Program-made: the position numbers and the translations under genes
The notes under the pieces: generated by a model
The model's input: the letters and a program-made list of their open reading frames with translations, nothing else
Told to the model about the DNA's origin: nothing
Database searches by the model: none
Part shown: piece after piece, positions 1 to 64,000 of the stretch
How the letters are laid out: the number at the start of each line of letters is the position of its first letter
Numbering within the stretch: position 1 is the first letter of the stretch
Source: a virus
Lineage: Duplodnaviria > Caudoviricetes
Length of the DNA stretch: 64,000 nt
Strand: one strand, 5' to 3'
Virus record (IMG/VR): IMGVR_UViG_2974672904_000001
Location: 7,916 to 71,915 of that record

Positions 1-276
1 TCCCCACACGAGGTTATCTTTATGAGGATTACTGGGGTCATCATCTAAGTGAAGTACCACGGTATATTTTCTGGGATGAGGATTTTGAACAAACGTCTTT
101 GCTACCAACCTGTGTATGGCAGTTGTTGTACGTTTGCCATTCTTGTAGACCTTTACACAAGGGTATCCTTGAGTATTTAGGTAAGGAGAAAGTTGCTGTC
201 CCTTAGCATTAAACAATGCACCATCCTCACGGAGAATATACCTAAGGGCATACCCTGCAACGTAACGGTGTTCCAT
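1..276 (-). CDS. HNH homing endonuclease (HNH_3 / I-HmuI-like), 3' end truncated by the window edge; not in the supplied ORF track
   Basis: Manual translation from ATG at 276 (SD AGGAAAAC): MEHRYVAGYALRYILREDGALFNAKGQQLSPYLNTQGYPCVKVYKNGKRTTTAIHRLVAKTFVQNPHPRKYTVVLHLDDDPSNPHKDNLVWG. Contains the HRLVA..F and H.DD...N....NL.W motifs. Confidence 0.85.
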   Translation of the reverse strand, partial: MEHRYVAGYALRYILREDGALFNAKGQQLSPYLNTQGYPCVKVYKNGKRTTTAIHRLVAKTFVQNPHPRKYTVVLHLDDDPSNPHKDNLVWG

Positions 277-289
277 AGTTTTCCTTTCT

Positions 290-669
290 GGTTACTCATC
301 TTGAAAACACCCTCCCCTCCTAAGTAAAACCACTCACAAAAGGAATAAAAATGAGAAAGATGCTTTCAAAATGAGTGGCTCGTTCTATGGAGGTGAGCCA
401 GACCTCCCGCGCTTATTTTTACGTGTAGGTGGCAAACACGACAATAAGAAGTTTTTTACATGGGTCATCTAATGTTCTTTCCACGGAAGAACTTTACAGT
501 GTCCTTCATTCATCTCGGATTAGCGATTCCAAGCCGTATATTTTACATGTCTTACGTAGCAACATGTGCTCTAGGTAGCTTTTACATCCGTTGAATACCC
601 TAGTTGTGGATGGGGTCTGTGTGAACCAAGACCTGTTAAGCCAGTGGGTTGATAGCCCTTAACTTGGTT
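290..669 (-). ncRNA. Putative structured non-coding RNA B (pseudoknot-like modules plus long hairpin)
   Basis: No ORF. 16-bp helix 294-309/361-376 whose two non-Watson-Crick pairs are G-U only in minus sense. Inverted repeat GAACCAAG 623-630/663-670. Three H-type pseudoknot-like modules (402-440, 533-567, 571-612), each first stem ending at GUAAAA. Confidence 0.6.
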
Positions 670-1059
670 CTATGTGATATCCTCAAAAAGAAGATATCGA
701 CATTCTTCATTGTGGCCTAAAGAATAAATAGGCACACCTAAACTTCGCATATATGTGATTCGAGAAGCAACTTTACTGCGAGTAGAACGGGTAAGTTTCA
801 CAAGGTCGTCTAGGTAGACGGGAGTGCCTTTCTCTAATTGAGCTAACACTTCATGGTAATAAGTGTCATAGCCCCGTTTACCATCATTGAGGGAATACTG
901 GCCATAGCCTACACGTTTCAAAACACCCTCTTGGGTCAAACGCCACAGGGCAGTACGAACAGTGTTCTCATTGCATTCAGGGAAGTGTTTACGAAGGGTG
1001 GCAACACGCATTTCTCCGTGTTCCTGTATTAACTGCTTAATCTTTGTTGCGACTGACAT
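670..1059 (-). CDS. Tandem winged helix-turn-helix nucleic-acid-binding protein (129 aa)
   Basis: SD GGAGAGGAG. N-terminal half ...NTVRTALWRLTQEGVLKRVGYGQYSL (AbiEi-N-like wHTH pattern); C-terminal half ...DDLVKLTRSTRSKVASRITYMRSLGVPI (HTH_11/BirA-like pattern). Confidence 0.6.
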   Translation of the reverse strand: MSVATKIKQLIQEHGEMRVATLRKHFPECNENTVRTALWRLTQEGVLKRVGYGQYSLNDGKRGYDTYYHEVLAQLEKGTPVYLDDLVKLTRSTRSKVASRITYMRSLGVPIYSLGHNEECRYLLFEDIT

Positions 1060-1074
1060 AATCTCCTCTCCATT

Positions 1075-1372
1075 AAGAAAACAATTTCAGTGAATGAGTG
1101 CAGGGCTTATAACCCTGCTCGAAGTCCAGTATTTTAATTCCGACTCTCGGAATTCTTCGGGGCTGTGTAGCACCGTCAGAGTCACTTTTTATGTAGTAAC
1201 AGACAACTAAGTCTGTTGGGTAGACAGGATACACTCCGAAAAGTACATCCCGATATGCCTCCTGTTCTTATAGGAACGAATCAACGATGGAAGTAATTGA
1301 TTGTTTCTCAGGAGGCATACCTGTTACCTCAAATGGGTAAGAGGGATACCGATGACGCATCCCTCTGACTCC
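1075..1372 (-). ncRNA. Putative structured non-coding RNA A
   Basis: About 300 nt with no ORF. Perfect 11-bp inverted repeat 1254-1264/1309-1319. Hairpins 1100-1118, 1142-1147/1178-1183, 1198-1217, 1324-1340, 1341-1365. Hairpin 1226-1251 has three G-U pairs in minus sense and a UUCG loop. Confidence 0.62.
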
Positions 1373-1373
1373 A

Positions 1374-3014
1374 TTATTTTAGGAGACGCATAATAGCATC
1401 TTCTTGCTCTTTTTCTACCCCAAGAGCGCCCCAACCTTTTTTAGCTTGACGCTTAATGGCAAGAGCTTCTTGTGCCTGTTCCTCGGTAGTTACAGGAAGT
1501 AGAGCAGCTAGTTTAGCCCGTGGAGATTCCTTCTTAGGAGCCTTCGGCTTAGGTGCAGACTTAGGTTTAGCCTTAGCTTTCGCTTTCGGTTTTTCCTTAG
1601 CCTTAGCCACTTCTTTGAGAGTCTCTTTCAGCTTCTCAGTAGGTTTAGCTTTGTCCACAGATTTTCTCTCTGCTTTCTTGGCTACCTCTTTAGCATCCAG
1701 AGATTTTCCCTCAAGAGGGGTAGAAGGGTCATTCACATCTTCATCAGCGATGATAGCTGATTCAGGTACCACATCTTCTTCTGCTACTTTAGTAGGGGTA
1801 GAAGTGCCCCCTGCTGTTTCATAACTAATGTTGTCCTGACTTCTGCCCTGCAAGGTAACATACTGCGTTACCCCTACGTGGTTACCCGCTAGAAGCTTAG
1901 CAATGACTTCATCTGCACCTTTGACCGTACCCAAAGAAACGTTCTGGCTAAGGGCATCGAACATCTTATCATTAGCTTTCCCGATGACGTGGTAACGACA
2001 ACAACGAATCTTAGTCGTATCGTAAGTAGGGACAGCAATAATGTCTTCAGGGGCTATTTTGATAAACAGAATAGCCCCACCGTGGAAAGACCTTAGGTAA
2101 GAGCGAGACGCTACATGTAGCCCATAAGAACAGGAAGCAGCACGGGAAGAATCCACATAGTCAATGCCCATCTGAACCACTGAACCTACTTTCTGTTTCA
2201 CCTTACCTGTATGAGAATCTGCATAGAGACCTTGTGTCGCATCTAAGATTTTCACACGCTTGTAAGCCAAGATAGAACCGTCGTCCATAATAGGGAGGTC
2301 AGCGTGTTTTAAGAAGGAAATTAAGTCCTCCACAGAGTGCTGACGTTCATGAATCATCTTGCTCAAACGAATCATGAGATTATCCATCCCTTTGATACGT
2401 CCTGCTTTCGTTGCATGTGTAACCTGAGTTTTCAAGTTATCTGCGTTAGGCAGGACAGTATCCCCTACAACAGCTACGGTAACAGCATCATTATTATCTT
2501 TACGCTGAGAAGCATGAAGAGAAGATGTTGTATCCCCTACCGGACGAGTCTCAGGTTTATCATTAATAATGTCTTTTACAGCTTGACGATGTTTCTGACG
2601 ACTCTGTTCTTGAGCAGATATCTGAGGCTTTGGTGCTACAGTATCTACAACTGGGGGTGCAGGAGTAACAGGTTCAGGCTCATCTGTTTTGAACTCTGTC
2701 TGTCCTACTTCTTGAGGAGTCAGTTCTTCTACAGGAGCAAAGAGAGTTTCTGCAAACTTTCTCGCCACACGGAAGAACTTAACCACACCTGCCGATTGCT
2801 CAGCATAGATTTCAAATTCAGCACTGGATACCTTTTGCTGTACAGGCATCAGGGCTACTTGGTGATTAACAATGTCATCCATTGCATCATAAAGAATCTT
2901 GGTATCAGCAATGTCACCTTGCTTCACAAGAATGGTAGTACCGTCTGAACGATACAGGGTGACGATAGTGGGGCTAACCACTATCCCTACAATTTTCATC
3001 TTATCCATTTTCAT
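1374..3014 (-). CDS. rIIB: rIIB-like protein
   Basis: Motifs LPIMDDGSILAYKRV, SCSYGLHVAS..Y, IKIAPEDIIAVPTYDTTKIRCCRY; lies directly after rIIA with a 4-nt overlap. Confidence 0.9.
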   Translation of the reverse strand: MKMDKMKIVGIVVSPTIVTLYRSDGTTILVKQGDIADTKILYDAMDDIVNHQVALMPVQQKVSSAEFEIYAEQSAGVVKFFRVARKFAETLFAPVEELTPQEVGQTEFKTDEPEPVTPAPPVVDTVAPKPQISAQEQSRQKHRQAVKDIINDKPETRPVGDTTSSLHASQRKDNNDAVTVAVVGDTVLPNADNLKTQVTHATKAGRIKGMDNLMIRLSKMIHERQHSVEDLISFLKHADLPIMDDGSILAYKRVKILDATQGLYADSHTGKVKQKVGSVVQMGIDYVDSSRAASCSYGLHVASRSYLRSFHGGAILFIKIAPEDIIAVPTYDTTKIRCCRYHVIGKANDKMFDALSQNVSLGTVKGADEVIAKLLAGNHVGVTQYVTLQGRSQDNISYETAGGTSTPTKVAEEDVVPESAIIADEDVNDPSTPLEGKSLDAKEVAKKAERKSVDKAKPTEKLKETLKEVAKAKEKPKAKAKAKPKSAPKPKAPKKESPRAKLAALLPVTTEEQAQEALAIKRQAKKGWGALGVEKEQEDAIMRLLK

Positions 3015-5563
3015 TCCTTGGTTATTTTAGCTAATGCTCGAAGAACTCTACGGTTGCACTCAAGAGTCTCCTTGTTATGAATACTTGCCATATTGTCAAT
3101 GTATACGGATATAACACCATCATGCACAGGAACACACTTCTTCCATTTATTAACCAATCGGTCAATGAATGGGTATGGCTTCACTGACTTTTTCATCTGG
3201 TCATAAGCCTTAGAGGTATTATTATCCATGTGATATTTGGCAATATTCGATATCGGAGATTTTTCCCTCTCAGGACGTTCAACCTTTTTCACATCGAATA
3301 AATACAGTAAGTTTTTATCCCCATCTATCATTCGTTGCAGTACACGGGTATAGAAAGGCCACCCTCGTACCTTCAGGGCATAGTTTCGTGAGACTGTATG
3401 TGCTGCTCTCGCTTTGAACCAAGCAGATTTTTTCATGTAAGCATCGGCATCTTTTGTCACTAACTCTGAGAAAGATATCTCTGTTTTAGCTTTAAGATAC
3501 TGAGGCTGTGTCATCACTATGCCCACCTCGTTACCATACACTTCAGCAAGGTCTGCCACGATAAAGCTAAATACTGTACCAGTAGCTTCACACTTGATGG
3601 TTGCTTTAGGGGTATCCTTATTTAAAGCAATCTGAACAATGGCTTTAGGTTTTGCAATATAAGCAGGATACGCACGTTTACGGTACGTAGTAACATCTAC
3701 CTTACCTTGTGCATCGAGTAGGTTAGATAGAGCAAGTACATGCCCCTGCTTATTGAAGATAGGGGCATCCCCTTTATTCACTAAACGGGTTATCTCCGCT
3801 TTCTTCTGAACCTCTGCCCGTTCTACGAAGATTCGCTTCACATGATGCGGGTCAGCTTCTTTGGATACAGTAAGGTCTTCTACGTGATAACCTGCTTGTG
3901 TATAAGTCTCCACAGCATGTTTTACAGCTTCACGAGAACGTTTATGCAAAACCTGAATTAATACCCCTTCAGGACGGAAATCCTTACCATAGAGTTGGCG
4001 TAAACGGGCACGAGCAATCTCATAGGTGTTCTGCTTTGTGAAGGTCAATAGAATAGTTTTCTTCAATGCCCCTGTAGGATTCAGCACATTGTCCAACTTT
4101 CTAACTTCTAAGTAAGGGGGACGAGCATCTGAAGGTTCATATACAGCCTGTCTCAAGGACATCATCAACAGGGGACGTTTAGAGAGGTCTTCGTCATTAA
4201 TATGAGCAATGACAGCTTTCTTCCACAACCCCTGCACCATGTTGCGTACAGAGACGCTAAAGCCCCTAGGCATATAGTGGCGTGTACGGGTTCTTGACGT
4301 TTTCCCCATAAGGCGTTTCACCTCGTCTGACCATGATGCATACATTTGGCGTTCCTGAGGAGGGAGTGCCTCGATACGGCTGCACAGGTCTTTTATATAA
4401 GGAGGAAAGAACTTATACGTAATGCGTGATTCTGCTAACACAGAGGACAGTGCTAAGTGACGGAAACTCACATTATTACTATCAGGAGCACTATTCCACT
4501 CTCTGGAAAGGTCAGAAGTTAGCGTTAATGCTTTATTGGCTTCATAGATTTCCTCAAAGATAGGAAGCTCTTTCCGTTCGGCATATAACCCGTCTGTAAC
4601 GGCTTTTATCTCTTTATCCAAGGCTTCGGGTACCTTAGCAAAGAACTCGTCAAATAAGCCCTGTACAGCCTTCACAGTAATGTCCTGCATCGACATTTCT
4701 TCACGACTAGGTGTAATAGCAAGGCTGTCAGGTTTAGCTTGAAGAATGAGGTTGTAATTACAACGACCGCTTACATGGTCAAGCAAGTTTCCAATCAGTT
4801 CATAATCGTCATGATAGTCTTCATGGTCAGAAAGGGGATAAACCACATTCCCATAACGAACATAGATGCTTCTTGTGTTGGTCATGCCCGTTGCATACTG
4901 AGGAACAAATGCAAAAGAATTCTCATCCATGCTCATGTCTAATGTAGGGAGAATCTCACCATCCATGTCACACGATATAGAACCAAGAAATACCACTTCA
5001 CGAATAATACTGTGAATATTTCGGATGGTATTTTCAGGTACTGGAATACGTAGCGTAAGTCCTGTTCTCACTGTAGGGAGAGACACAATAGGAGTGAAGC
5101 TAGGGAACCCATCTTTATTTGGGTCAGAGCGAAGCATACGATAGATAGTGCGAACACCTCCATGATATGCAGTCACTTCAAAATTGTCAGTATAGGCATA
5201 CGGAGATTTACACCCGTAACCAAAACCACCTGTTTGACGACCATCGTTTTTCTTAGTTGAATTACCAATCGTACAATACACTTCACCCATCTTAGCGTGA
5301 GGGATACCTGTACCACTGTCTTCAATAACCAGATGACCATCATCTATGGCTACTTTAATTGGAGTGCTGGTGGTGCCATTGGCAATATGAGAATCCCATG
5401 CATTACACAAGGCTTCACGAACCATTGCATACAGAGGGTTCTTATACAAAGAAGCAAAGAATACTTTGAATGCTTCTGGGGTTTGGGCAAATGTAAATGC
5501 CTGACTTTGACCTGAGGCTACTAGAGCACTCTCAACTTGGTCGGAGACTTTGGATACTTCCAT
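3011..5563 (-). CDS. rIIA: rIIA-like protein (N-terminal GHKL ATPase domain)
   Basis: GHKL motifs REALCNAWDSH, IEDSGTGI, STK..DGRQTGGFGYGCKSPYAYTDNF; 850 aa; precedes rIIB. Confidence 0.92.
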   Translation of the reverse strand: MEVSKVSDQVESALVASGQSQAFTFAQTPEAFKVFFASLYKNPLYAMVREALCNAWDSHIANGTTSTPIKVAIDDGHLVIEDSGTGIPHAKMGEVYCTIGNSTKKNDGRQTGGFGYGCKSPYAYTDNFEVTAYHGGVRTIYRMLRSDPNKDGFPSFTPIVSLPTVRTGLTLRIPVPENTIRNIHSIIREVVFLGSISCDMDGEILPTLDMSMDENSFAFVPQYATGMTNTRSIYVRYGNVVYPLSDHEDYHDDYELIGNLLDHVSGRCNYNLILQAKPDSLAITPSREEMSMQDITVKAVQGLFDEFFAKVPEALDKEIKAVTDGLYAERKELPIFEEIYEANKALTLTSDLSREWNSAPDSNNVSFRHLALSSVLAESRITYKFFPPYIKDLCSRIEALPPQERQMYASWSDEVKRLMGKTSRTRTRHYMPRGFSVSVRNMVQGLWKKAVIAHINDEDLSKRPLLMMSLRQAVYEPSDARPPYLEVRKLDNVLNPTGALKKTILLTFTKQNTYEIARARLRQLYGKDFRPEGVLIQVLHKRSREAVKHAVETYTQAGYHVEDLTVSKEADPHHVKRIFVERAEVQKKAEITRLVNKGDAPIFNKQGHVLALSNLLDAQGKVDVTTYRKRAYPAYIAKPKAIVQIALNKDTPKATIKCEATGTVFSFIVADLAEVYGNEVGIVMTQPQYLKAKTEISFSELVTKDADAYMKKSAWFKARAAHTVSRNYALKVRGWPFYTRVLQRMIDGDKNLLYLFDVKKVERPEREKSPISNIAKYHMDNNTSKAYDQMKKSVKPYPFIDRLVNKWKKCVPVHDGVISVYIDNMASIHNKETLECNRRVLRALAKITKE

Positions 5564-5594
5564 AATTTAATTCCTTGGTTGAAAGGGTTAAACA

Positions 5595-6068
5595 CTATAA
5601 ACGTGGGTCTATGCCTTTGGCAAAATCCACTACGACAATATCGACATTAGGAGTTGCATCATTAATGATGGCTTCAATCCATTCCCAATTGCCTAAACCA
5701 AGACCTGCACCAATACGAGGGATATAGATAATATGTCCCTGCCATATATCGTTGACGGTCATGAAACCTTTCCCTACGGCTGCGTAGTTAACCTGACGAG
5801 TATTTCGACTTGTCTTAGCTTGGGTGTACATATTAATGACAGTGAACTGAGGGCAGTTATGGACAGAATATGCCCCTAAGATAGGGGTAGGCATTCGTTT
5901 GTCTGCATTCTCTACGGCAGGACAAAAATTAGCAAGCTGACGTGCAATACCTGCACCCATTGTTTTCTGACAATTACAGCCATGCACCATTACCATTGGT
6001 GACGTGGTGCCGTACTGGGCATTGTGTAGCATGGTGACTAAATCACCTTTTACATAATCAACAATCAT
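5595..6068 (-). CDS. Macro-domain ADP-ribose binding/hydrolase protein (phage Poa1p/DarG-like)
   Basis: VKGDL, VHGCNCQKTMGAGIARQL, VINMYTQ and PRIGAGLG.G.W are macro-domain motifs. Confidence 0.88.
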   Translation of the reverse strand: MIVDYVKGDLVTMLHNAQYGTTSPMVMVHGCNCQKTMGAGIARQLANFCPAVENADKRMPTPILGAYSVHNCPQFTVINMYTQAKTSRNTRQVNYAAVGKGFMTVNDIWQGHIIYIPRIGAGLGLGNWEWIEAIINDATPNVDIVVVDFAKGIDPRL

Positions 6069-6184
6069 GAGTTTTCCTTTTTGGTTGAATTCAGAGAATT
6101 ATCCCTCTGATGGAATACTTTGGTATCTGTGCTACTTCATGTATCCTATATAGTTGTATACAGTTTAAATAAAGGCACTCCCCT

Positions 6185-6925
6185 ATGACTACTAAGCTAA
6201 CCGTTGTTACTACATCTGATAGCATTGAAGATTTCTTTGAACGTGTTCCTAAGAACATGAAGAAACACCTTCACCCAAAACTTGAGCAAGAAATTGTTAA
6301 GCAGTTAGAAGCTGATGAAACTGGTGATATGTACCGAGACACTCTCATCACTAACACTGATTTGATGAGCAAATACTCAAGCAATCCTGAACGCTATTCA
6401 CGAGCAGTAAAGTTTGTGTCTTGCCTTAATCTGGGTAAGAAAGTGTATGAGGCATTCGCCCTATCACACCCTGAGAAGTACCATGAGTACCGTCAAGAGA
6501 TGCGTAATGGCAATCTCACTAAATCAACGCTTACCAAGAAACTGAGTCTGAAAGGAGCTAACTTCAAAAAGACGCAGATGGTAACAGAGCTGATGGCTCG
6601 AAGCATGATTCCTCTGGCACTGACTTACGACCATTACCGTCATGAAGGTGTTCAGGTGTTAGCTAACCTGATGCACAATGCAGATTCGGAGCGTGTTCAA
6701 ATGGAATCAGCAGACAAACTACTGACCCATCTGAATCTGGATACAACGGAGTTCAAAACTTCTGCTGATGTGGAAGAATCGACTTCAAGTGCAATTTCAA
6801 TGCTGGCAAGTACACTGGATAAAATGGTAGATATCCATAAAGAGCAACGAGCCTCTGACCCTAAATTGAAGAACTCTGAGGTAATGGATGCCATTATCGT
6901 AGAAGCAACTAAGCACACTAAATAA
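6185..6925 (+). CDS. Probable terminase small subunit (N4 gp69-like position)
   Basis: Immediately upstream of TerL; helical protein; assignment mainly from synteny. Confidence 0.55.
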   Translation: MTTKLTVVTTSDSIEDFFERVPKNMKKHLHPKLEQEIVKQLEADETGDMYRDTLITNTDLMSKYSSNPERYSRAVKFVSCLNLGKKVYEAFALSHPEKYHEYRQEMRNGNLTKSTLTKKLSLKGANFKKTQMVTELMARSMIPLALTYDHYRHEGVQVLANLMHNADSERVQMESADKLLTHLNLDTTEFKTSADVEESTSSAISMLASTLDKMVDIHKEQRASDPKLKNSEVMDAIIVEATKHTK

Positions 6926-6933
6926 GGACATCT

Positions 6934-8562
6934 ATGAACTACCTAGAGTATCGTGCAAAGCTGAATCACATGGGACTCACCACAGTGGATGAGTACCTAG
7001 ATAATGTCGATTACTCTGAAGGATTTGTCAGAGGGTATTCCCCCTCCGACTTTTCCATCAAGTATCTGCATCTGTGTGCATTGATTAATGAGAGTATTGG
7101 CCTAGAAACTGACCCTACACCCATTAGCCACTTCATCATCTTAGATTCACTGATATATGGGAGACGTGGTACCACTTCTCTCTGTAGTCGTGGTCAGGGT
7201 AAGACGACTCTGATACCTATGCGTATGCCTTGGTTTATGGCTGTCTTTAATGAGATGCCTCGTATCCCTAACTTCAACTTCATGTTGTACATTTCAGATA
7301 GTATTGATAATGGTGTTAAGACCCTTAAACGTGGTCTATGGGATACCTACGAGTCGAGTGCCTTATTGCAGGAACTTGTCCCTAAGTATCACAACACAGA
7401 GCAAGAGCACATCTTTGAGAATGCCTCAGGGGTGAAGTCTTACATGAACTGTTTTGGTATTCTTGGTGGTATCCGTGGACAGCAACGTAAAGGTATGCGT
7501 CCTCAGTTCGCTGTACTCGATGATATTATGTCGGATAAAACGGGTAACTCAGTAGCAGCCCTAGAGCAGATGAATGAGGTTATCTACTCAGGTGTGCTAC
7601 CTGCCCTAGACCCTGACGTAGGTAAACTCCTATTCCAAGGTACACCTTTCGATAACAAAGACCCGATTTATTCAGCGATTGAATCTGGAGCATGGGACGT
7701 TAACGTATTCCCTATTGCAGAAGAATTCCCTGTAGCCAAGGAAGACTTTAAAGGGGCATGGCCTGAACGATTCACTCACCAGAACCTGAGTGAAATCTTT
7801 GAACTGGCTGAGAAGTCTGGCCGAGGTAAAGCATCTCAACGAGAGTACATGCTACGCCTAATCTCAGATGCGGATAAGCTTGTACACATGCATGAGCTTT
7901 TAGATTACTCTCGTGCCACTCTCCTCAAGAATCTGGATAATTATTTAATCCTTATCACAACTGACTTTGCAACTTCTGAGAAAGACAAAGCTGACCCTTC
8001 TGTAGTATGTGTTTGGGCAGTAGATTGGTTAGGCAATAAGTATCTTGTAGATGGCTACCGTAAGCGTCAAGACATGGCGAAGAACGTTGCTTCACTGTTC
8101 CACTTCGTTCAAGTATGGAACCCATACAGTGTGGGTATCGAGGTTACAGGACAACAGCAAGGATTTATTTCTCTGATTCGTAAAGAGATGTTGAGAAATA
8201 ATGTACACTTTAATATTGCAAGAGACCCTAAAACAAAAGAGCTAGGGATTCGACCATTATCTGATAAGTTTGCACGTTTCAATATGTACAGCTTGCAGAT
8301 GCTAAAACAAGGCAAAATCTACTTCCCTGAAGAATTGGCCGACACACCATTAGTTATCTCAATGAAGGCTGAAATTACTAGTGTTACTGACGAAGGTATT
8401 AAGTCTAAAAATGATGATTGCTTGGACAATATAGCTATGCTAGGTGCTATGCCTAAAGCATTACCTAGTAAACCATCGTTGGCGTATACTACGGTAGACA
8501 CAGCGAATATGATGACAATTCCACAGGGAGGCGGCAGAGCTAGATATGCCGTGAAACGATAA
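6934..8562 (+). CDS. terL: Terminase large subunit
   Basis: Walker A SRGQGKTT, Walker B AVLDDIMSD, RNase H-like nuclease TTDFATS...D, C-terminal NDDCLD. Confidence 0.95.
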   Translation: MNYLEYRAKLNHMGLTTVDEYLDNVDYSEGFVRGYSPSDFSIKYLHLCALINESIGLETDPTPISHFIILDSLIYGRRGTTSLCSRGQGKTTLIPMRMPWFMAVFNEMPRIPNFNFMLYISDSIDNGVKTLKRGLWDTYESSALLQELVPKYHNTEQEHIFENASGVKSYMNCFGILGGIRGQQRKGMRPQFAVLDDIMSDKTGNSVAALEQMNEVIYSGVLPALDPDVGKLLFQGTPFDNKDPIYSAIESGAWDVNVFPIAEEFPVAKEDFKGAWPERFTHQNLSEIFELAEKSGRGKASQREYMLRLISDADKLVHMHELLDYSRATLLKNLDNYLILITTDFATSEKDKADPSVVCVWAVDWLGNKYLVDGYRKRQDMAKNVASLFHFVQVWNPYSVGIEVTGQQQGFISLIRKEMLRNNVHFNIARDPKTKELGIRPLSDKFARFNMYSLQMLKQGKIYFPEELADTPLVISMKAEITSVTDEGIKSKNDDCLDNIAMLGAMPKALPSKPSLAYTTVDTANMMTIPQGGGRARYAVKR

Positions 8563-9338
8563 TGAAATTAAACGACTTAATCGAGTCTCTGGCATTCAGT
8601 GAGGTAGGGACTTCAAAGCTCTTTGAAACAACCCCTAAAGACCCGAATGCTCTGTACGAAATTACTCCACGTAATCGGGCTATCCTGATTAACCACATCA
8701 ACAATGCAACTATGGCTATCTGCGTTAAGTTGCCTATTTTCCACCATGTTATTGTGATACGTCTGGTAGAGGGTAAAGCCACCTACTTACTAGATAGTGC
8801 CCACAGTGTTCGTCATATCCCTGATGGTACTCCGTTCCCTATCGAACCTCCGGCACTAGGCGATGACCTAGCTGAGTTCTACATCTACGACACAGAAGAC
8901 GAACCCTTTGAAGACAACATCATTACCCTTGGGTCTGTGATGTCAGATTCAGGTCTGTATAACATGACGATTGGTGACAGCTCTAAAAAGAATGCTGTTT
9001 ACACTCCTCGTCCGAATACCATTGAAGTGCCAGAGGACATGATTGATAACGATGAGTTCATCTCACTTGGTTACTCTGCTCATATCCCTCGTATTCCACC
9101 GACAACCTTAGCTGAAGATGATTACTCTATTAATCTCCCACAATCCCTCAATGAGGCTGTGGCAGCGTTTATTGCCCATAAGTTACAACTGCAACCTCAA
9201 GATGCAGAGAACACCAGTGTGGGCATCTCACACATGGACAGATTCAATGAGATTTGTACAACTTATCTGAATAAGAATGTGCATAATCTATCAGGGGATG
9301 TTTCTACTAAAGGGTTTGTTAAGAGAGGTTGGAAATGA
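8562..9338 (+). CDS. Virion structural protein, probable head-tail adaptor (N4 gp67-like)
   Basis: TAATG coupling to terL; synteny with N4-like late genes; adaptor-like ends (AILINHINNA...; EAVAAFIAHK). Confidence 0.6.
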   Translation: MKLNDLIESLAFSEVGTSKLFETTPKDPNALYEITPRNRAILINHINNATMAICVKLPIFHHVIVIRLVEGKATYLLDSAHSVRHIPDGTPFPIEPPALGDDLAEFYIYDTEDEPFEDNIITLGSVMSDSGLYNMTIGDSSKKNAVYTPRPNTIEVPEDMIDNDEFISLGYSAHIPRIPPTTLAEDDYSINLPQSLNEAVAAFIAHKLQLQPQDAENTSVGISHMDRFNEICTTYLNKNVHNLSGDVSTKGFVKRGWK

Positions 9339-10363
9339 GAACTACAGCAACAGGTACTTCTTCAAGAGCAATGGAGCGTCACTTAGGTCACTCCTATAAA
9401 ACCATTCTGATGATTCAGGAACGTATCCCTTGGATGGAAGAATTCCTAGATGCGGTAACTGGACAGCTAGAAGGTTACATTGGTGTTTATCCAGAAGAAC
9501 CGACAGAAATGCCTGATGGTGACCCATTGGTTGCAGGTGTCTTCTATGTAAACAGCACAGACAAATATCTGTACTTCTATATGGGTGATGGTCTTTGGAC
9601 TTCGGTATATGACCAGACCCAAGCAGGTATGCAAGAACTGAGTGAAGCTACAGCTCAAGCCCTCTTAGATTTAGAGGCTGCTCTAGCAACTCACCTGATT
9701 ACTTTGGCTACAGCCACAGGCGACCACATTACCAATATTGATGATGTAGTCGCTGCTCACATGTTAGATATTGATGCCAAGCTTGCAACGTTAGCTGATG
9801 CGTTAGCACAGGCTCAGGCTGCTGCTCAGGAGTCACGAGACTACCGTGATGAGTCCTTGGGGTATCGAGACGAGTCTGAAGGTTTCCGTGATGAATCAGA
9901 AGTAAATGCTACTGAATCTCGTCAATCTGCTGATGCTTCTCTTGTTAATAAGAACTTCTCTACAGTAGAGGCCGATAGAGCAAAAGCTGAAGCTGACCGA
10001 GCTGCTGCCCTAGGAAGTGACTTTACTGATAATGCCGAGATTGAGATTCAACGCATTATTGATGAAGGTGATACTCAAGTTGCTAGAGTAACTACAACAG
10101 GTAACACACAGAACACTCGTCTCATTACTCAGGGCGACACTCAGTTTGATAAAGTTCAGACAGAAGGTGACACACAGTACGATTCGATTGTAGCTGAAGG
10201 TACTGTTCAACGTGACCTATCAAAGCAAGAAGCTAACCGTTCAGCTACTGAAGCAACAGCTTCGGCACTGGCTAGAGATGAAGCAGAATACCACGCTGAT
10301 AGAGCAGAATACTCTACAGCACTGGCTCACAATAACGCACTTAAAATAGCACAGGGGATGTAA
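9335..10363 (+). CDS. Tail fibre anchor / coiled-coil stem protein
   Basis: ATGA overlap with upstream gene (ATG 9335); Ala-rich heptads; internal 7-aa and 11-aa repeats. Confidence 0.6.
   Translation: MRTTATGTSSRAMERHLGHSYKTILMIQERIPWMEEFLDAVTGQLEGYIGVYPEEPTEMPDGDPLVAGVFYVNSTDKYLYFYMGDGLWTSVYDQTQAGMQELSEATAQALLDLEAALATHLITLATATGDHITNIDDVVAAHMLDIDAKLATLADALAQAQAAAQESRDYRDESLGYRDESEGFRDESEVNATESRQSADASLVNKNFSTVEADRAKAEADRAAALGSDFTDNAEIEIQRIIDEGDTQVARVTTTGNTQNTRLITQGDTQFDKVQTEGDTQYDSIVAEGTVQRDLSKQEANRSATEATASALARDEAEYHADRAEYSTALAHNNALKIAQGM
9840..10215 (+). repeat. Peptide repeats in the fibre stem: (Y/F)RDES x3 and GDTQ-type 11-mers x5
   Basis: DYRDESLGYRDESEGFRDES; IIDEGDTQVAR-VTTTGNTQNTR-LITQGDTQFDK-VQTEGDTQYDS-IVAEGTVQRDL. 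Confidence 0.8.
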
Positions 10364-10690
10364 ATGTTATTAACTCCAACAAACTGGCACGTAAGTACCT
10401 ACAACACTGATGAATGGACTGACATCATTATTGATAAAGCAATGGTTGCTACCTTCATCCTCTCTAATACAACTGACACCCCTCTGAATGTAAGCGTACA
10501 GCTCACAGACCATCTTGGTGTGAAACTGGCTACCATTTGTCCTCTAATGGAAATAGCCCACTCTGAGGTGATTGACGTGCGTTCTCTCAATGTTCTCGTA
10601 GGGCAGAAGGTGCAAGTGAAGGCTGACGCTGTAGGTGCAGAATTTCTGATTAGTGGGTTAGTTGAAGAAGACCTACCTGTAGCTGAGTAA
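10364..10690 (+). CDS. Small tail-fibre connector protein (module A)
   Basis: Paralogous to the N-terminus of 16106-17209 (NW..TxYxTDEW... and QVKADA..AEFL.SG in both). Confidence 0.6.
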   Translation: MLLTPTNWHVSTYNTDEWTDIIIDKAMVATFILSNTTDTPLNVSVQLTDHLGVKLATICPLMEIAHSEVIDVRSLNVLVGQKVQVKADAVGAEFLISGLVEEDLPVAE

Positions 10691-10699
10691 GGGGGCGAT

Positions 10700-11095
10700 A
10701 TGTTAGTTCAATCGTTAGTAAGGCCATTGACAGGCCGTGTCTATGGTTCAGGTGGTGGAGGCGGTAGTAACACTGTCTCTTTCAACTCGTATGCAGACAG
10801 AACTATGGAAACAGATGAAGTTCTCTGGACTCATGCTGTTCCGCAAGACTGCACCATTCCTATGCTTGCTGTAGGGTCTACGGCATACATCGAGGGAGGT
10901 GTGGGTGCCACCATCACTGTCACCCTTAATGAAGTAACAATAGGCACCATTCTGTTTGGTTCAGGAAGCACAGAGGGTGTGTTTAATTTCACAGAAGATG
11001 TTTCCCTAGTGGAGGACGATGTAATTAAAATAATTGCAACGACTACTGTAGGTGGAGCAAACCTTTCTATTTCATTACTAGGAGCAGTTCTATGA
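10700..11095 (+). CDS. Tail-fibre connector protein (module B)
   Basis: Domain YADRTMETDEVLWTH...ISLLGAV is shared with the C-termini of 12141-13208 and 13205-13699. Confidence 0.6.
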   Translation: MLVQSLVRPLTGRVYGSGGGGGSNTVSFNSYADRTMETDEVLWTHAVPQDCTIPMLAVGSTAYIEGGVGATITVTLNEVTIGTILFGSGSTEGVFNFTEDVSLVEDDVIKIIATTTVGGANLSISLLGAVL

Positions 11096-12138
11096 GTATT
11101 ATATCTATCTTTGCAGGGCATGTTAGTGTGAATGCTCACGAAGATTTTCGTCTGTTTATCAATGCCTCACCACAGACAGATACGAACGGTGAAACGTTAA
11201 TTAAGAACCAGATTCAGCCTAATACTTCTACTACTTATCGTGGTGCATATATTGGTATGGGGAATGTGGAAGCAGGCGTACCCCTGACCTCTAAAGAGAC
11301 TTGGGTAAAAATGGATTACCGAAGCATGGATAGGGCAACGAGCCATGCTCCTCGCTTCGGGTTGCGTGCAACGGATGGTACAGAAATTCTTGTGGTAAAT
11401 ACCTTAGACTATTCTTTTGGTGCAGCACAAACAGACTTGAATTTCTTCGGGACACGTATGTACGTCCTTCACCAAGGCTCAATTGGGCGTATCCCCATAG
11501 ATGCCCGAATCACTGTAGACAGCGGTACGTTGGTAGGCACAGTACGTTTGTATATTGGATTGGTTCATATCGGAGACTACACTAAGCAGTTAACCGCAGA
11601 CCAAGCAGCTAAAGTGCCTTATCAATTGTTCTACCGTAACATCCTTAATGACCGTTCAGAAGATAATCGTATTTATCAAATGATGGCTACTCAAGGTGAG
11701 CCAACTACCAACAAGAAATTGAAAGTAATTAGCCTAGATGGGGATGGTACGTTCAGTGATTTTAACGGCACAGTAACTGACATCAATGAGACGGTATCTA
11801 CGCCTTCATTGAATACAGTAGACACTACCGTCCCTGATGCTAAGAGTACCTTTACTACAGAAGCAATTAGTCAAGTGGCCAAGGAGAGCTATAAGGTGAC
11901 TTCAATTATTCCTGCTGCTCTAGCAACCGCAGGTGCAGGGACATTGAATAATTTAGAGTTCATCTGTACTGACGGAGTAACTGTACATACGCTAGGTGTT
12001 CAGCGTCAGATAAGTTCTGAAATAGGTACAGAGTCTATTATGACGAACGAGACAATAAACCCATTTACAGGCACAGCATTCACTATGGAAGACTTGGATA
12101 TTCTTGAATTTGGATTTAGAGCGAAAAGTGAGGTGTAA
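11092..12138 (+). CDS. Tail-associated protein (module C)
   Basis: C-terminal NPFTGTAFTMEDLDILEFGF is shared with 13696-14736; coupled start. Confidence 0.6.
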   Translation: MSIISIFAGHVSVNAHEDFRLFINASPQTDTNGETLIKNQIQPNTSTTYRGAYIGMGNVEAGVPLTSKETWVKMDYRSMDRATSHAPRFGLRATDGTEILVVNTLDYSFGAAQTDLNFFGTRMYVLHQGSIGRIPIDARITVDSGTLVGTVRLYIGLVHIGDYTKQLTADQAAKVPYQLFYRNILNDRSEDNRIYQMMATQGEPTTNKKLKVISLDGDGTFSDFNGTVTDINETVSTPSLNTVDTTVPDAKSTFTTEAISQVAKESYKVTSIIPAALATAGAGTLNNLEFICTDGVTVHTLGVQRQISSEIGTESIMTNETINPFTGTAFTMEDLDILEFGFRAKSEV

Positions 12139-12140
12139 CT

Positions 12141-13208
12141 ATGTATCGCCTCCTCTTTAATGAATACATTAACATTCCCACCCTTGCCTTAGAGCAAGGG
12201 GACGAAATCATCTTTGACATACTATGGCGAGATGATGTCGATGCCTATACTAAGCAGTACCTGTTTCTAAGCACAACTAACAGTGATAATGACCATACGG
12301 CCTACATCACAGACAGTGGCGTAAGTACCGCCCTAATTTCATCTCCTATCCTCACCCCAGACCTGTTTGGATTGGAAAATGGTACAAGACATCAGCTCAA
12401 GTTCACAATGGCTATTGGGACAGCAGCAGGATCTATTGACCGTTTCTTTGCTAACAGTTCAGGGGTGAATAACTTCCGTGGGCAAATTTTCAGTATCCAG
12501 ATTAATGCGGCGGCAGGTAATCGTTTGTATGAGTTCCAAGATGGATGGGAAAACAACCCTGTCATCGCTGACTCATTAGGAGATGGCTCTACAGATGGCA
12601 CGTTAGTTAAGGGATTAGGAGCAGGATGGTGGCCTACCACTGTTGCAGACCAACTAGAGGTATCTAACTTCCAAAACATTGCCGTGATGGAGTCTTTGGA
12701 TGCCAGCATTGAAGTCCGTAATGCCTCATTGATTGCCGTAGTAGGGGAGGGTGTCCCTAATCTCCTGGAGGTACGAAACACTCAAATAATTGCTGTCATG
12801 GAAGATTTCCAAGAGAAGCAACGCAAAGGCAACATCACCGACATTTACACCGAAGACATCTTCCGAGACCCTAACCTTTACGATATGGCAGCCTACGCTG
12901 ATAGAAGTATGGAGAAGGGTGAGATACTTTGGCAACATACCTTACCAATTACTGTCACGGTGTTTGCGAATGCCCCATTTAGTACAGGGGTACTTGCTTC
13001 CCCTGCTATGGCACCTATACAGATAGACGTAAGTGTATCGGGTAGCGTAGTAGGTTCCTTTAACTGGAAACTAGGGGATACTGATGCAACGATTATATGG
13101 ACAAACACTCTCATGATTTTCAAGGATGATGAGGTGGTATTTACAGTAGTGGAGGCAGATAGTGGAGCCTCATCTATTACCTTGAACTTAATAGGAGCGT
13201 ATGTATGA
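12141..13208 (+). CDS. Tail/receptor-binding protein (lectin-like domain, beta repeats, module B)
   Basis: N-terminal domain paralogous to 14739-16073; EVxNxxxIAV repeats; C-terminal module B domain. Confidence 0.6.
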   Translation: MYRLLFNEYINIPTLALEQGDEIIFDILWRDDVDAYTKQYLFLSTTNSDNDHTAYITDSGVSTALISSPILTPDLFGLENGTRHQLKFTMAIGTAAGSIDRFFANSSGVNNFRGQIFSIQINAAAGNRLYEFQDGWENNPVIADSLGDGSTDGTLVKGLGAGWWPTTVADQLEVSNFQNIAVMESLDASIEVRNASLIAVVGEGVPNLLEVRNTQIIAVMEDFQEKQRKGNITDIYTEDIFRDPNLYDMAAYADRSMEKGEILWQHTLPITVTVFANAPFSTGVLASPAMAPIQIDVSVSGSVVGSFNWKLGDTDATIIWTNTLMIFKDDEVVFTVVEADSGASSITLNLIGAYV

Positions 13209-13699
13209 CCGTATTGGCAGTAGCAGGGGAGCTAGGAATTGACACCACTGGTTCTTCTTTAAACATGACAGATGAAGATACACGGGTTATTGGTTCAACG
13301 TATGGTATTGACCCTGACTACTCGATACATCCACTTTTCCGTAAAGGGAAAATGCGGGAACCTAACGGCCATAATCTCGCCCTTTATGTGGATAGAACTT
13401 TGGAAGTAGATGAAGTCTTGTGGCAACACACTATCACTAAAGATATGCTAATGCGTGACACTACTCCTTTATGTTCTGGTGTAATGGCGACCCCTGCTAC
13501 AGCACGTACTCAGATAGACATAAGTGTGTCAGATACGGTGCATGGTTCCTTTGTATGGGAAATAGGGGACAAAGATGCCACCATCATTTGGCCAAGGACT
13601 TCTGGCATGTATATAGGGGATGAAGTAGTTTTTACAGTAGTCCAAACAGATGTTGATGCAACGGATATTACTATCAATCTAATAGGAGCGTACTTATGA
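13205..13699 (+). CDS. Tail-fibre connector protein (module B paralogue)
   Basis: YVDRTLEVDEVLWQHTIT...ITINLIGAY aligns with 10700-11095 and the C-terminus of 12141-13208. Confidence 0.6.
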   Translation: MTVLAVAGELGIDTTGSSLNMTDEDTRVIGSTYGIDPDYSIHPLFRKGKMREPNGHNLALYVDRTLEVDEVLWQHTITKDMLMRDTTPLCSGVMATPATARTQIDISVSDTVHGSFVWEIGDKDATIIWPRTSGMYIGDEVVFTVVQTDVDATDITINLIGAYL

Positions 13700-14736
13700 C
13701 AACGTTACTTGCCATAGGGCAGATAAATATAGGCATTTTGCCTAACATCAAAGGAATTGATGGAGTAGACCCACGACTAGAATCATACTTCGTGGAAAAT
13801 GGCTATGACTCCGCTTATGCCCGCAAGAACATGTGTTTAGGTAAAACCAATAATAATGTTTCTGATGGTACCCTCATCTCAGATAACGTATTCCAAAATA
13901 CAGAATGGGATGCAACTTCTGGAGCACTCTGGATACATTGGTCACAAGATTGGCAGTACAATATCGCAGCTAAACGCCCTTTCAGTATTAAGGATAGTGA
14001 CGGGAAGACAATATACTCTTTTTGTAAATGGGTATCAGGAAGCACTGGCTATTGTACTTTTTACTCATACAATGACGCAGGTGAAGCTGTCACAGTCGAA
14101 TACTCTGAATACAATGCACGAGAAGGTGTCTGCGATGTTGATATCTCATTCAACCCTATTACCAATAAAGTCTCCCTTTACGTTAACGGTGCATTAAGGT
14201 TTGAAGGTGACTTGGACTGTAATAGACGTTCAGCAGGCACAAAGGCTCATTCCCTGAGGTGGTACGCCACATGGATAGGTGAGGGTTTCGTTATCTCTCA
14301 ACTTATTGTTGCCAATGAGAGAACCCTAGGGTGGAAACTGAAGACACTACACCCTACTGCTCAAGGTACTCACGCAGAGTGGGTGAATGACGTAGCCAAT
14401 ATCAATGGGGCTATTATGAATTACACCACTTCCGTAGACTCAGATGTAGCAGCAAAGCAGTCGTATGTGCACTCTCAGGTTCAATCAGCTATTCAAGAGG
14501 AAATGGTAATAGAAACGCTTTACGTTACCTTGCTTGCTGATGCCATAGGTGCAGTAACTAAGGTAGGTGCCTTAGCAAGAGTAGGAGGCACAGATTACAA
14601 CTTACCTTCTACAGAGATGTTGGATGACAAATACATCACCCCTTATGCAGAAGAGATGTCGGTTAATCCTGCCACGGGAAATCCGTGGACATTTGCAGAA
14701 CTTAACGCAACAGAATTTGGGTTCAGGAGCGAATAA
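13696..14736 (+). CDS. Tail-associated protein (module C paralogue)
   Basis: C-terminal NPATGNPWTFAELNATEFGF; same length class (346 vs 348 aa) as 11092-12138. Confidence 0.6.
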   Translation: MTTLLAIGQINIGILPNIKGIDGVDPRLESYFVENGYDSAYARKNMCLGKTNNNVSDGTLISDNVFQNTEWDATSGALWIHWSQDWQYNIAAKRPFSIKDSDGKTIYSFCKWVSGSTGYCTFYSYNDAGEAVTVEYSEYNAREGVCDVDISFNPITNKVSLYVNGALRFEGDLDCNRRSAGTKAHSLRWYATWIGEGFVISQLIVANERTLGWKLKTLHPTAQGTHAEWVNDVANINGAIMNYTTSVDSDVAAKQSYVHSQVQSAIQEEMVIETLYVTLLADAIGAVTKVGALARVGGTDYNLPSTEMLDDKYITPYAEEMSVNPATGNPWTFAELNATEFGFRSE

Positions 14737-14738
14737 CT

Positions 14739-16073
14739 ATGGCATTCATTTACTACTTTGACGGCATAGATGACCACATTACTTTAGATGAACCTGTGGC
14801 CTTGGTTGCAGGGGATAAAATCTACGTAGAGATAAACTGGAATGGGTACCCTTCTGACAGAGGTTTTGATTTCCTCTTTGAAGGTAATGCTAGAGCCATC
14901 TCAGCTAAAGTTAGCACTCAGAGTGCCCAAGTCAGTTACCCAAATAGTGCGGTCACTTGTGTGGGCTGTAACATGCAGGAGTTTGTACTCGAAGGAGGCC
15001 ACAGAACGACTGTAGAGTTCACAATGACGGACTCGGATACCCTTGAGCATATCCTCTCTAACCGTAGTGGAGGAGAGACAGCGAAAGGCGTACTGTACTC
15101 TATCGACATTCAAGCAGCGAGTGGTCAGCAAACTTATGTCATGACTGACCAGAGGGATTCCTTCCCTGTTCTCTATGACAGCAGTGGTAACTCTAAGACA
15201 GCAACTCTGCAAGGCGAAGGAGCTAACTGGCGACCTGACGGCGATTTAGCTGTGATAACAGCTCATGCTGTTGAAGTAGTAATGAAGCCCCTTCCTTTCA
15301 TTCGAGTGCCTTCTCTCAGTGTTGAAGTAGTGATGAAGCCTCTGCCTTTACCCCAACGTAAAGCCGTAGGAATCGAACTCTATTCTAGAGAGCTGGCAAA
15401 TACAGATATGGTTATTGTTACCGATGCATATATAAAAGATAACTTAGGAGATGGAAGTACCCTTCTGGAGGTTAAAGCACACTTTTGGGATACCGTACAA
15501 TGGGAATACTCTGATGATGGTTCTGCTTGGATAGAAGTAGTTGGTGCAGTAACCGAGACAGTCAATATCCCTGATACAGGAGCAACGCCTGACCGTCTGT
15601 ACCGTCCTAAGTACACGGATGAAAAAGGCAATGTACAATACAGTACACCTATTGTTGGTTTCGTGGCGAAATCATATAAATTCGCTCTCTTGAATTCCCA
15701 AAGTGGAGGTGATTGCAGCATAAGTATCTTACGTCTGTATGACGGTGAAGGTGTTGAAATTACCTCTCAATACAATTTCACAGCAGACAGTACATATAGC
15801 GGAAGCTACGGTATAGAGAAGTGTTTGGATGGCAATGCATCCACCCTATGGGCTGCTAGAATAAACCGAGCTACTATTACGTTAGTTCCTCATGAAGGGG
15901 CACCACTGGCGCGTTCAGTTTCTTTCAGGCCAAGGTCGGGAGGGTACTATACCCAAATACCTGTCTCTTTTGATTTGCAAGAATCTACTGATGGGGTTAA
16001 TTGGGTCAGCTTAGGCCAAAGGTCAGTACCTAACTTCCCGAACGACAGTACCGTTCAAGAGTTCATATTTTAG
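14739..16073 (+). CDS. Receptor-binding protein: lectin-like, Ig-like and F5/8 type C (discoidin) domains
   Basis: Ig-like VQWEYSDDGSAW..V.GA...LYR; discoidin-like ADSTYSGSYGIEKCLDGNASTLW...FDLQESTDGVNW; VEVVMKPLP repeat x2 (DNA repeat at 15270 and 15321). Confidence 0.7.
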   Translation: MAFIYYFDGIDDHITLDEPVALVAGDKIYVEINWNGYPSDRGFDFLFEGNARAISAKVSTQSAQVSYPNSAVTCVGCNMQEFVLEGGHRTTVEFTMTDSDTLEHILSNRSGGETAKGVLYSIDIQAASGQQTYVMTDQRDSFPVLYDSSGNSKTATLQGEGANWRPDGDLAVITAHAVEVVMKPLPFIRVPSLSVEVVMKPLPLPQRKAVGIELYSRELANTDMVIVTDAYIKDNLGDGSTLLEVKAHFWDTVQWEYSDDGSAWIEVVGAVTETVNIPDTGATPDRLYRPKYTDEKGNVQYSTPIVGFVAKSYKFALLNSQSGGDCSISILRLYDGEGVEITSQYNFTADSTYSGSYGIEKCLDGNASTLWAARINRATITLVPHEGAPLARSVSFRPRSGGYYTQIPVSFDLQESTDGVNWVSLGQRSVPNFPNDSTVQEFIF

Positions 16074-16091
16074 AGGCTTCGGCCTCTTTTC
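16072..16091 (+). terminator. Rho-independent terminator
   Basis: AGAGGC-TTCG-GCCTCT followed by T tract. Confidence 0.85.
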
Positions 16092-16105
16092 ATTAAGGAA
16101 ATCAT

Positions 16106-17209
16106 GTGGAATTTGTAGATTATAACTGGACACTAACTCAGTACACTACGGATGAATGGGCTACCCTTGCGGAAGGTCACGCAGTTATCCGAGATGCTAC
16201 ATTAGTGAACATGAACCCTGTTACAGAAGAAGGTTCTGACCCTATCAACATTTCTATGCGAATCATTGAAGACGGTGTTCCTGATAAGCGTGTGATAGGT
16301 AGCGTAGCATTAGAAGCAGGCAACCCACTGATGCTAGGTATAGAATCTCTCAATCTTACAGAGGGACAAACCCTTCAGGTAAAAGCAGATGCTCAGAATG
16401 CAGAGTTCTTGGTTAGTGGTAGTTGGATAGATGGTGTTGAACCAACCCTCCCGACAGGGGATATCCAAATCACTTTCCGTCCTGCTGGGGATAGTGAAGA
16501 AGCTGGTGGAGCTGTCACTCAACGTGGATTCAATGATACCCGTCAAGGCACTTTGATAGGGGCTAACCAACAAGGTATCTTTGCGTTTATTACTGACTCA
16601 ACTACCCAAACTGCTTTGTTAGAGTTTGATGGGGGCAAGACTCAAGGCGACATTGCTTACGTAGAAGTCAATGGCAAGGTTCATCAGTTTGTATGGGATG
16701 CTTCTGCAAAAGCAAACAGAAACAAGACTGTAACCATAGACCCTACACACGGATGGGATGGGGCTTCAGAGTGGTGGGGTGTGGAACCCTTCTTTGCTTA
16801 TGCAGGCAAAATCATTGACCCAATGAGCACAGGACTTTATGTATTCTATGTGCTTAGAGAGACCTATGGGACTGAAAGACATCTTATTGAATTATTATTT
16901 AATGGTGCCCAACCTTTCGATGGTGCCTGTAAGATTCAGTTTGAAGGGGATGAAACAGAATATTCTATTCCGTTAGCCTCAAATGATAATGACCGTAAAC
17001 GCATGTATCAACTTTGGACAGAGGGAAGCTCTGATGTATGGAACGGTATTAAAGACCTCTTTGCAAGTGGAACACCTATCAAGGCTACCTTTATGGCAGA
17101 TGGACATACCCATCTTGGAGCGTATGTGAACACCTCCAATTTTACCGAGATTAATTCACATCTTGAAACAGAAGATGGGAACATGGTCACGATATCTTTG
17201 TATACTTGA
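16106..17209 (+). CDS. Second fibre/receptor-binding protein with N-terminal module A
   Basis: First ~105 aa paralogous to 10364-10690; two downstream related beta domains. Confidence 0.6.
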   Translation: MEFVDYNWTLTQYTTDEWATLAEGHAVIRDATLVNMNPVTEEGSDPINISMRIIEDGVPDKRVIGSVALEAGNPLMLGIESLNLTEGQTLQVKADAQNAEFLVSGSWIDGVEPTLPTGDIQITFRPAGDSEEAGGAVTQRGFNDTRQGTLIGANQQGIFAFITDSTTQTALLEFDGGKTQGDIAYVEVNGKVHQFVWDASAKANRNKTVTIDPTHGWDGASEWWGVEPFFAYAGKIIDPMSTGLYVFYVLRETYGTERHLIELLFNGAQPFDGACKIQFEGDETEYSIPLASNDNDRKRMYQLWTEGSSDVWNGIKDLFASGTPIKATFMADGHTHLGAYVNTSNFTEINSHLETEDGNMVTISLYT

Positions 17210-17216
17210 TTAAACT

Positions 17217-17244
17217 AGCCACCCACTAGAGGTGGCTTTCTTTT
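17217..17244 (+). terminator. Rho-independent terminator
   Basis: AGCCACC-7nt-GGTGGCT followed by TTCTTTT. Confidence 0.75.
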
Positions 17245-17263
17245 GGCTAGGAGCAAATAATTT

Positions 17264-17641
17264 ATGACAATAAAGACTAAAAATTTCCACCCTGCAAATG
17301 ACCCTAAACTTCTCTGTACCTGTGGCCATCCCGCCTGTGATAAACGAAGTGTTGACCAAGAAACCCTAGACAAAGCTCAGCTTGTCCGTGATTGGTTATT
17401 TACACCAATGTTTGTGACCAGTGGAGGTCGATGCCCTAATCATCCTAATGAAATCCACAGAACGAAACCTGCTGACCATCAAAAGGGTATAGGATTGGAC
17501 GTTCGCTATCGTACTGAAGAAGAAAAGAATCTTATTATGATGTATGGTGTAAGAGCAGGGTTTACAGCCGTTGCAGCAGGACGTACTTTCGTTCACCTTG
17601 GTAACCGTAAACAAGACCACTTAACGACATGGAGTTATTAA
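17264..17641 (+). CDS. Endolysin, peptidase M15 (Zn peptidase) family
   Basis: LLCTCG, VTSGGRCPNHP, DHQKGIGLDV and FVHLG match the M15A Zn-ligand pattern. Confidence 0.85.
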   Translation: MTIKTKNFHPANDPKLLCTCGHPACDKRSVDQETLDKAQLVRDWLFTPMFVTSGGRCPNHPNEIHRTKPADHQKGIGLDVRYRTEEEKNLIMMYGVRAGFTAVAAGRTFVHLGNRKQDHLTTWSY

Positions 17642-17642
17642 T

Positions 17643-17849
17643 ATGGCATTTCCCGTTTCATCAATGTTCAGCTTTCTGGGTACGCTCGTACCTGTGCTTT
17701 TCCCTAAAAATGAATTCCAACCGAAACGTCTCGGTGCAGTCATTCTATTTCTAATAGTCTGCTCAGTGATGGTTCATGTTTTTGGAGTAGAGACTACTAG
17801 TGATGTGATTGAATTATCCAGTGATGCAATGAAACTAACGGAGGAGTAG
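17643..17849 (+). CDS. Putative holin / small membrane protein
   Basis: 68 aa with two hydrophobic segments, directly after the endolysin. Confidence 0.5.
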   Translation: MAFPVSSMFSFLGTLVPVLFPKNEFQPKRLGAVILFLIVCSVMVHVFGVETTSDVIELSSDAMKLTEE

Positions 17850-17948
17850 CCCACAGCTATTAACCTTATACGCCAATGTGCGTATCCTAAGGAAGGGGTC
17901 TCATTCAATACGTCAGTTGGCTATTGGGGTAGGGTTGAGGAGACGAAT

Positions 17949-18296
17949 ATGAACAGAGTAAGAGTAAAGCTAGGAGAGTGCGTGGACATACTTAAAAACA
18001 ACGGAGTTAACTTAATAGTTCTCCTTTTATCGGGGGCAGTGATATATGGAACATTGAGTGCTGAAGTAAAAGCAATGAAAGCCGAACAAGATAGACGTGA
18101 ACCTTATCTTGAGAAATTCATCCACCTACAAGGCACTGTAAGTCACGTACAAGATGAACAGTTCAGAAACAGACGAGTATGGGAGAAGCTAGACGGAACA
18201 CTTAACGCTTTAAACACTACGCTCTCAATTCAAGGTGTAGAGATTAAAGCACTACAGTCGGATGTAGAGGAGATTAAAAAAGCTGTTGTGAAATGA
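17949..18296 (+). CDS. Single-TM coiled-coil lysis protein (holin or i-spanin-like)
   Basis: TM segment VNLIVLLLSGAVIYGTL followed by a heptad coiled coil; SD GAGGAG. Confidence 0.5.
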   Translation: MNRVRVKLGECVDILKNNGVNLIVLLLSGAVIYGTLSAEVKAMKAEQDRREPYLEKFIHLQGTVSHVQDEQFRNRRVWEKLDGTLNALNTTLSIQGVEIKALQSDVEEIKKAVVK

Positions 18297-18340
18297 CAGT
18301 CTATTCATTCAAAGGGACATCAGTAATGACTATGACTTAA

Positions 18341-18376
18341 AACTGCCTTGCATTCGTGTAGGGCAGTTCTCTTTCT
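18341..18376 (+). terminator. Rho-independent terminator
   Basis: AACTGCCTTGCA-TTCG-TGTAGGGCAGTT followed by CTCTTTCT. Confidence 0.7.
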
Positions 18377-18451
18377 GGCTCCATATAAGCAAAGTAGCAA
18401 GACTCTTTTTATATGGTATTATTCACTTAGACCTTATAAGGAATCCTATCT

Positions 18452-20179
18452 ATGTTACGTGTTGTAGGGACAATAGTTCCACCAGTGGAAGGGGGAGTGC
18501 TAGAGCATGTGACCATGCTTGTCCAATGTATCAAATCTAGCGTTATCACTCTTGAAAACAGTTTCTCTCCCGTTACCTGTGATGACACAGGAGGCTATGA
18601 CTTTATCCTCCGTGAAGGTATCTATCGAATCTATATTAAATACTCCACTAACACCCCAACTATTTCCTTGGGTACGTGTGGTGTAGTTGAAGGTATGCCT
18701 GCTGAGCTTGACCTGAATAACCTCCTAACCAATTACACTCCACAAGTCCCTGACTATATCCAAGAGTTAGATGATAAATGGGAAGACACTTGGCAAGATT
18801 TCATCAATGACAACAACACTCAACATGCCAACATAAATAACTCTGTATCGGCAGGTGACGCTAAAGTTGTTGAAGACATGAGTGTTTACATCAATGAAGT
18901 CACAGGACAGCAAGGAGCGTCTCTCAGGGAGGAAATATCAGCAGGTGATGCAGGTGTTTACAATGAGAGCAGAGCATACACTGATTCGCTAGGCGTACAA
19001 GTTGCTCTGGATATCACGCAAGTAGCTAATGATGTGTCTACGGTATCTCAACAACTTACAGCATACAAAGATGAGAATGGTAACACCTTTGATGAGATTG
19101 ATAACCGTATCACTACTAATGAGAATGAGCTTAGTTCTACCATTTCTGCTCAAGTAGAATCAGAGACAGGAGCAATGCAGTTACGCATTGAAGATTTGAT
19201 TACCACTGGCAATGCCGAAATTTCTCAAAGCATCTCTGTTATTGAAGATGCCCTAGGGGCAACTCAAGCAGCATGGCAAATCGTAGCTACGGTAGATGAC
19301 CTAACCTCTGCAATTGGTATGACGAATAATGGGGTTAACTCTGAAATCTTCATGCAAGCAAATGCTCTGAAGTTTGTTGACCCTAGTGACCCTACCTTGG
19401 CTACTGACCCTGTATTCCAGATTGAGAACCAAGAAGTCTTCATGCGAAGTGCTTTCATCAAGGAGCTTGGGGCAACCACAGTTACAACAGATGAGTTAAC
19501 CTCTACCAATTATGACAGTAACACAGGTTTCAAACTCCACGCTTCAGGGCTTGCAGAGTTCCAGAACATAAATGCCAAAGGGCATATTAATGCTACTAGT
19601 GGTAGTTTTAAGGGACACCTAGAGGCAACCAGTGGCTACATAAATAACCTAACAGCGAATAATGTCACCATTCAGGAAGACTGTACTATTTTAGGTACCA
19701 CTACTGCTAAGAATCTCATAGGAGACGTATCTTCAGGTTCCATTAAATCATTTACTGAGAGGTATATATCTTCAGGAGGAACGAACAGTACTAACCTTGT
19801 TTCATTTAATGTGGATAACACCCTGTCCGGTAGAAACTGTTTGGTGACGTTTTCAGGGATTACATGTCGAGTAACTGCATCAAATAATGCCGATACTGCA
19901 CAAAAGGTCTATGTAGAGTTTCGTATAATGGAAGGTGGTACAGAAAGGCGTTCTGCAATAATGGAACTTGATGTATTACAAAAGGGTTCCACCTACCCTT
20001 CCACAGCAGAAGGGGTTGTAGCGTTACCTACTATCGGATATGTATTTGGACAATCAAGTAAAACATTAACAGCTAACGTCCATATTTATACAAGTAATGC
20101 GAGTACCTCAGGTGGTGCAACTATTTTTGCAGGCACCGTAACCTGCTCGAAACTCAGACAAGATGGCACTGTAACCTAA
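18452..20179 (+). CDS. Tail fibre with lambda Stf-like N-terminal anchor and lambda J-like (DUF1983) distal region
   Basis: N-term ...DDTGGYDFILREGIYRIY; WQIVATVDDLTSAIGMT...ANALKFV; GHLEATSGYINNLTANNVTIQEDCTILG. Confidence 0.7.
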   Translation: MLRVVGTIVPPVEGGVLEHVTMLVQCIKSSVITLENSFSPVTCDDTGGYDFILREGIYRIYIKYSTNTPTISLGTCGVVEGMPAELDLNNLLTNYTPQVPDYIQELDDKWEDTWQDFINDNNTQHANINNSVSAGDAKVVEDMSVYINEVTGQQGASLREEISAGDAGVYNESRAYTDSLGVQVALDITQVANDVSTVSQQLTAYKDENGNTFDEIDNRITTNENELSSTISAQVESETGAMQLRIEDLITTGNAEISQSISVIEDALGATQAAWQIVATVDDLTSAIGMTNNGVNSEIFMQANALKFVDPSDPTLATDPVFQIENQEVFMRSAFIKELGATTVTTDELTSTNYDSNTGFKLHASGLAEFQNINAKGHINATSGSFKGHLEATSGYINNLTANNVTIQEDCTILGTTTAKNLIGDVSSGSIKSFTERYISSGGTNSTNLVSFNVDNTLSGRNCLVTFSGITCRVTASNNADTAQKVYVEFRIMEGGTERRSAIMELDVLQKGSTYPSTAEGVVALPTIGYVFGQSSKTLTANVHIYTSNASTSGGATIFAGTVTCSKLRQDGTVT

Positions 20180-20202
20180 GCCCTCTAACATAAGGAATAT
20201 CA

Positions 20203-20511
20203 ATGCTTAGTATTAATGAAATTCTAGTAGACCCTCTAAACAAGCCTATACCGTATGCCAAGGTTTTCTTGGTTACAGTAGGACTAACAGGCACGTCTCT
20301 AACTAAAGGCGAAGCACACGCTGTTAGTAATGCGAATGGCCTCATTACTTTTGATATCCCACGGGGAACTTACCGGGTCTTTTTCCAACAGGAAAATACA
20401 AGCGTAAAGTATCCAGTTGGATATATTCTGGAAGATGTCTTTGATAATCCTCCTGTGCCCCTTACACTAGGTAGTATCCTTACGGAAGAACTCCCTATAG
20501 TTGCAGAATAA
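20203..20511 (+). CDS. Stand-alone tail-fibre N-terminal anchor domain protein
   Basis: ILVDPLNKPIP...SNANGLITFDIPRGTYRV; paralogue of the N-terminus of 18452-20179. Confidence 0.6.
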   Translation: MLSINEILVDPLNKPIPYAKVFLVTVGLTGTSLTKGEAHAVSNANGLITFDIPRGTYRVFFQQENTSVKYPVGYILEDVFDNPPVPLTLGSILTEELPIVAE

Positions 20512-20527
20512 ATAGGAACGATTATTG

Positions 20528-22663
20528 ATGGACATGAAACCCGCTAGATTTAAATCAACGGAAGCTGAGAAAATGAAGGAAATGTTTCTTGCTGCACAGG
20601 CAGGAGCATCCGAGCATCACACAGCTATTGCTCACTGGGAGAACTTAATCAGTCCCCCTAAAGTGGTAGACAGTAACGAAGTAGAACAGACTCGTTCTGA
20701 AATTACTCTCAAGCACATCCGTAAGCTACTTGAGTGGCGATACCCCGTATTGGAGCAAGCTTTCCTAGCCAAGGAAGATTTGTATGCACCTAAGGGACGT
20801 GATGAGTATGACGGGCAGTTAGCTCAATTCCATCGAACCCTTCTGAACTACCAGTTAAATAATGAGATGGATAAAACCACCATTATTACTCGTGCTGTTC
20901 GTGCTTACATGAACCAAGCTACAGCTATTGGCTATCTTGGTTGGAACATGAAGAAGGAGAAAGCTCTCCAAATTGATGCAATCTTTGGATATGGTTTTGT
21001 AGCCAAGAGTTCCCCGATGTATGAAGTCCTTGAAAAGGAATACATTGAGATTAATAAAATTCTGTCAGAGCATCCTAATCGCAAGACCAGTATTCCTCTG
21101 CACATGGTGGAAGGTGCATCACACTACGCTAAGTACAGCTCAGTAAAAGATGTCACCATCAAAGGCTTTACTCAGAACATGTCGAAGAAAGATGTGTTAA
21201 TTGCTAACCATCCTACTATCAACATCCTGAACGTCTATGATGTGTATGGTGCTCCTGAGTGTAAGACGAACCTACAAGATAGCCCTTACGTTTTCTATAA
21301 GTATCCTGAGTACATCTATGAGCTTCAGCGTAATGAAGACTACGACACTAAAGACATTGACTGGACAACCGTAGAGTCAATTACCCCTGCCGGTAATACA
21401 GGCATCTCCTATGATGCAGGTGACGTACGTAATCAAGTAGAAGTGATTGAGTTCTGGGGCATGTATGACTTGAATGAAGATGGGCAAGTTGAACCTTGTC
21501 GAGTGCTTTGGGTAGATGGCCATATCCTTGAGGCTATTCCTAACCCATACCCTGATAAGAAACACCCATTCTATAGTGCTGCTTATTTGCCTGCACCTAA
21601 ACTGGATACCTTCTATGGAGAATCGGATGCACTACTTGTGGAAGACAATCAGGCAATCCTGTCAGCTATGCATCGTGGTTTCATTGATATACACGGAAAT
21701 AGTGCTTATGGTCAGAAAGGTGTGGCAAAAGATGTTCTCGACCCCGTAAACCGAGATAAGTTCCTTCGTGGTGAGAATTTCGAGTATGACTCAAACGTAG
21801 TTGATCCTAATGCCCTGTTCCAGACCTTTGACTTTCCTGATATTGCACAGAGTGCCATTGCTTACGTGAGTATGCTAAATGCTGACTCAGAAGCTCTCAC
21901 AGGCATCAAAGGCTTTAATGAAGGCATCTCTGGCAATTCATACGGAGATACAGCAGCAGGGGTGAAAGGATTACTCTCAGCTACTGCCTTACGTGAGACT
22001 TCTATTACAAACCGTCTAGCACAGATGTTTATTGCTATGGGCAAACGCATCATGTACTTGAACACCTTGTACTTGGATAAAGAGAAGATTCTGTCATTAC
22101 TTGGGCGCGAAGGGATGATTGTTAAATCAATCCTGAATCCATTGATTGATGTCAAAGTCGATATCAGTAACCAAGCAGAAGATAATCTGAAAGCTCAAGA
22201 AATGAGTTTCATGCTCCAGACTTTGGGGAACACTATTCCTCCAAAACTGGCTCAGGTTATGCTTCAAGAAATTGCTCGTCTTCGTAACATGCAGACCCTT
22301 GAGAATGAAATCAAGCTGTATGAAGAAGAACCACCTCAACCATCAGAAGCTGAGCAAGAGATTCAAGCACTACAGATTGAATTGCTTAAAGCGCAGATTG
22401 CTAATGAGAAAGGTAGAGCACGTCAGGCAGATTCTAGTGCAAATCTTAATGAGTCTAAGATTCCGAATGAGCAAGCTAAAACAGCTAAGACGGAAGCTGA
22501 AACCAAAGAGAAAGAAGTACAGACGGAACGTGTATCATCAGGCCAAGAGACTAAGGATAAGATTAGTATTATCTCTGCTCAGGCTGAATCCAATATCTCT
22601 GCTGCTGTCTTTAAAGAGAGACAAATCAGAGGTAACGGGAATAATGTTCCATCTCAGAATTAA
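20528..22663 (+). CDS. Portal protein (N4 gp59-like)
   Basis: About 711 aa; IRKLLEWRYPVLEQAFL, VEVIEFWG.YD, YGESDA.L.EDNQ, SEALTGIKGF..GISG; upstream of scaffold and capsid. Confidence 0.9.
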   Translation: MDMKPARFKSTEAEKMKEMFLAAQAGASEHHTAIAHWENLISPPKVVDSNEVEQTRSEITLKHIRKLLEWRYPVLEQAFLAKEDLYAPKGRDEYDGQLAQFHRTLLNYQLNNEMDKTTIITRAVRAYMNQATAIGYLGWNMKKEKALQIDAIFGYGFVAKSSPMYEVLEKEYIEINKILSEHPNRKTSIPLHMVEGASHYAKYSSVKDVTIKGFTQNMSKKDVLIANHPTINILNVYDVYGAPECKTNLQDSPYVFYKYPEYIYELQRNEDYDTKDIDWTTVESITPAGNTGISYDAGDVRNQVEVIEFWGMYDLNEDGQVEPCRVLWVDGHILEAIPNPYPDKKHPFYSAAYLPAPKLDTFYGESDALLVEDNQAILSAMHRGFIDIHGNSAYGQKGVAKDVLDPVNRDKFLRGENFEYDSNVVDPNALFQTFDFPDIAQSAIAYVSMLNADSEALTGIKGFNEGISGNSYGDTAAGVKGLLSATALRETSITNRLAQMFIAMGKRIMYLNTLYLDKEKILSLLGREGMIVKSILNPLIDVKVDISNQAEDNLKAQEMSFMLQTLGNTIPPKLAQVMLQEIARLRNMQTLENEIKLYEEEPPQPSEAEQEIQALQIELLKAQIANEKGRARQADSSANLNESKIPNEQAKTAKTEAETKEKEVQTERVSSGQETKDKISIISAQAESNISAAVFKERQIRGNGNNVPSQN

Positions 22664-22700
22664 CTGATATATACTCAAACTGTATCTAAGAGTATCTTTT

Positions 22701-22720
22701 AGTGGGGGCAACCCCACTTT
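22701..22720 (+). terminator. GNRA hairpin after portal (terminator or processing signal)
   Basis: AGTGGGG-GCAA-CCCCACT-TT. Confidence 0.55.
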
Positions 22721-22751
22721 AAACCTCCCCTAAAAATGAAGGATTAACCAC

Positions 22752-23162
22752 ATGACAAAGAAAACAGCCGTAGCAACAGCAATCAACCCTAAGCAAGATG
22801 AGCAACCTAAAGACGTATATGCTGCATATACCCCTGCTCAGTTGAAAGCTCAGCTACGTAAAGCAGAACGTGTAATTGCTCGCCAAGAGCACATGTCAAA
22901 AGCAGGTAAAGCTGTAGAGCGTCTACTTGAAAACGCAGACTTTAAAGTATTAATAGCTCACTTTGAAGCTACAGTAACCCGTATGACTCTTGATGCTCCT
23001 CAGCGTCAGAACCCTGAGTCTCGTGCCCAAGACGCACTGATTACACAGAGCATTGCTGTAGTTCTGGATATGATTGAAACGTTACCTGAAGTTGGTGAGT
23101 CTATGGCTAAGAACGTTGTAGACACCCGCACAGCAGCAATCAATTTGAAAGCAAAAATTTAA
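22752..23162 (+). CDS. Hypothetical protein (N4 gp58-like position)
   Basis: SD GAAGGA; helical; between portal and scaffold. Confidence 0.55.
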   Translation: MTKKTAVATAINPKQDEQPKDVYAAYTPAQLKAQLRKAERVIARQEHMSKAGKAVERLLENADFKVLIAHFEATVTRMTLDAPQRQNPESRAQDALITQSIAVVLDMIETLPEVGESMAKNVVDTRTAAINLKAKI

Positions 23163-23177
23163 TAGGGGAGCAGGCAA

Positions 23178-24209
23178 ATGAGCAATCCATCTCTAGATGA
23201 TGTAGTAGCAATGGACGAACAGGCTTTCGCTGATTTTGCCAACACCTTTGATGCAGGAGCAGGCTCTGAGGAGTCTGCTTCTTCTCCATCTGGTGAACCG
23301 TCTGCTGAAAAAACTACAGACCCTACAGCTTCTGCCGAAGAAGGTTCTGAAGAAACAACTGAAATCACTAATGAAGAAACTACTACGGTAGGTGACACAG
23401 GTGATGAAGAAACCACAGAGGGAACTATCCCCGAAGGTTTCTACGCTGCACTGACTGCACCCTTCAAAGCAGCAGGTAAAGAAGTCTCTTTTACTGACCC
23501 TGAAGAAATGCGTACCTTAATGAAGAAAGGTATTGGCTTCGAGCAACGCATGGGCAGTCTAAAGAAATTTGAAAGACACATGAATGCTTTGGATAAACAG
23601 GGCATTCTAAACGATGACACTATAAACCTCGTGATTGAACTTGCTCAAGGTAAGCCTGAGGCTCTCAAGCAATACATTGAAAAGAACAACATTGATGTTT
23701 ATGATGTAATTGGGATTGATAATACTGAATATTCTCCAGAAAAACATGTTCAGTCCGAAGAAGAATTCCAGAACGAGCAAGTGGTTCAGGAAATCCAATC
23801 TTTAGATGGATATGAAATTATCAAACCATTAGCGGAAGACGAGTGGGACGATAAGTCCCGAGAGCAGTTACTCGCTTCACCTGAGTTAGCTAAGTCGATG
23901 ATTCGAGCAGCGAACGCAGGGGTACACGACATGATTCTAGTAGAGGCCGAGAAAGTTAAATTATTAGCTAGTGCTCCTATGTCGGATTTTGATGCGTACA
24001 TGCAAGCAGGTGACAAACTACATAAGTCAGGTGCATTCGATAAGATTGCCAAGAAAGGCAAATCCAATGTCAGTAATGAAATCAAGCCTACGAATGTAGC
24101 TCCGCAAAATAAACAAACTGGTCGTAAGTCAGCGATGCCAACTATGGCTGAAGTAGCCAAGATGACTCCTGAACAACTGGCTCAGTTTGCAGCAGAGCAT
24201 AACATTTAA
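23178..24209 (+). CDS. Probable capsid scaffolding protein (N4 gp57-like)
   Basis: Acidic N-terminus, PFKAAGKE...PEEMRTLMKKG, directly upstream of the major capsid gene. Confidence 0.7.
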   Translation: MSNPSLDDVVAMDEQAFADFANTFDAGAGSEESASSPSGEPSAEKTTDPTASAEEGSEETTEITNEETTTVGDTGDEETTEGTIPEGFYAALTAPFKAAGKEVSFTDPEEMRTLMKKGIGFEQRMGSLKKFERHMNALDKQGILNDDTINLVIELAQGKPEALKQYIEKNNIDVYDVIGIDNTEYSPEKHVQSEEEFQNEQVVQEIQSLDGYEIIKPLAEDEWDDKSREQLLASPELAKSMIRAANAGVHDMILVEAEKVKLLASAPMSDFDAYMQAGDKLHKSGAFDKIAKKGKSNVSNEIKPTNVAPQNKQTGRKSAMPTMAEVAKMTPEQLAQFAAEHNI

Positions 24210-24232
24210 ACTGATATAGGAAATTATCAACT

Positions 24233-25432
24233 ATGACTACTAAGTATAACGACCCGTACAACGGCACGGACAGTACTATTGGCGCACAGATGCGTGATTT
24301 TGTCTGGAACAAACAGGCAATTGAATACATCAAGAAAGCTATGGTTTTCTCTGGCATGTCTTCTAACGAATCTCTACCTAAGCACATGGGTAAGACGATT
24401 AAGAAGTACAAGCATATCGCAATCCTAGATGACGCTAACGTGTACCCAGATGGTCTGGATGTAGACGGTAATGCAACTACTGGTAACCTATACGGTGGCA
24501 CTCGTAACCTTGACGACATCCAAGGCAAACTGCCTTCTCTTGCAGAAATTGCAGGTCGTGTAAACAAGGTTGGTCGTACTCGTGAAATGGTAGAAGCTGA
24601 TATCCATAAGTATGGTATGTTTATGGAATACACGGCTGAAGCATTAGAGTTTGACTCTGAAACTAATCTACGTGAACGTGACCGTCGTGAGCTTGCTTAC
24701 GCCGCTAACTTGGTTTACGAAGATATGCTTCAAATCGACCTTATCAACCAAGCTGGTCATACTATGTATGGTGGCCTAGCTACTTCTGTTAGCGAAATGA
24801 CTGGTGAAACAGGTCAGACTCCATCGGTAATTACTTACGGTACACTGAAGCAAGCAGACGAAACTCTGTTCCATGCTGATTGTCCTGAAGACACTACTAT
24901 CATCGAAGGTTCAAGCTACACAGATACTCGTGTAATTGATCGTGCTCGATACATGATTACTTCTAAAGAAATGGTTAACTACTTCCGTACGTTGACTGAT
25001 GACTTTGGTGAGCAAGCATGGATTGGTCGTCACCACTACGCAGCAGCAGGTAACCTGTTGGCTATGGAAGAAGGTCAAATCGGTGAGTTCCGTGTTGTAA
25101 GTAACAAGCAGATGATGACTGCTCGTGGTGCAACTGTTTCGGATAACGCAGGTTACCGTAGCGATGGCACTAACTACACATGTCACCACGCTCTAATCAT
25201 TGGTTCGGGTGCATTCACAACTCTAGGTTTCCGTCTAAACACCATTCAAGGTTCTGTTTATGCGGGTAACATGATGTTCTTGGATACACCACCTAAGCAA
25301 TCTATCGAAAACCCATTCGGTGAAGTAGGTATGCTTTCTGTCCAATGGTGGTACGGTACTCTAGTAGAGCATCCAGAGTGGATTCTACTAATGCGTTCAT
25401 TGGTTCCTGAAATCAATAACATCGCAGCCTAA
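24233..25432 (+). CDS. Major capsid protein (N4 gp56-like)
   Basis: 399 aa; MPKHMGKTIK-type motif, KYGMFMEYT..ALEFDS, PFGEVG..SVQWWYGTL; strong codon bias; followed by a terminator. Confidence 0.92.
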   Translation: MTTKYNDPYNGTDSTIGAQMRDFVWNKQAIEYIKKAMVFSGMSSNESLPKHMGKTIKKYKHIAILDDANVYPDGLDVDGNATTGNLYGGTRNLDDIQGKLPSLAEIAGRVNKVGRTREMVEADIHKYGMFMEYTAEALEFDSETNLRERDRRELAYAANLVYEDMLQIDLINQAGHTMYGGLATSVSEMTGETGQTPSVITYGTLKQADETLFHADCPEDTTIIEGSSYTDTRVIDRARYMITSKEMVNYFRTLTDDFGEQAWIGRHHYAAAGNLLAMEEGQIGEFRVVSNKQMMTARGATVSDNAGYRSDGTNYTCHHALIIGSGAFTTLGFRLNTIQGSVYAGNMMFLDTPPKQSIENPFGEVGMLSVQWWYGTLVEHPEWILLMRSLVPEINNIAA

Positions 25433-25446
25433 GCACCAAGCGTAAT

Positions 25447-25478
25447 GCCCCTCCCCTACTAGGTGGGGGGCTTTTTTT
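25447..25478 (+). terminator. Rho-independent terminator after capsid gene
   Basis: GC-rich hairpin GCCCCTCCCC...GGTGGGGGGC followed by T7. Confidence 0.8.
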
Positions 25479-25505
25479 ATCTACTCCCCTTAAAGGAATA
25501 TAACC

Positions 25506-26156
25506 ATGCTTTCACGTATTGAACTTGAAGAAATGTCATTCGCTGACTTGAAAGACCTTGTTAAAAAGACAGGTCAAAGTATCCCTCAACATGCTAAGGC
25601 TGATGTGTTAGTAGATTTGATGGAAGGTTTCTACACCTCTAAGCAAGAAGAACTTGCGAAGAAAGTAGAAGCTGAATCAGACGGTGACCTACCTCCTGTA
25701 GCACAGAAGGAAGAAGACCCTCAAGTATTGACAGAAGCAAACACTGGCAAGTATGCAGGTTTCGCTACTAAACAAGAATACATTCAACACATGATGACTC
25801 CTGTGTTGTGTGTGATTACTCCACAGGCTCCTGAGTTTAGCCGTCAGTCTTCTGACATGGCTTCAGTAAGTGTGGGTAATGCTCTAATCCCTAACCGTGA
25901 GTTTGCATTCATCGCTGACGGTAACACAGTAACTTCAATCCCACGTATCGCTCTAGGGCGTATCCGTGAGTCTAAAGTACTTCTGAAAGGTTCTTCTCAA
26001 CTGAACAAAACCAAGATGAAATCGAATACCCAAGGTTCAGCATTCGGTATGCGTTACCGTGTACACGAGCTAACACCTGTGGAAATCGAAGCATACAAAG
26101 CTGAAAAGAAAAACGGTGGCAATGCTTCAGATTATGAAGTAGGCACAGGACTATAA
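25506..26156 (+). CDS. Hypothetical structural-region protein (N4 gp55-like)
   Basis: Synteny after capsid gene; N-terminal HeH/Rho-N-like segment (MSFADLKDLVKKTG). Confidence 0.55.
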   Translation: MLSRIELEEMSFADLKDLVKKTGQSIPQHAKADVLVDLMEGFYTSKQEELAKKVEAESDGDLPPVAQKEEDPQVLTEANTGKYAGFATKQEYIQHMMTPVLCVITPQAPEFSRQSSDMASVSVGNALIPNREFAFIADGNTVTSIPRIALGRIRESKVLLKGSSQLNKTKMKSNTQGSAFGMRYRVHELTPVEIEAYKAEKKNGGNASDYEVGTGL

Positions 26157-26166
26157 GGACTAGATA

Positions 26167-26934
26167 ATGGCTACGAATCTCTATGAAGCTGATGATATGT
26201 CAGCACTCCTTGAACTTCTTACGTTGAATGACAAAGAAGGTACAGGGTATTTTGATGTATTAATGCGAAGTGTTCATAGCCATATTCAAGCTGAGCACCA
26301 AGCAGGACGTATTACCGCAGGTGAGTATGCTAAGGCATACATTGAAATCACCAATGGTGCGCTTGGTGGTGTAATCCAATATATTATCCAAGCTCCTTCT
26401 GCTTTCAAGCAAGCTCTCCTTACTGATGAGCAAATCGCTATTGCGAAAGAGGAGCTGAAGATACGTGAGCAAGAAGTTCTAATTCGTATTGAAGAACTTG
26501 AACAGGCAAAACTACAAGGTGACTTGATAGCTGCTCAAGTGAAAAAGGTTGAAGCGGAAACTTTAAACATTGAGCAAAGCACCCGTAACCTTATCAAGCA
26601 AGAAGAACAACTTGTGCATGAAGTAGAAGCCTCACTTCATAAAGCGAAAGCATTGGAATACCGTGTCGATGCTGAATATGCAGCAACCCGTGACGTACTT
26701 CCTGACGGTAACCCTGTCAATGGTACTATTGGTAAAGACAACGCTCAGAAAGAAGCACAGTCCCTGTCATTCAAAATGCGTGATATGTTCCAGATGATTA
26801 ATGCTAACCAGTCAAGTAACACTGCACAGATTACGACACTGAGTTCTGTGGATATTGCCCCTACCTATACCACAGGTAACAGCATTGATAGTGCTATCTC
26901 GAAATACTACGCAGAGCTAGGTATCACCGTTTAA
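26167..26934 (+). CDS. Virion tail protein (N4 gp54-like)
   Basis: GTGYFDVLMRSV..H...EHQAGRITAGEYAKAY is typical of N4-like gp54. Confidence 0.7.
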   Translation: MATNLYEADDMSALLELLTLNDKEGTGYFDVLMRSVHSHIQAEHQAGRITAGEYAKAYIEITNGALGGVIQYIIQAPSAFKQALLTDEQIAIAKEELKIREQEVLIRIEELEQAKLQGDLIAAQVKKVEAETLNIEQSTRNLIKQEEQLVHEVEASLHKAKALEYRVDAEYAATRDVLPDGNPVNGTIGKDNAQKEAQSLSFKMRDMFQMINANQSSNTAQITTLSSVDIAPTYTTGNSIDSAISKYYAELGITV

Positions 26935-26962
26935 CAATCTTTAGGGGAAGGGGTCAGTAACT

Positions 26963-29080
26963 ATGGGTTTGTTTAGCCGTAAAAAAACTGTTCTTTCAGC
27001 AACTACGGCATCTATGGTTACCGACTCCCCTGACATTGTTCAGCAGTCGGTTTTAACTTCTATTGCTCACGGTTCTGATATTACTAGTGATTTGATTGCC
27101 AACCTGCAAGCAGGGTTAGCATCATCTATTCAACGTTATTACTCAGCAGCGAAACACCAGAAAGAAAAGAATGGGGTAGACCTATTCCCTGTTTCTCATC
27201 GTACCCAGTATTCCACTAAGGTACTGGATATTGAATCAGCTCTATTAAGCATTCATGGCGAAACCGTCAATCTCATTAACTACACCTATCAGCCGTTAGA
27301 CACGGATATGATGGCGTATGAGTACATGACGAATGTCTATGGATTCAACATCAAGAATTACAGCTTCCAGACTTCACCATCTGGATACCCTGCATCGCAG
27401 ACAACCTTTTCAAACAGTGCTCTCTCTAATGGCACTCTCATTGTGGAATATGGGAATACCCAGAATGATGATATCTATCGAGAGACAACGAATGTCACTG
27501 GATTGAAAACGGCTGATGTCTATTACCATGTGATGTACACCAAGGTATCTCAGAAGAACAAGTACCTGTTCTGGAACTACCGTGTTGCTTCTAATGAATA
27601 CCCCTTCCTAACTCAGAATGAGTTTCAAAAAGAAGAAGGGTATTTCCCTGTGGTGCCCATTATTGAATACAGTCAAGACATGACTCATGAAGATAAAGAG
27701 GATACTCCTCAGTACGAAGCATCACGACTGCTACTGCACTCCCTTGGATTGAATTTCAAGAATGTGCATGACTCTCTAGCAGAAAGTGAAAACTATGGTG
27801 CTATAGAGCAGGCTCATTTCTCCTGTAGCGTCCGTCTAAGAGACGATGACCCTTTAGCACTCAAATACATGTTCAACATGTTTAAGACGCTTGAGGCTAA
27901 GCAGAGCTACGATAAAGCCTACTTTGATGCATGGGTTAACCAAGGGGCAGAATATATGCCTCCTCCAATGTCATCTTTGAATTACAGGATGTCTGCTTTC
28001 AAGACAGACCTGAAATGGATGTACGTTGAATCTAAGGTTGTATCCAAAGCATGGACTCATGGTGATGAGGACTATGCCCGTTTCCATGTAGTGAAGTCTA
28101 AAGAAGCTATCACTTACACAGATGAAGATGGTGACACTATCAATGCAGGACAAACGTATGACCCTAGTACGATTACTTTTGTCCGTAAGATTGATGCCAA
28201 TAACCAAGAAGAAGTGACTATCGTTGGCATGTCTCAAATCAACTATATCGACAACAAATACTCTAAAGAGTGGGATGTTCAAGATATGTTTGATGACAGT
28301 GAGGAAGGCCAAGACCCAGTAACTTTCTTGGTTCAACCTGATATTGTCCGAGCCATATTCCCTGCACTGGTAGAGAGAAATACTTTCTACTATCGCACGT
28401 ATACCTTGATACTTAATTTCAAAGAAGTGGTTAAGCTCAAGTGGTATCAAACAGGATTCTTCCAGTTCTTACTGGTTATCGTAGCTATCGTAATTACCGT
28501 CTGGTCAGTAGGTACATTGGCTGAATCTCTCGTCCTTGCTTATGGAGCGGCAGGGGGAGGAGTAGCAGGTGCAGGTGCAGTATTATGGGAAGCCATAATG
28601 ATTGCAGGTTACGCAGCCGCAGCCGATTGGGTATTACAAGAGTTACTGGCTAAGTTTGGTTGGGAAGCATTAGCTATAATAGCTGTACTGCTTGTTGCAG
28701 TAGTATCAACCTCTTCAACAATGAAGAATATGGTAATGCCAGACACTATGAGCGTGACTCAGTTTGTCGGTGACATCTTCAAATCCTTCGGTGATTTCTT
28801 TAAGGAATCTTCTCAAGACCTGATGGCTGAAGCGATGGCTGACTTGGAAGAATACCGAGAATGGAAAGAAGATTATGATACGATGTACGAAGATATGTTT
28901 GGCTTAGGCGATTCATTTGCCAGTGTCTATGCTGAGTACACTAAAGACCAGTCTATCTACAATACATTTACAGCAGATGAATATATGTTTATCGCTATGG
29001 ATATGTTGTTAATGACTCCTGTTATAGTTACAGGGGCAACGGAAACATTTATTGATACTGCATTAAGCGTGGACACATAG
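26963..29080 (+). CDS. Virion/tail protein with C-terminal hydrophobic segments (N4 gp53-like)
   Basis: MGLFSRKKT start; VKLKWYQTGFFQFLLVIVAIVIT TM segment; synteny. Confidence 0.7.
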   Translation: MGLFSRKKTVLSATTASMVTDSPDIVQQSVLTSIAHGSDITSDLIANLQAGLASSIQRYYSAAKHQKEKNGVDLFPVSHRTQYSTKVLDIESALLSIHGETVNLINYTYQPLDTDMMAYEYMTNVYGFNIKNYSFQTSPSGYPASQTTFSNSALSNGTLIVEYGNTQNDDIYRETTNVTGLKTADVYYHVMYTKVSQKNKYLFWNYRVASNEYPFLTQNEFQKEEGYFPVVPIIEYSQDMTHEDKEDTPQYEASRLLLHSLGLNFKNVHDSLAESENYGAIEQAHFSCSVRLRDDDPLALKYMFNMFKTLEAKQSYDKAYFDAWVNQGAEYMPPPMSSLNYRMSAFKTDLKWMYVESKVVSKAWTHGDEDYARFHVVKSKEAITYTDEDGDTINAGQTYDPSTITFVRKIDANNQEEVTIVGMSQINYIDNKYSKEWDVQDMFDDSEEGQDPVTFLVQPDIVRAIFPALVERNTFYYRTYTLILNFKEVVKLKWYQTGFFQFLLVIVAIVITVWSVGTLAESLVLAYGAAGGGVAGAGAVLWEAIMIAGYAAAADWVLQELLAKFGWEALAIIAVLLVAVVSTSSTMKNMVMPDTMSVTQFVGDIFKSFGDFFKESSQDLMAEAMADLEEYREWKEDYDTMYEDMFGLGDSFASVYAEYTKDQSIYNTFTADEYMFIAMDMLLMTPVIVTGATETFIDTALSVDT

Positions 29081-29089
29081 GAGCACACC

Positions 29090-29443
29090 ATGTACCCAGA
29101 TATTAAATTCGGAAATGTAGACCCTAATGCTACAGGCACAGACAAAGCTAAAGTAGACAGCACGGATTGGATTCGTTCTCTCTTTGGTGACAGCGAGACA
29201 GCAGGCATTGCTCAAGGTGTCACTGATGTAGCGTCAGGTGTCATTAACTCTTGGTTAGGCTACAAGCAACTAGGTGTTGCAGAAGACCAAGTAGCTCTAC
29301 AGAAAGAAGCATTCAACCAGAATAAAGCAACTTCTAATATGGAAGCAGCGTTGAAGCTAGATGCAATGCAACGTGGCTTAGCTCATCACGGTGTACAATC
29401 TAGTGCTGTTGATAAGTATGCTACGGAATACGCTCAGAAATAA
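29090..29443 (+). CDS. Small internal virion/ejection protein (N4 gp52-like)
   Basis: Gly/Ala-rich, no Cys; synteny. Confidence 0.6.
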   Translation: MYPDIKFGNVDPNATGTDKAKVDSTDWIRSLFGDSETAGIAQGVTDVASGVINSWLGYKQLGVAEDQVALQKEAFNQNKATSNMEAALKLDAMQRGLAHHGVQSSAVDKYATEYAQK

Positions 29444-29452
29444 GGATGAGTC

Positions 29453-31213
29453 ATGACAGATTTTTTCAGCTTCACTAAAGTTAAGGCTCCTGATTTATCA
29501 AGCTCTGCTGAGTTGTTTCGTGGTGCTCAGAAGTCCGTAACGGCAGCAGCGAACTCATTGAACCAAGCCTCAAACCGTATCAACTTGGCTACTCAGAATG
29601 AAGATACTCGTATTCGTACGGACAACACTGACCAGTTAATTGCTCAGATTAACCAAGCCACTACCTTAGAGGAAGTGAACCAACTTCAGGCATACGTTGG
29701 CTCTGAAGATTTTGGTATTGAGTACAATCATGGTTTCTATATTGATGCAGAGAAGATTAACAATGCTTTGTTAAAACGCCCTGACAATATTGAAGCAGAG
29801 CAGAAGATTAAGACCAGTATCCAAAGTCGAGATGAAGGCACGTCTGTTCAAGGTTACGTCTCAGGCGTAAATGCAGCGACCACTCCTCAGGAATTGGAAC
29901 GTCTACGTAAAGACTATCTTGGCCGTAACTATACGGCAGGTAACTTAGGTAAACTGAACAAGGCTTATGCTGACCGTCTAGCTGAACTTGAATCTAAGAA
30001 AGCTCGTGACTTACAGAACCAAGTAAACCAAGCATCTCTGCGTAAAGAAAGAGCTATTAAAGGTTATGAGTCTGACCTAACCAAGATGACCTCTGAAGCT
30101 ATGGGTAAGCTAGGAGCCACTGACAACTTAGCTAAAGTTGATGTTGATTCCAGTGCGGATAAGATTGCCCGTCAGTTGGTTGAGAAGTATCAAGGCTACG
30201 TGTCGTACGACGATGCCCTAGTCAAAGCTACTCTACAGTTGAATGGGTGGTATAACCGCTTCGGTACTAAAGCACAGCTTAACGCTCAAGGCTTATTATC
30301 CGAAGACCAACGTTACACTTTCATTGGTGCTACTCAGGCTATCATGGCCGTAGACCCTAAGGTGAGAGCCACAGAAGAAACAGCCGTTGTATTGGAAGGG
30401 GCATTCCCTACTACAGCTCGTGTACTGAAAGAGCCTCAAGTGTCAGCTAGTGAGCAAGCTACCTTGTTCAAAGATACTGACTCTGGTGTGAAGACTGCCC
30501 TAGGGAAACTTGACCCTCGTATGTTCACTAACACTACGCTGATGAAGATTGCAGCGATGGATAGTGCAGGACAGGCGAAAACGTACATTGCTCAGTTGAA
30601 TAACCAGTTAGCCCAATACGATGAGATTGAAGCGAATCTAGTTAAGGTACGTACCCAAGCAGCCACTCGTTATTCTATCAAGCGTGACAAGCTAACGAAT
30701 GGAATTGCTGACAGTACTCTGCGTACAGCCACACTGACTAAGCAAATTGAAGTAGCTCAGAATGTGGGGGATACAGACAAAGCTGAACAGCTCATTGAAA
30801 AGCTCGATGCAGAGCATGATAAGTTTGAATCGCTAACTACGCAGATGACAGATTTATCTCAGTCACCTACTGAAGCAGCGAACCTGTGGAAAGAGTCTCC
30901 TGTAGGTCAACGTCAGTTTGCTAAGTACATTCGTACCACAGCAAATGACCACCAGCTTGGTACCCAAGTTGAGCGTATTGGCTTAGCCCTAGGCACAGCT
31001 ATTACTTCATACGGTTTGCCTGAGGATATTACTCTGGATGTTGATGTGCTAGTTGACGCAGGTGTTCCAACTCCTGTAGCTAAAGAGATGGCACTTCAAG
31101 GTAAAAAACTTGAAGACGCTAAGGCTAGAGAAGTTAAGTCTAAATCTAAGAAAGCCCAACAAGCTAAAGCTATCCAAGCCTCTGCTGACGGTTACTACTC
31201 ACCTTATCAATAA
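29453..31213 (+). CDS. Internal virion/ejection protein (N4 gp51-like)
   Basis: 586 aa, helical, no Cys, immediately upstream of vRNAP. Confidence 0.6.
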   Translation: MTDFFSFTKVKAPDLSSSAELFRGAQKSVTAAANSLNQASNRINLATQNEDTRIRTDNTDQLIAQINQATTLEEVNQLQAYVGSEDFGIEYNHGFYIDAEKINNALLKRPDNIEAEQKIKTSIQSRDEGTSVQGYVSGVNAATTPQELERLRKDYLGRNYTAGNLGKLNKAYADRLAELESKKARDLQNQVNQASLRKERAIKGYESDLTKMTSEAMGKLGATDNLAKVDVDSSADKIARQLVEKYQGYVSYDDALVKATLQLNGWYNRFGTKAQLNAQGLLSEDQRYTFIGATQAIMAVDPKVRATEETAVVLEGAFPTTARVLKEPQVSASEQATLFKDTDSGVKTALGKLDPRMFTNTTLMKIAAMDSAGQAKTYIAQLNNQLAQYDEIEANLVKVRTQAATRYSIKRDKLTNGIADSTLRTATLTKQIEVAQNVGDTDKAEQLIEKLDAEHDKFESLTTQMTDLSQSPTEAANLWKESPVGQRQFAKYIRTTANDHQLGTQVERIGLALGTAITSYGLPEDITLDVDVLVDAGVPTPVAKEMALQGKKLEDAKAREVKSKSKKAQQAKAIQASADGYYSPYQ

Positions 31214-31291
31214 TAATAGGTTTGCAGGCTAGTTAGGAGTCCTTTAAGATTAAGCTACAATATACAGTTGTATCTTATAAGGACTCTTAAA

Positions 31292-34200
31292 ATGGCTGAA
31301 AATACTCCTCTTGATTCCCCAGAAACTTTGCAGTCTGTTGACGCTGTGGATGGGGTAACTCAAGATACTCCTGTCGTCACACCTGAAGTTGCCCCTCAAG
31401 AAGAAGTCTCCACCCCTAATGTAGAAACACCAGAAATCACTGTAGAAGACCAGATTAAGCCTCCTGTGGAAGAGGAGCTTAAAGCTGTCCCTACGAAACC
31501 TGATGAAACGTTCAATGCTGAAGGGAATGTATTCAAAGACCCTGAGATGGATTTAGATAAGATTTCAAAGAATCCTAATCTAAACACCGTGACGGAAGCT
31601 GTACAGAAGCATACGATTCCAAATCGCCCTAAAGCCCTACTTATCCAAGAAGCAATGCGTGACCCTTCAGCAATGATTGCCTTGATGTCTACGGGTGCTA
31701 TTGGTGCAGAAGATGTTGCACAACAACGTAATCAAATTGCTCTACAGACGACTCAAACAGATTTAGAAGCTATCCAGAAAGCATGGATTAAAGCTCCCGA
31801 AAATAATGTATTCGCTGCCTCTGCTAACCTTGCACTTCATGCAATTACAGGTGCTGCTGATATCGTATTGGCTGTGCCAGATGCAGCTATTACTCACTAC
31901 AATGTAATCCACAAAGAAGCTGAGAATGATACTGACCTTGCATATCAAACCTTCCTTGTAGGTACTACTAAGCTACGTGAACTAGAAACGATAATTGAGA
32001 ATCCCACTTCTACTGATGCAGAGAAGCAGGAAGCAATTAACGAACACCAAGTGTTAGACAATGCTCTGACCTCGTTGAATACAGAACTTCGTAAAGATGA
32101 GAAGTTTGAACAAACGCAAGACCGTTATCTTTCTGGTTACTACGAAGACCAAGCCATTAACTTTGTTACTAAGATGCGTGAGAGCATCAAGGTAGGCAAC
32201 AATGAAGCCCTAGATACACTCTCAGCGACTGTTGCTGATGTAGTGGACACAAACCTCGATACTCTTGCTTTAGCTAAGTCACAGCTAGATGAGGGCAACC
32301 TATTAGGTGCTACTGGTTCTTTCCTATCGGGTGTTGCAGGTCTGACGGCTGAAACCATCTCAGCAATGGCAGAGAACCCTCGTGGTATTCTCGACCTTAC
32401 TGCGTACTCTATGGGTCAAATTGCAGGTACTGTTCTACTTACCCGTGGTGTAGGTGCAGGTGTAGGTGCTGTTAAAGCAGGTGTCTCTATCCCTAACAAA
32501 GTAGGTGCATTGATTGGTTACCAATCTCTATTTGCTACTGATGCTTATCAAGCCTTTGAACAAGAATACGGTCACTTACCTGAAGCTCAACAAGCTCTCA
32601 TCCTAAACGGTTTAGCAGGCTTAGCAGCTTTTGTTGCAACCTCTGGTGATGAGTTCATGGTAGGTAGCTTAGCGAAGCTTACCCGTAGTGCTCACAGCAT
32701 TAAGACCACAGCATTTAAAGATGTAATGACAGGCGTTCCTGTTAACCAAGCAAAAGCAACGGCTAGACGTTTGGCTACTGCTGTCGTACCTAAGCGTACC
32801 CTTGGGGGTGCTGCTGCGGAATCTATTCAGGAATTTACTGAAAGCTTAATCGTCCAATATGCGGGTACCCAAGATTGGGATAAAGTATCTGGCCAAGATG
32901 CCCTAGTAGAAGGTCTACTGGCTTCGGGCGCAGGTGGCCTGACAGGTGCAGTAGGTGACATTGGTAATGCTTTCCGTGGTGTTCGTAAAGGTAACTTTGA
33001 GAGCACACTAGGCAAAGCCAAAGAAGGCTTTACAGCTACTCGTAATGAAATCCCAGATGTTGAGACATTCGTTGAAGTTAACGAAGCTCATGCACAGAAT
33101 CTGAATACTACTGTTGAATCTCTGTCTCGTGATAAAGACGGAAACATTGAACCTACCCAAGAGAACCTTGGCAAGGTAGCGTCATTGTATGATGCAACGG
33201 TACGTCTAGTAGGTGGCTTAGATAGTATCTTTGCCGATATCCCTGCGTTTAAAGCACTCAATGTACGTGATGCTCTGACTAAGGAAATTCAGGCAGGTAC
33301 ACCAGTAAATGAAGCTCTCGTAAAAGTAATGGGTGCAGTGCAAGGGGCTATGAATCCTCAGGCTCTAGTTGAATCACTACAGAAAAACCCAGAAGCAATG
33401 CAGAAGATTGTTTCAGTGATGCAACAACTGGCACCAGAACAGCAAGCAGAACTAGGTAATGACATTAATGGTCTAGCTGAAGGTGTGTCTCTCATGACAG
33501 GCCAAATCACTAACTATGTCAGTGCTCTAGTCCAGAACTTCGACTTAGAAGAAATGGCTAAGGGTGTAGATGCTCAAACATCTCAACAACGTAAAGACCT
33601 AGCCAAGGCAAAGCTTGCTAAAAAGAAAGCAGCCGAGCAAGCCAAAGTTGAAGAAGAAGTTGCCCCTGTACGTGAGCGTTCAAAATTTACTGTTGAAGAA
33701 ACTATCAATCAGTTTAATGAGAACCAACGTAGCAAGGAGAGCAACAATGCCGAGACGACCACAGCAGAAGAAACTCAGACTGAAACGCCTATCGCAGAGG
33801 AGGTGCCAGAAACTGAAGTAGAAACCATTGCCAATGAAAATATTGACAGTGATGCTGAGGGTGGTGTCGTACGAGAATCTCCAACTACTGCCCAGCCTCA
33901 GTATGTAACTAACTTTGCTAACAACACTCGTAAAGAGAATATTCCGTTAAACACTAAGTCTGCGGATATCAAAACTCTTGCCGATGTTAACGCACGTATG
34001 CGTGGTATGTTAACCAACATTAACAATGGCAAGGATACTGACGGTAAACTCAAGGGTGCCTACATTGGCATGATGCGTTCACTTGGGTACCAGTTGGAAA
34101 CACTCAGCAAGAAGAAAACTCTTACTGATGCAGACAAGGCAACCATTGATGCAATCACTAACGCTATCGCTAGTTATGCGTATGGTTATGCTCAGTCTAC

Positions 34201-37200
34201 TCAAACCAACAATGCAGACCTGAAAGCTCTGTATGAAGGTAAAATCCGTAATGCTAACTTCAACACTATTGCCAAAGGTGTTAAAGCAGCAGGCCACTCA
34301 CTACCCGTTAACCCGTTTGTGGTTATCTCTGGTTTCGGTAAGCAAGGAACTAAGCAGTCAGGCACAACAAAAAGTGCAGACAGCACAGCTCCACAGCAGA
34401 AGAAAACCAAAGGTGCATTAGACCGTGATGCAGATTCTGTTAAACAGACTAAGCGTAAAGGTGTAATCACAACCAAATCTCTCATTGACCTGAAGCAGTT
34501 TAAAGCGTTCACAATGTTAGGTGGTTTGATTCATGGCATCTTCGAGGGTGATGTAACTAATGCTCCTCAAGAGATGGTAGATGAAGTAGCTAACCTAGGT
34601 GCTACCTCTGAGTTTGATACTCTGTACACCGAGTTGAAGAACCAAGTCGAGAACCTACAGAAGACGACTAATCAAATCTTCAAAACTTCTCGTCACCAGA
34701 AATTACAAGAAGACCGAGTAGCCAATGCTTACTTGGCTCTAGCTTCGTACTTCAAACGTAATGACCCAGATGGACGTGACCTTACTTACGTACTGGCTAT
34801 GCATTCACCTGAAGTCTATCAGGCGATGGATACTGTACTGGAAAGTGCTCCGATTGAATCTGAGTTCTCTAGCAAGCTGAACAAAGTTGCTAAAGAGTTA
34901 GTATTCGAGGAAACCCCTACTAACCCTGAAGAATTCCCTAAAGATGCTGTAGAGAAACAGGCTATGGTCTTATCGGGACTGGAAGCCATTCAGACAGCAG
35001 GTAAAGAGACAGCAATGGAATTCATCCGTTATGTTGTTTCTGAAGGCTTAGACAAGACTGGAGACACGGTAAACACACTCAAAAACATTCTGATGAGTGA
35101 TAACATCCGTGACTATGCTCTACCATTGAAACTCGTGAACAACGCCTCTATTGAGCGTATCAACAAGTTTGTGAACCATAAGTCACTACCTAATCGTGCT
35201 AAAGAAGCGGATGCTGAGACTGAAGCTACATGGTCAGGCAACCTATACAACGGTGTTCAAGAAGCTATGGCTCGTCTGAAACTGGCGACTAACAAGCTTA
35301 ATATGTTCAACATTGAAGGGGATAAAGAGTCCACTAAACACGGTGGCCTGTACCAAGTATTCAACTTGTTCACTGTCCTAGAAGACACAGAACACGAGAA
35401 TCACCAGAAGGTTGTTGAGTCATTCAGCCCTGCTGAGCTAGAACAGCTACAGAAGATGCTCCCTTACATTCAGTCTATGCGTAACATGTATTCTCACATG
35501 TTCCACAGAACAGAAGGTTTGGATGCAACCATGCTGAATAACCGTGTGTTGGACTTGTTTGAAACCATGTCTTCACAAGGCTCAAGTGACTTCTCTGATA
35601 ACTACTTGCACCCTAACTTGTCAGCAATCGTAGCTCAGACAGCTCTCGAATATGCAATGACAGATGGTATTGCTGCCTTTGGTTACAACAAACCTGAAGA
35701 CATCAAAGACCTTGTAGGTGAGAAGCTTGCAGGAATGCACGGGGTTGCCGATGCCCTTTCTTCTGGTTCAATGCATAACCAAGTAGTCAACCGTCTAGGT
35801 CGTCAGATTGTGAAGCGTCTAGGGCTGACTCTGGATGGTAGCAAAGCAAGCCGTGATGTTATGGCTCAGATGGAAACCTCTATCGGTCACATGGCTTTAC
35901 TTGGTCTGATGAACTCAGGGCTGGTGGAAGGTTATACCTTCATGGCTCTGAAAGATAAGCAAGGCAAGAGTCACTACACCATCATTGATGGTATCTCGGC
36001 TGCTAAGGTACCAGAAGGTTACACACTGGATACTAAGAACACCCGTAAGATGGTTCGCTTTAACGAAGACAAGCTGAACGCTATTGAGCAGAAGACAGGT
36101 AAGCCTATCTTTGAAGAGTTGTCTATGGACAAGTCTCTTATCAAGAAGCTGTACGGTGAAGTTGCTAAAAACGATGTAGCCACAGAAGCCTCTGAAATCT
36201 CCGTAGACCGTGGTAACGAAGAAATCAATACGTTGGTTCGTACTGTTGCTGAGAAGACCCCTCTGTTCATGCACGAAGGCAAGGTACAGATGTTTGAGAA
36301 TCTATCTGAAGAAGTTCAGCTAGAAATCTTGAAAGGTAACATCTCAACGGAAGGTAAACACCAGTCTCGTCATAAGAGCATTGAAGCTAAAAACCGTAAG
36401 GCTAAAGCTACTCTTGCTCGTATCCGTTATACGGTACGTAACGTAGGCGAAGCAGGTAAATACTACCTTCACCAAATCGTTGGCCAAAACTTACGTTACA
36501 CAGGTAATAGCCCTAAAGGTATTGACCCTGTAAACATGGCAGAAGCTCGCTTCCTAACTAACGTAGCTCCTACAGATACCATCACGTTTAACTCAGGGGA
36601 TGCTACTCTTGAGCGTGTAGCTCACATGTTCCGTAAAGCAATTCTTCAGAATCTGGATAACAAGCCAGAAGAAAAGACTCCTGCTCAAACGGTTGAAATC
36701 TTCGATAAGTTGGTAGCAAATGAAGCAGTTCAAGAAGCAATTGCTCTGGTGGCTAAAGCGAAGGAAGAAAAACTTAGTGCCGAGGAATCGGCTCGACTAA
36801 TGACCCTATTGAAGGGTGATAAGTCTCTAGGCTTTGAAACAGAATCTCCTGCTCATGGTCTAGATGCCTTCCATGCTTTAGCAAATTACCAAGCAGCAGT
36901 CCAAGATGGAGAGTTCTCTTTCGATGGACACGTTGGTATTGAAACGGATGGTAAGAACAACGGTTCAGCACTTGGTTGGCTACAGAATGCCCCTATTGCC
37001 TCTCTTGAAGATGCACTACGTATGGCTAAGTCTGTTGGCCTTAACTTCGATGATGAAGCACACACTACTTTTGCTGACCTAAAAGCAGCAACCGAGGGTT
37101 TCCTAGATGCTTATCAGCATTTGGCTAAAGCCTCTGGTCAAGTGGGTGACAAGCTTGCTGTTAACCAAATCCCTGACGAACACATTGAAGAACTGTTGGA

Positions 37201-40200
37201 CAATCTTTTCACAGATATGCCTAACCGTGGTGAGGTGTACAACCAACTACTTTCTTTACTGGTTCCTCAGAACGGTTCATCAGCTAACGTATCCATTCTG
37301 GATGACAAAGGTAATGTAACCTCTGATGGTCGTCAGTTCTTTAAAGATGTACTGATGACAGTGTTGTATGGTGCAAGTGTTGAAACTCAGGATAGCTACT
37401 TTGCTAACCGTCTGGTGACAACTCACCTAGACAGCCTTGAGTATTTTGCAGGTGCTGAAAACAACTCTGATACTCAAACTGCATTTGCAGAGTACATTGC
37501 TAAAGTAAACAGCCTTGGTTTAGACCAGCAAATCCCATTGCCTAACTTCAAAGGTAATTGGCAAGCTGAGATTTTGGCAGAGAAAGAAGGTGTATTTAAG
37601 TCTCCGTATGTGTTCCATGCTCCTGCAATTAAGCAATTAACGGAGGAGAAAGTAGCCAATACGATTGGTGTGACTTACCGTGAAGCACTGAACACTTCTA
37701 CGTACAAGACGATTGTTGACCAAGCAGGTTCAATTGCTGAATCAGCCAACATCAAGCACATGCAAACCACACTAGTGATTAATAAGCTACGTGCTAAGTA
37801 TGTTGCGTCTCTTGGCTTAGATGCTGATGCTCAACTAACGGCTAACCAAGAATCTCATTTTGAGTCCACTGTTGTGGCTCCTCTGATGGCTAAAGTGGAA
37901 GCTCCTATCGGTGCAACCTCTGAAGGTACCTCAGGGACATCGGGTATCGACATCTCTCGTAAAGGTGAAGCTCGTCAAGAGATTCCTGCTCGTGAGATTG
38001 AGAAAGCTCAAGCAGCCTTTGAGAAAGCGCGTGCTGAAGGCAGTACTAAGATTATGCAAGAGTTCTTGCCTACTAAGTACCGTGAACAGTATGTACAGGA
38101 TGTGGCAGCACAACCTACTACAACGACTATGCGTTCTCAGATTGTTAAGTTCCTGATGAAGTCACCTGAATTGAGCACAGCTCCTTCTCTGGTACACTCA
38201 CTGGATTCTGCTATTCAGCTATTCGCTGCTCTTAGTCAGAACATCCCATTCATCAACATCTTTGATGCACAGTTAGGTGTAGCTTCAACTATTGCCAACA
38301 TGGGCAATACTTCAAACACTTCAATGATGGAAGTTATGAACAACTTCAACATCTATGAAGCACTAACTGATGCCTACAAAGCCTCTGATGATGCAATGGC
38401 AGATGTGTTAACAGAAGAGGAAATGGAAGTTGTATATACAGAGATAGCTAATGCTTTAGGTCTTCCTGATTTTAATTACAAGACCTATATGGCTGATGTT
38501 CGTACTTCGTACCAGACCATTGCTAAACGTGCTGCTAAGGTACAAGAGCTACTTATCTCAACTGACCAATATCCAATGGATGCCAACACTCCTTTAGTGA
38601 ACAACAACCGAAATGAAGAATCTTCATTAGAGTCTGTTCAAGAGGAGTTCAAGGATTCTCTGGATATGGATAAGTTGCCGAAGGTAGTGCCTGATGTTCC
38701 GATGAACAAATCTCGTGACCATGCTAAGAACGCCAGTGTCCTCCTAACGGCTGAAACAGATATTGTGATTGATGATATCAATAACGATGTATCTCGTTAC
38801 TCTGTGGAGCACAGCGTCATTGGTGAGCGTTATACAGCTATCATGAAGCAACTGGCAGACAACATTGAAAGTGTTGCTACCTTCTCGCCTAAGCAGAGCA
38901 AGAAGCTGAAAGGTGTAGCCAAAGCTCTCAAGCAAATGATGTACGACAATCGTGACCGTGGCCTGTATGTCATCCCTACTACTAGCTTGGATACGTTGTT
39001 TGCTGACATTGAGCAGATGCTTGCTGAATCGCCACAACTGAGTGAAGACGTTAAGAAGTACCTACTTTCAGATGAAGGTAAACTTCTGCTTCGTACCACT
39101 GATGTGATGGTTACTGAAGATGTCCGTTACACAGACAACAATGCTGTGAACCTCTGGCTGAATATGGAGAAGAATAAGAAATGGATGAATAAGCCAATTT
39201 CTCAACTTCTGTCAGCAGACTTCATTGATTCCATTACTATGGATATTCCACTGGGTATGAACATCTCTGGTGTTGAAGTGTTCCATGCCATCATTACCTC
39301 TCCGAAATCTAAAGCTTTCATTGGTAATGACGTAACGGGAACCAACAACGAATACTTCTCGAAGACAGTGCTTGAAGCCCTGAAATCTATGAAGACCGTT
39401 GAGCAACGCAAAGCGTTCTACCAAGCAACAGGTATCCTGCATAACCGTAGACACTGGAAAGCACTGAACCGTGTTCCAATGTTCAACAATGCAATGATGG
39501 ATGCTCTTATTCGAGCACACACTAACCCGAAGATTAAGTTCAAATTGAACATTCTTGAGAAAGGTGCATTGTTCGATAATGTTGAAGATGGTTTCTCTAA
39601 GATGAACCACCTACAGAAACGTGTCCTACGATGGTATGACAAGCGTGGAGCATTTGCAGGTACCAACATTGCCAAGGCAGATGTGCGTGGTTGGGTATTC
39701 CAGTCTCTCTTCACTTATGAGGAGCAACTGAACCTAGGTCTTGCTAAAGCGACAAAAAATGTCTCTAACGAAAAGACCCATGAAACAGATGTTGATACCC
39801 GTTCTGAAGACAACAAGACACTTGAGCACACCATTACCTATAACGGTGAGACATTCACTCTGACAGGTAACAATATCCAGACCTACGAGATTAACGGTGG
39901 ATTGGCTATTGATGGTGAAATCACAGCTATCGGTGAATTTAGCAATGAGCTTGAATTTGTGCAGACAGATGTGGGTGGATTGATTAAGCCTAAGCTAGGT
40001 ACTCCAACATACGACAACACCAACAATGACACTACCTACAATGAAATCTCTAATGAGTCAGTACTTGAAACGTACGATGACATTGTAAGTTCGTCTGTGA
40101 CTAAAGACAGCAGTACACATGCCACCAGCCTACGTAACTTAGTTAGTGCAATGTCTACTGCCCTGCATGGCATTAAGATTAAGATTGGTGATACCACTTC

Positions 40201-43200
40201 AGCCGTATCGTCTGGTTACTTCCAGAACAATACTGTCGTAGTGACCATCAACAAACTGTTGCCAAGAAGTGTTACTAACTTCATGTCAGCAGGTGAGGTA
40301 ATGGCTCACGAATTAGTCCACGCAGTAACAGACAAACTGGCTGATATCTCTCCTAAATTGGATAGACGTGCACATGAGTTGTACCGTCAAGCTAAAGCCG
40401 TAATGACTTGGCAAGACCTGATTGACCCTTCTCTCTCTAAAGAAGATGGTGAAGCAGTAGCTCGCAAGCTGTATGACTACATGTTTGAAGGCAACACCCA
40501 TGACGAAATCTACGTATCCAAGACAACTGGTTTGTCTAAGAGACGTACAGTGTCAGGTCGTCCTGCTGAGTTCATGGCTCTAATGGCTACCAATGAGAAT
40601 GTTCAGAGAGCAGGGGATAAAATCATTGCACAGAAGACTGAATACTCAGGCATTACTGCACGAGTAATCCAAGTCCTCAATGCTGCATTTGATATCTTCT
40701 TCAAGAATGCTCGTACTGAATCTCAGACTATCTCTCAAGAGATGCAGTCAATTGTGTACCAAGCATCGAAGCTACAGAACAACCACCGTAGTGTGGTATC
40801 GAAAGTGGCTGACTCTACTTCTGATATCGCTGAGAAAGGCTTTGAGAAGACAGACAGTAAGATTCGTGAGTTCGTTCAGTCAACTGCTCTTTGGACAGTG
40901 AAACAACCTGTACTAGGTAAAGGGAACTGGTTGAATCCTAAGTCTTACGCTGCTGCTGCAATTGGTGCTCCATTACTGCTATTAGGTAATGAAGAATTCA
41001 GAGCTAAGCTGAGTAACCATGTACGTAACATTGGTGTGTTCCAGAAACGTTCAATCCTAGATGTGATGAATGAGATTGGCAGTACCACTCCGAATATGAA
41101 CCGAGTGTACAGCTTAATCTCAAGACGTGTTCAGGCCATTGACCAAGTACGTACAGCGACTGAAGCCAACGTGTCTAACTACATTGCTAACCAGATGTTC
41201 AAGACTGAGATGAGTGAGAAGTCAGCAGAATCATTGACTAAGAGCATCATCTCTACTGACTTGGTAACACTGGTAGACCAAGTAGGTATGGACAAGGCAT
41301 TGGATGTTCTCTCTGTAGATGACAAACGCCTAACTAGCTTACGTAAAGCCTATCAAGCTAAGCTGAAAGGATTTAAGTATGCTAACTACTACATCAACCA
41401 TGCTAAGGCATTGGGTGAGGCAATGGCCAAGGGCAACTCTGTTTACTATGGTGTCCACAGCAACGCTCACTCAATTGCTCGTCTAGCAGGTGATACAGAG
41501 TTCGGTACTCCTGAGACAGATTCTCTGGCTGAGATTGAGGAAGCAGTTGATGTACTGGCTACCTTGTACGCAGTAATGAATACGTCTAAGACTGACCGTA
41601 TGGCTGCTCGAAACTATCTCATCAAAGATAACAACCACCGTAAAGCTCAAGGTCTGGATACGACTGACGCTAAGCATGTGGGTTTCTCTGCCCTACTTGC
41701 TATGCATCGTGAAGTGAAGCAAGAAGCACTGGAGCTAAACTTTGACAGCAACCCTATGATGGTACGTAAAGGCTACATTCGTGAGCAATACAACCCTAAC
41801 GTAGAGATTGCTATCGTAGCGATTGATGAAGTAGCAGATTATGAGAAGCAAGGGTTTGAGCCTGTCTCTAAAATTACTGAAGGTGTGGACACATCAGAAT
41901 CAGAATATGTACTGATGACCAACCCATACAGTGCTAAGAACAGCTATGACCAAGGGGCATTCTCTCATACTGGCTTCAATACTATGGGTACGCTGTTTGA
42001 TGAATCGACTCCCGGTAATCCAGCAAATGCACAAGACAACATAGATGCACTTAACCAAGATATTATCCTGACAGATAAGGGTTCTATCGGTATGGATAAG
42101 GCTCGTATGTCAATGTTCACTGCTGACCCTGCTAAGCGTGATGAAGTAAATGGAGCGTCTCTTGCACCTGTGCGTAACGATGATGGAGAAATTGTGGGCT
42201 ATCGCTACACTATGTCTTCTGAAATCAAACGTAAGGCACTACAGCGTGAAGAACGTCTGCCACTAGTAATGGCTCGTACCAAGTCTTCAGTAGAAGATAA
42301 GGCATCGTCCCAAGAGCACAACATGGTAGTGCTGAATGAGATATACGATATTCTGGATGAAGAATATGAAGCTCACCCAAATGAGTTCATGTTGGTAGCA
42401 CCAGTAGAGGAAGGCCAACCATCTACAGAGGAATCTGAGATGTGGGCAATGCTTCCTATCTATACTCGTGAAGCTATCATTGCTCGCAATATTGAGCGTG
42501 GTATGGGGGCTACAGCAGGACTGTACGTACCTAAGCGACTAGCGACTCTATTGTTCGGCTCTGCTCCAATTACTGTCAGTAAGATGAACAATGCTAACAA
42601 CATCATGATTCGCTTTGCAGGCGCAATGATGGAGAAGTTCATGCTGAACAAGTACGGCAAGATTGCTGCCTCTACTTATAAGCAAGCACTGGGTACAAGT
42701 AAGGATACTCTGGTTATTAAGAACGTAACCACTACCCTAGGTAACTTCGTCAGTAACGTGTTTGCACTGAGTGTTGCAGGTATCCCTCAGAAGCACATCA
42801 TGAAGAAGCATGTACAGGGCTACAAAGAGATTGTTCAGTACCAACAGCTAATGCATCAGATTAGCCGTGTTCAGCAAGAGCTGACGTACACAGCAATGTC
42901 TGAAGCTAAAGCTAAGGCACTACGTAGCCAACTGGCTGACCTAGAGGGTCGTGTGTCATCCCTATCAATCCTTCCTCTAATTGATGAAGGTCTGTACCAG
43001 ACCATCGTAGAGGATATTGATACGGCTGCTAACGAAACCTCATGGACGACTCCACTCGAAGAAGCAGGTAATAATCTACTGGCTAAAACGGGTAAAGCAG
43101 AGACGTTCATTCGTGAAGGTGTGTTAATCACTCACGATAGTGAAACCTACCGTTACCTTCGTGATGCTGCTCAAGTCTCTGACTTTGTATCTCGATACGT

Positions 43201-43573
43201 GATGTACTCGTACATGACAGAAGAGCAAGGCAAGCCTACTGAGGAGGCAGTACAAGAAGCCCGTGATACGTTTATCATGTACGATGCACCTATGAGTAAG
43301 CCACTGAAGGCACTGAATGACTTAGGATTGTTTAACTTTGCCAAGTTCCTATTAAGAACTCAGCGAGTGTTAGGCAAGAACATACGTCAGAATCCTTCTA
43401 GGACTCTCATGTATAGTCTTCTCTGGGGAGCTATGGGAGCAAGTGCAACTATGGATGTTCTCATGACACCATTTAACTTTGGTGAGATGTTGCTAAGACG
43501 TGCGGTAATCAATCCACTCGGATTCCTATCCAACGGATTAACTGAATTACCTATCTTGAAGATACTGACCTAA
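31292..43573 (+). CDS. Virion-encapsidated RNA polymerase (N4 gp50 vRNAP), 4093 aa
   Basis: ATG 31292 after SD AAGGA. Motif A ETDGKNNG (36941-36964), motif B RQFFKDVLMTVLYG (37331-37372), HSLD, motif C IFDA (about 38258-38269), HELVH (40307-40321). No Cys seen on reading the translation. Confidence 0.96.
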   Translation: MAENTPLDSPETLQSVDAVDGVTQDTPVVTPEVAPQEEVSTPNVETPEITVEDQIKPPVEEELKAVPTKPDETFNAEGNVFKDPEMDLDKISKNPNLNTVTEAVQKHTIPNRPKALLIQEAMRDPSAMIALMSTGAIGAEDVAQQRNQIALQTTQTDLEAIQKAWIKAPENNVFAASANLALHAITGAADIVLAVPDAAITHYNVIHKEAENDTDLAYQTFLVGTTKLRELETIIENPTSTDAEKQEAINEHQVLDNALTSLNTELRKDEKFEQTQDRYLSGYYEDQAINFVTKMRESIKVGNNEALDTLSATVADVVDTNLDTLALAKSQLDEGNLLGATGSFLSGVAGLTAETISAMAENPRGILDLTAYSMGQIAGTVLLTRGVGAGVGAVKAGVSIPNKVGALIGYQSLFATDAYQAFEQEYGHLPEAQQALILNGLAGLAAFVATSGDEFMVGSLAKLTRSAHSIKTTAFKDVMTGVPVNQAKATARRLATAVVPKRTLGGAAAESIQEFTESLIVQYAGTQDWDKVSGQDALVEGLLASGAGGLTGAVGDIGNAFRGVRKGNFESTLGKAKEGFTATRNEIPDVETFVEVNEAHAQNLNTTVESLSRDKDGNIEPTQENLGKVASLYDATVRLVGGLDSIFADIPAFKALNVRDALTKEIQAGTPVNEALVKVMGAVQGAMNPQALVESLQKNPEAMQKIVSVMQQLAPEQQAELGNDINGLAEGVSLMTGQITNYVSALVQNFDLEEMAKGVDAQTSQQRKDLAKAKLAKKKAAEQAKVEEEVAPVRERSKFTVEETINQFNENQRSKESNNAETTTAEETQTETPIAEEVPETEVETIANENIDSDAEGGVVRESPTTAQPQYVTNFANNTRKENIPLNTKSADIKTLADVNARMRGMLTNINNGKDTDGKLKGAYIGMMRSLGYQLETLSKKKTLTDADKATIDAITNAIASYAYGYAQSTQTNNADLKALYEGKIRNANFNTIAKGVKAAGHSLPVNPFVVISGFGKQGTKQSGTTKSADSTAPQQKKTKGALDRDADSVKQTKRKGVITTKSLIDLKQFKAFTMLGGLIHGIFEGDVTNAPQEMVDEVANLGATSEFDTLYTELKNQVENLQKTTNQIFKTSRHQKLQEDRVANAYLALASYFKRNDPDGRDLTYVLAMHSPEVYQAMDTVLESAPIESEFSSKLNKVAKELVFEETPTNPEEFPKDAVEKQAMVLSGLEAIQTAGKETAMEFIRYVVSEGLDKTGDTVNTLKNILMSDNIRDYALPLKLVNNASIERINKFVNHKSLPNRAKEADAETEATWSGNLYNGVQEAMARLKLATNKLNMFNIEGDKESTKHGGLYQVFNLFTVLEDTEHENHQKVVESFSPAELEQLQKMLPYIQSMRNMYSHMFHRTEGLDATMLNNRVLDLFETMSSQGSSDFSDNYLHPNLSAIVAQTALEYAMTDGIAAFGYNKPEDIKDLVGEKLAGMHGVADALSSGSMHNQVVNRLGRQIVKRLGLTLDGSKASRDVMAQMETSIGHMALLGLMNSGLVEGYTFMALKDKQGKSHYTIIDGISAAKVPEGYTLDTKNTRKMVRFNEDKLNAIEQKTGKPIFEELSMDKSLIKKLYGEVAKNDVATEASEISVDRGNEEINTLVRTVAEKTPLFMHEGKVQMFENLSEEVQLEILKGNISTEGKHQSRHKSIEAKNRKAKATLARIRYTVRNVGEAGKYYLHQIVGQNLRYTGNSPKGIDPVNMAEARFLTNVAPTDTITFNSGDATLERVAHMFRKAILQNLDNKPEEKTPAQTVEIFDKLVANEAVQEAIALVAKAKEEKLSAEESARLMTLLKGDKSLGFETESPAHGLDAFHALANYQAAVQDGEFSFDGHVGIETDGKNNGSALGWLQNAPIASLEDALRMAKSVGLNFDDEAHTTFADLKAATEGFLDAYQHLAKASGQVGDKLAVNQIPDEHIEELLDNLFTDMPNRGEVYNQLLSLLVPQNGSSANVSILDDKGNVTSDGRQFFKDVLMTVLYGASVETQDSYFANRLVTTHLDSLEYFAGAENNSDTQTAFAEYIAKVNSLGLDQQIPLPNFKGNWQAEILAEKEGVFKSPYVFHAPAIKQLTEEKVANTIGVTYREALNTSTYKTIVDQAGSIAESANIKHMQTTLVINKLRAKYVASLGLDADAQLTANQESHFESTVVAPLMAKVEAPIGATSEGTSGTSGIDISRKGEARQEIPAREIEKAQAAFEKARAEGSTKIMQEFLPTKYREQYVQDVAAQPTTTTMRSQIVKFLMKSPELSTAPSLVHSLDSAIQLFAALSQNIPFINIFDAQLGVASTIANMGNTSNTSMMEVMNNFNIYEALTDAYKASDDAMADVLTEEEMEVVYTEIANALGLPDFNYKTYMADVRTSYQTIAKRAAKVQELLISTDQYPMDANTPLVNNNRNEESSLESVQEEFKDSLDMDKLPKVVPDVPMNKSRDHAKNASVLLTAETDIVIDDINNDVSRYSVEHSVIGERYTAIMKQLADNIESVATFSPKQSKKLKGVAKALKQMMYDNRDRGLYVIPTTSLDTLFADIEQMLAESPQLSEDVKKYLLSDEGKLLLRTTDVMVTEDVRYTDNNAVNLWLNMEKNKKWMNKPISQLLSADFIDSITMDIPLGMNISGVEVFHAIITSPKSKAFIGNDVTGTNNEYFSKTVLEALKSMKTVEQRKAFYQATGILHNRRHWKALNRVPMFNNAMMDALIRAHTNPKIKFKLNILEKGALFDNVEDGFSKMNHLQKRVLRWYDKRGAFAGTNIAKADVRGWVFQSLFTYEEQLNLGLAKATKNVSNEKTHETDVDTRSEDNKTLEHTITYNGETFTLTGNNIQTYEINGGLAIDGEITAIGEFSNELEFVQTDVGGLIKPKLGTPTYDNTNNDTTYNEISNESVLETYDDIVSSSVTKDSSTHATSLRNLVSAMSTALHGIKIKIGDTTSAVSSGYFQNNTVVVTINKLLPRSVTNFMSAGEVMAHELVHAVTDKLADISPKLDRRAHELYRQAKAVMTWQDLIDPSLSKEDGEAVARKLYDYMFEGNTHDEIYVSKTTGLSKRRTVSGRPAEFMALMATNENVQRAGDKIIAQKTEYSGITARVIQVLNAAFDIFFKNARTESQTISQEMQSIVYQASKLQNNHRSVVSKVADSTSDIAEKGFEKTDSKIREFVQSTALWTVKQPVLGKGNWLNPKSYAAAAIGAPLLLLGNEEFRAKLSNHVRNIGVFQKRSILDVMNEIGSTTPNMNRVYSLISRRVQAIDQVRTATEANVSNYIANQMFKTEMSEKSAESLTKSIISTDLVTLVDQVGMDKALDVLSVDDKRLTSLRKAYQAKLKGFKYANYYINHAKALGEAMAKGNSVYYGVHSNAHSIARLAGDTEFGTPETDSLAEIEEAVDVLATLYAVMNTSKTDRMAARNYLIKDNNHRKAQGLDTTDAKHVGFSALLAMHREVKQEALELNFDSNPMMVRKGYIREQYNPNVEIAIVAIDEVADYEKQGFEPVSKITEGVDTSESEYVLMTNPYSAKNSYDQGAFSHTGFNTMGTLFDESTPGNPANAQDNIDALNQDIILTDKGSIGMDKARMSMFTADPAKRDEVNGASLAPVRNDDGEIVGYRYTMSSEIKRKALQREERLPLVMARTKSSVEDKASSQEHNMVVLNEIYDILDEEYEAHPNEFMLVAPVEEGQPSTEESEMWAMLPIYTREAIIARNIERGMGATAGLYVPKRLATLLFGSAPITVSKMNNANNIMIRFAGAMMEKFMLNKYGKIAASTYKQALGTSKDTLVIKNVTTTLGNFVSNVFALSVAGIPQKHIMKKHVQGYKEIVQYQQLMHQISRVQQELTYTAMSEAKAKALRSQLADLEGRVSSLSILPLIDEGLYQTIVEDIDTAANETSWTTPLEEAGNNLLAKTGKAETFIREGVLITHDSETYRYLRDAAQVSDFVSRYVMYSYMTEEQGKPTEEAVQEARDTFIMYDAPMSKPLKALNDLGLFNFAKFLLRTQRVLGKNIRQNPSRTLMYSLLWGAMGASATMDVLMTPFNFGEMLLRRAVINPLGFLSNGLTELPILKILT

Positions 43574-43577
43574 AGGG

Positions 43578-43605
43578 AAAAGAGGGGGCGTTAGCCCCCT
43601 TTTTA
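43578..43605. terminator. Bidirectional terminator between convergent late and middle units
   Basis: AAAAGAGGGGGC-GTTA-GCCCCCTTTTT with A/T tracts on both sides. Confidence 0.85.
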
Positions 43606-43785
43606 TTTAGAGTCAATCCAGTTAATGAATAACCAGATTAAGATGACAACGAATGCAGTACCTAACATGCTAGAGTTAAATGAGGCAGAGGATGCAGTCA
43701 CAGCCGAACTGCAAGACCCTATCCCTATTAAACACGCAACTACTACACCTAGTATACGAAGTAACTTGTTTAGCATGATAGGCAC
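43603..43785 (-). CDS. Small two-TM membrane protein
   Basis: SD AGGAG; two hydrophobic stretches; start may be at the downstream ATG (MLNK). Confidence 0.55.
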   Translation of the reverse strand: MPIMLNKLLRILGVVVACLIGIGSCSSAVTASSASFNSSMLGTAFVVILIWLFINWIDSK

Positions 43786-43793
43786 TCCTAGTT

Positions 43794-44615
43794 TTAATCT
43801 AGGTCATCCCAATCATCAAACTCGTCATCTTCACCATCGTCAGCAGGGTCTTCTACTGGTTCTGGTTCTGGATCAGGCTTAGGTTCAACTTTTGTCTTTG
43901 GCTTCGCTTTAGATTTAGCAGGAGCTTTAGCTTTAGATTTAGCTTTGGCCTTAGGCTTAGGCTTTTCTTCTTCAGCAGGGGCTACGGCTTCTTCTTCATC
44001 GTCAAAGTCATCAGCTTCTTCTTCTGGCTCAAATGGTGGCTCATCATCTTCGTCATCGAAGTCATCATCTAACTCATCGTCAGATTCTTCTTCTGCACCC
44101 GATTCTTCATCGTCACCAAATTCGTCATCGAATTCATCGTCACTGTCTTCTGCAATAGCATCATCTAGCTCAGCTAGTTCAGCTTCAATGTCGTCATCAG
44201 CAAAGGCTTCATCTTCTTCGGCTTCTACTTCGTCATCGCCTTCAAAGTCTTCTTCACCTTCGGTTTCAGCATCGTCTGCAAATTCGTCTGCGTCATCTGC
44301 AAACTCATCATCGTCAGGCAATTCCACGTCCATCTCTGCCTGTTCATCCAAAGTGTCTTCAGAATCCAAGGTATTCACGATAGCAGCGTTAGAGTCACCT
44401 TTCTCATCTACTGGATACTCAGTAACGTTCAGGTCATCCACATCTGTAACAAGGTCAAATTCGACCTCTACAGCATCTTCACTGGCACCACGAGCTTTAC
44501 GTAGAGTGATGTCCACATCCTTAATAAGATGGCCATCTGGTAAAGCACCGATATGGTGAAGATACAAGACAGCAGCCTTTTTAAGAGCTGTGCCATTCAT
44601 TTCTAGTTTAAGCAT
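43794..44615 (-). CDS. Highly acidic low-complexity protein with a Lys/Ala/Pro tract
   Basis: Folded-looking N-terminal ~65 aa, long D/E tract, KPKAKAKSKAK segment, acidic tail; SD AAGGA. Confidence 0.75.
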   Translation of the reverse strand: MLKLEMNGTALKKAAVLYLHHIGALPDGHLIKDVDITLRKARGASEDAVEVEFDLVTDVDDLNVTEYPVDEKGDSNAAIVNTLDSEDTLDEQAEMDVELPDDDEFADDADEFADDAETEGEEDFEGDDEVEAEEDEAFADDDIEAELAELDDAIAEDSDDEFDDEFGDDEESGAEEESDDELDDDFDDEDDEPPFEPEEEADDFDDEEEAVAPAEEEKPKPKAKAKSKAKAPAKSKAKPKTKVEPKPDPEPEPVEDPADDGEDDEFDDWDDLD

Positions 44616-44616
44616 T

Positions 44617-45039
44617 TTATTTCCTTTTTAACTGTTTAACGTAAACGACAACATAAGGCTTATTCACTTTGCCAATACTTCCTACATCAAAAAAGATTTT
44701 AGGGAGGTGTTTAATGTCGTCATCTGCGATACGTCCTGAGTTAACAAGACAATCTGAGAAGAACTTGTCCACAATGCTACATACGTTTCCGAGGTCTACT
44801 CGTGAGTTATTGTGCCAGTGTAGCTCATACTTAATTGCGATTCGTTCCGTGAACACTGGGCACTTTCGCTTCAGTTGTGGTTCTATCACTGAAGCAAAAG
44901 TTTTCTTGAGGTTATTGAGTATTTGAAAATGCAGATTCCTATATTGATTAACATTCAATGCAATCTTATTAGGCTTCTGCGTTTTCCGATTAACCCCAAG
45001 AATGATATGAGTAGGAACTCGTATCTTAAAGGTCGTCAT
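44617..45039 (-). CDS. rusA: RusA-like Holliday junction resolvase
   Basis: RVDLGNVCSIVDKFFSDCLVNSGRIADDD matches the RusA D.DN..K...D.L......DD pattern; start at MTTF overlapping the SSB stop. Confidence 0.75.
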   Translation of the reverse strand: MTTFKIRVPTHIILGVNRKTQKPNKIALNVNQYRNLHFQILNNLKKTFASVIEPQLKRKCPVFTERIAIKYELHWHNNSRVDLGNVCSIVDKFFSDCLVNSGRIADDDIKHLPKIFFDVGSIGKVNKPYVVVYVKQLKRK

Positions 45040-45766
45040 CGCCAGCCAGTTCATCTACGCTACCTGAGGTAGCTTGACCAGTAGTTTGGGTCACAGCAGT
45101 CACAGGCTTGTATTTATCAATGAACTTAACTTCTTTCTTAGCCCATTGTTCAGTGAACTTCTTAGCCCATTCAGCTTCAGAACCTTTCTTGATTTCAAAG
45201 ACTGTACGACGAGACTTATCCAGTACATTCTGGATACGGTATTCCCATTCTTCTTCGTTAGTAGGGATATCGTACTTACCTGTCGTAGGGTTCTTATCCA
45301 TACGGTTTTTACGAGTAGGTACAATTGCCACAAACATCTGTTTGCCTGCTAGAGAAGGGATCACATCACAGTCTTTCTCTTCACCATAAATAGTGATTTT
45401 GCCTGCTTTAGACTGGAGTTCTTCAAATGACTTTTTACCCTTGGATACTAGCTGAGTGATCATGTTCAATTGAGAGTAGCCAGAAGTAGGCTGTTCACCA
45501 CGTCCATAATCAGGAGTGAAGTTACCACTTGCATCTGCAAAGAAGTCCAGCTTCTGTAGTTCTTGGGTACCTTCAGAAGTACGTGCAACGAATTCAATGA
45601 ATGAACCATAAGAACCTTTCGCAAACTGGTGAAGACCTGCTTGGTTAACTTTGATTTGTACAATCTGTGCAGACTTGAACTGGAAGAAACCACCTCCACC
45701 CGTGCCTGCTTCTTTTTCCTGAGAGGTAACCTCTTTGTTACCTGATAGTTTTGACATTAAGCTCAT
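45026..45766 (-). CDS. Single-stranded DNA-binding protein (N4 gp45-like)
   Basis: Synteny, aromatic-rich OB-like core, acidic C-terminus ELAGDDDL. Confidence 0.75.
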   Translation of the reverse strand: MSLMSKLSGNKEVTSQEKEAGTGGGGFFQFKSAQIVQIKVNQAGLHQFAKGSYGSFIEFVARTSEGTQELQKLDFFADASGNFTPDYGRGEQPTSGYSQLNMITQLVSKGKKSFEELQSKAGKITIYGEEKDCDVIPSLAGKQMFVAIVPTRKNRMDKNPTTGKYDIPTNEEEWEYRIQNVLDKSRRTVFEIKKGSEAEWAKKFTEQWAKKEVKFIDKYKPVTAVTQTTGQATSGSVDELAGDDDL

Positions 45767-45782
45767 AAAAGTATTTCCCTAG

Positions 45783-46568
45783 TTATTGAGTGTGGAACGC
45801 ATGTAGACGTTCGATTAACAGTGTGATGTCGTTGTCCATGTATTGAGCGTCTTCGTCAATGATTCCATCTTCAAAGACTTGCTCAGACATACGAATTAAT
45901 GCAGTAGTTGCATCTGAGTCATCGCCAAAGTGCTGTAGCTTATAGACGTATTTAACGCCTTTACGCTTATCACGTTTAGAGATGTTCAGAAGACCCTGAG
46001 CATGTTTCTCATGGTCTCCATCTTCCAACATTTCTACATCAACTGGCATCGCATGAACTATGGTCGAGAAGTAGGCTTCTAAGCCCTCTTTCTTACCGAT
46101 AGAGCCTGCAATAGCAGCTTGTAGTGCATTGGCCTTATTGCTTTTCAAATTCTCCGTAAGGTGAACTGTGGCAATAAATGGGATAGTAAGCTTACTCACT
46201 TCATCCATAATATCCAGAATGAACTGCTTATAACTTCCCCATGCAGAACGAGTATCTTCTACAGTAGGAGCGTTAATGTACTGAGTTTCATACTTAGACA
46301 TTAGGAACGAGAATGAATCCAACACGATACCACCTGAGTATTTTTCCTGTAACTCAGGCTTAGCATTGATGGTTCTAAGGAACTTTAATGCCTCTTTAGG
46401 GTCAGTGATGTTCTTCACTTTGTTAGAAGAGTCGTGACGAAACGGAATCTCTTTCATAGACTCCGCATCTAACCACAACACATTTCTAAGCTTACGTAAG
46501 CTGTGTGTCTTACCACCTGTGGACTCTCCCACAAGTAGAATAGATAGCTTAGGTGCTTGCTGTGCCAT
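45783..46568 (-). CDS. AAA ATPase (Sak4-like, N4 gp44-like)
   Basis: Walker A VGESTGGKTHS, Walker B IVLDSFSFL, LEAYFSTIV. Confidence 0.85.
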   Translation of the reverse strand: MAQQAPKLSILLVGESTGGKTHSLRKLRNVLWLDAESMKEIPFRHDSSNKVKNITDPKEALKFLRTINAKPELQEKYSGGIVLDSFSFLMSKYETQYINAPTVEDTRSAWGSYKQFILDIMDEVSKLTIPFIATVHLTENLKSNKANALQAAIAGSIGKKEGLEAYFSTIVHAMPVDVEMLEDGDHEKHAQGLLNISKRDKRKGVKYVYKLQHFGDDSDATTALIRMSEQVFEDGIIDEDAQYMDNDITLLIERLHAFHTQ

Positions 46569-46589
46569 AATTTCTCCTAAGACTTCAGC

Positions 46590-48755
46590 CTAGACTGAAG
46601 CCTTCTTTTTAATGGTTTTAAAGATAGTCTGTTGCAACTCTTGTTGACTCAGAGGTGACGGTAGACGCTTGTTCATAGCTGATACATGGGAAGTAATCGT
46701 ATGAGAGTTAAAGCCTGCATCTGTCAGTGCTTTCGCATAACGTAGCAAGGTGTTGTTACGACCTAGCTTATCTGCATGCATAACTACCCAACGCTGTAGG
46801 CCATCTAATTGCATAGCTGTTAGCTCAGTGATTTGCTCACGCATCTCTTGGTTCTTATGGGTACGAGGGATGTGAGGCAGAATCTCAAAGAGCTTACCTG
46901 CGTTAGTAATTACCTTCTTACCTTTCGGTTCAGAACTCCACATACGGCATCGGTCAATCGTGGAAGCATCCATCTCGAACGGGAAGAAATCTCGAATAGA
47001 AGCCAGTGTTTCTTTAAAGACTTCATCATCCACTTCCACATTATGCGTCATTGGAATCAAGATACGGCAACGGTTATGCTGGGCTGTATGTCGCTTGGTT
47101 ATGTGTAGAATATAGGTGTAATCCTCTAATACACTTTTCAGGTATTTGATAGGGGTACCGTCATCCATGTCTATAACCAGAACATTGAATCCCTTTATGA
47201 CCGAAGCATCATTCCTATTACCACCTTGCAAGTGGTGGTTGGTGTAACGTCCATTAGGTCGCAGAACTAGCTCAGCAAGCTTGGAGAATGGCATACGAAC
47301 ATTCTTGTATCCGTCACCACGTTTACCTGACAGGTTGTAACTAATTGTCAGCTTGTCTGTGTCTGTTTTCTCGAACGCTTTAGCAGAATGAATAGCAATA
47401 CCGTTTTCATACTTAGTGGTTATCACTACGTTATGTTTTAAACCCCAAGTCTTCGCATAATCCATCATCTGATTCTGTTGACTCGGAGACGATGGGTAAT
47501 ACGTGAGTTCTTCTATCAGGTCTACATCATTAAACTCACGATGTTTGAACTTCAATAAGAACTTAGCCAAACGAACATGAGGCTTATCTTGCGTAGAGAT
47601 ACGGTGCAGAGCTTTACCACTCAGCTCTACTAGAGCAATCGCATAGTCTATGTCTTCAGTAGTCATAGTCTTACGGCTGTCAAGCATGGCATATAGAGCA
47701 GCTACACGTAGCACTTTACTTGGACGGTGAGTAACTTCAGTTAGAAGAATCGTATTCAGAGTCTTCTTCTTCATTTTCTCACCAAGGTTATTACAGTGAA
47801 TCTGATAATCCAAATAGCGTAATGCTTGGTCTTTCGGCATTTCTATATTGGCATCTTTCCACGAGGCATCAGCAAGTTTGGCTAACATCCCTGACATCTT
47901 CTTAAACGAAGCGTGAGAGCTAGGGTTAGTTAGCTTGTCATACAGGACTGCTGAATCCTGTTCAGTGCGTAGAGTTTCATCACCGAAGCCAAAGATACAT
48001 CTTCGACCAAAACCCTCTACAAGGCGTTCTAGGAGGATTTTTTCTGTATTACGACCATCGAGTAGACGGTCAGGTGTTCCAAACATCAGAGCACATGCAG
48101 GTGAAATCAAATCCATAGGAAGACTGATGCGAGCATTCTCACCAGTATTCTTTAGGACTTTATTACTTAGTAGACCTGCATCATAAAGTTCTAGGAAGAT
48201 ATCCAAGATATCTGATGCTTTGACAAGGTTGGCACCAACTTCATCAAGTTCTAGGTTGAGTGAACCCACACCTACAATACCTGCTGCATCACGCATCTGA
48301 CGTATGCCCGCTACAGTAGAGTCGTAGGAGAAGTTCGGAGAGTAGCCACCTAGTGAACGATAGTAAGTAGTCAGAGCACTACGGATATCATCGAGGTCAC
48401 GAGAAGGCTGAGTTAAGTGAATCATGTTAGCCATATCGTCTAGGCCGTCTTCTTCACTTGGATAAAACACGTCATTAAAAAAGCGAGTATTGAACTCTTT
48501 AATCACATGGTTATTAATCAAGTTTTTACTATGGTTTTTACCGTAGCCTGACGGAGCTAGGTTCATTGCATATATACCCAATGGCTGTGGGTCAGTGAAT
48601 TCTGTCTTCACTTTCATGTGCATCATTGCAGCAACTCTGCCGAGGTAATAAGTCATGCTGACCCGAAAGAAATTCAGGTCAGGGTTATTACATTTATGAC
48701 TTAATCCATGACAAACTTGCTCCACTAAAGGGTGTAGTTTAGTAGGCAATTTCAT
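46590..48755 (-). CDS. DNA primase (N4 gp43-like; P-loop region plus C-terminal primase region)
   Basis: LAPSGYGKN, LELDEVG, VIDMDDG, GRNNTLLRYA (PriCT-like). Confidence 0.85.
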   Translation of the reverse strand: MKLPTKLHPLVEQVCHGLSHKCNNPDLNFFRVSMTYYLGRVAAMMHMKVKTEFTDPQPLGIYAMNLAPSGYGKNHSKNLINNHVIKEFNTRFFNDVFYPSEEDGLDDMANMIHLTQPSRDLDDIRSALTTYYRSLGGYSPNFSYDSTVAGIRQMRDAAGIVGVGSLNLELDEVGANLVKASDILDIFLELYDAGLLSNKVLKNTGENARISLPMDLISPACALMFGTPDRLLDGRNTEKILLERLVEGFGRRCIFGFGDETLRTEQDSAVLYDKLTNPSSHASFKKMSGMLAKLADASWKDANIEMPKDQALRYLDYQIHCNNLGEKMKKKTLNTILLTEVTHRPSKVLRVAALYAMLDSRKTMTTEDIDYAIALVELSGKALHRISTQDKPHVRLAKFLLKFKHREFNDVDLIEELTYYPSSPSQQNQMMDYAKTWGLKHNVVITTKYENGIAIHSAKAFEKTDTDKLTISYNLSGKRGDGYKNVRMPFSKLAELVLRPNGRYTNHHLQGGNRNDASVIKGFNVLVIDMDDGTPIKYLKSVLEDYTYILHITKRHTAQHNRCRILIPMTHNVEVDDEVFKETLASIRDFFPFEMDASTIDRCRMWSSEPKGKKVITNAGKLFEILPHIPRTHKNQEMREQITELTAMQLDGLQRWVVMHADKLGRNNTLLRYAKALTDAGFNSHTITSHVSAMNKRLPSPLSQQELQQTIFKTIKKKASV

Positions 48756-48760
48756 TTAGA

Positions 48761-49759
48761 TTATTTCTCTTTGATTAGGTTTTGCTTCTTGAGCGTCAAG
48801 TATTGAGAACAGTCTGCAAAACGTGCGGGACAATAATTACATCCAATGGCAAGAGGAGGGTAAGCCTTGATGATACCTGTACCATTTTTAGCCTTGGCTG
48901 CACGGAGGTCAGCTAGGGTTTTATTGGATGTGGTATGCGTAGCCATAGTAGCTCTGCCATCGGTTTTCTTAGGGTCTTTAAAGTACTTGTGGACTGTCTC
49001 ACCTGTCTGCCAAAGTTCCTTTGACGTACACTGTGGTAAATCCGCAAAATCCTTCGTCTCAAGACCACGTTCAATACCCATTAATCGGGTTTCGATGTAA
49101 TCATCTAATTCTTCATCGGGTAAGAAATCATAGCGTTCATACACGATATCTGATTGAGGATAATCAGGGTTCTTCTCTGCATCGGCTTTACGCCAATCGT
49201 TGAACATGTAGCAGATATAGAAGTAATCTTTGGTTATGAAGTCAGGGAAGATACGTTTGTAAACACTCGCCTGAAAACGGAAGTCAAAGACTTTATCTGG
49301 TTTGTTGTAAGAGTACGTTGAAGTCGTTTTATAGTCTTCTAGTACACCGTTACATACCATGTCGAACTTGCCTGAGACTGTCCAACCGTACATCTTGATG
49401 GTACGTCTCTGCTCCATAAAGAGGTTCAGTTTACCTTTCACAGGAGCTGGTGGATTGACCACTACTTTCTTATTGTCAATCTTAAAGAAATCCAGACCTG
49501 CCTTACGGAGAGTAGGGCTGTTCCATGTCATTTCAACACTGTCGTGTATCGCATGACCTCTACGAGCTTTGTACAAATCCATTACATCACGGATTTCCAA
49601 ATTTTCTTTAATTACATGCTGACCCATCACGTTCTGTCGAACGCTTTTGAGCAGACCAGTAGCAGAAATTTGTTTCTCTTTAGGATTGAAATCGTAGGTA
49701 TCAGCGAGTAGCCAAGCGACTATAGGAAGGCGTAAATTAGCCTTATTTGTATAGTGCAT
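48761..49759 (-). CDS. PD-(D/E)XK exonuclease, Cas4/AddB-like (N4 gp42-like)
   Basis: GHAIHD, SGKFDMV....LEDYKTTS, C-terminal Cys cluster C...GCNYCPARFADC. Confidence 0.8.
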   Translation of the reverse strand: MHYTNKANLRLPIVAWLLADTYDFNPKEKQISATGLLKSVRQNVMGQHVIKENLEIRDVMDLYKARRGHAIHDSVEMTWNSPTLRKAGLDFFKIDNKKVVVNPPAPVKGKLNLFMEQRRTIKMYGWTVSGKFDMVCNGVLEDYKTTSTYSYNKPDKVFDFRFQASVYKRIFPDFITKDYFYICYMFNDWRKADAEKNPDYPQSDIVYERYDFLPDEELDDYIETRLMGIERGLETKDFADLPQCTSKELWQTGETVHKYFKDPKKTDGRATMATHTTSNKTLADLRAAKAKNGTGIIKAYPPLAIGCNYCPARFADCSQYLTLKKQNLIKEK

Positions 49760-49788
49760 CTCTAGTTCCTTATGTTTAGGGGTGGATT

Positions 49789-49812
49789 AGTATCCCCGAA
49801 CTCAGGGATACT
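49789..49812. terminator. Hairpin after DNA polymerase gene (terminator or processing site)
   Basis: AGTATCCC-8nt-GGGATACT. Confidence 0.5.
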
Positions 49813-49831
49813 TTAAAGCATCAAAAAGGTA

Positions 49832-52315
49832 TTAAGCAGCTTCACTTAATATCGAATTGATATATGAAGGTGGTGCATTATGAGGGAGGGTATTCTCATC
49901 TTTCCACGTAGGATGGAACACATCTAACTCACCTGTGAGCTTCACTTTATCGTGACGTAACTCAGGGAGGTCTTGCCATTCAACACATTTCACAATCTGT
50001 TTATTCATCCAAGCAATGAGCTTAGGAGACATCTTAACCATGAAGTATTGAGCATCATGAATATCTGCAATAGGTAAGATAGCTGTACGGAATTTAGGGT
50101 ATTTCTTCAGTAGCTCAAAGAACTCATTCCCTGCTCTACTGTTAAGCATTCCGTAAGATTGTCCACCTGCTGCATTACCTAGCGTACGTGTTTCCTGACC
50201 ATACGCACCTTGGAACACATGTTCACCAAAGTCAGTAGTGTGCAGTAACGGAGTACGTACTTTTAGACCAAAGGCAACCTTAACAAAGCCATGCTCACAA
50301 GCCTGTCTCAAGTTCTGGTTAGTAAACTCAACCGAATCCTGATACATCTCTTGATACGCTTCATAGACTTTTGTTGATTTATCTTTGCTCCACCCAAGGT
50401 TATTCATCAGCGTAAATATGGTACCCAAGTAGGTCAGGGCAAAGGTCGGAGCCTTACTCCATGTCCTATGGTCTGGATATTTCTTCTTAATGCTGTTGAT
50501 ACTGTCCACAGAGGAAGGGTCAATGCCTTTCATCTCATCGCTGAAGTAGTAGTAAGCACGTAAACAGTGACCATCAAAACCATCGGTATACACCTTGAGC
50601 TTATTCTTGTCCTTGGTTATTAGAGCATTTACTCTATCTTCGAGAGAGGCATAATCAATGCCTACCATTACCCAACCTTTAGGAGCTTTGAAGCAAGACT
50701 TAATCAGCTTGCCTAAGCGTCCACTGGAAGGGAGCTGTTGAAGGTTTACATCACTAGAAGACAATCGCCCTGAGAAGGTTCCACCTAGGTTGAAGTTACC
50801 GAATAGACGGTAGCCAGAAGGAGTCTTAGGTGCTGCCTTAAATGCAGGGATGAACGTATTTAGTAGCTTGCTTGATTTCTTGAATTGGAACAGAGCATCG
50901 AGGAGTTCTCGAATCGCAGGGGTTGCCTGAGGTAGTTCCATCAATCGTTCAATTAGCTTCCCTCCAGTAGCAGGAGAGCCTGTCTTAGTGGTTAAGAGGA
51001 CTGGTAGCTCCAATTCCTGATAAAGTAGCTCTACGAGTTGGTCAGGGCTATTAGGATTGAACTTCTCAAAACACTCATCAGGTGAATACACCTTCTTCTT
51101 AGCTTTTGCTGTTTTCTTGAGAGCACGTCTCTCAGCAAGGAATGCCTCCACATTTTTAACGGCTGTAGATGCACGGAGTATTCGATATGATTTGCGTACC
51201 TCTGTAGCAAGTAGCTTTTCTACTTTACGTACTTGAGGCATGTGCAAAGGCATACCAGTAAGTTGCATCTGAATGATTTTAGGAAGGGAAGCCCTCATGA
51301 TGTTCTGGTAAACATCCATCTGGTCTTCATCTTGTGCCATCTGCCAGTACTTCTCATAAATGTAGAAAGTACCTGCCGTATCCTTCCCGTTATAGACAAG
51401 GATTTTTTCCCTAGAATTGTCGAGGATATTCTTCACATCTTCTTCGTATTTCCCTAGGTACTCATAGGCCAAATCTTTTAGAGAAAGGGATGGTCTAATC
51501 GTACTGTTCAGGGACACGAAAGCGAGCAGTCGGGTATCCTCTACGTACTTGGTTAAGGTGTCTATGCCTTGGAGCATCCCATCAAAGTCATCAAGGTGTT
51601 CCATAAAGAAGTGATAGACTAGGTTGGTTACGTCAAAAGACGCATTGTGGTAAATAGCTTTACCTGTGTACTGGCGTAGGAACTTCCCAATCATCCCCAT
51701 CATGGCACTGTCTTTATATAGCCAGAACACATAAGAATCTGTTTTATTAGGACTGAATGAAATAGAGACCATTTTGTTTGAATAGAACTTCAAACCTGTA
51801 GTCTCCACATCTACGGCTAACTCAGGACACTTCATTAGCATCTTGAGGGTGTCTACTACCTTTTGAGTATAGTCGAAGAAAGGGTAGTGATTAAGCTTCC
51901 CTGCATTCGCATTCTTCATAGAGAAACGCTTACCCTTCAGCAACGAACCAATCATCTTATTAGCAATGCCAATGTCTCGCATTACTTGAGGATTGTGTTT
52001 CGCTGCCAAAGGATTAGGGAGATACACTACATGCAAATCTTCATAGCCCTCTATCGTACACTGACATAGTTCCCCAAGAACCTTACCTGCTGCTGTAATG
52101 CCAAGCAGTACCTTGAGATAATTCGCATCCGTAACCATCAAGATAGTTTCGTTTGGAGGTGTCTCAACTGCTTCAAGTACCTGAAGTAGGTATCTCTTAA
52201 TGTCTTTCTTCTGCATCTTAGGCATCGGAGGGACTCGGCTATGTGCGTACATAGGAAAGGTGTAATGGGGACTAATCGTTTCGATAGGTAGCGAGGAAAT
52301 TACATGGTAATACAT
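49832..52315 (-). CDS. Family A DNA polymerase with 3'-5' exonuclease (N4 gp39-like)
   Basis: Exo AVDVETTGL, HNASFD, YNGKD; pol motif A GIDYASLEDR, motif B RTWSKAPTFALTYLG (Phe at the 762-equivalent), motif C IHDAQY. Confidence 0.96.
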   Translation of the reverse strand: MYYHVISSLPIETISPHYTFPMYAHSRVPPMPKMQKKDIKRYLLQVLEAVETPPNETILMVTDANYLKVLLGITAAGKVLGELCQCTIEGYEDLHVVYLPNPLAAKHNPQVMRDIGIANKMIGSLLKGKRFSMKNANAGKLNHYPFFDYTQKVVDTLKMLMKCPELAVDVETTGLKFYSNKMVSISFSPNKTDSYVFWLYKDSAMMGMIGKFLRQYTGKAIYHNASFDVTNLVYHFFMEHLDDFDGMLQGIDTLTKYVEDTRLLAFVSLNSTIRPSLSLKDLAYEYLGKYEEDVKNILDNSREKILVYNGKDTAGTFYIYEKYWQMAQDEDQMDVYQNIMRASLPKIIQMQLTGMPLHMPQVRKVEKLLATEVRKSYRILRASTAVKNVEAFLAERRALKKTAKAKKKVYSPDECFEKFNPNSPDQLVELLYQELELPVLLTTKTGSPATGGKLIERLMELPQATPAIRELLDALFQFKKSSKLLNTFIPAFKAAPKTPSGYRLFGNFNLGGTFSGRLSSSDVNLQQLPSSGRLGKLIKSCFKAPKGWVMVGIDYASLEDRVNALITKDKNKLKVYTDGFDGHCLRAYYYFSDEMKGIDPSSVDSINSIKKKYPDHRTWSKAPTFALTYLGTIFTLMNNLGWSKDKSTKVYEAYQEMYQDSVEFTNQNLRQACEHGFVKVAFGLKVRTPLLHTTDFGEHVFQGAYGQETRTLGNAAGGQSYGMLNSRAGNEFFELLKKYPKFRTAILPIADIHDAQYFMVKMSPKLIAWMNKQIVKCVEWQDLPELRHDKVKLTGELDVFHPTWKDENTLPHNAPPSYINSILSEAA

Positions 52316-53748
52316 TATTTCTCCTTGAGTTGAAACATAGTGTGTTGGTTCAGGTCTTCGATAGTCTTAACGGCTGAAGCCTTATTATAGATATCGAATG
52401 CAGCCCATATAACTTCTATTCCCTTAGGGAAAGTCGTTTCTATCTCAGGCAAGTTGAAGGCCATATCTGTGAAGATGATGACAATCTCTTGCTCATTGGG
52501 CATAACCTTTTTAGCTACGTGCTCTTGGAGCCAATAGCCAACACACTGGATACGTGTTCCACCACCATGTGCCTTTAAGGGAAAGTGCTTAGGTAATGAG
52601 GGAGTCTTATGGTACTTAACTTCGTCAATAATGCGAGTGTCCCATGTGACTAATGTGAGGTTCTCAGGTTGAATCTCACTGGCAATTCTTCGTATGTTCC
52701 CGTAGAACTTATCTATCATCCACTGGTCAATACTGCCTGAAACATCGGCCATAATCGTTAGATTAAGTACCTTCTGTTCAATGTGGTGTTGACGTTTGTA
52801 GATGTCTCTAGGAAGTTTTCTACGGTTAACAGTAGTCTTGCCTGCCCCTTTCACCATTCGGCTTACTAGGAAGCGTTGGAGAGCAGAACTCCAGTACTGT
52901 GAGGTAGCCACAGCAGTAGCTTTCCCTTTCTTACGGTCACCTTGAGATGAACCCATATCATCTGGGTCATGGTCAGGGTTTTCGATTTGAGGAGGGATAA
53001 GCTCACCAATTTTCTCTAGTTCTTCCTCGGTAATTCGGAAGTTATCAGGCATTGCATCACCAAGAGACGTATCGTTCCCTTTGTGTTGTTGTTCCTCTTG
53101 AAGTAATGTCTCAAGATGGTTCATACACAGATACCTTCCTAGCGATTTCCACGAAGCATTGTGGGTACCTGAAGCGTGAATTTCCCTACGCAACTCACTT
53201 ACTATTGGGGATTCAGGAGGCTTACCTATAGGCAATGCTCCAAACCCTTTAGGATGCTCTTTACGTTCAATAATGTTGTTGATGATGGCATCTGCAATGA
53301 TGTTGTGGATACGTTGAAAAACAGGGCGAGAAAGGGCGTATTTAACCCATGTCCCTGCATCCATTTGCTTCACTACCTCTGCCGTAAAATCAGCAGAGAG
53401 AGGGTGGGATTGAGATAGATAGTAGTGTCTTGCAAGGTCTCTCCAATCTATCTCTCTCAGCTCTTTAAGTACGGTATCTTTCATACAGTGCTTGAGTACT
53501 ATGTGCCAAAGCTCATGAGTAATCAGACCGAACTGAAAGTCCTCATCAAACTGCTGAATATTGGTAGAGTTAATGAATATCTCTTTACCATTAGTCATGC
53601 CATACGGTTCTCTATCTGAGAACTCAATAGGAATACGTACAAGCAAACGTGCCAACCACCCTCGTTGGATAGAACGGAAGTATTTGCTTAGCAACATTTG
53701 CAGGTGTATTTTCCCTAAATCTTGAGGGGTTTGTTTAGAGGCATCCAT
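52315..53748 (-). CDS. vWA-domain metallopeptidase-like protein (DUF2201; N4 gp25-like)
   Basis: THELWH (HExxH), NIIADAIIN, MIDAS motif ADVSGSI, GGGT. Confidence 0.88.
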   Translation of the reverse strand: MDASKQTPQDLGKIHLQMLLSKYFRSIQRGWLARLLVRIPIEFSDREPYGMTNGKEIFINSTNIQQFDEDFQFGLITHELWHIVLKHCMKDTVLKELREIDWRDLARHYYLSQSHPLSADFTAEVVKQMDAGTWVKYALSRPVFQRIHNIIADAIINNIIERKEHPKGFGALPIGKPPESPIVSELRREIHASGTHNASWKSLGRYLCMNHLETLLQEEQQHKGNDTSLGDAMPDNFRITEEELEKIGELIPPQIENPDHDPDDMGSSQGDRKKGKATAVATSQYWSSALQRFLVSRMVKGAGKTTVNRRKLPRDIYKRQHHIEQKVLNLTIMADVSGSIDQWMIDKFYGNIRRIASEIQPENLTLVTWDTRIIDEVKYHKTPSLPKHFPLKAHGGGTRIQCVGYWLQEHVAKKVMPNEQEIVIIFTDMAFNLPEIETTFPKGIEVIWAAFDIYNKASAVKTIEDLNQHTMFQLKEK

Positions 53749-54853
53749 CTTTTTGTTCCTTCAATAAAATGTCCATTTGTGTAGAAGCATCCACATTTAG
53801 ACCTTTCAGAATTGAAGCAATCTGGTCATTAGTGAATAGCATGGATTGACCAATCTCCTCCCCAATACGTTTGATACGTCTGTAGTAAGTCAAGAAGTCT
53901 TCTACATCAGAGACACCAGATAAGAACTGGTACATAGACTGATGCACTTTCTTCATTTCTTCATCGGTGTACACAAGGAAGTCAGTCACGTCAGGGGCAT
54001 CATTAGCTAAGATAACGCCAATGCTTTGAGTACTCACTTGCGATTTAGCCCATAGCAGTAAGTTCTCTGTAGCCATGTTACCGATACACCCTGCCATCAT
54101 ATTGTATGGTAGGTTTTCTAGGTCAGTAGAAGTCTGTACCTTAGCTTTGCGAGCTAGGTTATTGAACTTCTCCCAAGTACGTTCAGAGGCGTAGATATCC
54201 CCTTTCTCGGACTGAGCATAGTTGTTGAGGATTTCGTAATCCCCATTAACCATAGTACTGGTGAAGTAGTCCTTTAAGACAGGGATTAGGTTATGTTGAC
54301 CCCAACCTTCATACCACCATTTGAAGTCACCAATAGCCTTGAAATGCACCATTCTGGATATCATTGGGTCAGGCATTGGAGTTAAGAAGTTGTCGTTAGA
54401 CGCTAGGTTACTTGCAGCCCCAATGTAGACCTTAGGGTGGAGTTTCCCTTTATCACCAACAGCACGTTCGTTGATGAGTTTGTACAGAGCATGGAGGACT
54501 TCAGGGGACGCTTGACGCATCTCATCTAAGAATAGGAACCATCCACGCATAGGTTTCCCTTTCGCATCCACTGGCAACTCTTGGTCATCCAGAGGAAGGG
54601 TTTCCAATGGCACATAAGTAGCCTTGGTTTTGTCTTCATTGAAATTGATAAGACCTTCAAAGTCTTCATTGCTCTTTGTTGAACAACGCATATCAATCAT
54701 TTTTAAACGGGTGTTATCAGCCAATTGCTGAGCTAGAGCAGACTTACCTATAGCAGGGTCACCATGAATGATGAAGGGTTCGTGAGCTTTTAGACACACG
54801 AGGAGCTGTGAGTATAAGTCTCCCATTCTGGTAGTCGGTAGATTTTTAAACAT
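53735..54853 (-). CDS. MoxR-like AAA+ ATPase (N4 gp24-like)
   Basis: Walker A GDPAIGKS, Walker B FLFLDEMRQA, AASN, SRMVH; ATG 54853 after SD AAGGA. Confidence 0.9.
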   Translation of the reverse strand: MFKNLPTTRMGDLYSQLLVCLKAHEPFIIHGDPAIGKSALAQQLADNTRLKMIDMRCSTKSNEDFEGLINFNEDKTKATYVPLETLPLDDQELPVDAKGKPMRGWFLFLDEMRQASPEVLHALYKLINERAVGDKGKLHPKVYIGAASNLASNDNFLTPMPDPMISRMVHFKAIGDFKWWYEGWGQHNLIPVLKDYFTSTMVNGDYEILNNYAQSEKGDIYASERTWEKFNNLARKAKVQTSTDLENLPYNMMAGCIGNMATENLLLWAKSQVSTQSIGVILANDAPDVTDFLVYTDEEMKKVHQSMYQFLSGVSDVEDFLTYYRRIKRIGEEIGQSMLFTNDQIASILKGLNVDASTQMDILLKEQKDGCL

Positions 54854-54872
54854 GATATATCCTTGGTTGAAG

Positions 54873-54905
54873 AAAAAAAAAGAGAGCGCATAAAGCACTC
54901 CCTCT
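54873..54905 (-). terminator. Rho-independent terminator after the RNAP II operon
   Basis: Minus sense AGGGAGUGC-UUUAU-GCGCUCUCU followed by a U tract. Confidence 0.8.
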
Positions 54906-54920
54906 CATCATTAAGTATAC

Positions 54921-55106
54921 CTAAACTATCAGGTATGTGTCGTTACTGTTAGGAGCACGTTTGATAGCTTCAGCTTCCAGAAGCATCTCACGCAAAGATT
55001 GGAACTGCATACCTGACTTTACTGCTAGAGTTGCAAGGTATTGGTTCCCGATAGTCCCTTTGCCTGTACGTTTACGGGTTTTCAATTGCGATAGTATTTG
55101 TTTCAC
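54921..55106 (-). CDS. Small basic hypothetical protein
   Basis: 61 aa; SD AAGGA; lies between RNAP1 and the terminator. Confidence 0.55.
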   Translation of the reverse strand: MKQILSQLKTRKRTGKGTIGNQYLATLAVKSGMQFQSLREMLLEAEAIKRAPNSNDTYLIV

Positions 55107-55115
55107 GGTTGTTCC

Positions 55116-56036
55116 TTAATCGAAACCAGAGACATCACCTTTCTGGTGGAAGTCTACGGATGCTTTATGGAATGCATCTTTCTGGTAGTTAACAAATTTG
55201 CCTTGTACATTACTGCGTAGTCGGGCATCACGTTTATGAGGAAGATAGAATTTGTTGCCTTCTTCTATCAGAATCTCATGTACTTTCTCTTGCTGCTTCA
55301 CGTAGATGTCAAAGGTCAGCTTAGCCATTGCCCTAGCCTTAGGGTGAATAGTTGAGTGGTCTTTAACATACGGAATCTGCATGGCAAACTCCTCGCAAAT
55401 AGAAAGAGGTATGGAATTGGCTACGTTAATAGCCATGTAATCCACTGGGTACTCGTGGTGTTTTAACCCACTTTTTCCAAGAATGATACTGCCAGTAGTA
55501 ATGATGTGATAAGCCTGCGAATAGTTCTTCTTGATAAAGTTCAAGGGGGCTATTGACGGGATAGGCTTATCGTACTGAGCCATTTCTTTCAGAGTTTCTT
55601 TAGCCAAATGAAAGTTAGCAATGACGTTAATGCCATCGAACTTCGTTTGGAAATCCAGAAGCTCTGTATCGGCTAAGCGAGTCATGAAGGTATCAGCCAT
55701 AGACACTGCATCTATTGGTTCCTCAGCCTCGAAGTCATGCATAAGCATTCCTACGTACTGTTGAATAGAAGCCTTAGGCTGTTGCATCAAGGTATGGATC
55801 ACTTTACTGGCTATACGCGTAAACGCACAGTCATCATCACGAGTGTCATCAATGCGTACTGTTACGTAGTCACGGACATGGCAACGCTTGATTTCATCGT
55901 ACACCAAATCGAAGAACTCCAAGAGAAGGTCATCTTCTTGGATTAATTCATCTAAGTATTTGGCTTTCTCAGCATAAGTCAGTTCTAAGTCCATTTGACG
56001 ACTTATAAGTTCTTGCTCACGATATGGCATAGTCAC
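55116..56036 (-). CDS. RNA polymerase II small subunit (RNAP1, N4 gp15-like)
   Basis: GSIIL; EGNKFYLPHKRDARLRSNVQGKFVNYQ aligns with the gp15 DxxGR region. Confidence 0.88.
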   Translation of the reverse strand: MTMPYREQELISRQMDLELTYAEKAKYLDELIQEDDLLLEFFDLVYDEIKRCHVRDYVTVRIDDTRDDDCAFTRIASKVIHTLMQQPKASIQQYVGMLMHDFEAEEPIDAVSMADTFMTRLADTELLDFQTKFDGINVIANFHLAKETLKEMAQYDKPIPSIAPLNFIKKNYSQAYHIITTGSIILGKSGLKHHEYPVDYMAINVANSIPLSICEEFAMQIPYVKDHSTIHPKARAMAKLTFDIYVKQQEKVHEILIEEGNKFYLPHKRDARLRSNVQGKFVNYQKDAFHKASVDFHQKGDVSGFD

Positions 56037-56835
56037 CTCGTAGAATTTCTTTAGATAGGTCAGGGGATATCTTGTCGATAATCACTTGCTCACCCACAAT
56101 CGTTGAACAGATTTGAGACGCTAATTCTCCATCTGCTATCTCAGCCATGATATTGATGTAATGCTGTTTCATGTGACCCACAAAGTTAGGTAGACATGTG
56201 AACTCATCAAATACACTGACTTCATCGAATGAGGGTGTGCGTAGTAGATTACCTAGCATATAGCCCATAGCTTTCAGGTACTGCTCATCCTGTAAACGAG
56301 TAGGCAATTCTAAGTGACGGAAGATATCTTCATAGTTGTTCAAAGACGGAATGATGACAGGACTCACCACCCTTTCTTTGGGTACATGGCCAATCTTCTC
56401 CAATGTACGGTAAGCTTCGACAATACGGCCAATATCGGCAATACGTCTGTAAGCACAACGTACCTGCATTTCACTGGCTACATAGGCATCAATGCTGTGA
56501 GCAATATCAGCAGCCAAAGACACACCCTTAGGTTTACCCTGAACCTTGTTAAAGGAGTAAATGTATTCATTGTGGACATTCTCTATCTTGAAAGATTCCT
56601 GTGAGATAACGTTGTTATGGATATAGGCACCACTTGGTACCTGCCAGAGATGGGTATCATCATCTGTCCATAAACCTGTCAGCTCAACGGCATCAGGATT
56701 GTATTTACTGATAGCGAGATTACGCATCAGGGAAGCTCCCTCACAGTGTTCCTGCATTACTTCGTAGAAAGTGTTGAGCATTTGTTTGTCAAAGTGACAC
56801 AGCTCAGCAGGTTTCTTTGAGGAGCCATAGTAGTG
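56017..56835 (-). CDS. RNA polymerase II large subunit (RNAP2, N4 gp16-like), exon 2
   Basis: Open frame of 272 codons starting HYYGSSKKP; contains AHSIDA, motif C VFDEF.CLPN and gp16-like ending DYAIS. Confidence 0.9.
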   Translation of the reverse strand, partial: HYYGSSKKPAELCHFDKQMLNTFYEVMQEHCEGASLMRNLAISKYNPDAVELTGLWTDDDTHLWQVPSGAYIHNNVISQESFKIENVHNEYIYSFNKVQGKPKGVSLAADIAHSIDAYVASEMQVRCAYRRIADIGRIVEAYRTLEKIGHVPKERVVSPVIIPSLNNYEDIFRHLELPTRLQDEQYLKAMGYMLGNLLRTPSFDEVSVFDEFTCLPNFVGHMKQHYINIMAEIADGELASQICSTIVGEQVIIDKISPDLSKEILRGDYAIS

Positions 56836-57688
56836 CTTGGTGTTCGAGAGAAGGCGTTACACTTCTCCCCGATAGGTGGGTCATATCCTATCAGCTATGT
56901 ATTTCTACATAGAACAGACTATATCATCACCCTTATTTCTAAGGGGCTATGCGCTTCCACTACCAATAACTTGTAGTGTATGCCTTGTTACAGGACTTAC
57001 TAGTCGTTGCACGTTATTTGCCATGCCGCGAGGTGTACGTAGTATCCATTTGTTTGAGGTCTTCTAGTACCGCAAGAGCCTCGTCAAATGTTTTCCTACT
57101 TCTACTTAATCGCTTAGAACCCACAGTTCTACGTATAACGTAGTGCTTATGGTAATCACTCCAACGTATCCCTGTTACGCCAGATGTGTTATCTGCACGT
57201 TTTTTACGGTTACGATTGTTTTCAAGGTGAGTGACTAGTCTTAGATTAGAACTTCTGTTGTTATCAGGATTTCCATCTCGATGGTCTATCATCTTCCCTA
57301 CAGGAAATGCACCATGAACCAGTACCCAAACAATTTCATGCTTGGTTACTCGTCTACGTACACCTTGGGGAATCTGAATGTAATGGTATCCTTGCTGTCC
57401 GATATGGAAGGTAGCTAAATCATGCTGTTTAAATCGCATGTGGTAACCATCTTTCTTTCTTCGGACATTCTCATCAGCATCTAAGTAAAACTCATCTAGA
57501 ATGATGTGTAGGTACTTATTCACGTTCTTTGTCATGGTATCTCTCCCTTAGTAGAAGTCATGATACTCCCATAACAAATGTCATGTCAAATCTTCGCTCA
57601 GGATTGTCTACAGCATTACCTGTTTAGAGGTTCCCTGAATTCACATAGTTTAATCGAGGAGATTACTCTCCAAGTGACCCAGTTACTA
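56836..57688 (-). mobile_element. Group I self-splicing intron, subgroup IA2, 853 nt, with HNH ORF
   Basis: P1 U-G pair at the 5' splice site (exon UGACU with IGS GGUCA at 57675-57679). P 57630-57642, Q 57596-57605, R GUGCAACGACUAG 57000-57012, S GAUGAUAUAGUC 56917-56928. P2, P3, P7.1, P7.2, P8, P9, P9.1, P9.2 helices. Omega-G at 56836. Removal restores the reading frame. Confidence 0.93.
57014..57535 (-). CDS. Intron-encoded HNH homing endonuclease with C-terminal AP2-like domain
   Basis: KHEIVWVLVHG, IDHRDGNPDNNRSSNLR, NTSGVTGIRW; lies between intron elements Q and R. Confidence 0.9.
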   Translation of the reverse strand: MTKNVNKYLHIILDEFYLDADENVRRKKDGYHMRFKQHDLATFHIGQQGYHYIQIPQGVRRRVTKHEIVWVLVHGAFPVGKMIDHRDGNPDNNRSSNLRLVTHLENNRNRKKRADNTSGVTGIRWSDYHKHYVIRRTVGSKRLSRSRKTFDEALAVLEDLKQMDTTYTSRHGK

Positions 57689-58138
57689 AGTCATAATGGC
57701 GTATTTCACATCAGCAGGTAGAGCATCATCAAACTTAAAGTTGGAATCACTCATGTATCCGTACAATGTGGCATAAGCGTTTGCCCTTACTTGTCCTGTA
57801 AGCCCACATAGTGCTGCACCAGATTTACAGCCTGTAATAGCAGAGAACATCTGAAGACCAGAAGCTCCTGCGTCTTGTCCTACTCGGTAGCCCGTAGTAG
57901 GTACTCTTGTTTTGGATTGTTCCAGTAGGTTGAAGTACTCGGTAACAGCTCGAATGAAACGATAACGTTCTTTCTTATCGGCTTCCTCAGCCATCTCTAA
58001 AGCTTTCTCACGTCCTAGGTCTACGATGCCTTCAGCATTCTCTATACGGACGTGGTACAGCTCTTTATCCCATCCGAACATGTTGGCTATATCTACAAGT
58101 AGCCAATCACGTCCAGTAAACTCTCTCCAATCTTGCAT
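57689..58138 (-). CDS. RNA polymerase II large subunit (RNAP2, N4 gp16-like), exon 1
   Basis: FTGRDWLLVDIANMFGWDK; motif A QDAGASGLQ; ends DVKYAIMT at the splice site; the apparent TAG is the first intron triplet. Confidence 0.92.
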
Positions 58139-58147
58139 AATATTTCC

Positions 58148-58528
58148 TTATTGTTTTCTAGGTATAACCTGTGCTCGGTCAAACATCGGGATATCCCTTT
58201 CTCCCGTCCATCGTTTTGCATATGAACCTTCTCCTTTACGAACTACGTAACCAAGGGCATACCATTCATCAAATGAACGGAACTCAAAGGAGGGAAGATT
58301 CGCATGGGAAGGTAAGCAACGAGTAAGAGTGATTTTATCTCGTACTAAGGCATCACGAGTTTCTCGCTGACTGATGCCACATCGCTTACATGCTCTGCGG
58401 AAGAATGAACGAGGGATAGTATTAAAACCTCTGTATTTGCGTACAAATAGTTCAGCAATGAACCTCTCGTATCCAGTCGTATGCTCAAGGTCTACGGTTA
58501 CTCCCTCGGTATAGACACATAAGCTCAT
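58148..58528 (-). CDS. Hypothetical protein with ArdC N-terminal (DUF1738)-like ssDNA-binding motif
   Basis: SFDEWYALGYVVRKGEGS...FDRAQV resembles the ArdC-N pattern TF.QW...G..V.KGE....F...Q. Confidence 0.5.
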   Translation of the reverse strand: MSLCVYTEGVTVDLEHTTGYERFIAELFVRKYRGFNTIPRSFFRRACKRCGISQRETRDALVRDKITLTRCLPSHANLPSFEFRSFDEWYALGYVVRKGEGSYAKRWTGERDIPMFDRAQVIPRKQ

Positions 58529-58863
58529 AAGCTGTCATCCTCATTGCTTGGGTCATCTATGTTGAGTTCCACTCGTGCAATGAGTATCCAAGCCTTCTGG
58601 TATTCATCGCTACACTGACCCCACATGAAGTCATAGATAGTAGGGTCAAGTCCCATGTGCTTGTAGTAGAGTTCCTTAGCTCGTACCACTGCTATAGGAG
58701 GGTACTCTGCCTCAGGTTGGAAATTAGCAAAAACGTAATTTCTTCCTGAGTTAATGACACGATGAAATTCATTACAATGACATACTCTACAGAACTGGTG
58801 GCCATCCATTGAGTACGCCACTACTGGGGCATGAGGATGTTTAGGGCATTCTAATTTAGCCAT
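58525..58863 (-). CDS. Early hypothetical protein with putative Zn finger
   Basis: CPKH...CRVC; coupled to neighbouring genes. Confidence 0.55.
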   Translation of the reverse strand: MAKLECPKHPHAPVVAYSMDGHQFCRVCHCNEFHRVINSGRNYVFANFQPEAEYPPIAVVRAKELYYKHMGLDPTIYDFMWGQCSDEYQKAWILIARVELNIDDPSNEDDSL

Positions 58864-59074
58864 TACTTTTTTCCTGTCTTAGTTGACGTACCACATCACT
58901 AACGTGATTAGTAAACTCTGCCCACATTTCCATAGACAATAAGCCTTCAGTAATGCTGTAGAGGCGGTCGGTGTGGAGGTCTAGGATTTCAATGACATCA
59001 ATCCGTTCCAGACTGACGAAGTAGGTGAACATTAGCTCTTGCTCACCTTGATTAATAATCAGGTGTCTTCTCAT
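58856..59074 (-). CDS. Early hypothetical protein
   Basis: 72 aa; overlapping stop/start chain. Confidence 0.55.
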   Translation of the reverse strand: MRRHLIINQGEQELMFTYFVSLERIDVIEILDLHTDRLYSITEGLLSMEMWAEFTNHVSDVVRQLRQEKSNG

Positions 59075-59076
59075 GG

Positions 59077-59271
59077 CTACACTCCGTAAGCAACGTGTAC
59101 GATTGCATCTCGCAATGTCTTGCAGAACGGGTATTGTCTGCCATGAGGTTTAAAGAATTTGCCATGTTTGGTTATCATGGTGGATTGTCCGTTGACTCGG
59201 ACGTAGTAGTAAGTGTTGCCTTTTTTATCTCGTAAACGATTTACTTTATAGTTCGGTAAATACGTACGCAT
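59077..59271 (-). CDS. Early hypothetical protein (basic)
   Basis: 64 aa; TAATG coupling to the upstream ORF. Confidence 0.55.
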   Translation of the reverse strand: MRTYLPNYKVNRLRDKKGNTYYYVRVNGQSTMITKHGKFFKPHGRQYPFCKTLRDAIVHVAYGV

Positions 59272-59441
59272 TACATGCCTCCAGATTCCTGTGAGTAGAT
59301 GACATACAGCGAGAACAGTGTTAGCAATTCCTCTGCTGCTAAGACTCCATCAATATCCAATCCTTCAGGTGTTACCCCTATATCTGCTTGAGCATTAGGA
59401 TGGATATTATGAAAGCGTGATAAGAATTCGTTTCTGGTCAA
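59271..59441 (-). CDS. Early hypothetical protein (56 aa, TTG start; not in ORF track)
   Basis: SD TAAGGA then TTG; MTRNEFLSRFHNIHPNAQADIG...SQESGGM; fills the gap exactly and ends in TAATG. Confidence 0.6.
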   Translation of the reverse strand: MTRNEFLSRFHNIHPNAQADIGVTPEGLDIDGVLAAEELLTLFSLYVIYSQESGGM

Positions 59442-59450
59442 GGGATTTCC

Positions 59451-59783
59451 TTAGAAGGTTTTGAGAGCAGGATGTAAGGGTCTGCCTAACTCTGCTTCAG
59501 CTTGGTTAATGATGTTGCGAAGATACTTACGTGACTCACGCATAACAGCACTGTCACTGCCATGTAGAACACACATGTGCTTAGCGATAGTTCGACCTAA
59601 CTCAGTATCTTCTTGGCGAGAGATAGCACGAATGGTACTAACAGATGTCCCTTCCTCTATCATCTCTTGATATCGAATCAGATTAGTTCTGCACGTATGT
59701 GCAATGTGCATAAGCTCATGCATAGCTATATTGGTTCTGTCCAGCTTACGCTGGTGGAAGTATTTGCGTATCCAGTTAATCAT
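59451..59783 (-). CDS. Early hypothetical protein
   Basis: 110 aa; SD GGGAGA. Confidence 0.55.
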   Translation of the reverse strand: MINWIRKYFHQRKLDRTNIAMHELMHIAHTCRTNLIRYQEMIEEGTSVSTIRAISRQEDTELGRTIAKHMCVLHGSDSAVMRESRKYLRNIINQAEAELGRPLHPALKTF

Positions 59784-59991
59784 GGGTCTCTCCCCAATTA
59801 GGTAGTGGGCAACTCGTAGGGATAACTCCCTTAGGACTTGCTATTAAAATTCCCTTATATTCATTGACATCATAAGGCAATGTCTTCTCTGATTTAGTAC
59901 AGTAGGGAACGTACGATACCTGTCCGAATGCCCCTTTATGACTCTTAAAAGGACAGGCATGACATGAGTTAATCTCCAGTGCCTTCTTCAT
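59776..59991 (-). CDS. Small Cys-rich early protein
   Basis: CHACPF...YC...IPTSCPL. Confidence 0.55.
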   Translation of the reverse strand: MKKALEINSCHACPFKSHKGAFGQVSYVPYCTKSEKTLPYDVNEYKGILIASPKGVIPTSCPLPNWGETHD

Positions 59992-59993
59992 GG

Positions 59994-60191
59994 TTAATCC
60001 TTTAGGTTGTCTAAAGACAGAGCCAAATAGTTAATAAGATTTAACACTTCTGATTTAGATAGTTCAGCAAGGTAATGGCTGTCACAGCACTCTAAAACCT
60101 GAAGCTTCCCGTTCTGTACCCACATGGTCGTAACTTCATTCCCATCTTTGGTTTCGACAGTAAGACTTTTGTTTTCTCTAACAATTGGCAT
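59994..60191 (-). CDS. Early hypothetical protein
   Basis: 65 aa in a tightly packed chain. Confidence 0.5.
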   Translation of the reverse strand: MPIVRENKSLTVETKDGNEVTTMWVQNGKLQVLECCDSHYLAELSKSEVLNLINYLALSLDNLKD

Positions 60192-60193
60192 AG

Positions 60194-60376
60194 CTATTTA
60201 CTCATTCGTTTAACTTCAGGGGAATCCACGGTATACCACTGTTTACGTGGAGTTGTGGAACGTGTTTTACGTTTGTAATAGGACACAGAAGGATGGGTAT
60301 CTGCAACTACTGTAGGAGAGATACCTCTTCCCATTACTGCAAGGTATGCAAGTGCACCACTAAGATGTATTGACAT
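60194..60376 (-). CDS. Early hypothetical protein
   Basis: 60 aa in a tightly packed chain. Confidence 0.5.
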   Translation of the reverse strand: MSIHLSGALAYLAVMGRGISPTVVADTHPSVSYYKRKTRSTTPRKQWYTVDSPEVKRMSK

Positions 60377-60379
60377 TAT

Positions 60380-60820
60380 TTATGCTCCATTGATTATTTC
60401 ATCTCGTACCTGCATCAGCAGAATACCTAGACGGTTCTTTCCCTTGCCATCCACGAGATACACACCCCAATATTTATCCTTCCAATAGTTTCCCTCTTGG
60501 AGTGTCTGGGTACCTGTATCTATTAGTTTCTGGCGTAAGGTAGGATTGTATTTACTGAACTTCCATCGAAGGGCTGCAAGCATCACCTTCTCTTTCTTTT
60601 CATCCCATTGAGGTCTAAGTGTTAACTCACGACCTAGTATCTTTGCATCACTCACATACTTGCATGATGCAATGGTCTTACGGTCACGCAGGTTAAGTGT
60701 TTTCATGGCTACATAGAAATGCTCCACTGTGGCGTATTTAAGCCCTCCGTGGATTAGAGGAGCTTCTAGCTTGCTGAAGTTAGAAAGCCATTGGTCATCT
60801 CCACTGAATGTCTTAATCAT
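60380..60820 (-). CDS. NADAR (YbiA-like) domain protein
   Basis: WLSNF, TVEHFYVAMK, KFSKYNPTLRQKLIDTG, EGNYWKDKYWGV and GKNRLGILLMQVR are NADAR motifs. Confidence 0.92.
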   Translation of the reverse strand: MIKTFSGDDQWLSNFSKLEAPLIHGGLKYATVEHFYVAMKTLNLRDRKTIASCKYVSDAKILGRELTLRPQWDEKKEKVMLAALRWKFSKYNPTLRQKLIDTGTQTLQEGNYWKDKYWGVYLVDGKGKNRLGILLMQVRDEIINGA

Positions 60821-61058
60821 TCGATTCTCCCTCTACTCGGTAACGTTTCCTAAGCACATTGACTGTCTTTGCAAACAGTACATGAGGCTTCATGTAAATG
60901 TCTGGGTAGTGTCCCCATAGACTACGGTGTTTAGGTTTGATGTTGAGAGCATCTATCTTCACACCCGTACTAGTGGTGTATTCAGTCCAGTAATACTCTA
61001 TCTCTAGGTCTTTCTTTAAGATCTCTGAGTACCCTAGGTTCTCTGTCTTTATGGGCAT
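60813..61058 (-). CDS. Early hypothetical protein
   Basis: 81 aa; SD AGAGGAA. Confidence 0.55.
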   Translation of the reverse strand: MPIKTENLGYSEILKKDLEIEYYWTEYTTSTGVKIDALNIKPKHRSLWGHYPDIYMKPHVLFAKTVNVLRKRYRVEGESND

Positions 61059-61074
61059 AATAATTCCTCTGTAT

Positions 61075-61239
61075 TTATTTCACGGAGATAGTTACGGATT
61101 CTGGGTCTGTATTAAAGGATGCAAACAAGGTATCAAAGCCACTTGATATTACGTCCATACCTGCAATGAGTTCTATCCCAAGAACTGCCACTACTGTCCA
61201 TAACACTACAGCCATAAAGAACGTATCAAACTTGCTCAT
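61075..61239 (-). CDS. Small membrane protein (54 aa)
   Basis: ATG 61239 after SD GGAG; TM segment FFMAVVLWTVVAVLGIELI. Confidence 0.6.
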   Translation of the reverse strand: MSKFDTFFMAVVLWTVVAVLGIELIAGMDVISSGFDTLFASFNTDPESVTISVK

Positions 61240-61508
61240 ATTTAGTCTCCATTTTGGTGAGTTTTCCCTCTGTATTTTACCCAATTTACACTATATCTAG
61301 GTGTATCTAAACACCTCTATATCGTAGCCCTAGAACCATATCTTTATACCTAGTGCTTGCTCCCCACGGGAGCCAACCATCCGCACAAGTGGATGCAGTT
61401 GGATGCAGACACACCCGCTCCACAACCACCCACAACACTTTATACCAACTTATATACAACTATATCCAACCGTTGGCACGTACTTGTGGTAGGCCAGTAC
61501 GGAAAGAG

Positions 61509-61545
61509 AAAAAAAGAGTGCCACACCCAACGGGAGTGACACACT
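61509..61545 (-). terminator. Early terminator
   Basis: Hairpin plus U7 in minus sense just after the stop at 61557. Confidence 0.7.
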
Positions 61546-61556
61546 TTGCGGAGATG

Positions 61557-61919
61557 CTAAATGGCGAAGTTATCTTCAGAAGCTTCTTCACCAATGACGG
61601 TGACTTTGCCAAGAAGCAACACATCAGCTTCAGGCATTCCAAGCAGAGTCGAAGACAACTTATTCGAGTTCTTGCCTTCAGAGTGCAACGGAATACCAGA
61701 ACCCATGCGACGCTGGTTGCCAGTACCGATTGCTTCAATAACAAACGATTTGATATTAAACACGCCTTTAACCGTGTGCTTCTTAACCAAATCAACAACT
61801 TGAGCCTGAGTAAGGGGAAGAGAACCCGCAACAGCAGAACAGTTCACAAACCCTTCAGCTTGACGCATTTCGTTGCTAGACATTGGAGTCACTTTTGTTG
61901 CACGTTTTGTAGTAGCCAT
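61557..61919 (-). CDS. Possible N4 gp2-like ssDNA-binding RNAP II activator (120 aa)
   Basis: ATG 61919 after SD TAGGA; early position and size; QAEGFVN and MGSGIPLH recall the gp2 segments AQFWLN and LPTGIPLD; weak similarity. Confidence 0.45.
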   Translation of the reverse strand: MATTKRATKVTPMSSNEMRQAEGFVNCSAVAGSLPLTQAQVVDLVKKHTVKGVFNIKSFVIEAIGTGNQRRMGSGIPLHSEGKNSNKLSSTLLGMPEADVLLLGKVTVIGEEASEDNFAI

Positions 61920-61959
61920 AATATATTTCCTAAGGTTGAAGTAAGGACGGGACAATATT

Positions 61960-62008
61960 CCCACTCCAAAACCAACCCGCTCTTTGCTCTACTGCTCTAC
62001 CGCTCTTT
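61960..62008 (-). promoter_or_regulatory. Conserved early intergenic motif (copy; others at 61414-61431, 62994-63028, 63346-63382)
   Basis: Plus-strand core TCYAMAACCA in all four copies, followed in three of them by GCTCT/GCTTT repeats; always upstream of a minus-strand early gene. Confidence 0.6.
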
Positions 62009-62018
62009 CACCAGAGAG

Positions 62019-62047
62019 AAAAAACAAACCTTCCCATAACGGGAAGG
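62019..62047 (-). terminator. Early terminator
   Basis: CCTTCCC-5nt-GGGAAGG plus U tract in minus sense after the stop at 62056. Confidence 0.75.
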
Positions 62048-62055
62048 CTTATTGA

Positions 62056-62253
62056 TTAGTTTTCAGGACGGTCAGTGATACTGCTGAACATACTGCCCAC
62101 ATTCGCCATTCCTTGACTCTGAGCGAATAAACGAAGACGGATAGACTCCATTACATTACGCTCATGAAGTTCTTCAGAAGTGTGCTCATTAAGGGCACTC
62201 ATCCAACCCTTCACTTGGGAAGGGCTAAGGTTAGCTTTACGATTAAAGAACAT
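62056..62253 (-). CDS. Early hypothetical protein
   Basis: 65 aa; SD AAGGA. Confidence 0.6.
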   Translation of the reverse strand: MFFNRKANLSPSQVKGWMSALNEHTSEELHERNVMESIRLRLFAQSQGMANVGSMFSSITDRPEN

Positions 62254-62280
62254 AACAATTTCCTTTTGGTTACGAGAGGG

Positions 62281-62409
62281 TTATGAGTGTGCCCACTCAC
62301 AAAGGTGATACAAAGCGAAAGCCGTACTTGCCCATAAACCTGCACCTAGCAGGTGCAACAGGTTGCTTTCAGATTCAAATGCCATAAGCGCTTGGATTAG
62401 TTCAAACAT
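62281..62409 (-). CDS. Small hydrophobic early peptide (42 aa; not in ORF track)
   Basis: SD GGAG; MFELIQALMAFESESNLLHLLGAGLWASTAFALYHLCEWAHS. Confidence 0.5.
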   Translation of the reverse strand: MFELIQALMAFESESNLLHLLGAGLWASTAFALYHLCEWAHS

Positions 62410-62525
62410 AAGTGACTCCAGATTCAATTTAAAAGGGGTGTACGAGGTCAGCCCTCACCAATGTACTCGGTGAAGGTTAAAACCTCTTAGAATGGATTTG
62501 AGGGGCTAGAATGTGTGCCCAAGGG

Positions 62526-62966
62526 TTAGAAGGTGTGCCCTAGGGTCTGACAGTCGGCTTCATAATCCGTCATACGGTCATCAAGCTCAGTATCAACGTT
62601 GTAGCACTCGAAAGAGAACAAGTTGTACTTCTTCACAATGAAGGCTTCAAACAGGTCACCTTGTTCAGGTGTCCAGAAGTCAGAGGGTACATTGTACTGT
62701 GCTTCAAACTTCACCATGTTGTCTTCATGCTCACGACTACCAACCGTAACACGGTTAAGCAAAGAAGCAGGAGGTGGAGCAGAAGGTGCTGAACGTTTAT
62801 CAATCACCCAATTCTTACCAAGTACACGAGTAAGATGTGCTTGCTTCAAAGCTTCGTAGTCCATTGCACACTGTTCTTCAACAGTGTATTTAGTGACGAA
62901 GTTATCAGCGAACTCTGCAAGAGCAAGAGCATGTTCTAGTTCAGTAACGCGGTTAAAAGTGTGCAT
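62526..62966 (-). CDS. Early hypothetical protein
   Basis: 146 aa; SD GGAG. Confidence 0.6.
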   Translation of the reverse strand: MHTFNRVTELEHALALAEFADNFVTKYTVEEQCAMDYEALKQAHLTRVLGKNWVIDKRSAPSAPPPASLLNRVTVGSREHEDNMVKFEAQYNVPSDFWTPEQGDLFEAFIVKKYNLFSFECYNVDTELDDRMTDYEADCQTLGHTF

Positions 62967-63036
62967 AGGGTTGTCTCCAGTAGTGAACAGTTAGACTCTA
63001 TCCACAACCATCCTGCTCTTACGCTCTTGAGAAGGG

Positions 63037-63062
63037 AAAAAAGAAACCCTCTTGCGAGGGTT
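63037..63062 (-). terminator. Early terminator
   Basis: AACCCTC-4nt-GAGGGTT plus U tract in minus sense, overlapping the stop at 63061. Confidence 0.75.
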
Positions 63063-63306
63063 AGAAAGGTAATGATTTAAGCAGGGTAGTCTGGTTAACA
63101 CGAGAGAGAAGATTGTTCTCACCCATGACTTCCCAATTGTCTGAGTTCAGCTCACGAGAAATGAACTGGTACTCTGCTTCCTCATAGTCAGCATCCAGTT
63201 CCGTACTCATACCAGACTCCATCCAGTAGATAGAGAACTGGTCTTGTAGGTCAGCAAAGTATTCAGGGGTGATAAATACTTCAGCAGGGTTAGTTAGTTC
63301 AGTCAT
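63061..63306 (-). CDS. Rightmost early gene, acidic hypothetical protein
   Basis: 81 aa; SD GGAG; D/E-rich. Confidence 0.6.
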   Translation of the reverse strand: MTELTNPAEVFITPEYFADLQDQFSIYWMESGMSTELDADYEEAEYQFISRELNSDNWEVMGENNLLSRVNQTTLLKSLPF

Positions 63307-64000
63307 AACAATTACTCCGTAGGTGGTTATTTAGTTAAGAGGTATCCCACTCTACAACCAACTGCTTTTACTGCTCTTATCCTAGGATAGATAAGGTAAG
63401 TAATAACTGAACAGTAAGAGTAAGGACAAGAGAAGTAATTAACTAAGTACAGTAGGTAAGATAGGTACTCTGAATAGGGATAGTAATAGTAGTAGTAATA
63501 TCTATATCTAAACTTTGGGTAGCGAGTCACGCAAGTGTATCAATGCGATGACCAAACGTACAATTATGATTCGTTATGAAACAGAGCAAATAACAATAAC
63601 AAAGTGTTATGCACTGAGTCCTCCATCTGTATATCTACTGGTTATGGTACTGCGTACGGTAAGGGGTAAGGGATATAGTTAGGGGTAAGGGTAGTATTAA
63701 TAGGTATGAGGTATGGTGTAACTGTGTATACCTAGTACGGATAATGAGACTGTAGTAAGGGTGTAAGTGGATACTAGGGTACTGGGGTAGGTAAAATGAG
63801 GGTAAAAGTGTAGTTAGGAAAGTACTAATATTTAGTTAATTTGTAGGTAAATTTACAGCATCTGATACCACTCATCACTACTACATGCGTGTACTATCAT
63901 AGGTAGATTACAGCAACTAGCATATGTAACGTAGTTAAAGAGGAGTACTATTAATAACTTACAGGTGTTAGAGGATACTACCCAACCAATCCGATACCTA
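63307..64000. other. Non-coding, strand-skewed region, probably at or near the genome terminus
   Basis: No credible ORF; plus strand C-poor with GTAAG/GGGT runs; lies upstream of the first early gene. Confidence 0.55.

Follow-up and report, generated by a model that had tools for sequence, protein, structure and literature searches.

In the variable tRNA region of phage T4, stable RNAs other than tRNAs are co-transcribed with the tRNAs, processed by host RNases, and encoded beside free-standing homing endonucleases. IscB proteins, of about 400–500 aa, combine a split RuvC domain with an HNH domain (plus PLMP) and have as their RNA partner HEARO, or omega RNA. Type III antitoxins are tandem, near-identical ToxI repeats of 34–45 nt located beside the gene for a ToxN/AbiQ-type endoribonuclease; ToxN-type RNases cut the units at A-rich sites, and phages carry pseudo-ToxI decoys. 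Winged helices such as those of SelB and Z-alpha bind structured RNA. GOLLD and ROOL are multi-junction, pseudoknotted ncRNAs of 0.5–0.8 kb and of unknown function that commonly occur in phages or prophages and close to tRNAs (PMC5737381). In N4-like phages early transcription, and in LUZ7 middle transcription as well, relies on DNA hairpin promoters; these promoters have a stem of ~4–7 bp and a conserved 3-nt loop (3–4 nt in the LUZ7 middle promoters) and are read on single-stranded DNA (PMC9163698). In LUZ7 an ORF-free intergenic stretch also gives several abundant small RNAs, some of them apparently processed (PMC9163698). AcrIIIA1 is a small phage protein that works with host t(m)RNA-derived fragments against host defence (PMC11662646). 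Phage structured RNAs of unknown function remain few, and most are metagenomic and lack a culturable system.

Results

The window, by which we mean the whole 64,000-nt stretch of DNA analysed, comes from an N4-like phage of the genus Mukerjeevirus whose host is Vibrio breoganii. On its minus strand rIIB (3014–1374), an upstream neighbour outside the cassette described below, is followed by gap A (1373–1060, 314 nt), a gene for a 129-aa wHTH protein (1059–670), gap B (669–277, 393 nt) and an HNH gene (1–276); the ORF coordinates thus agree with the gene order and sizes given in a first-pass annotation made from the sequence alone. Only the first 92 of the 128 HNH codons lie within the window, the rest being beyond its left edge. 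Retrieval of the DNA left of position 1, a check suggested in that annotation, yielded the full 128-aa HNH, a MazG-like pyrophosphohydrolase gene whose start the HNH gene overlaps, a DUF7740-like ORF and tRNA-Pro. Each of the rIIB, wHTH and HNH genes is a complete ORF that has its own start and stop codon, and annotated relatives concur. The two gaps had been described as unusually long, and a ranking based on ~83 ORF-defined genes agreed: the longest gaps in the genome are 410, 393 (B), 336 (which contains tRNA-Pro) and 314 nt (A), placing B second and A fourth, and the remainder are ≤272 nt. No terminator-like site was scored on the minus strand of positions 1–3100, as expected from the earlier remark that none was obvious between the genes. 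A 10-bp hairpin immediately 3′ of the rIIB stop (1341–1365, minus strand) has no U-tract and was not scored as a terminator; it is restricted to the Mukerjeevirus lineage and absent from the Pariacacavirus alignment rows. Sense-strand ORFs in the gaps are short and their frame is lost between lineages, leaving no conserved ORF, and no paralogs of A or B were found elsewhere in the phage genome.

Searches against known RNA families placed the gaps in none of them. Rfam gave no match at E ≤ 1 over positions 1–6000, and an Infernal cmscan of positions 250–1400 against all Rfam 15 families at E ≤ 10 returned two sub-threshold junk rows and no HEARO. The Intron_gpI model was unmatched in both searches, and ARAGORN and Rfam detected no tRNA or tmRNA in positions 1–1372, the sole call in the genome being the tRNA-Pro outside this region; the first reading by eye, which had seen no group I core and no tRNA or tmRNA ends, was therefore correct. 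A group I intron carrying the HNH gene was considered and rejected, as there is neither a catalytic core nor an interrupted gene. The GOLLD and ROOL models gave no match in the window or in loci L003, L004 and L017. We read the cassette RNA as belonging to no Rfam family and as a new phage ncRNA cassette. The 8-mer GAACCAAG was considered as a promoter motif and rejected; it is over-represented genome-wide (92 vs 52).

Pieces of what we call the cassette, which runs A–wHTH–B–B3′ in the window, were found in two further lineages, the Pariacacavirus phages 1.238.A and 1.245.O and the D456 group. In Pariacacavirus the order is wHTH–X–B–tRNA-like–B3′–A, with B, B3′ and A contiguous in a single ORF-free stretch of ~950 nt that follows the wHTH gene, an arrangement that gives some support to the earlier idea of one large ncRNA. 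In L004 B3′ sits directly 5′ of RNA A, and rIIB was not detected in Pariacacavirus and does not adjoin its cassette. The D456 group has only a 135-nt part of B, the B-core, and nhmmer profiles of A and B3′ gave no match in D456 and other loci. Outside the cassette, ~20 kb of Pariacacavirus sequence and the window genome are almost wholly dissimilar at the nucleotide level; RNA B, a 295-nt block (376–670, minus strand), is nonetheless 99.0% identical in 1.238.A and 97.3% identical in 1.245.O. Exact-pattern scans of IMG/VR (three), metagenome contigs and GTDB genomes returned only the known phage or chance 20–22-mers that did not extend, and a search for the N4 gp24-like ATPase in IMG/VR, used as a route to further relatives, did not widen the family.

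The relatives L004 (4413–4498) and L017 (2460–2619) contain tRNA-like elements that consist of an acceptor stem and T-arm alone and are uncalled by ARAGORN and by the Rfam tRNA and tmRNA models; none was found inside the window. A beta-tmRNA (permuted) Rfam match of 12.9 bits on the T-arm of the L004 element was rejected as sub-threshold junk. At the syntenic site of phage VBP32 there are a tRNA-Trp, a pseudo-tRNA and an HNH gene. The cassette resembles GOLLD and ROOL in that its relatives contain tRNA-like elements and lie in the island of Vibrio N4-like phages that holds tRNA and HNH genes, but it differs from them in being modular and permutable, without a fixed architecture, in being known from just three phage lineages, and in matching no Rfam model. 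Its likeness to the T4 tRNA region is one of description: the window cassette itself lacks a tRNA-like handle, and processing would here be a proposal.

RNA A gave the stronger folding signal. In z-scores that compared the MFE with dinucleotide shuffles, each run being repeated, A in the gene sense (−112.2 kcal/mol) scored −7.1 (repeat −6.5) and in the antisense −3.6 (repeat −3.4), making it an exceptional folding outlier; B scored −2.3 (repeat −3.2) in the gene sense and +0.4 (repeat +0.5) in the antisense; taken over its full length, it beats shuffles by only a modest margin. The two strands do differ genuinely, the gene sense being favoured. The A core (1100–1321, minus strand) has six helices, including a 13-bp stem (1321–1309 with 1264–1252) and an 11–12-bp hairpin (1251–1226). 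A diverges by ~21% between this phage and Pariacacavirus; 93.8% of the 65 core pairs stay paired across lineages and 7 show double-sided changes, vs 0–3 in slid controls. The six helices show G-U to A-U/G-C single-side changes as well as double changes, and a 33-nt insertion in Pariacacavirus A falls precisely within the apical loop of stem 2.

RNA B is built of hairpin and pseudoknot modules. Its B-core (536–670, minus strand, 135 nt), the motif common to all three phage lineages, folds as a three-way junction, a pseudoknot and a hairpin. P1 (670–663 with 630–623) surrounds two small hairpins; the pseudoknot comprises stems S1 (612–608 with 589–585) and S2 (603–599 with 575–571), the loop of S2, and so far S2 itself, being invariant; and the hairpin is P3 (567–545). 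R1, a covariance model of the B-core, scored 171.5 bits in the window and 111.8 bits (E 3e-26) in D456, with a single copy per genome, and found no match in the genomes of pVa5, VBP32 and D497. Relative to D456, S1 carries two double changes and P1 is retained through altered pairs. Phage 1.261.O, which is missing ~90 nt of B, has a P3 hairpin of the D456 type; its apparent P3 covariation is an allele swap in common with D456 and involves no point compensation. Downstream of B, B3′ (295–375, minus strand) is a long hairpin with a 23-bp outer helix and an inner stem, and on its 3′ strand are an SD-like run rich in purines and, at 299, an AUG that is out of frame. In comparison with Pariacacavirus (helix 13), 6 pairs show double-sided changes and 4 single-sided ones, and pairing is lost in 2. 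A CsrA-sponge role was considered and rejected, no GGA enrichment being seen by eye.

Compensatory changes in homologues, which had been suggested as a check along with the Rfam scan and the shuffled folding controls, were thus present in A, B3′ and the B-core, resting on three lineages (effectively two for A and B3′) and few independent events, counted without R-scape-type significance. The G-U intermediates fit a gene-sense RNA only, and the earlier argument that G-U pairs work only in the minus sense is upheld by the pair changes as well as by the strand-asymmetric folding. Both observations bear on the possibility that the locus acts as DNA, whether as an origin of replication, a hotspot for recombination or a set of single-stranded hairpin promoters of the N4 type. 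Such promoters are established in N4-like phages (PMC9163698), the cassette is a recombination mosaic, and two identical GC-rich hairpins (GGAGCC-TTCG-GGCTCC, 6 bp with a 4-nt loop), absent from the window, bracket the Pariacacavirus cassette and would fit a hairpin promoter. The hairpins in the window, however, have by inspection loops of 4–11 nt and stems of 5–23 bp with G-U pairs, unlike the 3-nt-loop promoter hairpins; on the opposite strand the G-U pairs and intermediates become A-C mismatches; the folding is strongly strand-asymmetric; and the position in the genome varies between lineages, which argues against an origin. We consider a DNA-level element very unlikely.

Synonymous sites of the wHTH gene differ from those of Pariacacavirus with a pS of 0.63, compared with differences of ~21% in A and 1–3% in B, and A and B are thus far more conserved than these sites, although recent transfer on its own, without constraint, could account for the 97–99% identity of B. 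Taken with the structural data, these comparisons support the view that the structured RNAs are conserved and selected as RNA in the gene sense. They also bear on whether the gaps are selfish or decaying sequence, functionless remnants of tRNA or other genes with homing-endonuclease debris. The narrow distribution and the setting, an accessory island with HNH and tRNA genes whose relatives hold tRNA-like fragments and a pseudo-tRNA, are what decay would leave. It would not, however, be expected to leave conservation well above that of synonymous sites, compensatory changes that keep helices in several modules and lineages, or an insertion limited to an apical loop, and we give this explanation very little credence.

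Six YGUAAR motifs lie in positions 418–586 of the minus strand, that is, in the gene sense of B, and five of the six occur at a pitch of 37–49 nt, each on the 3′ side of a module. Six in 169 nt of one strand compares with 150 on both strands of the 64 kb, or ~0.2 expected, for a motif that was picked after viewing the data. The units are not sequence repeats, the YGUAAR tail being their sole common feature, and Tandem Repeats Finder (minimum score 30) detected no repeats in positions 1–1500. A reading of AUGUAA as a start-stop minimal ORF was rejected, AUG being present in just three of the six motifs. In their pitch and their A-rich YGUAAA(A) tails the units are like ToxI, a likeness that we take as a lead only; unlike ToxI they are not repeats and match no Rfam family, and no ToxN/AbiQ-type toxin is found among the neighbours (rIIB, wHTH, HNH and MazG-like). 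One could imagine that RNA B, perhaps with the whole cassette, is an RNA-only counter-defence device in which pseudoknot and hairpin decoys with A-rich tails soak up RNA-targeting defence nucleases and are traded between genera with the aid of the HNH; the targets would be type III toxin-like RNases or acceptor-stem/tRNA-targeting effectors, the relatives adding tRNA-like minihelices. This more specific proposal seems to us distinctly unlikely.

The HNH protein matched Pfam HNH_3 (E 6.8e-5, residues 54–99) and the PHROG families phrog_59/1492/959 (E 1e-27 to 3e-24), which are plain HNH endonucleases, and no RuvC, PLMP or other IscB part was detected in its 128 aa; its ordinary homing-nuclease look, remarked on at first pass, is borne out by its size and by these common phage families. 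No homolog was found in the Pariacacavirus genomes in a search that matched the positive control, 1.261.O, and no small HNH adjoins the D456 B-core. We conclude that this gene encodes a homing endonuclease of the ordinary free-standing kind and is a neighbour of the cassette, not part of it. The first-pass annotation had also speculated that the nuclease might be guided or partnered by RNA, with B and/or A guiding, scaffolding or regulating it as omega RNA does IscB. As in IscB/HEARO loci, an HNH protein gene adjoins a long structured RNA, and B3′, which ends 8 nt ahead of the HNH ribosome-binding site with no terminator between, is a hairpin that could gate translation. In contrast to those loci, the HNH motif is the one IscB part here, neither HEARO nor the group I intron model is matched, and the RNA modules occur without this HNH in the relatives; in Pariacacavirus RNA A, and no nuclease gene, comes after B3′. 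An HNH-linked RNA is contradicted by these sequence comparisons, appears largely refuted, and is in our estimate extremely unlikely.

The wHTH protein gave weak Pfam wHTH matches over residues 6–59. Residues 1–60 have the H-H-H-strand-strand order of a winged helix and VIA Z scores of 9–10 to generic winged helices, with an rmsd of 1.4–2.2 over 56–60 residues. The AF2 model had a pLDDT of 66.6, with ~80–87 in the N-terminal half; residues 64–106 were modelled at low confidence as three helices, and the two halves, compared with each other, showed no sequence similarity. Of the tandem wHTH that had been proposed, the first unit is therefore a confident winged helix, whereas the second half, low in model confidence and dissimilar to the first, may be HTH-like. 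A Z-alpha assignment was rejected because its Z scores were tied with those of generic wHTH proteins; by eye, residues that we take to be the Z-alpha signature show no conservation. The protein has a dN/dS of 0.10 relative to the Pariacacavirus copy, and its second half contains an invariant, very basic helix. The family is tiny (two clusters at 90% identity): a search of 1.8 billion representatives found 5 remote matches besides the known Pariacacavirus cluster, and no related RNA was found in contexts L008 and L009 of these remote relatives.

The wHTH protein might bind hairpins of A and/or B, either autoregulating its own message, with A as the 5′ leader, or forming an RNP. This would be consistent with the proximity of gene and RNA in both V. 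breoganii phage genera despite rearrangement, with the basic helix just described, and with the presence of SelB and Z-alpha among the tied fold matches. The association is partial, however: it holds in two of the three lineages, and these two are not independent because lateral transfer accounts for the presence of the whole cassette in both genera. In D456 the B-core is present and no wHTH was detected in the whole genome; the remote relative P0006 sits among closely packed genes and has no RNA beside it; and A, which is 5′ of the gene here, is ~1 kb 3′ of it in Pariacacavirus, a poor fit to a leader. The Atlas neighbours of the protein, all below 0.9, are prophage DNA-binding regulators (DUF1627, MarR, AbiEi-like). 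We regard a wHTH-RNA system as unlikely.

Discussion

We propose, with a probability of about 0.6, that A and B are pieces of one modular structured ncRNA cassette that is laterally exchanged among Vibrio N4-like phages and acts in trans after processing. The RNA folds in the gene sense into independent modules, namely the A core, the B-core, the other B hairpins and B3′, and would be transcribed as part of a rIIB–wHTH–HNH message, because no terminator separates these genes. The transcript would then be cut by host RNases to yield small, stable RNAs; B3′, as a long hairpin, resembles an RNase III-type substrate, and the tRNA-like elements of the relatives would attract RNase P or RNase Z. The freed modules would work in trans, most likely by binding proteins during host takeover or counter-defence, and cis regulation of any single gene seems less favoured. 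At most, the HNH may promote gene conversion during co-infection and so aid the spread of B, the block next to it, and the wHTH protein, without which the B-core exists in D456, may often accompany the cassette as a passenger or regulator.

The small-RNA stretch of LUZ7 differs from the cassette in genomic place and host, and it is known from transcripts, whereas the cassette is known from conservation and structure. AcrIIIA1 serves as a precedent only: the wHTH is an unrelated protein, and the RNAs of AcrIIIA1 are host t(m)RNA fragments.

The locus clearly exemplifies the movement of an RNA cassette from one phage genus to another, and the occurrence of a 295-nt block that is 99% identical in otherwise unalignable genomes, with the order of modules permuted, bears on how ncRNAs spread in co-infection. 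The cassette is carried by isolated, sequenced phages with known hosts, the Nahant V. breoganii collection and the oyster-derived D456 group, so that deletion, RNA-seq and pull-down experiments are directly feasible.

A separate observation concerns the D456-group records, which annotate several tiny antisense ORFs over the homologous RNA, an annotation that calls for correction.

Gene order and folding of the cassette

The window corresponds to bases 7916-71915 of the 71.9-kb virus record, and its first 3.1 kb were 97.5-98% identical to Vibrio phages 1.169.O, 1.188.A/B/C, and 1.261.O (Schitoviridae, genus Mukerjeevirus; host Vibrio breoganii). The ORF map placed on the minus strand rIIA (5563-3011), rIIB (3014-1374), gap A (1373-1060, 314 nt), the gene for a 129-aa winged-helix protein (wHTH; 1059-670), gap B (669-277, 393 nt), and an HNH gene that started at 276 and ran off the left end. 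DNA to the left completed this gene to 128 aa; it overlapped a MazG-like pyrophosphohydrolase gene, beyond which lay a DUF7740-like ORF and then a tRNA-Pro. A 40-aa ORF in another frame (177-299, minus strand) overlapped the HNH start, and its AUG at 299 was preceded by a strong purine-rich SD-like run (GGAGGGGAGGG) whose bases are also the 3' strand of B3', a long hairpin at 295-375.

A simple ORF map gave about 83 genes, and among the gaps of the genome B was second in length and A fourth. Both folded better than dinucleotide shuffles in the gene sense: A exceptionally so (-112.2 kcal/mol, z -7.1; antisense z -3.6), and B moderately, with a clear strand bias (z -2.3 gene sense, +0.4 antisense). 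A repeat with a separate shuffle set gave z -6.5/-3.4 for A and -3.2/+0.5 for B, and no other long gap of the genome came near A. The gene order and structured gaps described in the first-pass annotation were thus reproduced, as was the lack of a terminator between the parts, no terminator-like site being found on the minus strand in 1-3100. B held no sense-strand ORF of at least 30 aa wholly inside it on the ORF map, the sense-strand ORFs of A were all short, and the short sense ORFs of the cassette were out of frame between lineages. The Rfam search proposed in that annotation matched no known family in the cassette region, and TRF found no tandem repeats there.

The same elements in Pariacacavirus

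A sensitive DNA search for the cassette region gave matches confined to V. breoganii phages. Phages 1.238.A and 1.245.O, of the genus Pariacacavirus, carried the pieces in a different neighbourhood and order: DUF7740 gene, wHTH, X, B, tRNA-like element, B3', A, homeodomain-like HTH gene, and N4 gp24-like ATPase. The wHTH gene was 75% identical to that of the window in nucleotides and 80% in amino acids; X was 212 nt, ORF-free, and unrelated to window sequence. B, a 295-nt block (window 376-670), showed 99.0% identity to the 1.238.A copy and 97.3% to that of 1.245.O, and was separated by the 86-nt tRNA-like element from B3' (79% identity), which A (78-80% identity, plus a 33-nt insertion) adjoined directly. 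No HNH homolog was found in the Pariacacavirus phages, the positive control 1.261.O matching at 98%, and no rIIB was detected. Beyond the cassette, this genome and some 20 kb of Pariacacavirus DNA had just two weak 70-75% stretches in common; from this near-absence of similarity, we concluded that the cassette moved by lateral transfer. B either underwent a second, recent transfer or is subject to extreme constraint. Synonymous sites of the wHTH gene gave pS 0.63 (dN/dS 0.10); therefore A (~21% divergence) and B (1-3%) were far more conserved than neutral sites.

Across the alignment of A, 93.8% of the 65 proposed pairs were paired between lineages. Seven were altered on both sides, compared with 0-3 when partners were slid by 1-3 columns as a control, and several more changed from G-U to A-U or G-C. 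Pair loss was limited to two terminal pairs and one inner hairpin misaligned by MAFFT, and the 33-nt insertion fell precisely in the apical loop of stem 2. The 23-bp helix of B3' showed six double and four single changes, and one small B hairpin was compensated in 1.245.O (G-C to A-U). Compensatory change, a check named in the first-pass annotation, was thus seen in both A and B3', and its proposal of RNA-level selection in the minus sense agreed with the G-U intermediates and the z-score asymmetry. These point to the gene-sense RNA rather than the DNA or the antisense strand, and the alternative that the cassette is a DNA-level element is disfavoured by the G-U evidence.

B-core in a third lineage

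While seeking an empty site, we found a 63-nt core homologous to B (82.5% identity) in the group of Vibrio phage D456, 27 near-identical records from seawater and oysters. It was embedded in an ORF-poor stretch of about 1 kb that precedes the same N4 gp24-like ATPase (64% identical). A covariance model built on the 135-nt B-core (window 536-670) matched D456 at 111.8 bits (E 3e-26), finding a single copy in each genome, and gave no match in pVa5, VBP32, or D497. The overall architecture was unchanged in D456. Helix P1, which closes a three-way junction, was kept (GAACCAAG/CUUGGUUC becoming GGACCAGA/UCUGGUUC), and the predicted pseudoknot stem S1 carried two double changes (CAUCC/GGAUG to UGUCC/GGACA); the predicted stem S2 and loop were invariant across lineages, so S2 offered no pair changes by which to judge it. 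P3 was a hairpin in D456, and its allele was common to D456 and 1.261.O, which also lacked about 90 nt of B; there, 34 nt (L003 6497-6530) stood in place of about 125 nt of RNA B (window 441-565). The shared allele implies that modules were exchanged by recombination and that P3 "covariation" is not point compensation, and together with the 34-nt replacement it gives at least two mosaic forms of B within one genus. Neither A nor B3' was found in D456, nor a small HNH gene adjoining its B-core. The comparison as a whole covered three lineages, and two for A and B3'. In the ORF-poor stretch of D456 (L017 2256-3717; OZ195695.1), several tiny ORFs of 102-261 nt have been annotated, most of them on the other strand, and are probably spurious; a 141-aa sense ORF (L017 3292-3717), absent from the annotation, matched phrog_24749 (E 1.8e-8).

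The two proteins

The first-pass annotation had raised the possibility of an RNA-partnered HNH. The protein fell into HNH families that are common among phages (phrog_59, 1492, and 959; lowest E 1e-27), and HNH_3 was its one Pfam match. Every membership test that could be run spoke against an RNA-guided HNH. The wHTH family was tiny. Residues 1-60 of the predicted model formed a standard winged helix (Z 9-10 in structure comparison), the best fold matches being tied among DNA-, Z-form-, and RNA-binding winged helices; its Atlas neighbours were DNA-binding regulators of prophages, none of which reached the 0.9 level. It is possible that wHTH protein and RNA form one unit, an RNP, but this is weakened by D456, in which B-core is present and no wHTH was detectable. 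A remote wHTH relative in a metagenomic phage contig (P0006, L008 2213-3387; 34% identity) lay downstream of a DUF7740 gene, at a distance of about 540 nt, and had no adjoining RNA. The same pairing in Pariacacavirus, and the DUF7740-like ORF near the cassette in this genome, suggest an old DUF7740-wHTH gene pair that would be older than the RNA.

A proposed modular RNA in a tRNA island

We read the cassette as a new, modular non-coding RNA. A cis-acting leader or trailer is argued against because the cassette is position-independent: in the window A lay 5' of the wHTH gene, whereas Pariacacavirus has it on the 3' side at a distance of about 1 kb, and the neighbours of the D456 B-core were unrelated genes. 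The RNA is probably transcribed together with the flanking genes, and would then be processed to stable RNAs that act in trans. Stable RNAs are produced from the phage T4 tRNA region, one of the nearest analogies. Others are GOLLD and ROOL, which are large RNAs associated with phages and located near tRNAs (PMC5737381), and the intergenic small-RNA hotspot of the N4-like phage LUZ7 (PMC9163698).

The tRNA-like elements of Pariacacavirus (L004 4413-4498) and D456 (L017 2460-2619, 160 nt) had a 6-7-bp acceptor stem and a canonical T-arm (GGUUCGAGUCC / GGUUCGAUUCC), with the D and anticodon arms replaced by non-tRNA inserts of 51 and about 125 nt, respectively; neither was called by ARAGORN or Rfam. 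These handles and the long B3' duplex suggest processing by host RNases. Six YGUAAR tails followed one another in B with a pitch of 37-49 nt, about 0.2 being expected for this motif, which was picked post hoc; their count and pitch suggest repeated recognition or cleavage sites. The slot used by the structured RNA in Pariacacavirus and D456 was filled at the syntenic site of VBP32 (L019 3962-4734) by a tRNA-Trp, a pseudo-tRNA, and a small HNH gene, immediately upstream of the N4 gp24-like ATPase. From this and the D456 element, we concluded that the site is a tRNA/homing-endonuclease island of Vibrio N4-like phages.

Identical hairpins in direct repeat, GGAGCCTTCGGCTCC (GGAGCC-TTCG-GGCTCC) followed by T-runs, enclosed the whole wHTH and RNA cassette of Pariacacavirus (L004 3480-3494 and 4844-4858; the same in L005, L006, and L007). 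There were exactly two copies in 15 kb of Pariacacavirus DNA, each 10-25 nt ahead of a ribosome-binding site, and none in the window; possible roles are those of terminator, LUZ7-style hairpin promoter, or recombination substrate. The 8-mer GAACCAAG, also the 5' strand of P1, occurred 92 times across the window with one mismatch allowed, compared with 52 +/- 7 expected.

Follow-up and report, generated by a model that had tools for sequence, protein, structure and literature searches.

Does a phage whose middle RNA polymerase gene is annotated in two pieces, with a nuclease gene between them, still encode an intact polymerase? The question is raised by a 64-kb stretch of DNA (the window), part of a 71.9-kb virus record, that comes from a marine Vibrio breoganii phage in the genus Mukerjeevirus (N4-like, Schitoviridae) and is 98.8-99.2% identical to phages 1.169.O, 1.188.A-C, and 1.261.O, which belong to the same genus and to the Nahant collection. 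The gp16-like RNAP2 gene of this phage lies on the minus strand and is split by an 853-nt insert (57688..56836). An earlier note on this DNA had described the gene as showing up as two broken genes, and the RefSeq records of the relatives look the same, with "RNA polymerase" annotated twice alongside an "HNH endonuclease". Two minor features of the surroundings were also observed. At 55116-58138, the gp16-like gene is followed downstream by the gp15-like one; N4, phi 1, and JWAlpha have the opposite order, with gp15 upstream. At 58139-58145, the window is without a 246-bp gene (e.g., HOU76_gp50) that is present just upstream of exon 1 in the 3 closest relatives. The features of the locus are listed in Table 1.

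Table 1. Features of the interrupted RNAP2 locus and of its insert, in window positions.
Feature	Position	Strand	Evidence or remarks
gp15-like small subunit of the same polymerase	55116..56036	minus	PHROG 2166 1e-40
RNAP2 exon 2, 272 aa	56017..56835	minus	PHROG 2051 positions 140-401; 6DT7_B residues 146-404 (from exon 2 residue 3)
RNAP2 (N4 gp16-like) exon 1, 150 aa	57689..58138	minus	Pfam RNA_pol 2e-9; PHROG 2051 positions 2-139; 6DT7_B residues 3-143
Group I intron, 853 nt, T4 td/nrdB-like (IA2-like)	56836..57688	minus	starts UAG, ends omega-G at 56836
Intron ORF, 173 aa, I-HmuI-like HNH homing endonuclease	57014..57535	minus	HNH_3 2.4e-16; PHROG 99 1.4e-32; PDB 1U3E 2.4e-8
P1	57675..57693	minus	exon UGACU + intron UAG (57693-57686) paired with guide CUGGGUCA (57682-57675)
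5' core	57598..57671	minus	Rfam alignment; blastn similarity to Bas93 and MQM1 introns
P2	57671-57667 / 57662-57658	minus	
P3 5' strand	57648-57642	minus	
P4	57638-57633 / 57603-57598	minus	
P5/P5a	57628-57607	minus	
P6 (C57596-G57012) and P6a (57591-57587 / 57020-57016)	57012..57596	minus	enclose the 566-nt loop L6a with the endonuclease ORF
3' core	56889..57012	minus	model R1, 80.2 bits, E 2.3e-16; covariation
P7	57005-57001 / 56921-56917	minus	
P7.1	56994-56983	minus	
P7.2	56978-56958	minus	
P3 3' strand	56953-56947	minus	
P8	56945-56930	minus	
P9	56912-56895	minus	
P9.1 (56892-56871), P9.2 (56867-56848), conserved UCGAA tail, terminal G	56836..56892	minus	

Exon 1 contains motif A (GQDAGASGLQ) and the front half of motif B (K-Y-A-I-M-T), ending in ...ATT ATG ACT at 57689, and is followed by the intron letters TAG at 57688. 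The insert closes with ...CACCAAG at 56836, and exon 2 starts at 56835 with CAC TAC TAT GGC TCC, so that it opens with the back half of motif B (H-Y-Y-G-S); it also contains motif C (VFDEF). Joining 57689 to 56835 in silico gave a 422-aa protein in which motif B (K-x7-YG) is restored as K-Y-A-I-M-T|H-Y-Y-G-S, the predicted ligated junction being ...ATGACT|CACTAC... (in its longer form ...ATTATGACT|CACTACTATGGC...). This protein is gap-free at the junction when aligned with N4 gp16, VCO139, U1G, and 1.238.B (DVKYAIMT|HYYGSSKKP in the window versus DCKQAIMTALYGSEAKP in N4). The 2 exons cover successive parts of the PHROG 2051 "RNA polymerase" profile and of N4 RNAP2 (PDB 6DT7 chain B), and their tblastn matches adjoin to the nucleotide in U1G, AN24P2, and Philippe, whose genes are uninterrupted. 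Motifs A, B, and C at full-length homology to the N4 RNAP II large subunit were obtained only after exon joining. At the level of sequence, these alignments and coordinates agree with both the 57689/56835 junction and the 422-aa product in register with N4 gp16 that had been proposed earlier. As a separate observation, motif C of the window RNAP2 (56206-56211) reads V-F-D-E-F compared to V-H-D-x-F in N4, VCO139, U1G, and 1.238.B, a change of the conserved His to Phe.

The best overall explanation for this arrangement, and one that we hold with high confidence, is a group I intron with a homing endonuclease gene (HEG) in RNAP2, for which splicing, nicking, and homing are predicted. A different explanation is that the polymerase is made of 3 polypeptides (gp15-like, N-terminal fragment, and C-terminal fragment) without any splicing, the insert being a free-standing endonuclease gene or a dead intron, comparable to Aeh1 NrdA/mobE. 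It draws support from the fact that N4 RNAP II, a T7-like polymerase, is split to begin with (PMC5418858), from the listing of 2 RNAP fragments in RefSeq, and from earlier papers that left the matter open for JWAlpha. However, the interruption lies within the O-helix and separates K-x5 from x-Y-G, and exon 2 has no start codon or Shine-Dalgarno sequence at the junction. Its first in-frame ATG, 18 codons downstream (56781) and also without a Shine-Dalgarno sequence, would lose Y-G. Furthermore, a full covarying ribozyme core with the U.G pair and the omega-G surrounds the ORF exactly at the junction that preserves the register. We therefore consider unspliced fragments to be very improbable. 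Since UAG is the first intron codon and is in frame with exon 1, unspliced RNA would give only a 150-aa stump.

The earlier note had proposed a cmsearch with group I models. No match in the window reached the gathering threshold of Rfam RF00028 (50 bits), but below this threshold the intron halves matched at 30.6 bits (E 1e-5) and 23.5 bits (E 1.5e-3), and an E-value scan across the whole window returned the intron in RNAP2 as its sole match. The gathering score was missed because the 566-nt ORF-bearing L6a loop splits the model match. We also used a covariance model (R1) made from the 3' domains of 10 other introns, T4 td and T4 nrdB included and the window excluded. R1 gave a single match in the 64-kb window (57012..56889, minus strand; 80.2 bits, E 2.3e-16), and a single match in the 71.9-kb genome as well. 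The 2 strands of P3, although separated by about 690 nt in the window, were canonical in 62 of 63 cells across 9 related introns, with 3 pair types at three positions, a level of pairing reached by none of 5000 partner shuffles. RNAalifold, applied to the ten-intron alignment without the window, recovered P7, P7.1, P7.2, P8, and P9, with compensatory changes in 17 of the 25 pairs. The unconstrained MFE fold of the loop-trimmed intron recovered P1-P6a, P7.2, and P8-P9.2 and was devoid of P7 and P7.1; P7 is absent because it crosses P3, as expected for a pseudoknot. By blastn, the 5' and 3' parts of the window intron resembled introns, annotated or evident, that lie in the DNA polymerase, nrdB, and terminase genes of phages. 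It could be argued from the Rfam scores, all under the gathering threshold, that an ordinary HNH gene is surrounded by a chance likeness to a group I core. The probability of this is negligible given the E-value of the independent model R1, the blastn similarity to annotated introns, and the covariation of P3 and of the 3' domain; the covariation and the R1 score effectively refute it.

The splice-site pair within the 8-bp P1 is U57689.G and the terminal intron residue is G56836, both as in group I introns. A compensatory change in P1 was found in the metagenomic contig L015, which has exon GCCU and guide GGGC. P10 of the window intron comprises only about 2 bp. The hairpins P7.1 and P7.2 are present between P7 and P3', as in subgroup IA2, and P7.2 covaries (CACUAC/GUAGUG in the window, CACUGG/CCAGUG in MQM1, and CGCCGG/CCGGUG in Bas93). 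A G-U-A linker between these hairpins has been quoted as a signature of IA2 (PMC3428280). This linker is G-U-A in T4 td, T4 nrdB, MQM1, Bas93, and the metagenomic contigs L014 and L015, but A-U-A in the window and in the Eldridge nrdB and phiAGATE terL introns. The td-like IA core with P7.1/P7.2 put forward in the earlier note is thus borne out by model R1, the covariation, and the helix map, while the label IA2 is backed by the 2 hairpins and by the homology to the T4 td/nrdB 3' domains but not by the linker. The window intron shares with T4 td and nrdB (IA2) the order P7, P7.1, P7.2, P3', P8, P7', P9, P9.1, P9.2, the conserved GAUAUAGUC, the UCGAA tail, and an ORF in L6a whose translation start is occluded. 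Unlike them, it lies in an RNA polymerase gene, encodes an HNH enzyme (td: GIY-YIG I-TevI), has the AUA linker, and carries an extra P5a on P5. The P6/P6a/L6a architecture of the MQM1 and Bas93 introns is as in the window. Judged by its sequence, the insert at 57688..56836 belongs to the group I introns of T4 td/nrdB type, and it is predicted to splice at the 57689/56835 junction.

The intron ORF scored 59.5 bits with Pfam HNH_3, compared to a cut-off of 24.8. Its stretch DHRDGNPDNNRSSNLRLVT aligned with DHKDGNKDNNLSTNLRWVT of I-HmuI, and the D-H and N residues are conserved (D-H...N-N...N motif). I-HmuI is the nicking enzyme of the SPO1 DNA polymerase intron and an HNH homologue of the window ORF (1U3E E 2.4e-8). 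The ORF lies within L6a, where its stop codon overlaps the 3' strand of P6a, and its Shine-Dalgarno sequence and AUG are paired in a hairpin (57530-57585; -18.4 kcal/mol, z -2.66). Such a hairpin would restrict translation of the endonuclease from unspliced early transcripts. An occluded translation start of the intron ORF is known for T4 td.

For the survey of variation, 4 genomes (the window, 1.169.O, 1.188.A, and 1.261.O) were aligned across 8.4 kb, giving 253 variable sites. A tract of 993 nt (57712..56720), which comprises the intron and extends 23 nt into exon 1 and 116 nt into exon 2, was invariant, while the flanks vary at 3.3% of sites. From the rate outside, 28.6 variable sites were expected in the intron and none was observed (Poisson P about 4e-13); the 522-nt endonuclease ORF had no substitutions across the 4 genomes, synonymous ones included. 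This pattern fits a recent sweep with co-conversion of the exon flanks, a pattern that any recent recombination could also give. It bears on the possibility that the intron splices while its endonuclease is inactive or no longer mobile, the element being a fixed passenger inherited vertically in Mukerjeevirus. The intron is indeed carried by 6 of 6 known genomes of the genus, and no intron-less allele with more than 60% protein identity was found for it by tblastn, by the IMG/VR locus search with exon 2 (no relative), or by a word-indexed protein search for matches to exon 1, which returned the cluster of the window itself and no other. In contrast, the ORF is intact and retains the motif aligned to I-HmuI, its lack of substitutions points to a recent sweep and not to old vertical descent, and a homologous HEG (45% identity) occupies the same site of a distant RNAP2. 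We regard a fixed passenger as unlikely, though it keeps some weight. Presence/absence polymorphism was seen for the phi 1 intron only, VCO139 of the same genus being uninterrupted. The word "mobile" used earlier for the window intron has indirect support, from the intact HEG, the 993-nt invariant tract, and the related introns and HEGs at the same site in distant RNAP2.

With the group I intron as the preferred reading, the early transcript would fold so as to form the ribozyme. Free guanosine would attack after U57689, paired to G in P1, and the 3'-OH of exon 1 would next attack after G56836. The ligated mRNA would encode the 422-aa gp16-like subunit with K-x7-YG intact, and this subunit would combine with the gp15-like subunit encoded downstream to form the middle-gene polymerase. 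When relatives co-infect, the I-HmuI-like HNH enzyme most probably nicks those of their RNAP2 alleles that lack the intron, and during repair the nicked alleles would receive the intron together with adjoining exon sequence. Middle transcription may depend on splicing, and the nuclease may attack competitor phages, as the earlier note had also supposed. A published precedent for an intron endonuclease in competition between phages is PhiPA3 gp210, where an essential RNA polymerase gene of a jumbo phage contains a putative group I intron that encodes an I-HmuI-like HNH nickase (PMC11620839). The PhiPA3 polymerase is multisubunit (beta/beta'-like), whereas that of the window belongs to the T7-like single-subunit family and is split in the N4 style.

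Interruption of motif B was found to recur in RNAP2, at 2 intron sites 7 nt apart, whose users include phi 1, pVco-5/7, JWAlpha, and many metagenomic N4-like phages. In Vibrio cholerae phage phi 1 (L004:1543-2417), RNAP2 is interrupted 7 nt upstream of the position used in the window (K-D-P-L|M-T-H-F-Y-F-S) by a distinct group I intron that carries an EndoVII-like endonuclease; this intron recurs in the RNAP2 region of pVco-5 and pVco-7 (83.6% identity), and the uninterrupted gene of VCO139 is on L006. In JWAlpha (L017, about 1480-2280), a group I core is present at the upstream site, with the junction K-S-A-V|M-T-A-F-Y-G-S. The upstream site lies inside codon K+3, and in phi 1, JWAlpha, and the metagenomic contig L016 (about 3740-4590) it is associated with another ribozyme subtype and an EndoVII-like endonuclease. 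When exon 1 was used in a full phmmer scan, 240 relatives were returned, and about 15 of their best 150 cluster representatives are proteins of 134-157 aa that stop in motif B, after K+5 or K+3 (P0005, P0027, P0045, P0048, P0054, P0055, P0080, P0104, P0106, P0112, P0114, P0125, P0126, P0135, and P0136). Of the metagenomic contigs that encode these short proteins, the 3 inspected (L014-L016) all show exon 1, an endonuclease ORF, and exon 2 in this order, with a group I core.

Contig L015 has an intron at the window's exact site with a similar ribozyme and an endonuclease of another family (L015:1170-1757 versus 57014-57535 in the window), and L014 carries the 45% identical homologue of the window endonuclease mentioned above, with an uncertainty of 1 nt in its exact splice site (acc|gca or acct|ca). 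Global nucleotide identities between the window and L014 or L015 were about 60-80% for ribozyme and exons alike. The presence of unrelated endonuclease families at one site with a similar ribozyme suggests that introns exchange their endonuclease genes. Ribozymes akin to the 5' half of the window intron were also found in motif B (K-T-F-I-Y) of family-A DNA polymerase, in Bas93 (L005:2499-3186) and MQM1 (L002, about 2988-3288). By sequence of the 5' half, the DNA polymerase introns of Escherichia phages Bas93/Bas94 and Aeromonas phage MQM1 count among the ribozymes most closely related to that of the window. They interrupt codon K+4 of K-T-F-I-Y, no more than 5 nt from the corresponding place in the O-helix. 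They differ from the window in the gene and the exon sequence, and also in the endonuclease, which is EndoVII-like in Bas93; the first MQM1 intron is annotated with only a 190-nt predicted ORF. The SPO1, Pf-WMP3, and PhiI/W31 introns (the latter 2 being IA2) likewise lie in the fingers subdomain of a Pol A / T7 superfamily polymerase, as in the window (PMC3428280), but they interrupt DNA polymerases, whereas here the homologous motif B of an RNA polymerase is interrupted. A broader reading, which we offer tentatively and with more doubt than belief, is that group I introns could have a hot spot in the O-helix motif B of RNAP2 throughout the family, with 2 sites and 2 interchangeable endonuclease families. 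One intron lineage would have repeatedly colonised motif B of 2 polymerase classes; among Vibrio phages that occur together, the nuclease may serve as a weapon of competition and splicing may gate the early-to-middle switch.

Introns are on record for other genes of N4-like phages, in td (PMC5746245) and, as suspected introns, in gp24, DNAP, and gp43 (PMC3670811). The earlier note named no described intron in an N4-type RNAP II, but interrupted RNAP2 genes had in fact been published, unrecognised as introns. An endonuclease gene interrupts RNAP2 in Achromobacter phages JWAlpha and JWDelta (PMC3915230) and splits it in Pseudomonas phage ZC08 (PMC5418858). JWAlpha differs from the window by its site 7 nt upstream, its ribozyme subtype, and its EndoVII-like endonuclease. 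In the literature searched, no group I intron had been explicitly described before in an RNA polymerase gene of the T7-like, single-subunit family, which would make this the first. Elements of this kind are well known; the host gene family had no earlier explicit intron description, and within it such elements are recurrent. With about 15 of the best 150 representatives stopping in motif B, N4-like phages should offer a good system for intron-endonuclease competition between co-infecting phages. In at least 6 Mukerjeevirus genomes, phi 1, pVco-5/7, and JWAlpha, the essential polymerase annotated as 2 fragments plus a nuclease should be one spliced gene of 408-422 aa. The intron reading would also answer Wittmann et al. 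(2014), who asked if RNAP2 of JWAlpha still functions despite its interruption.
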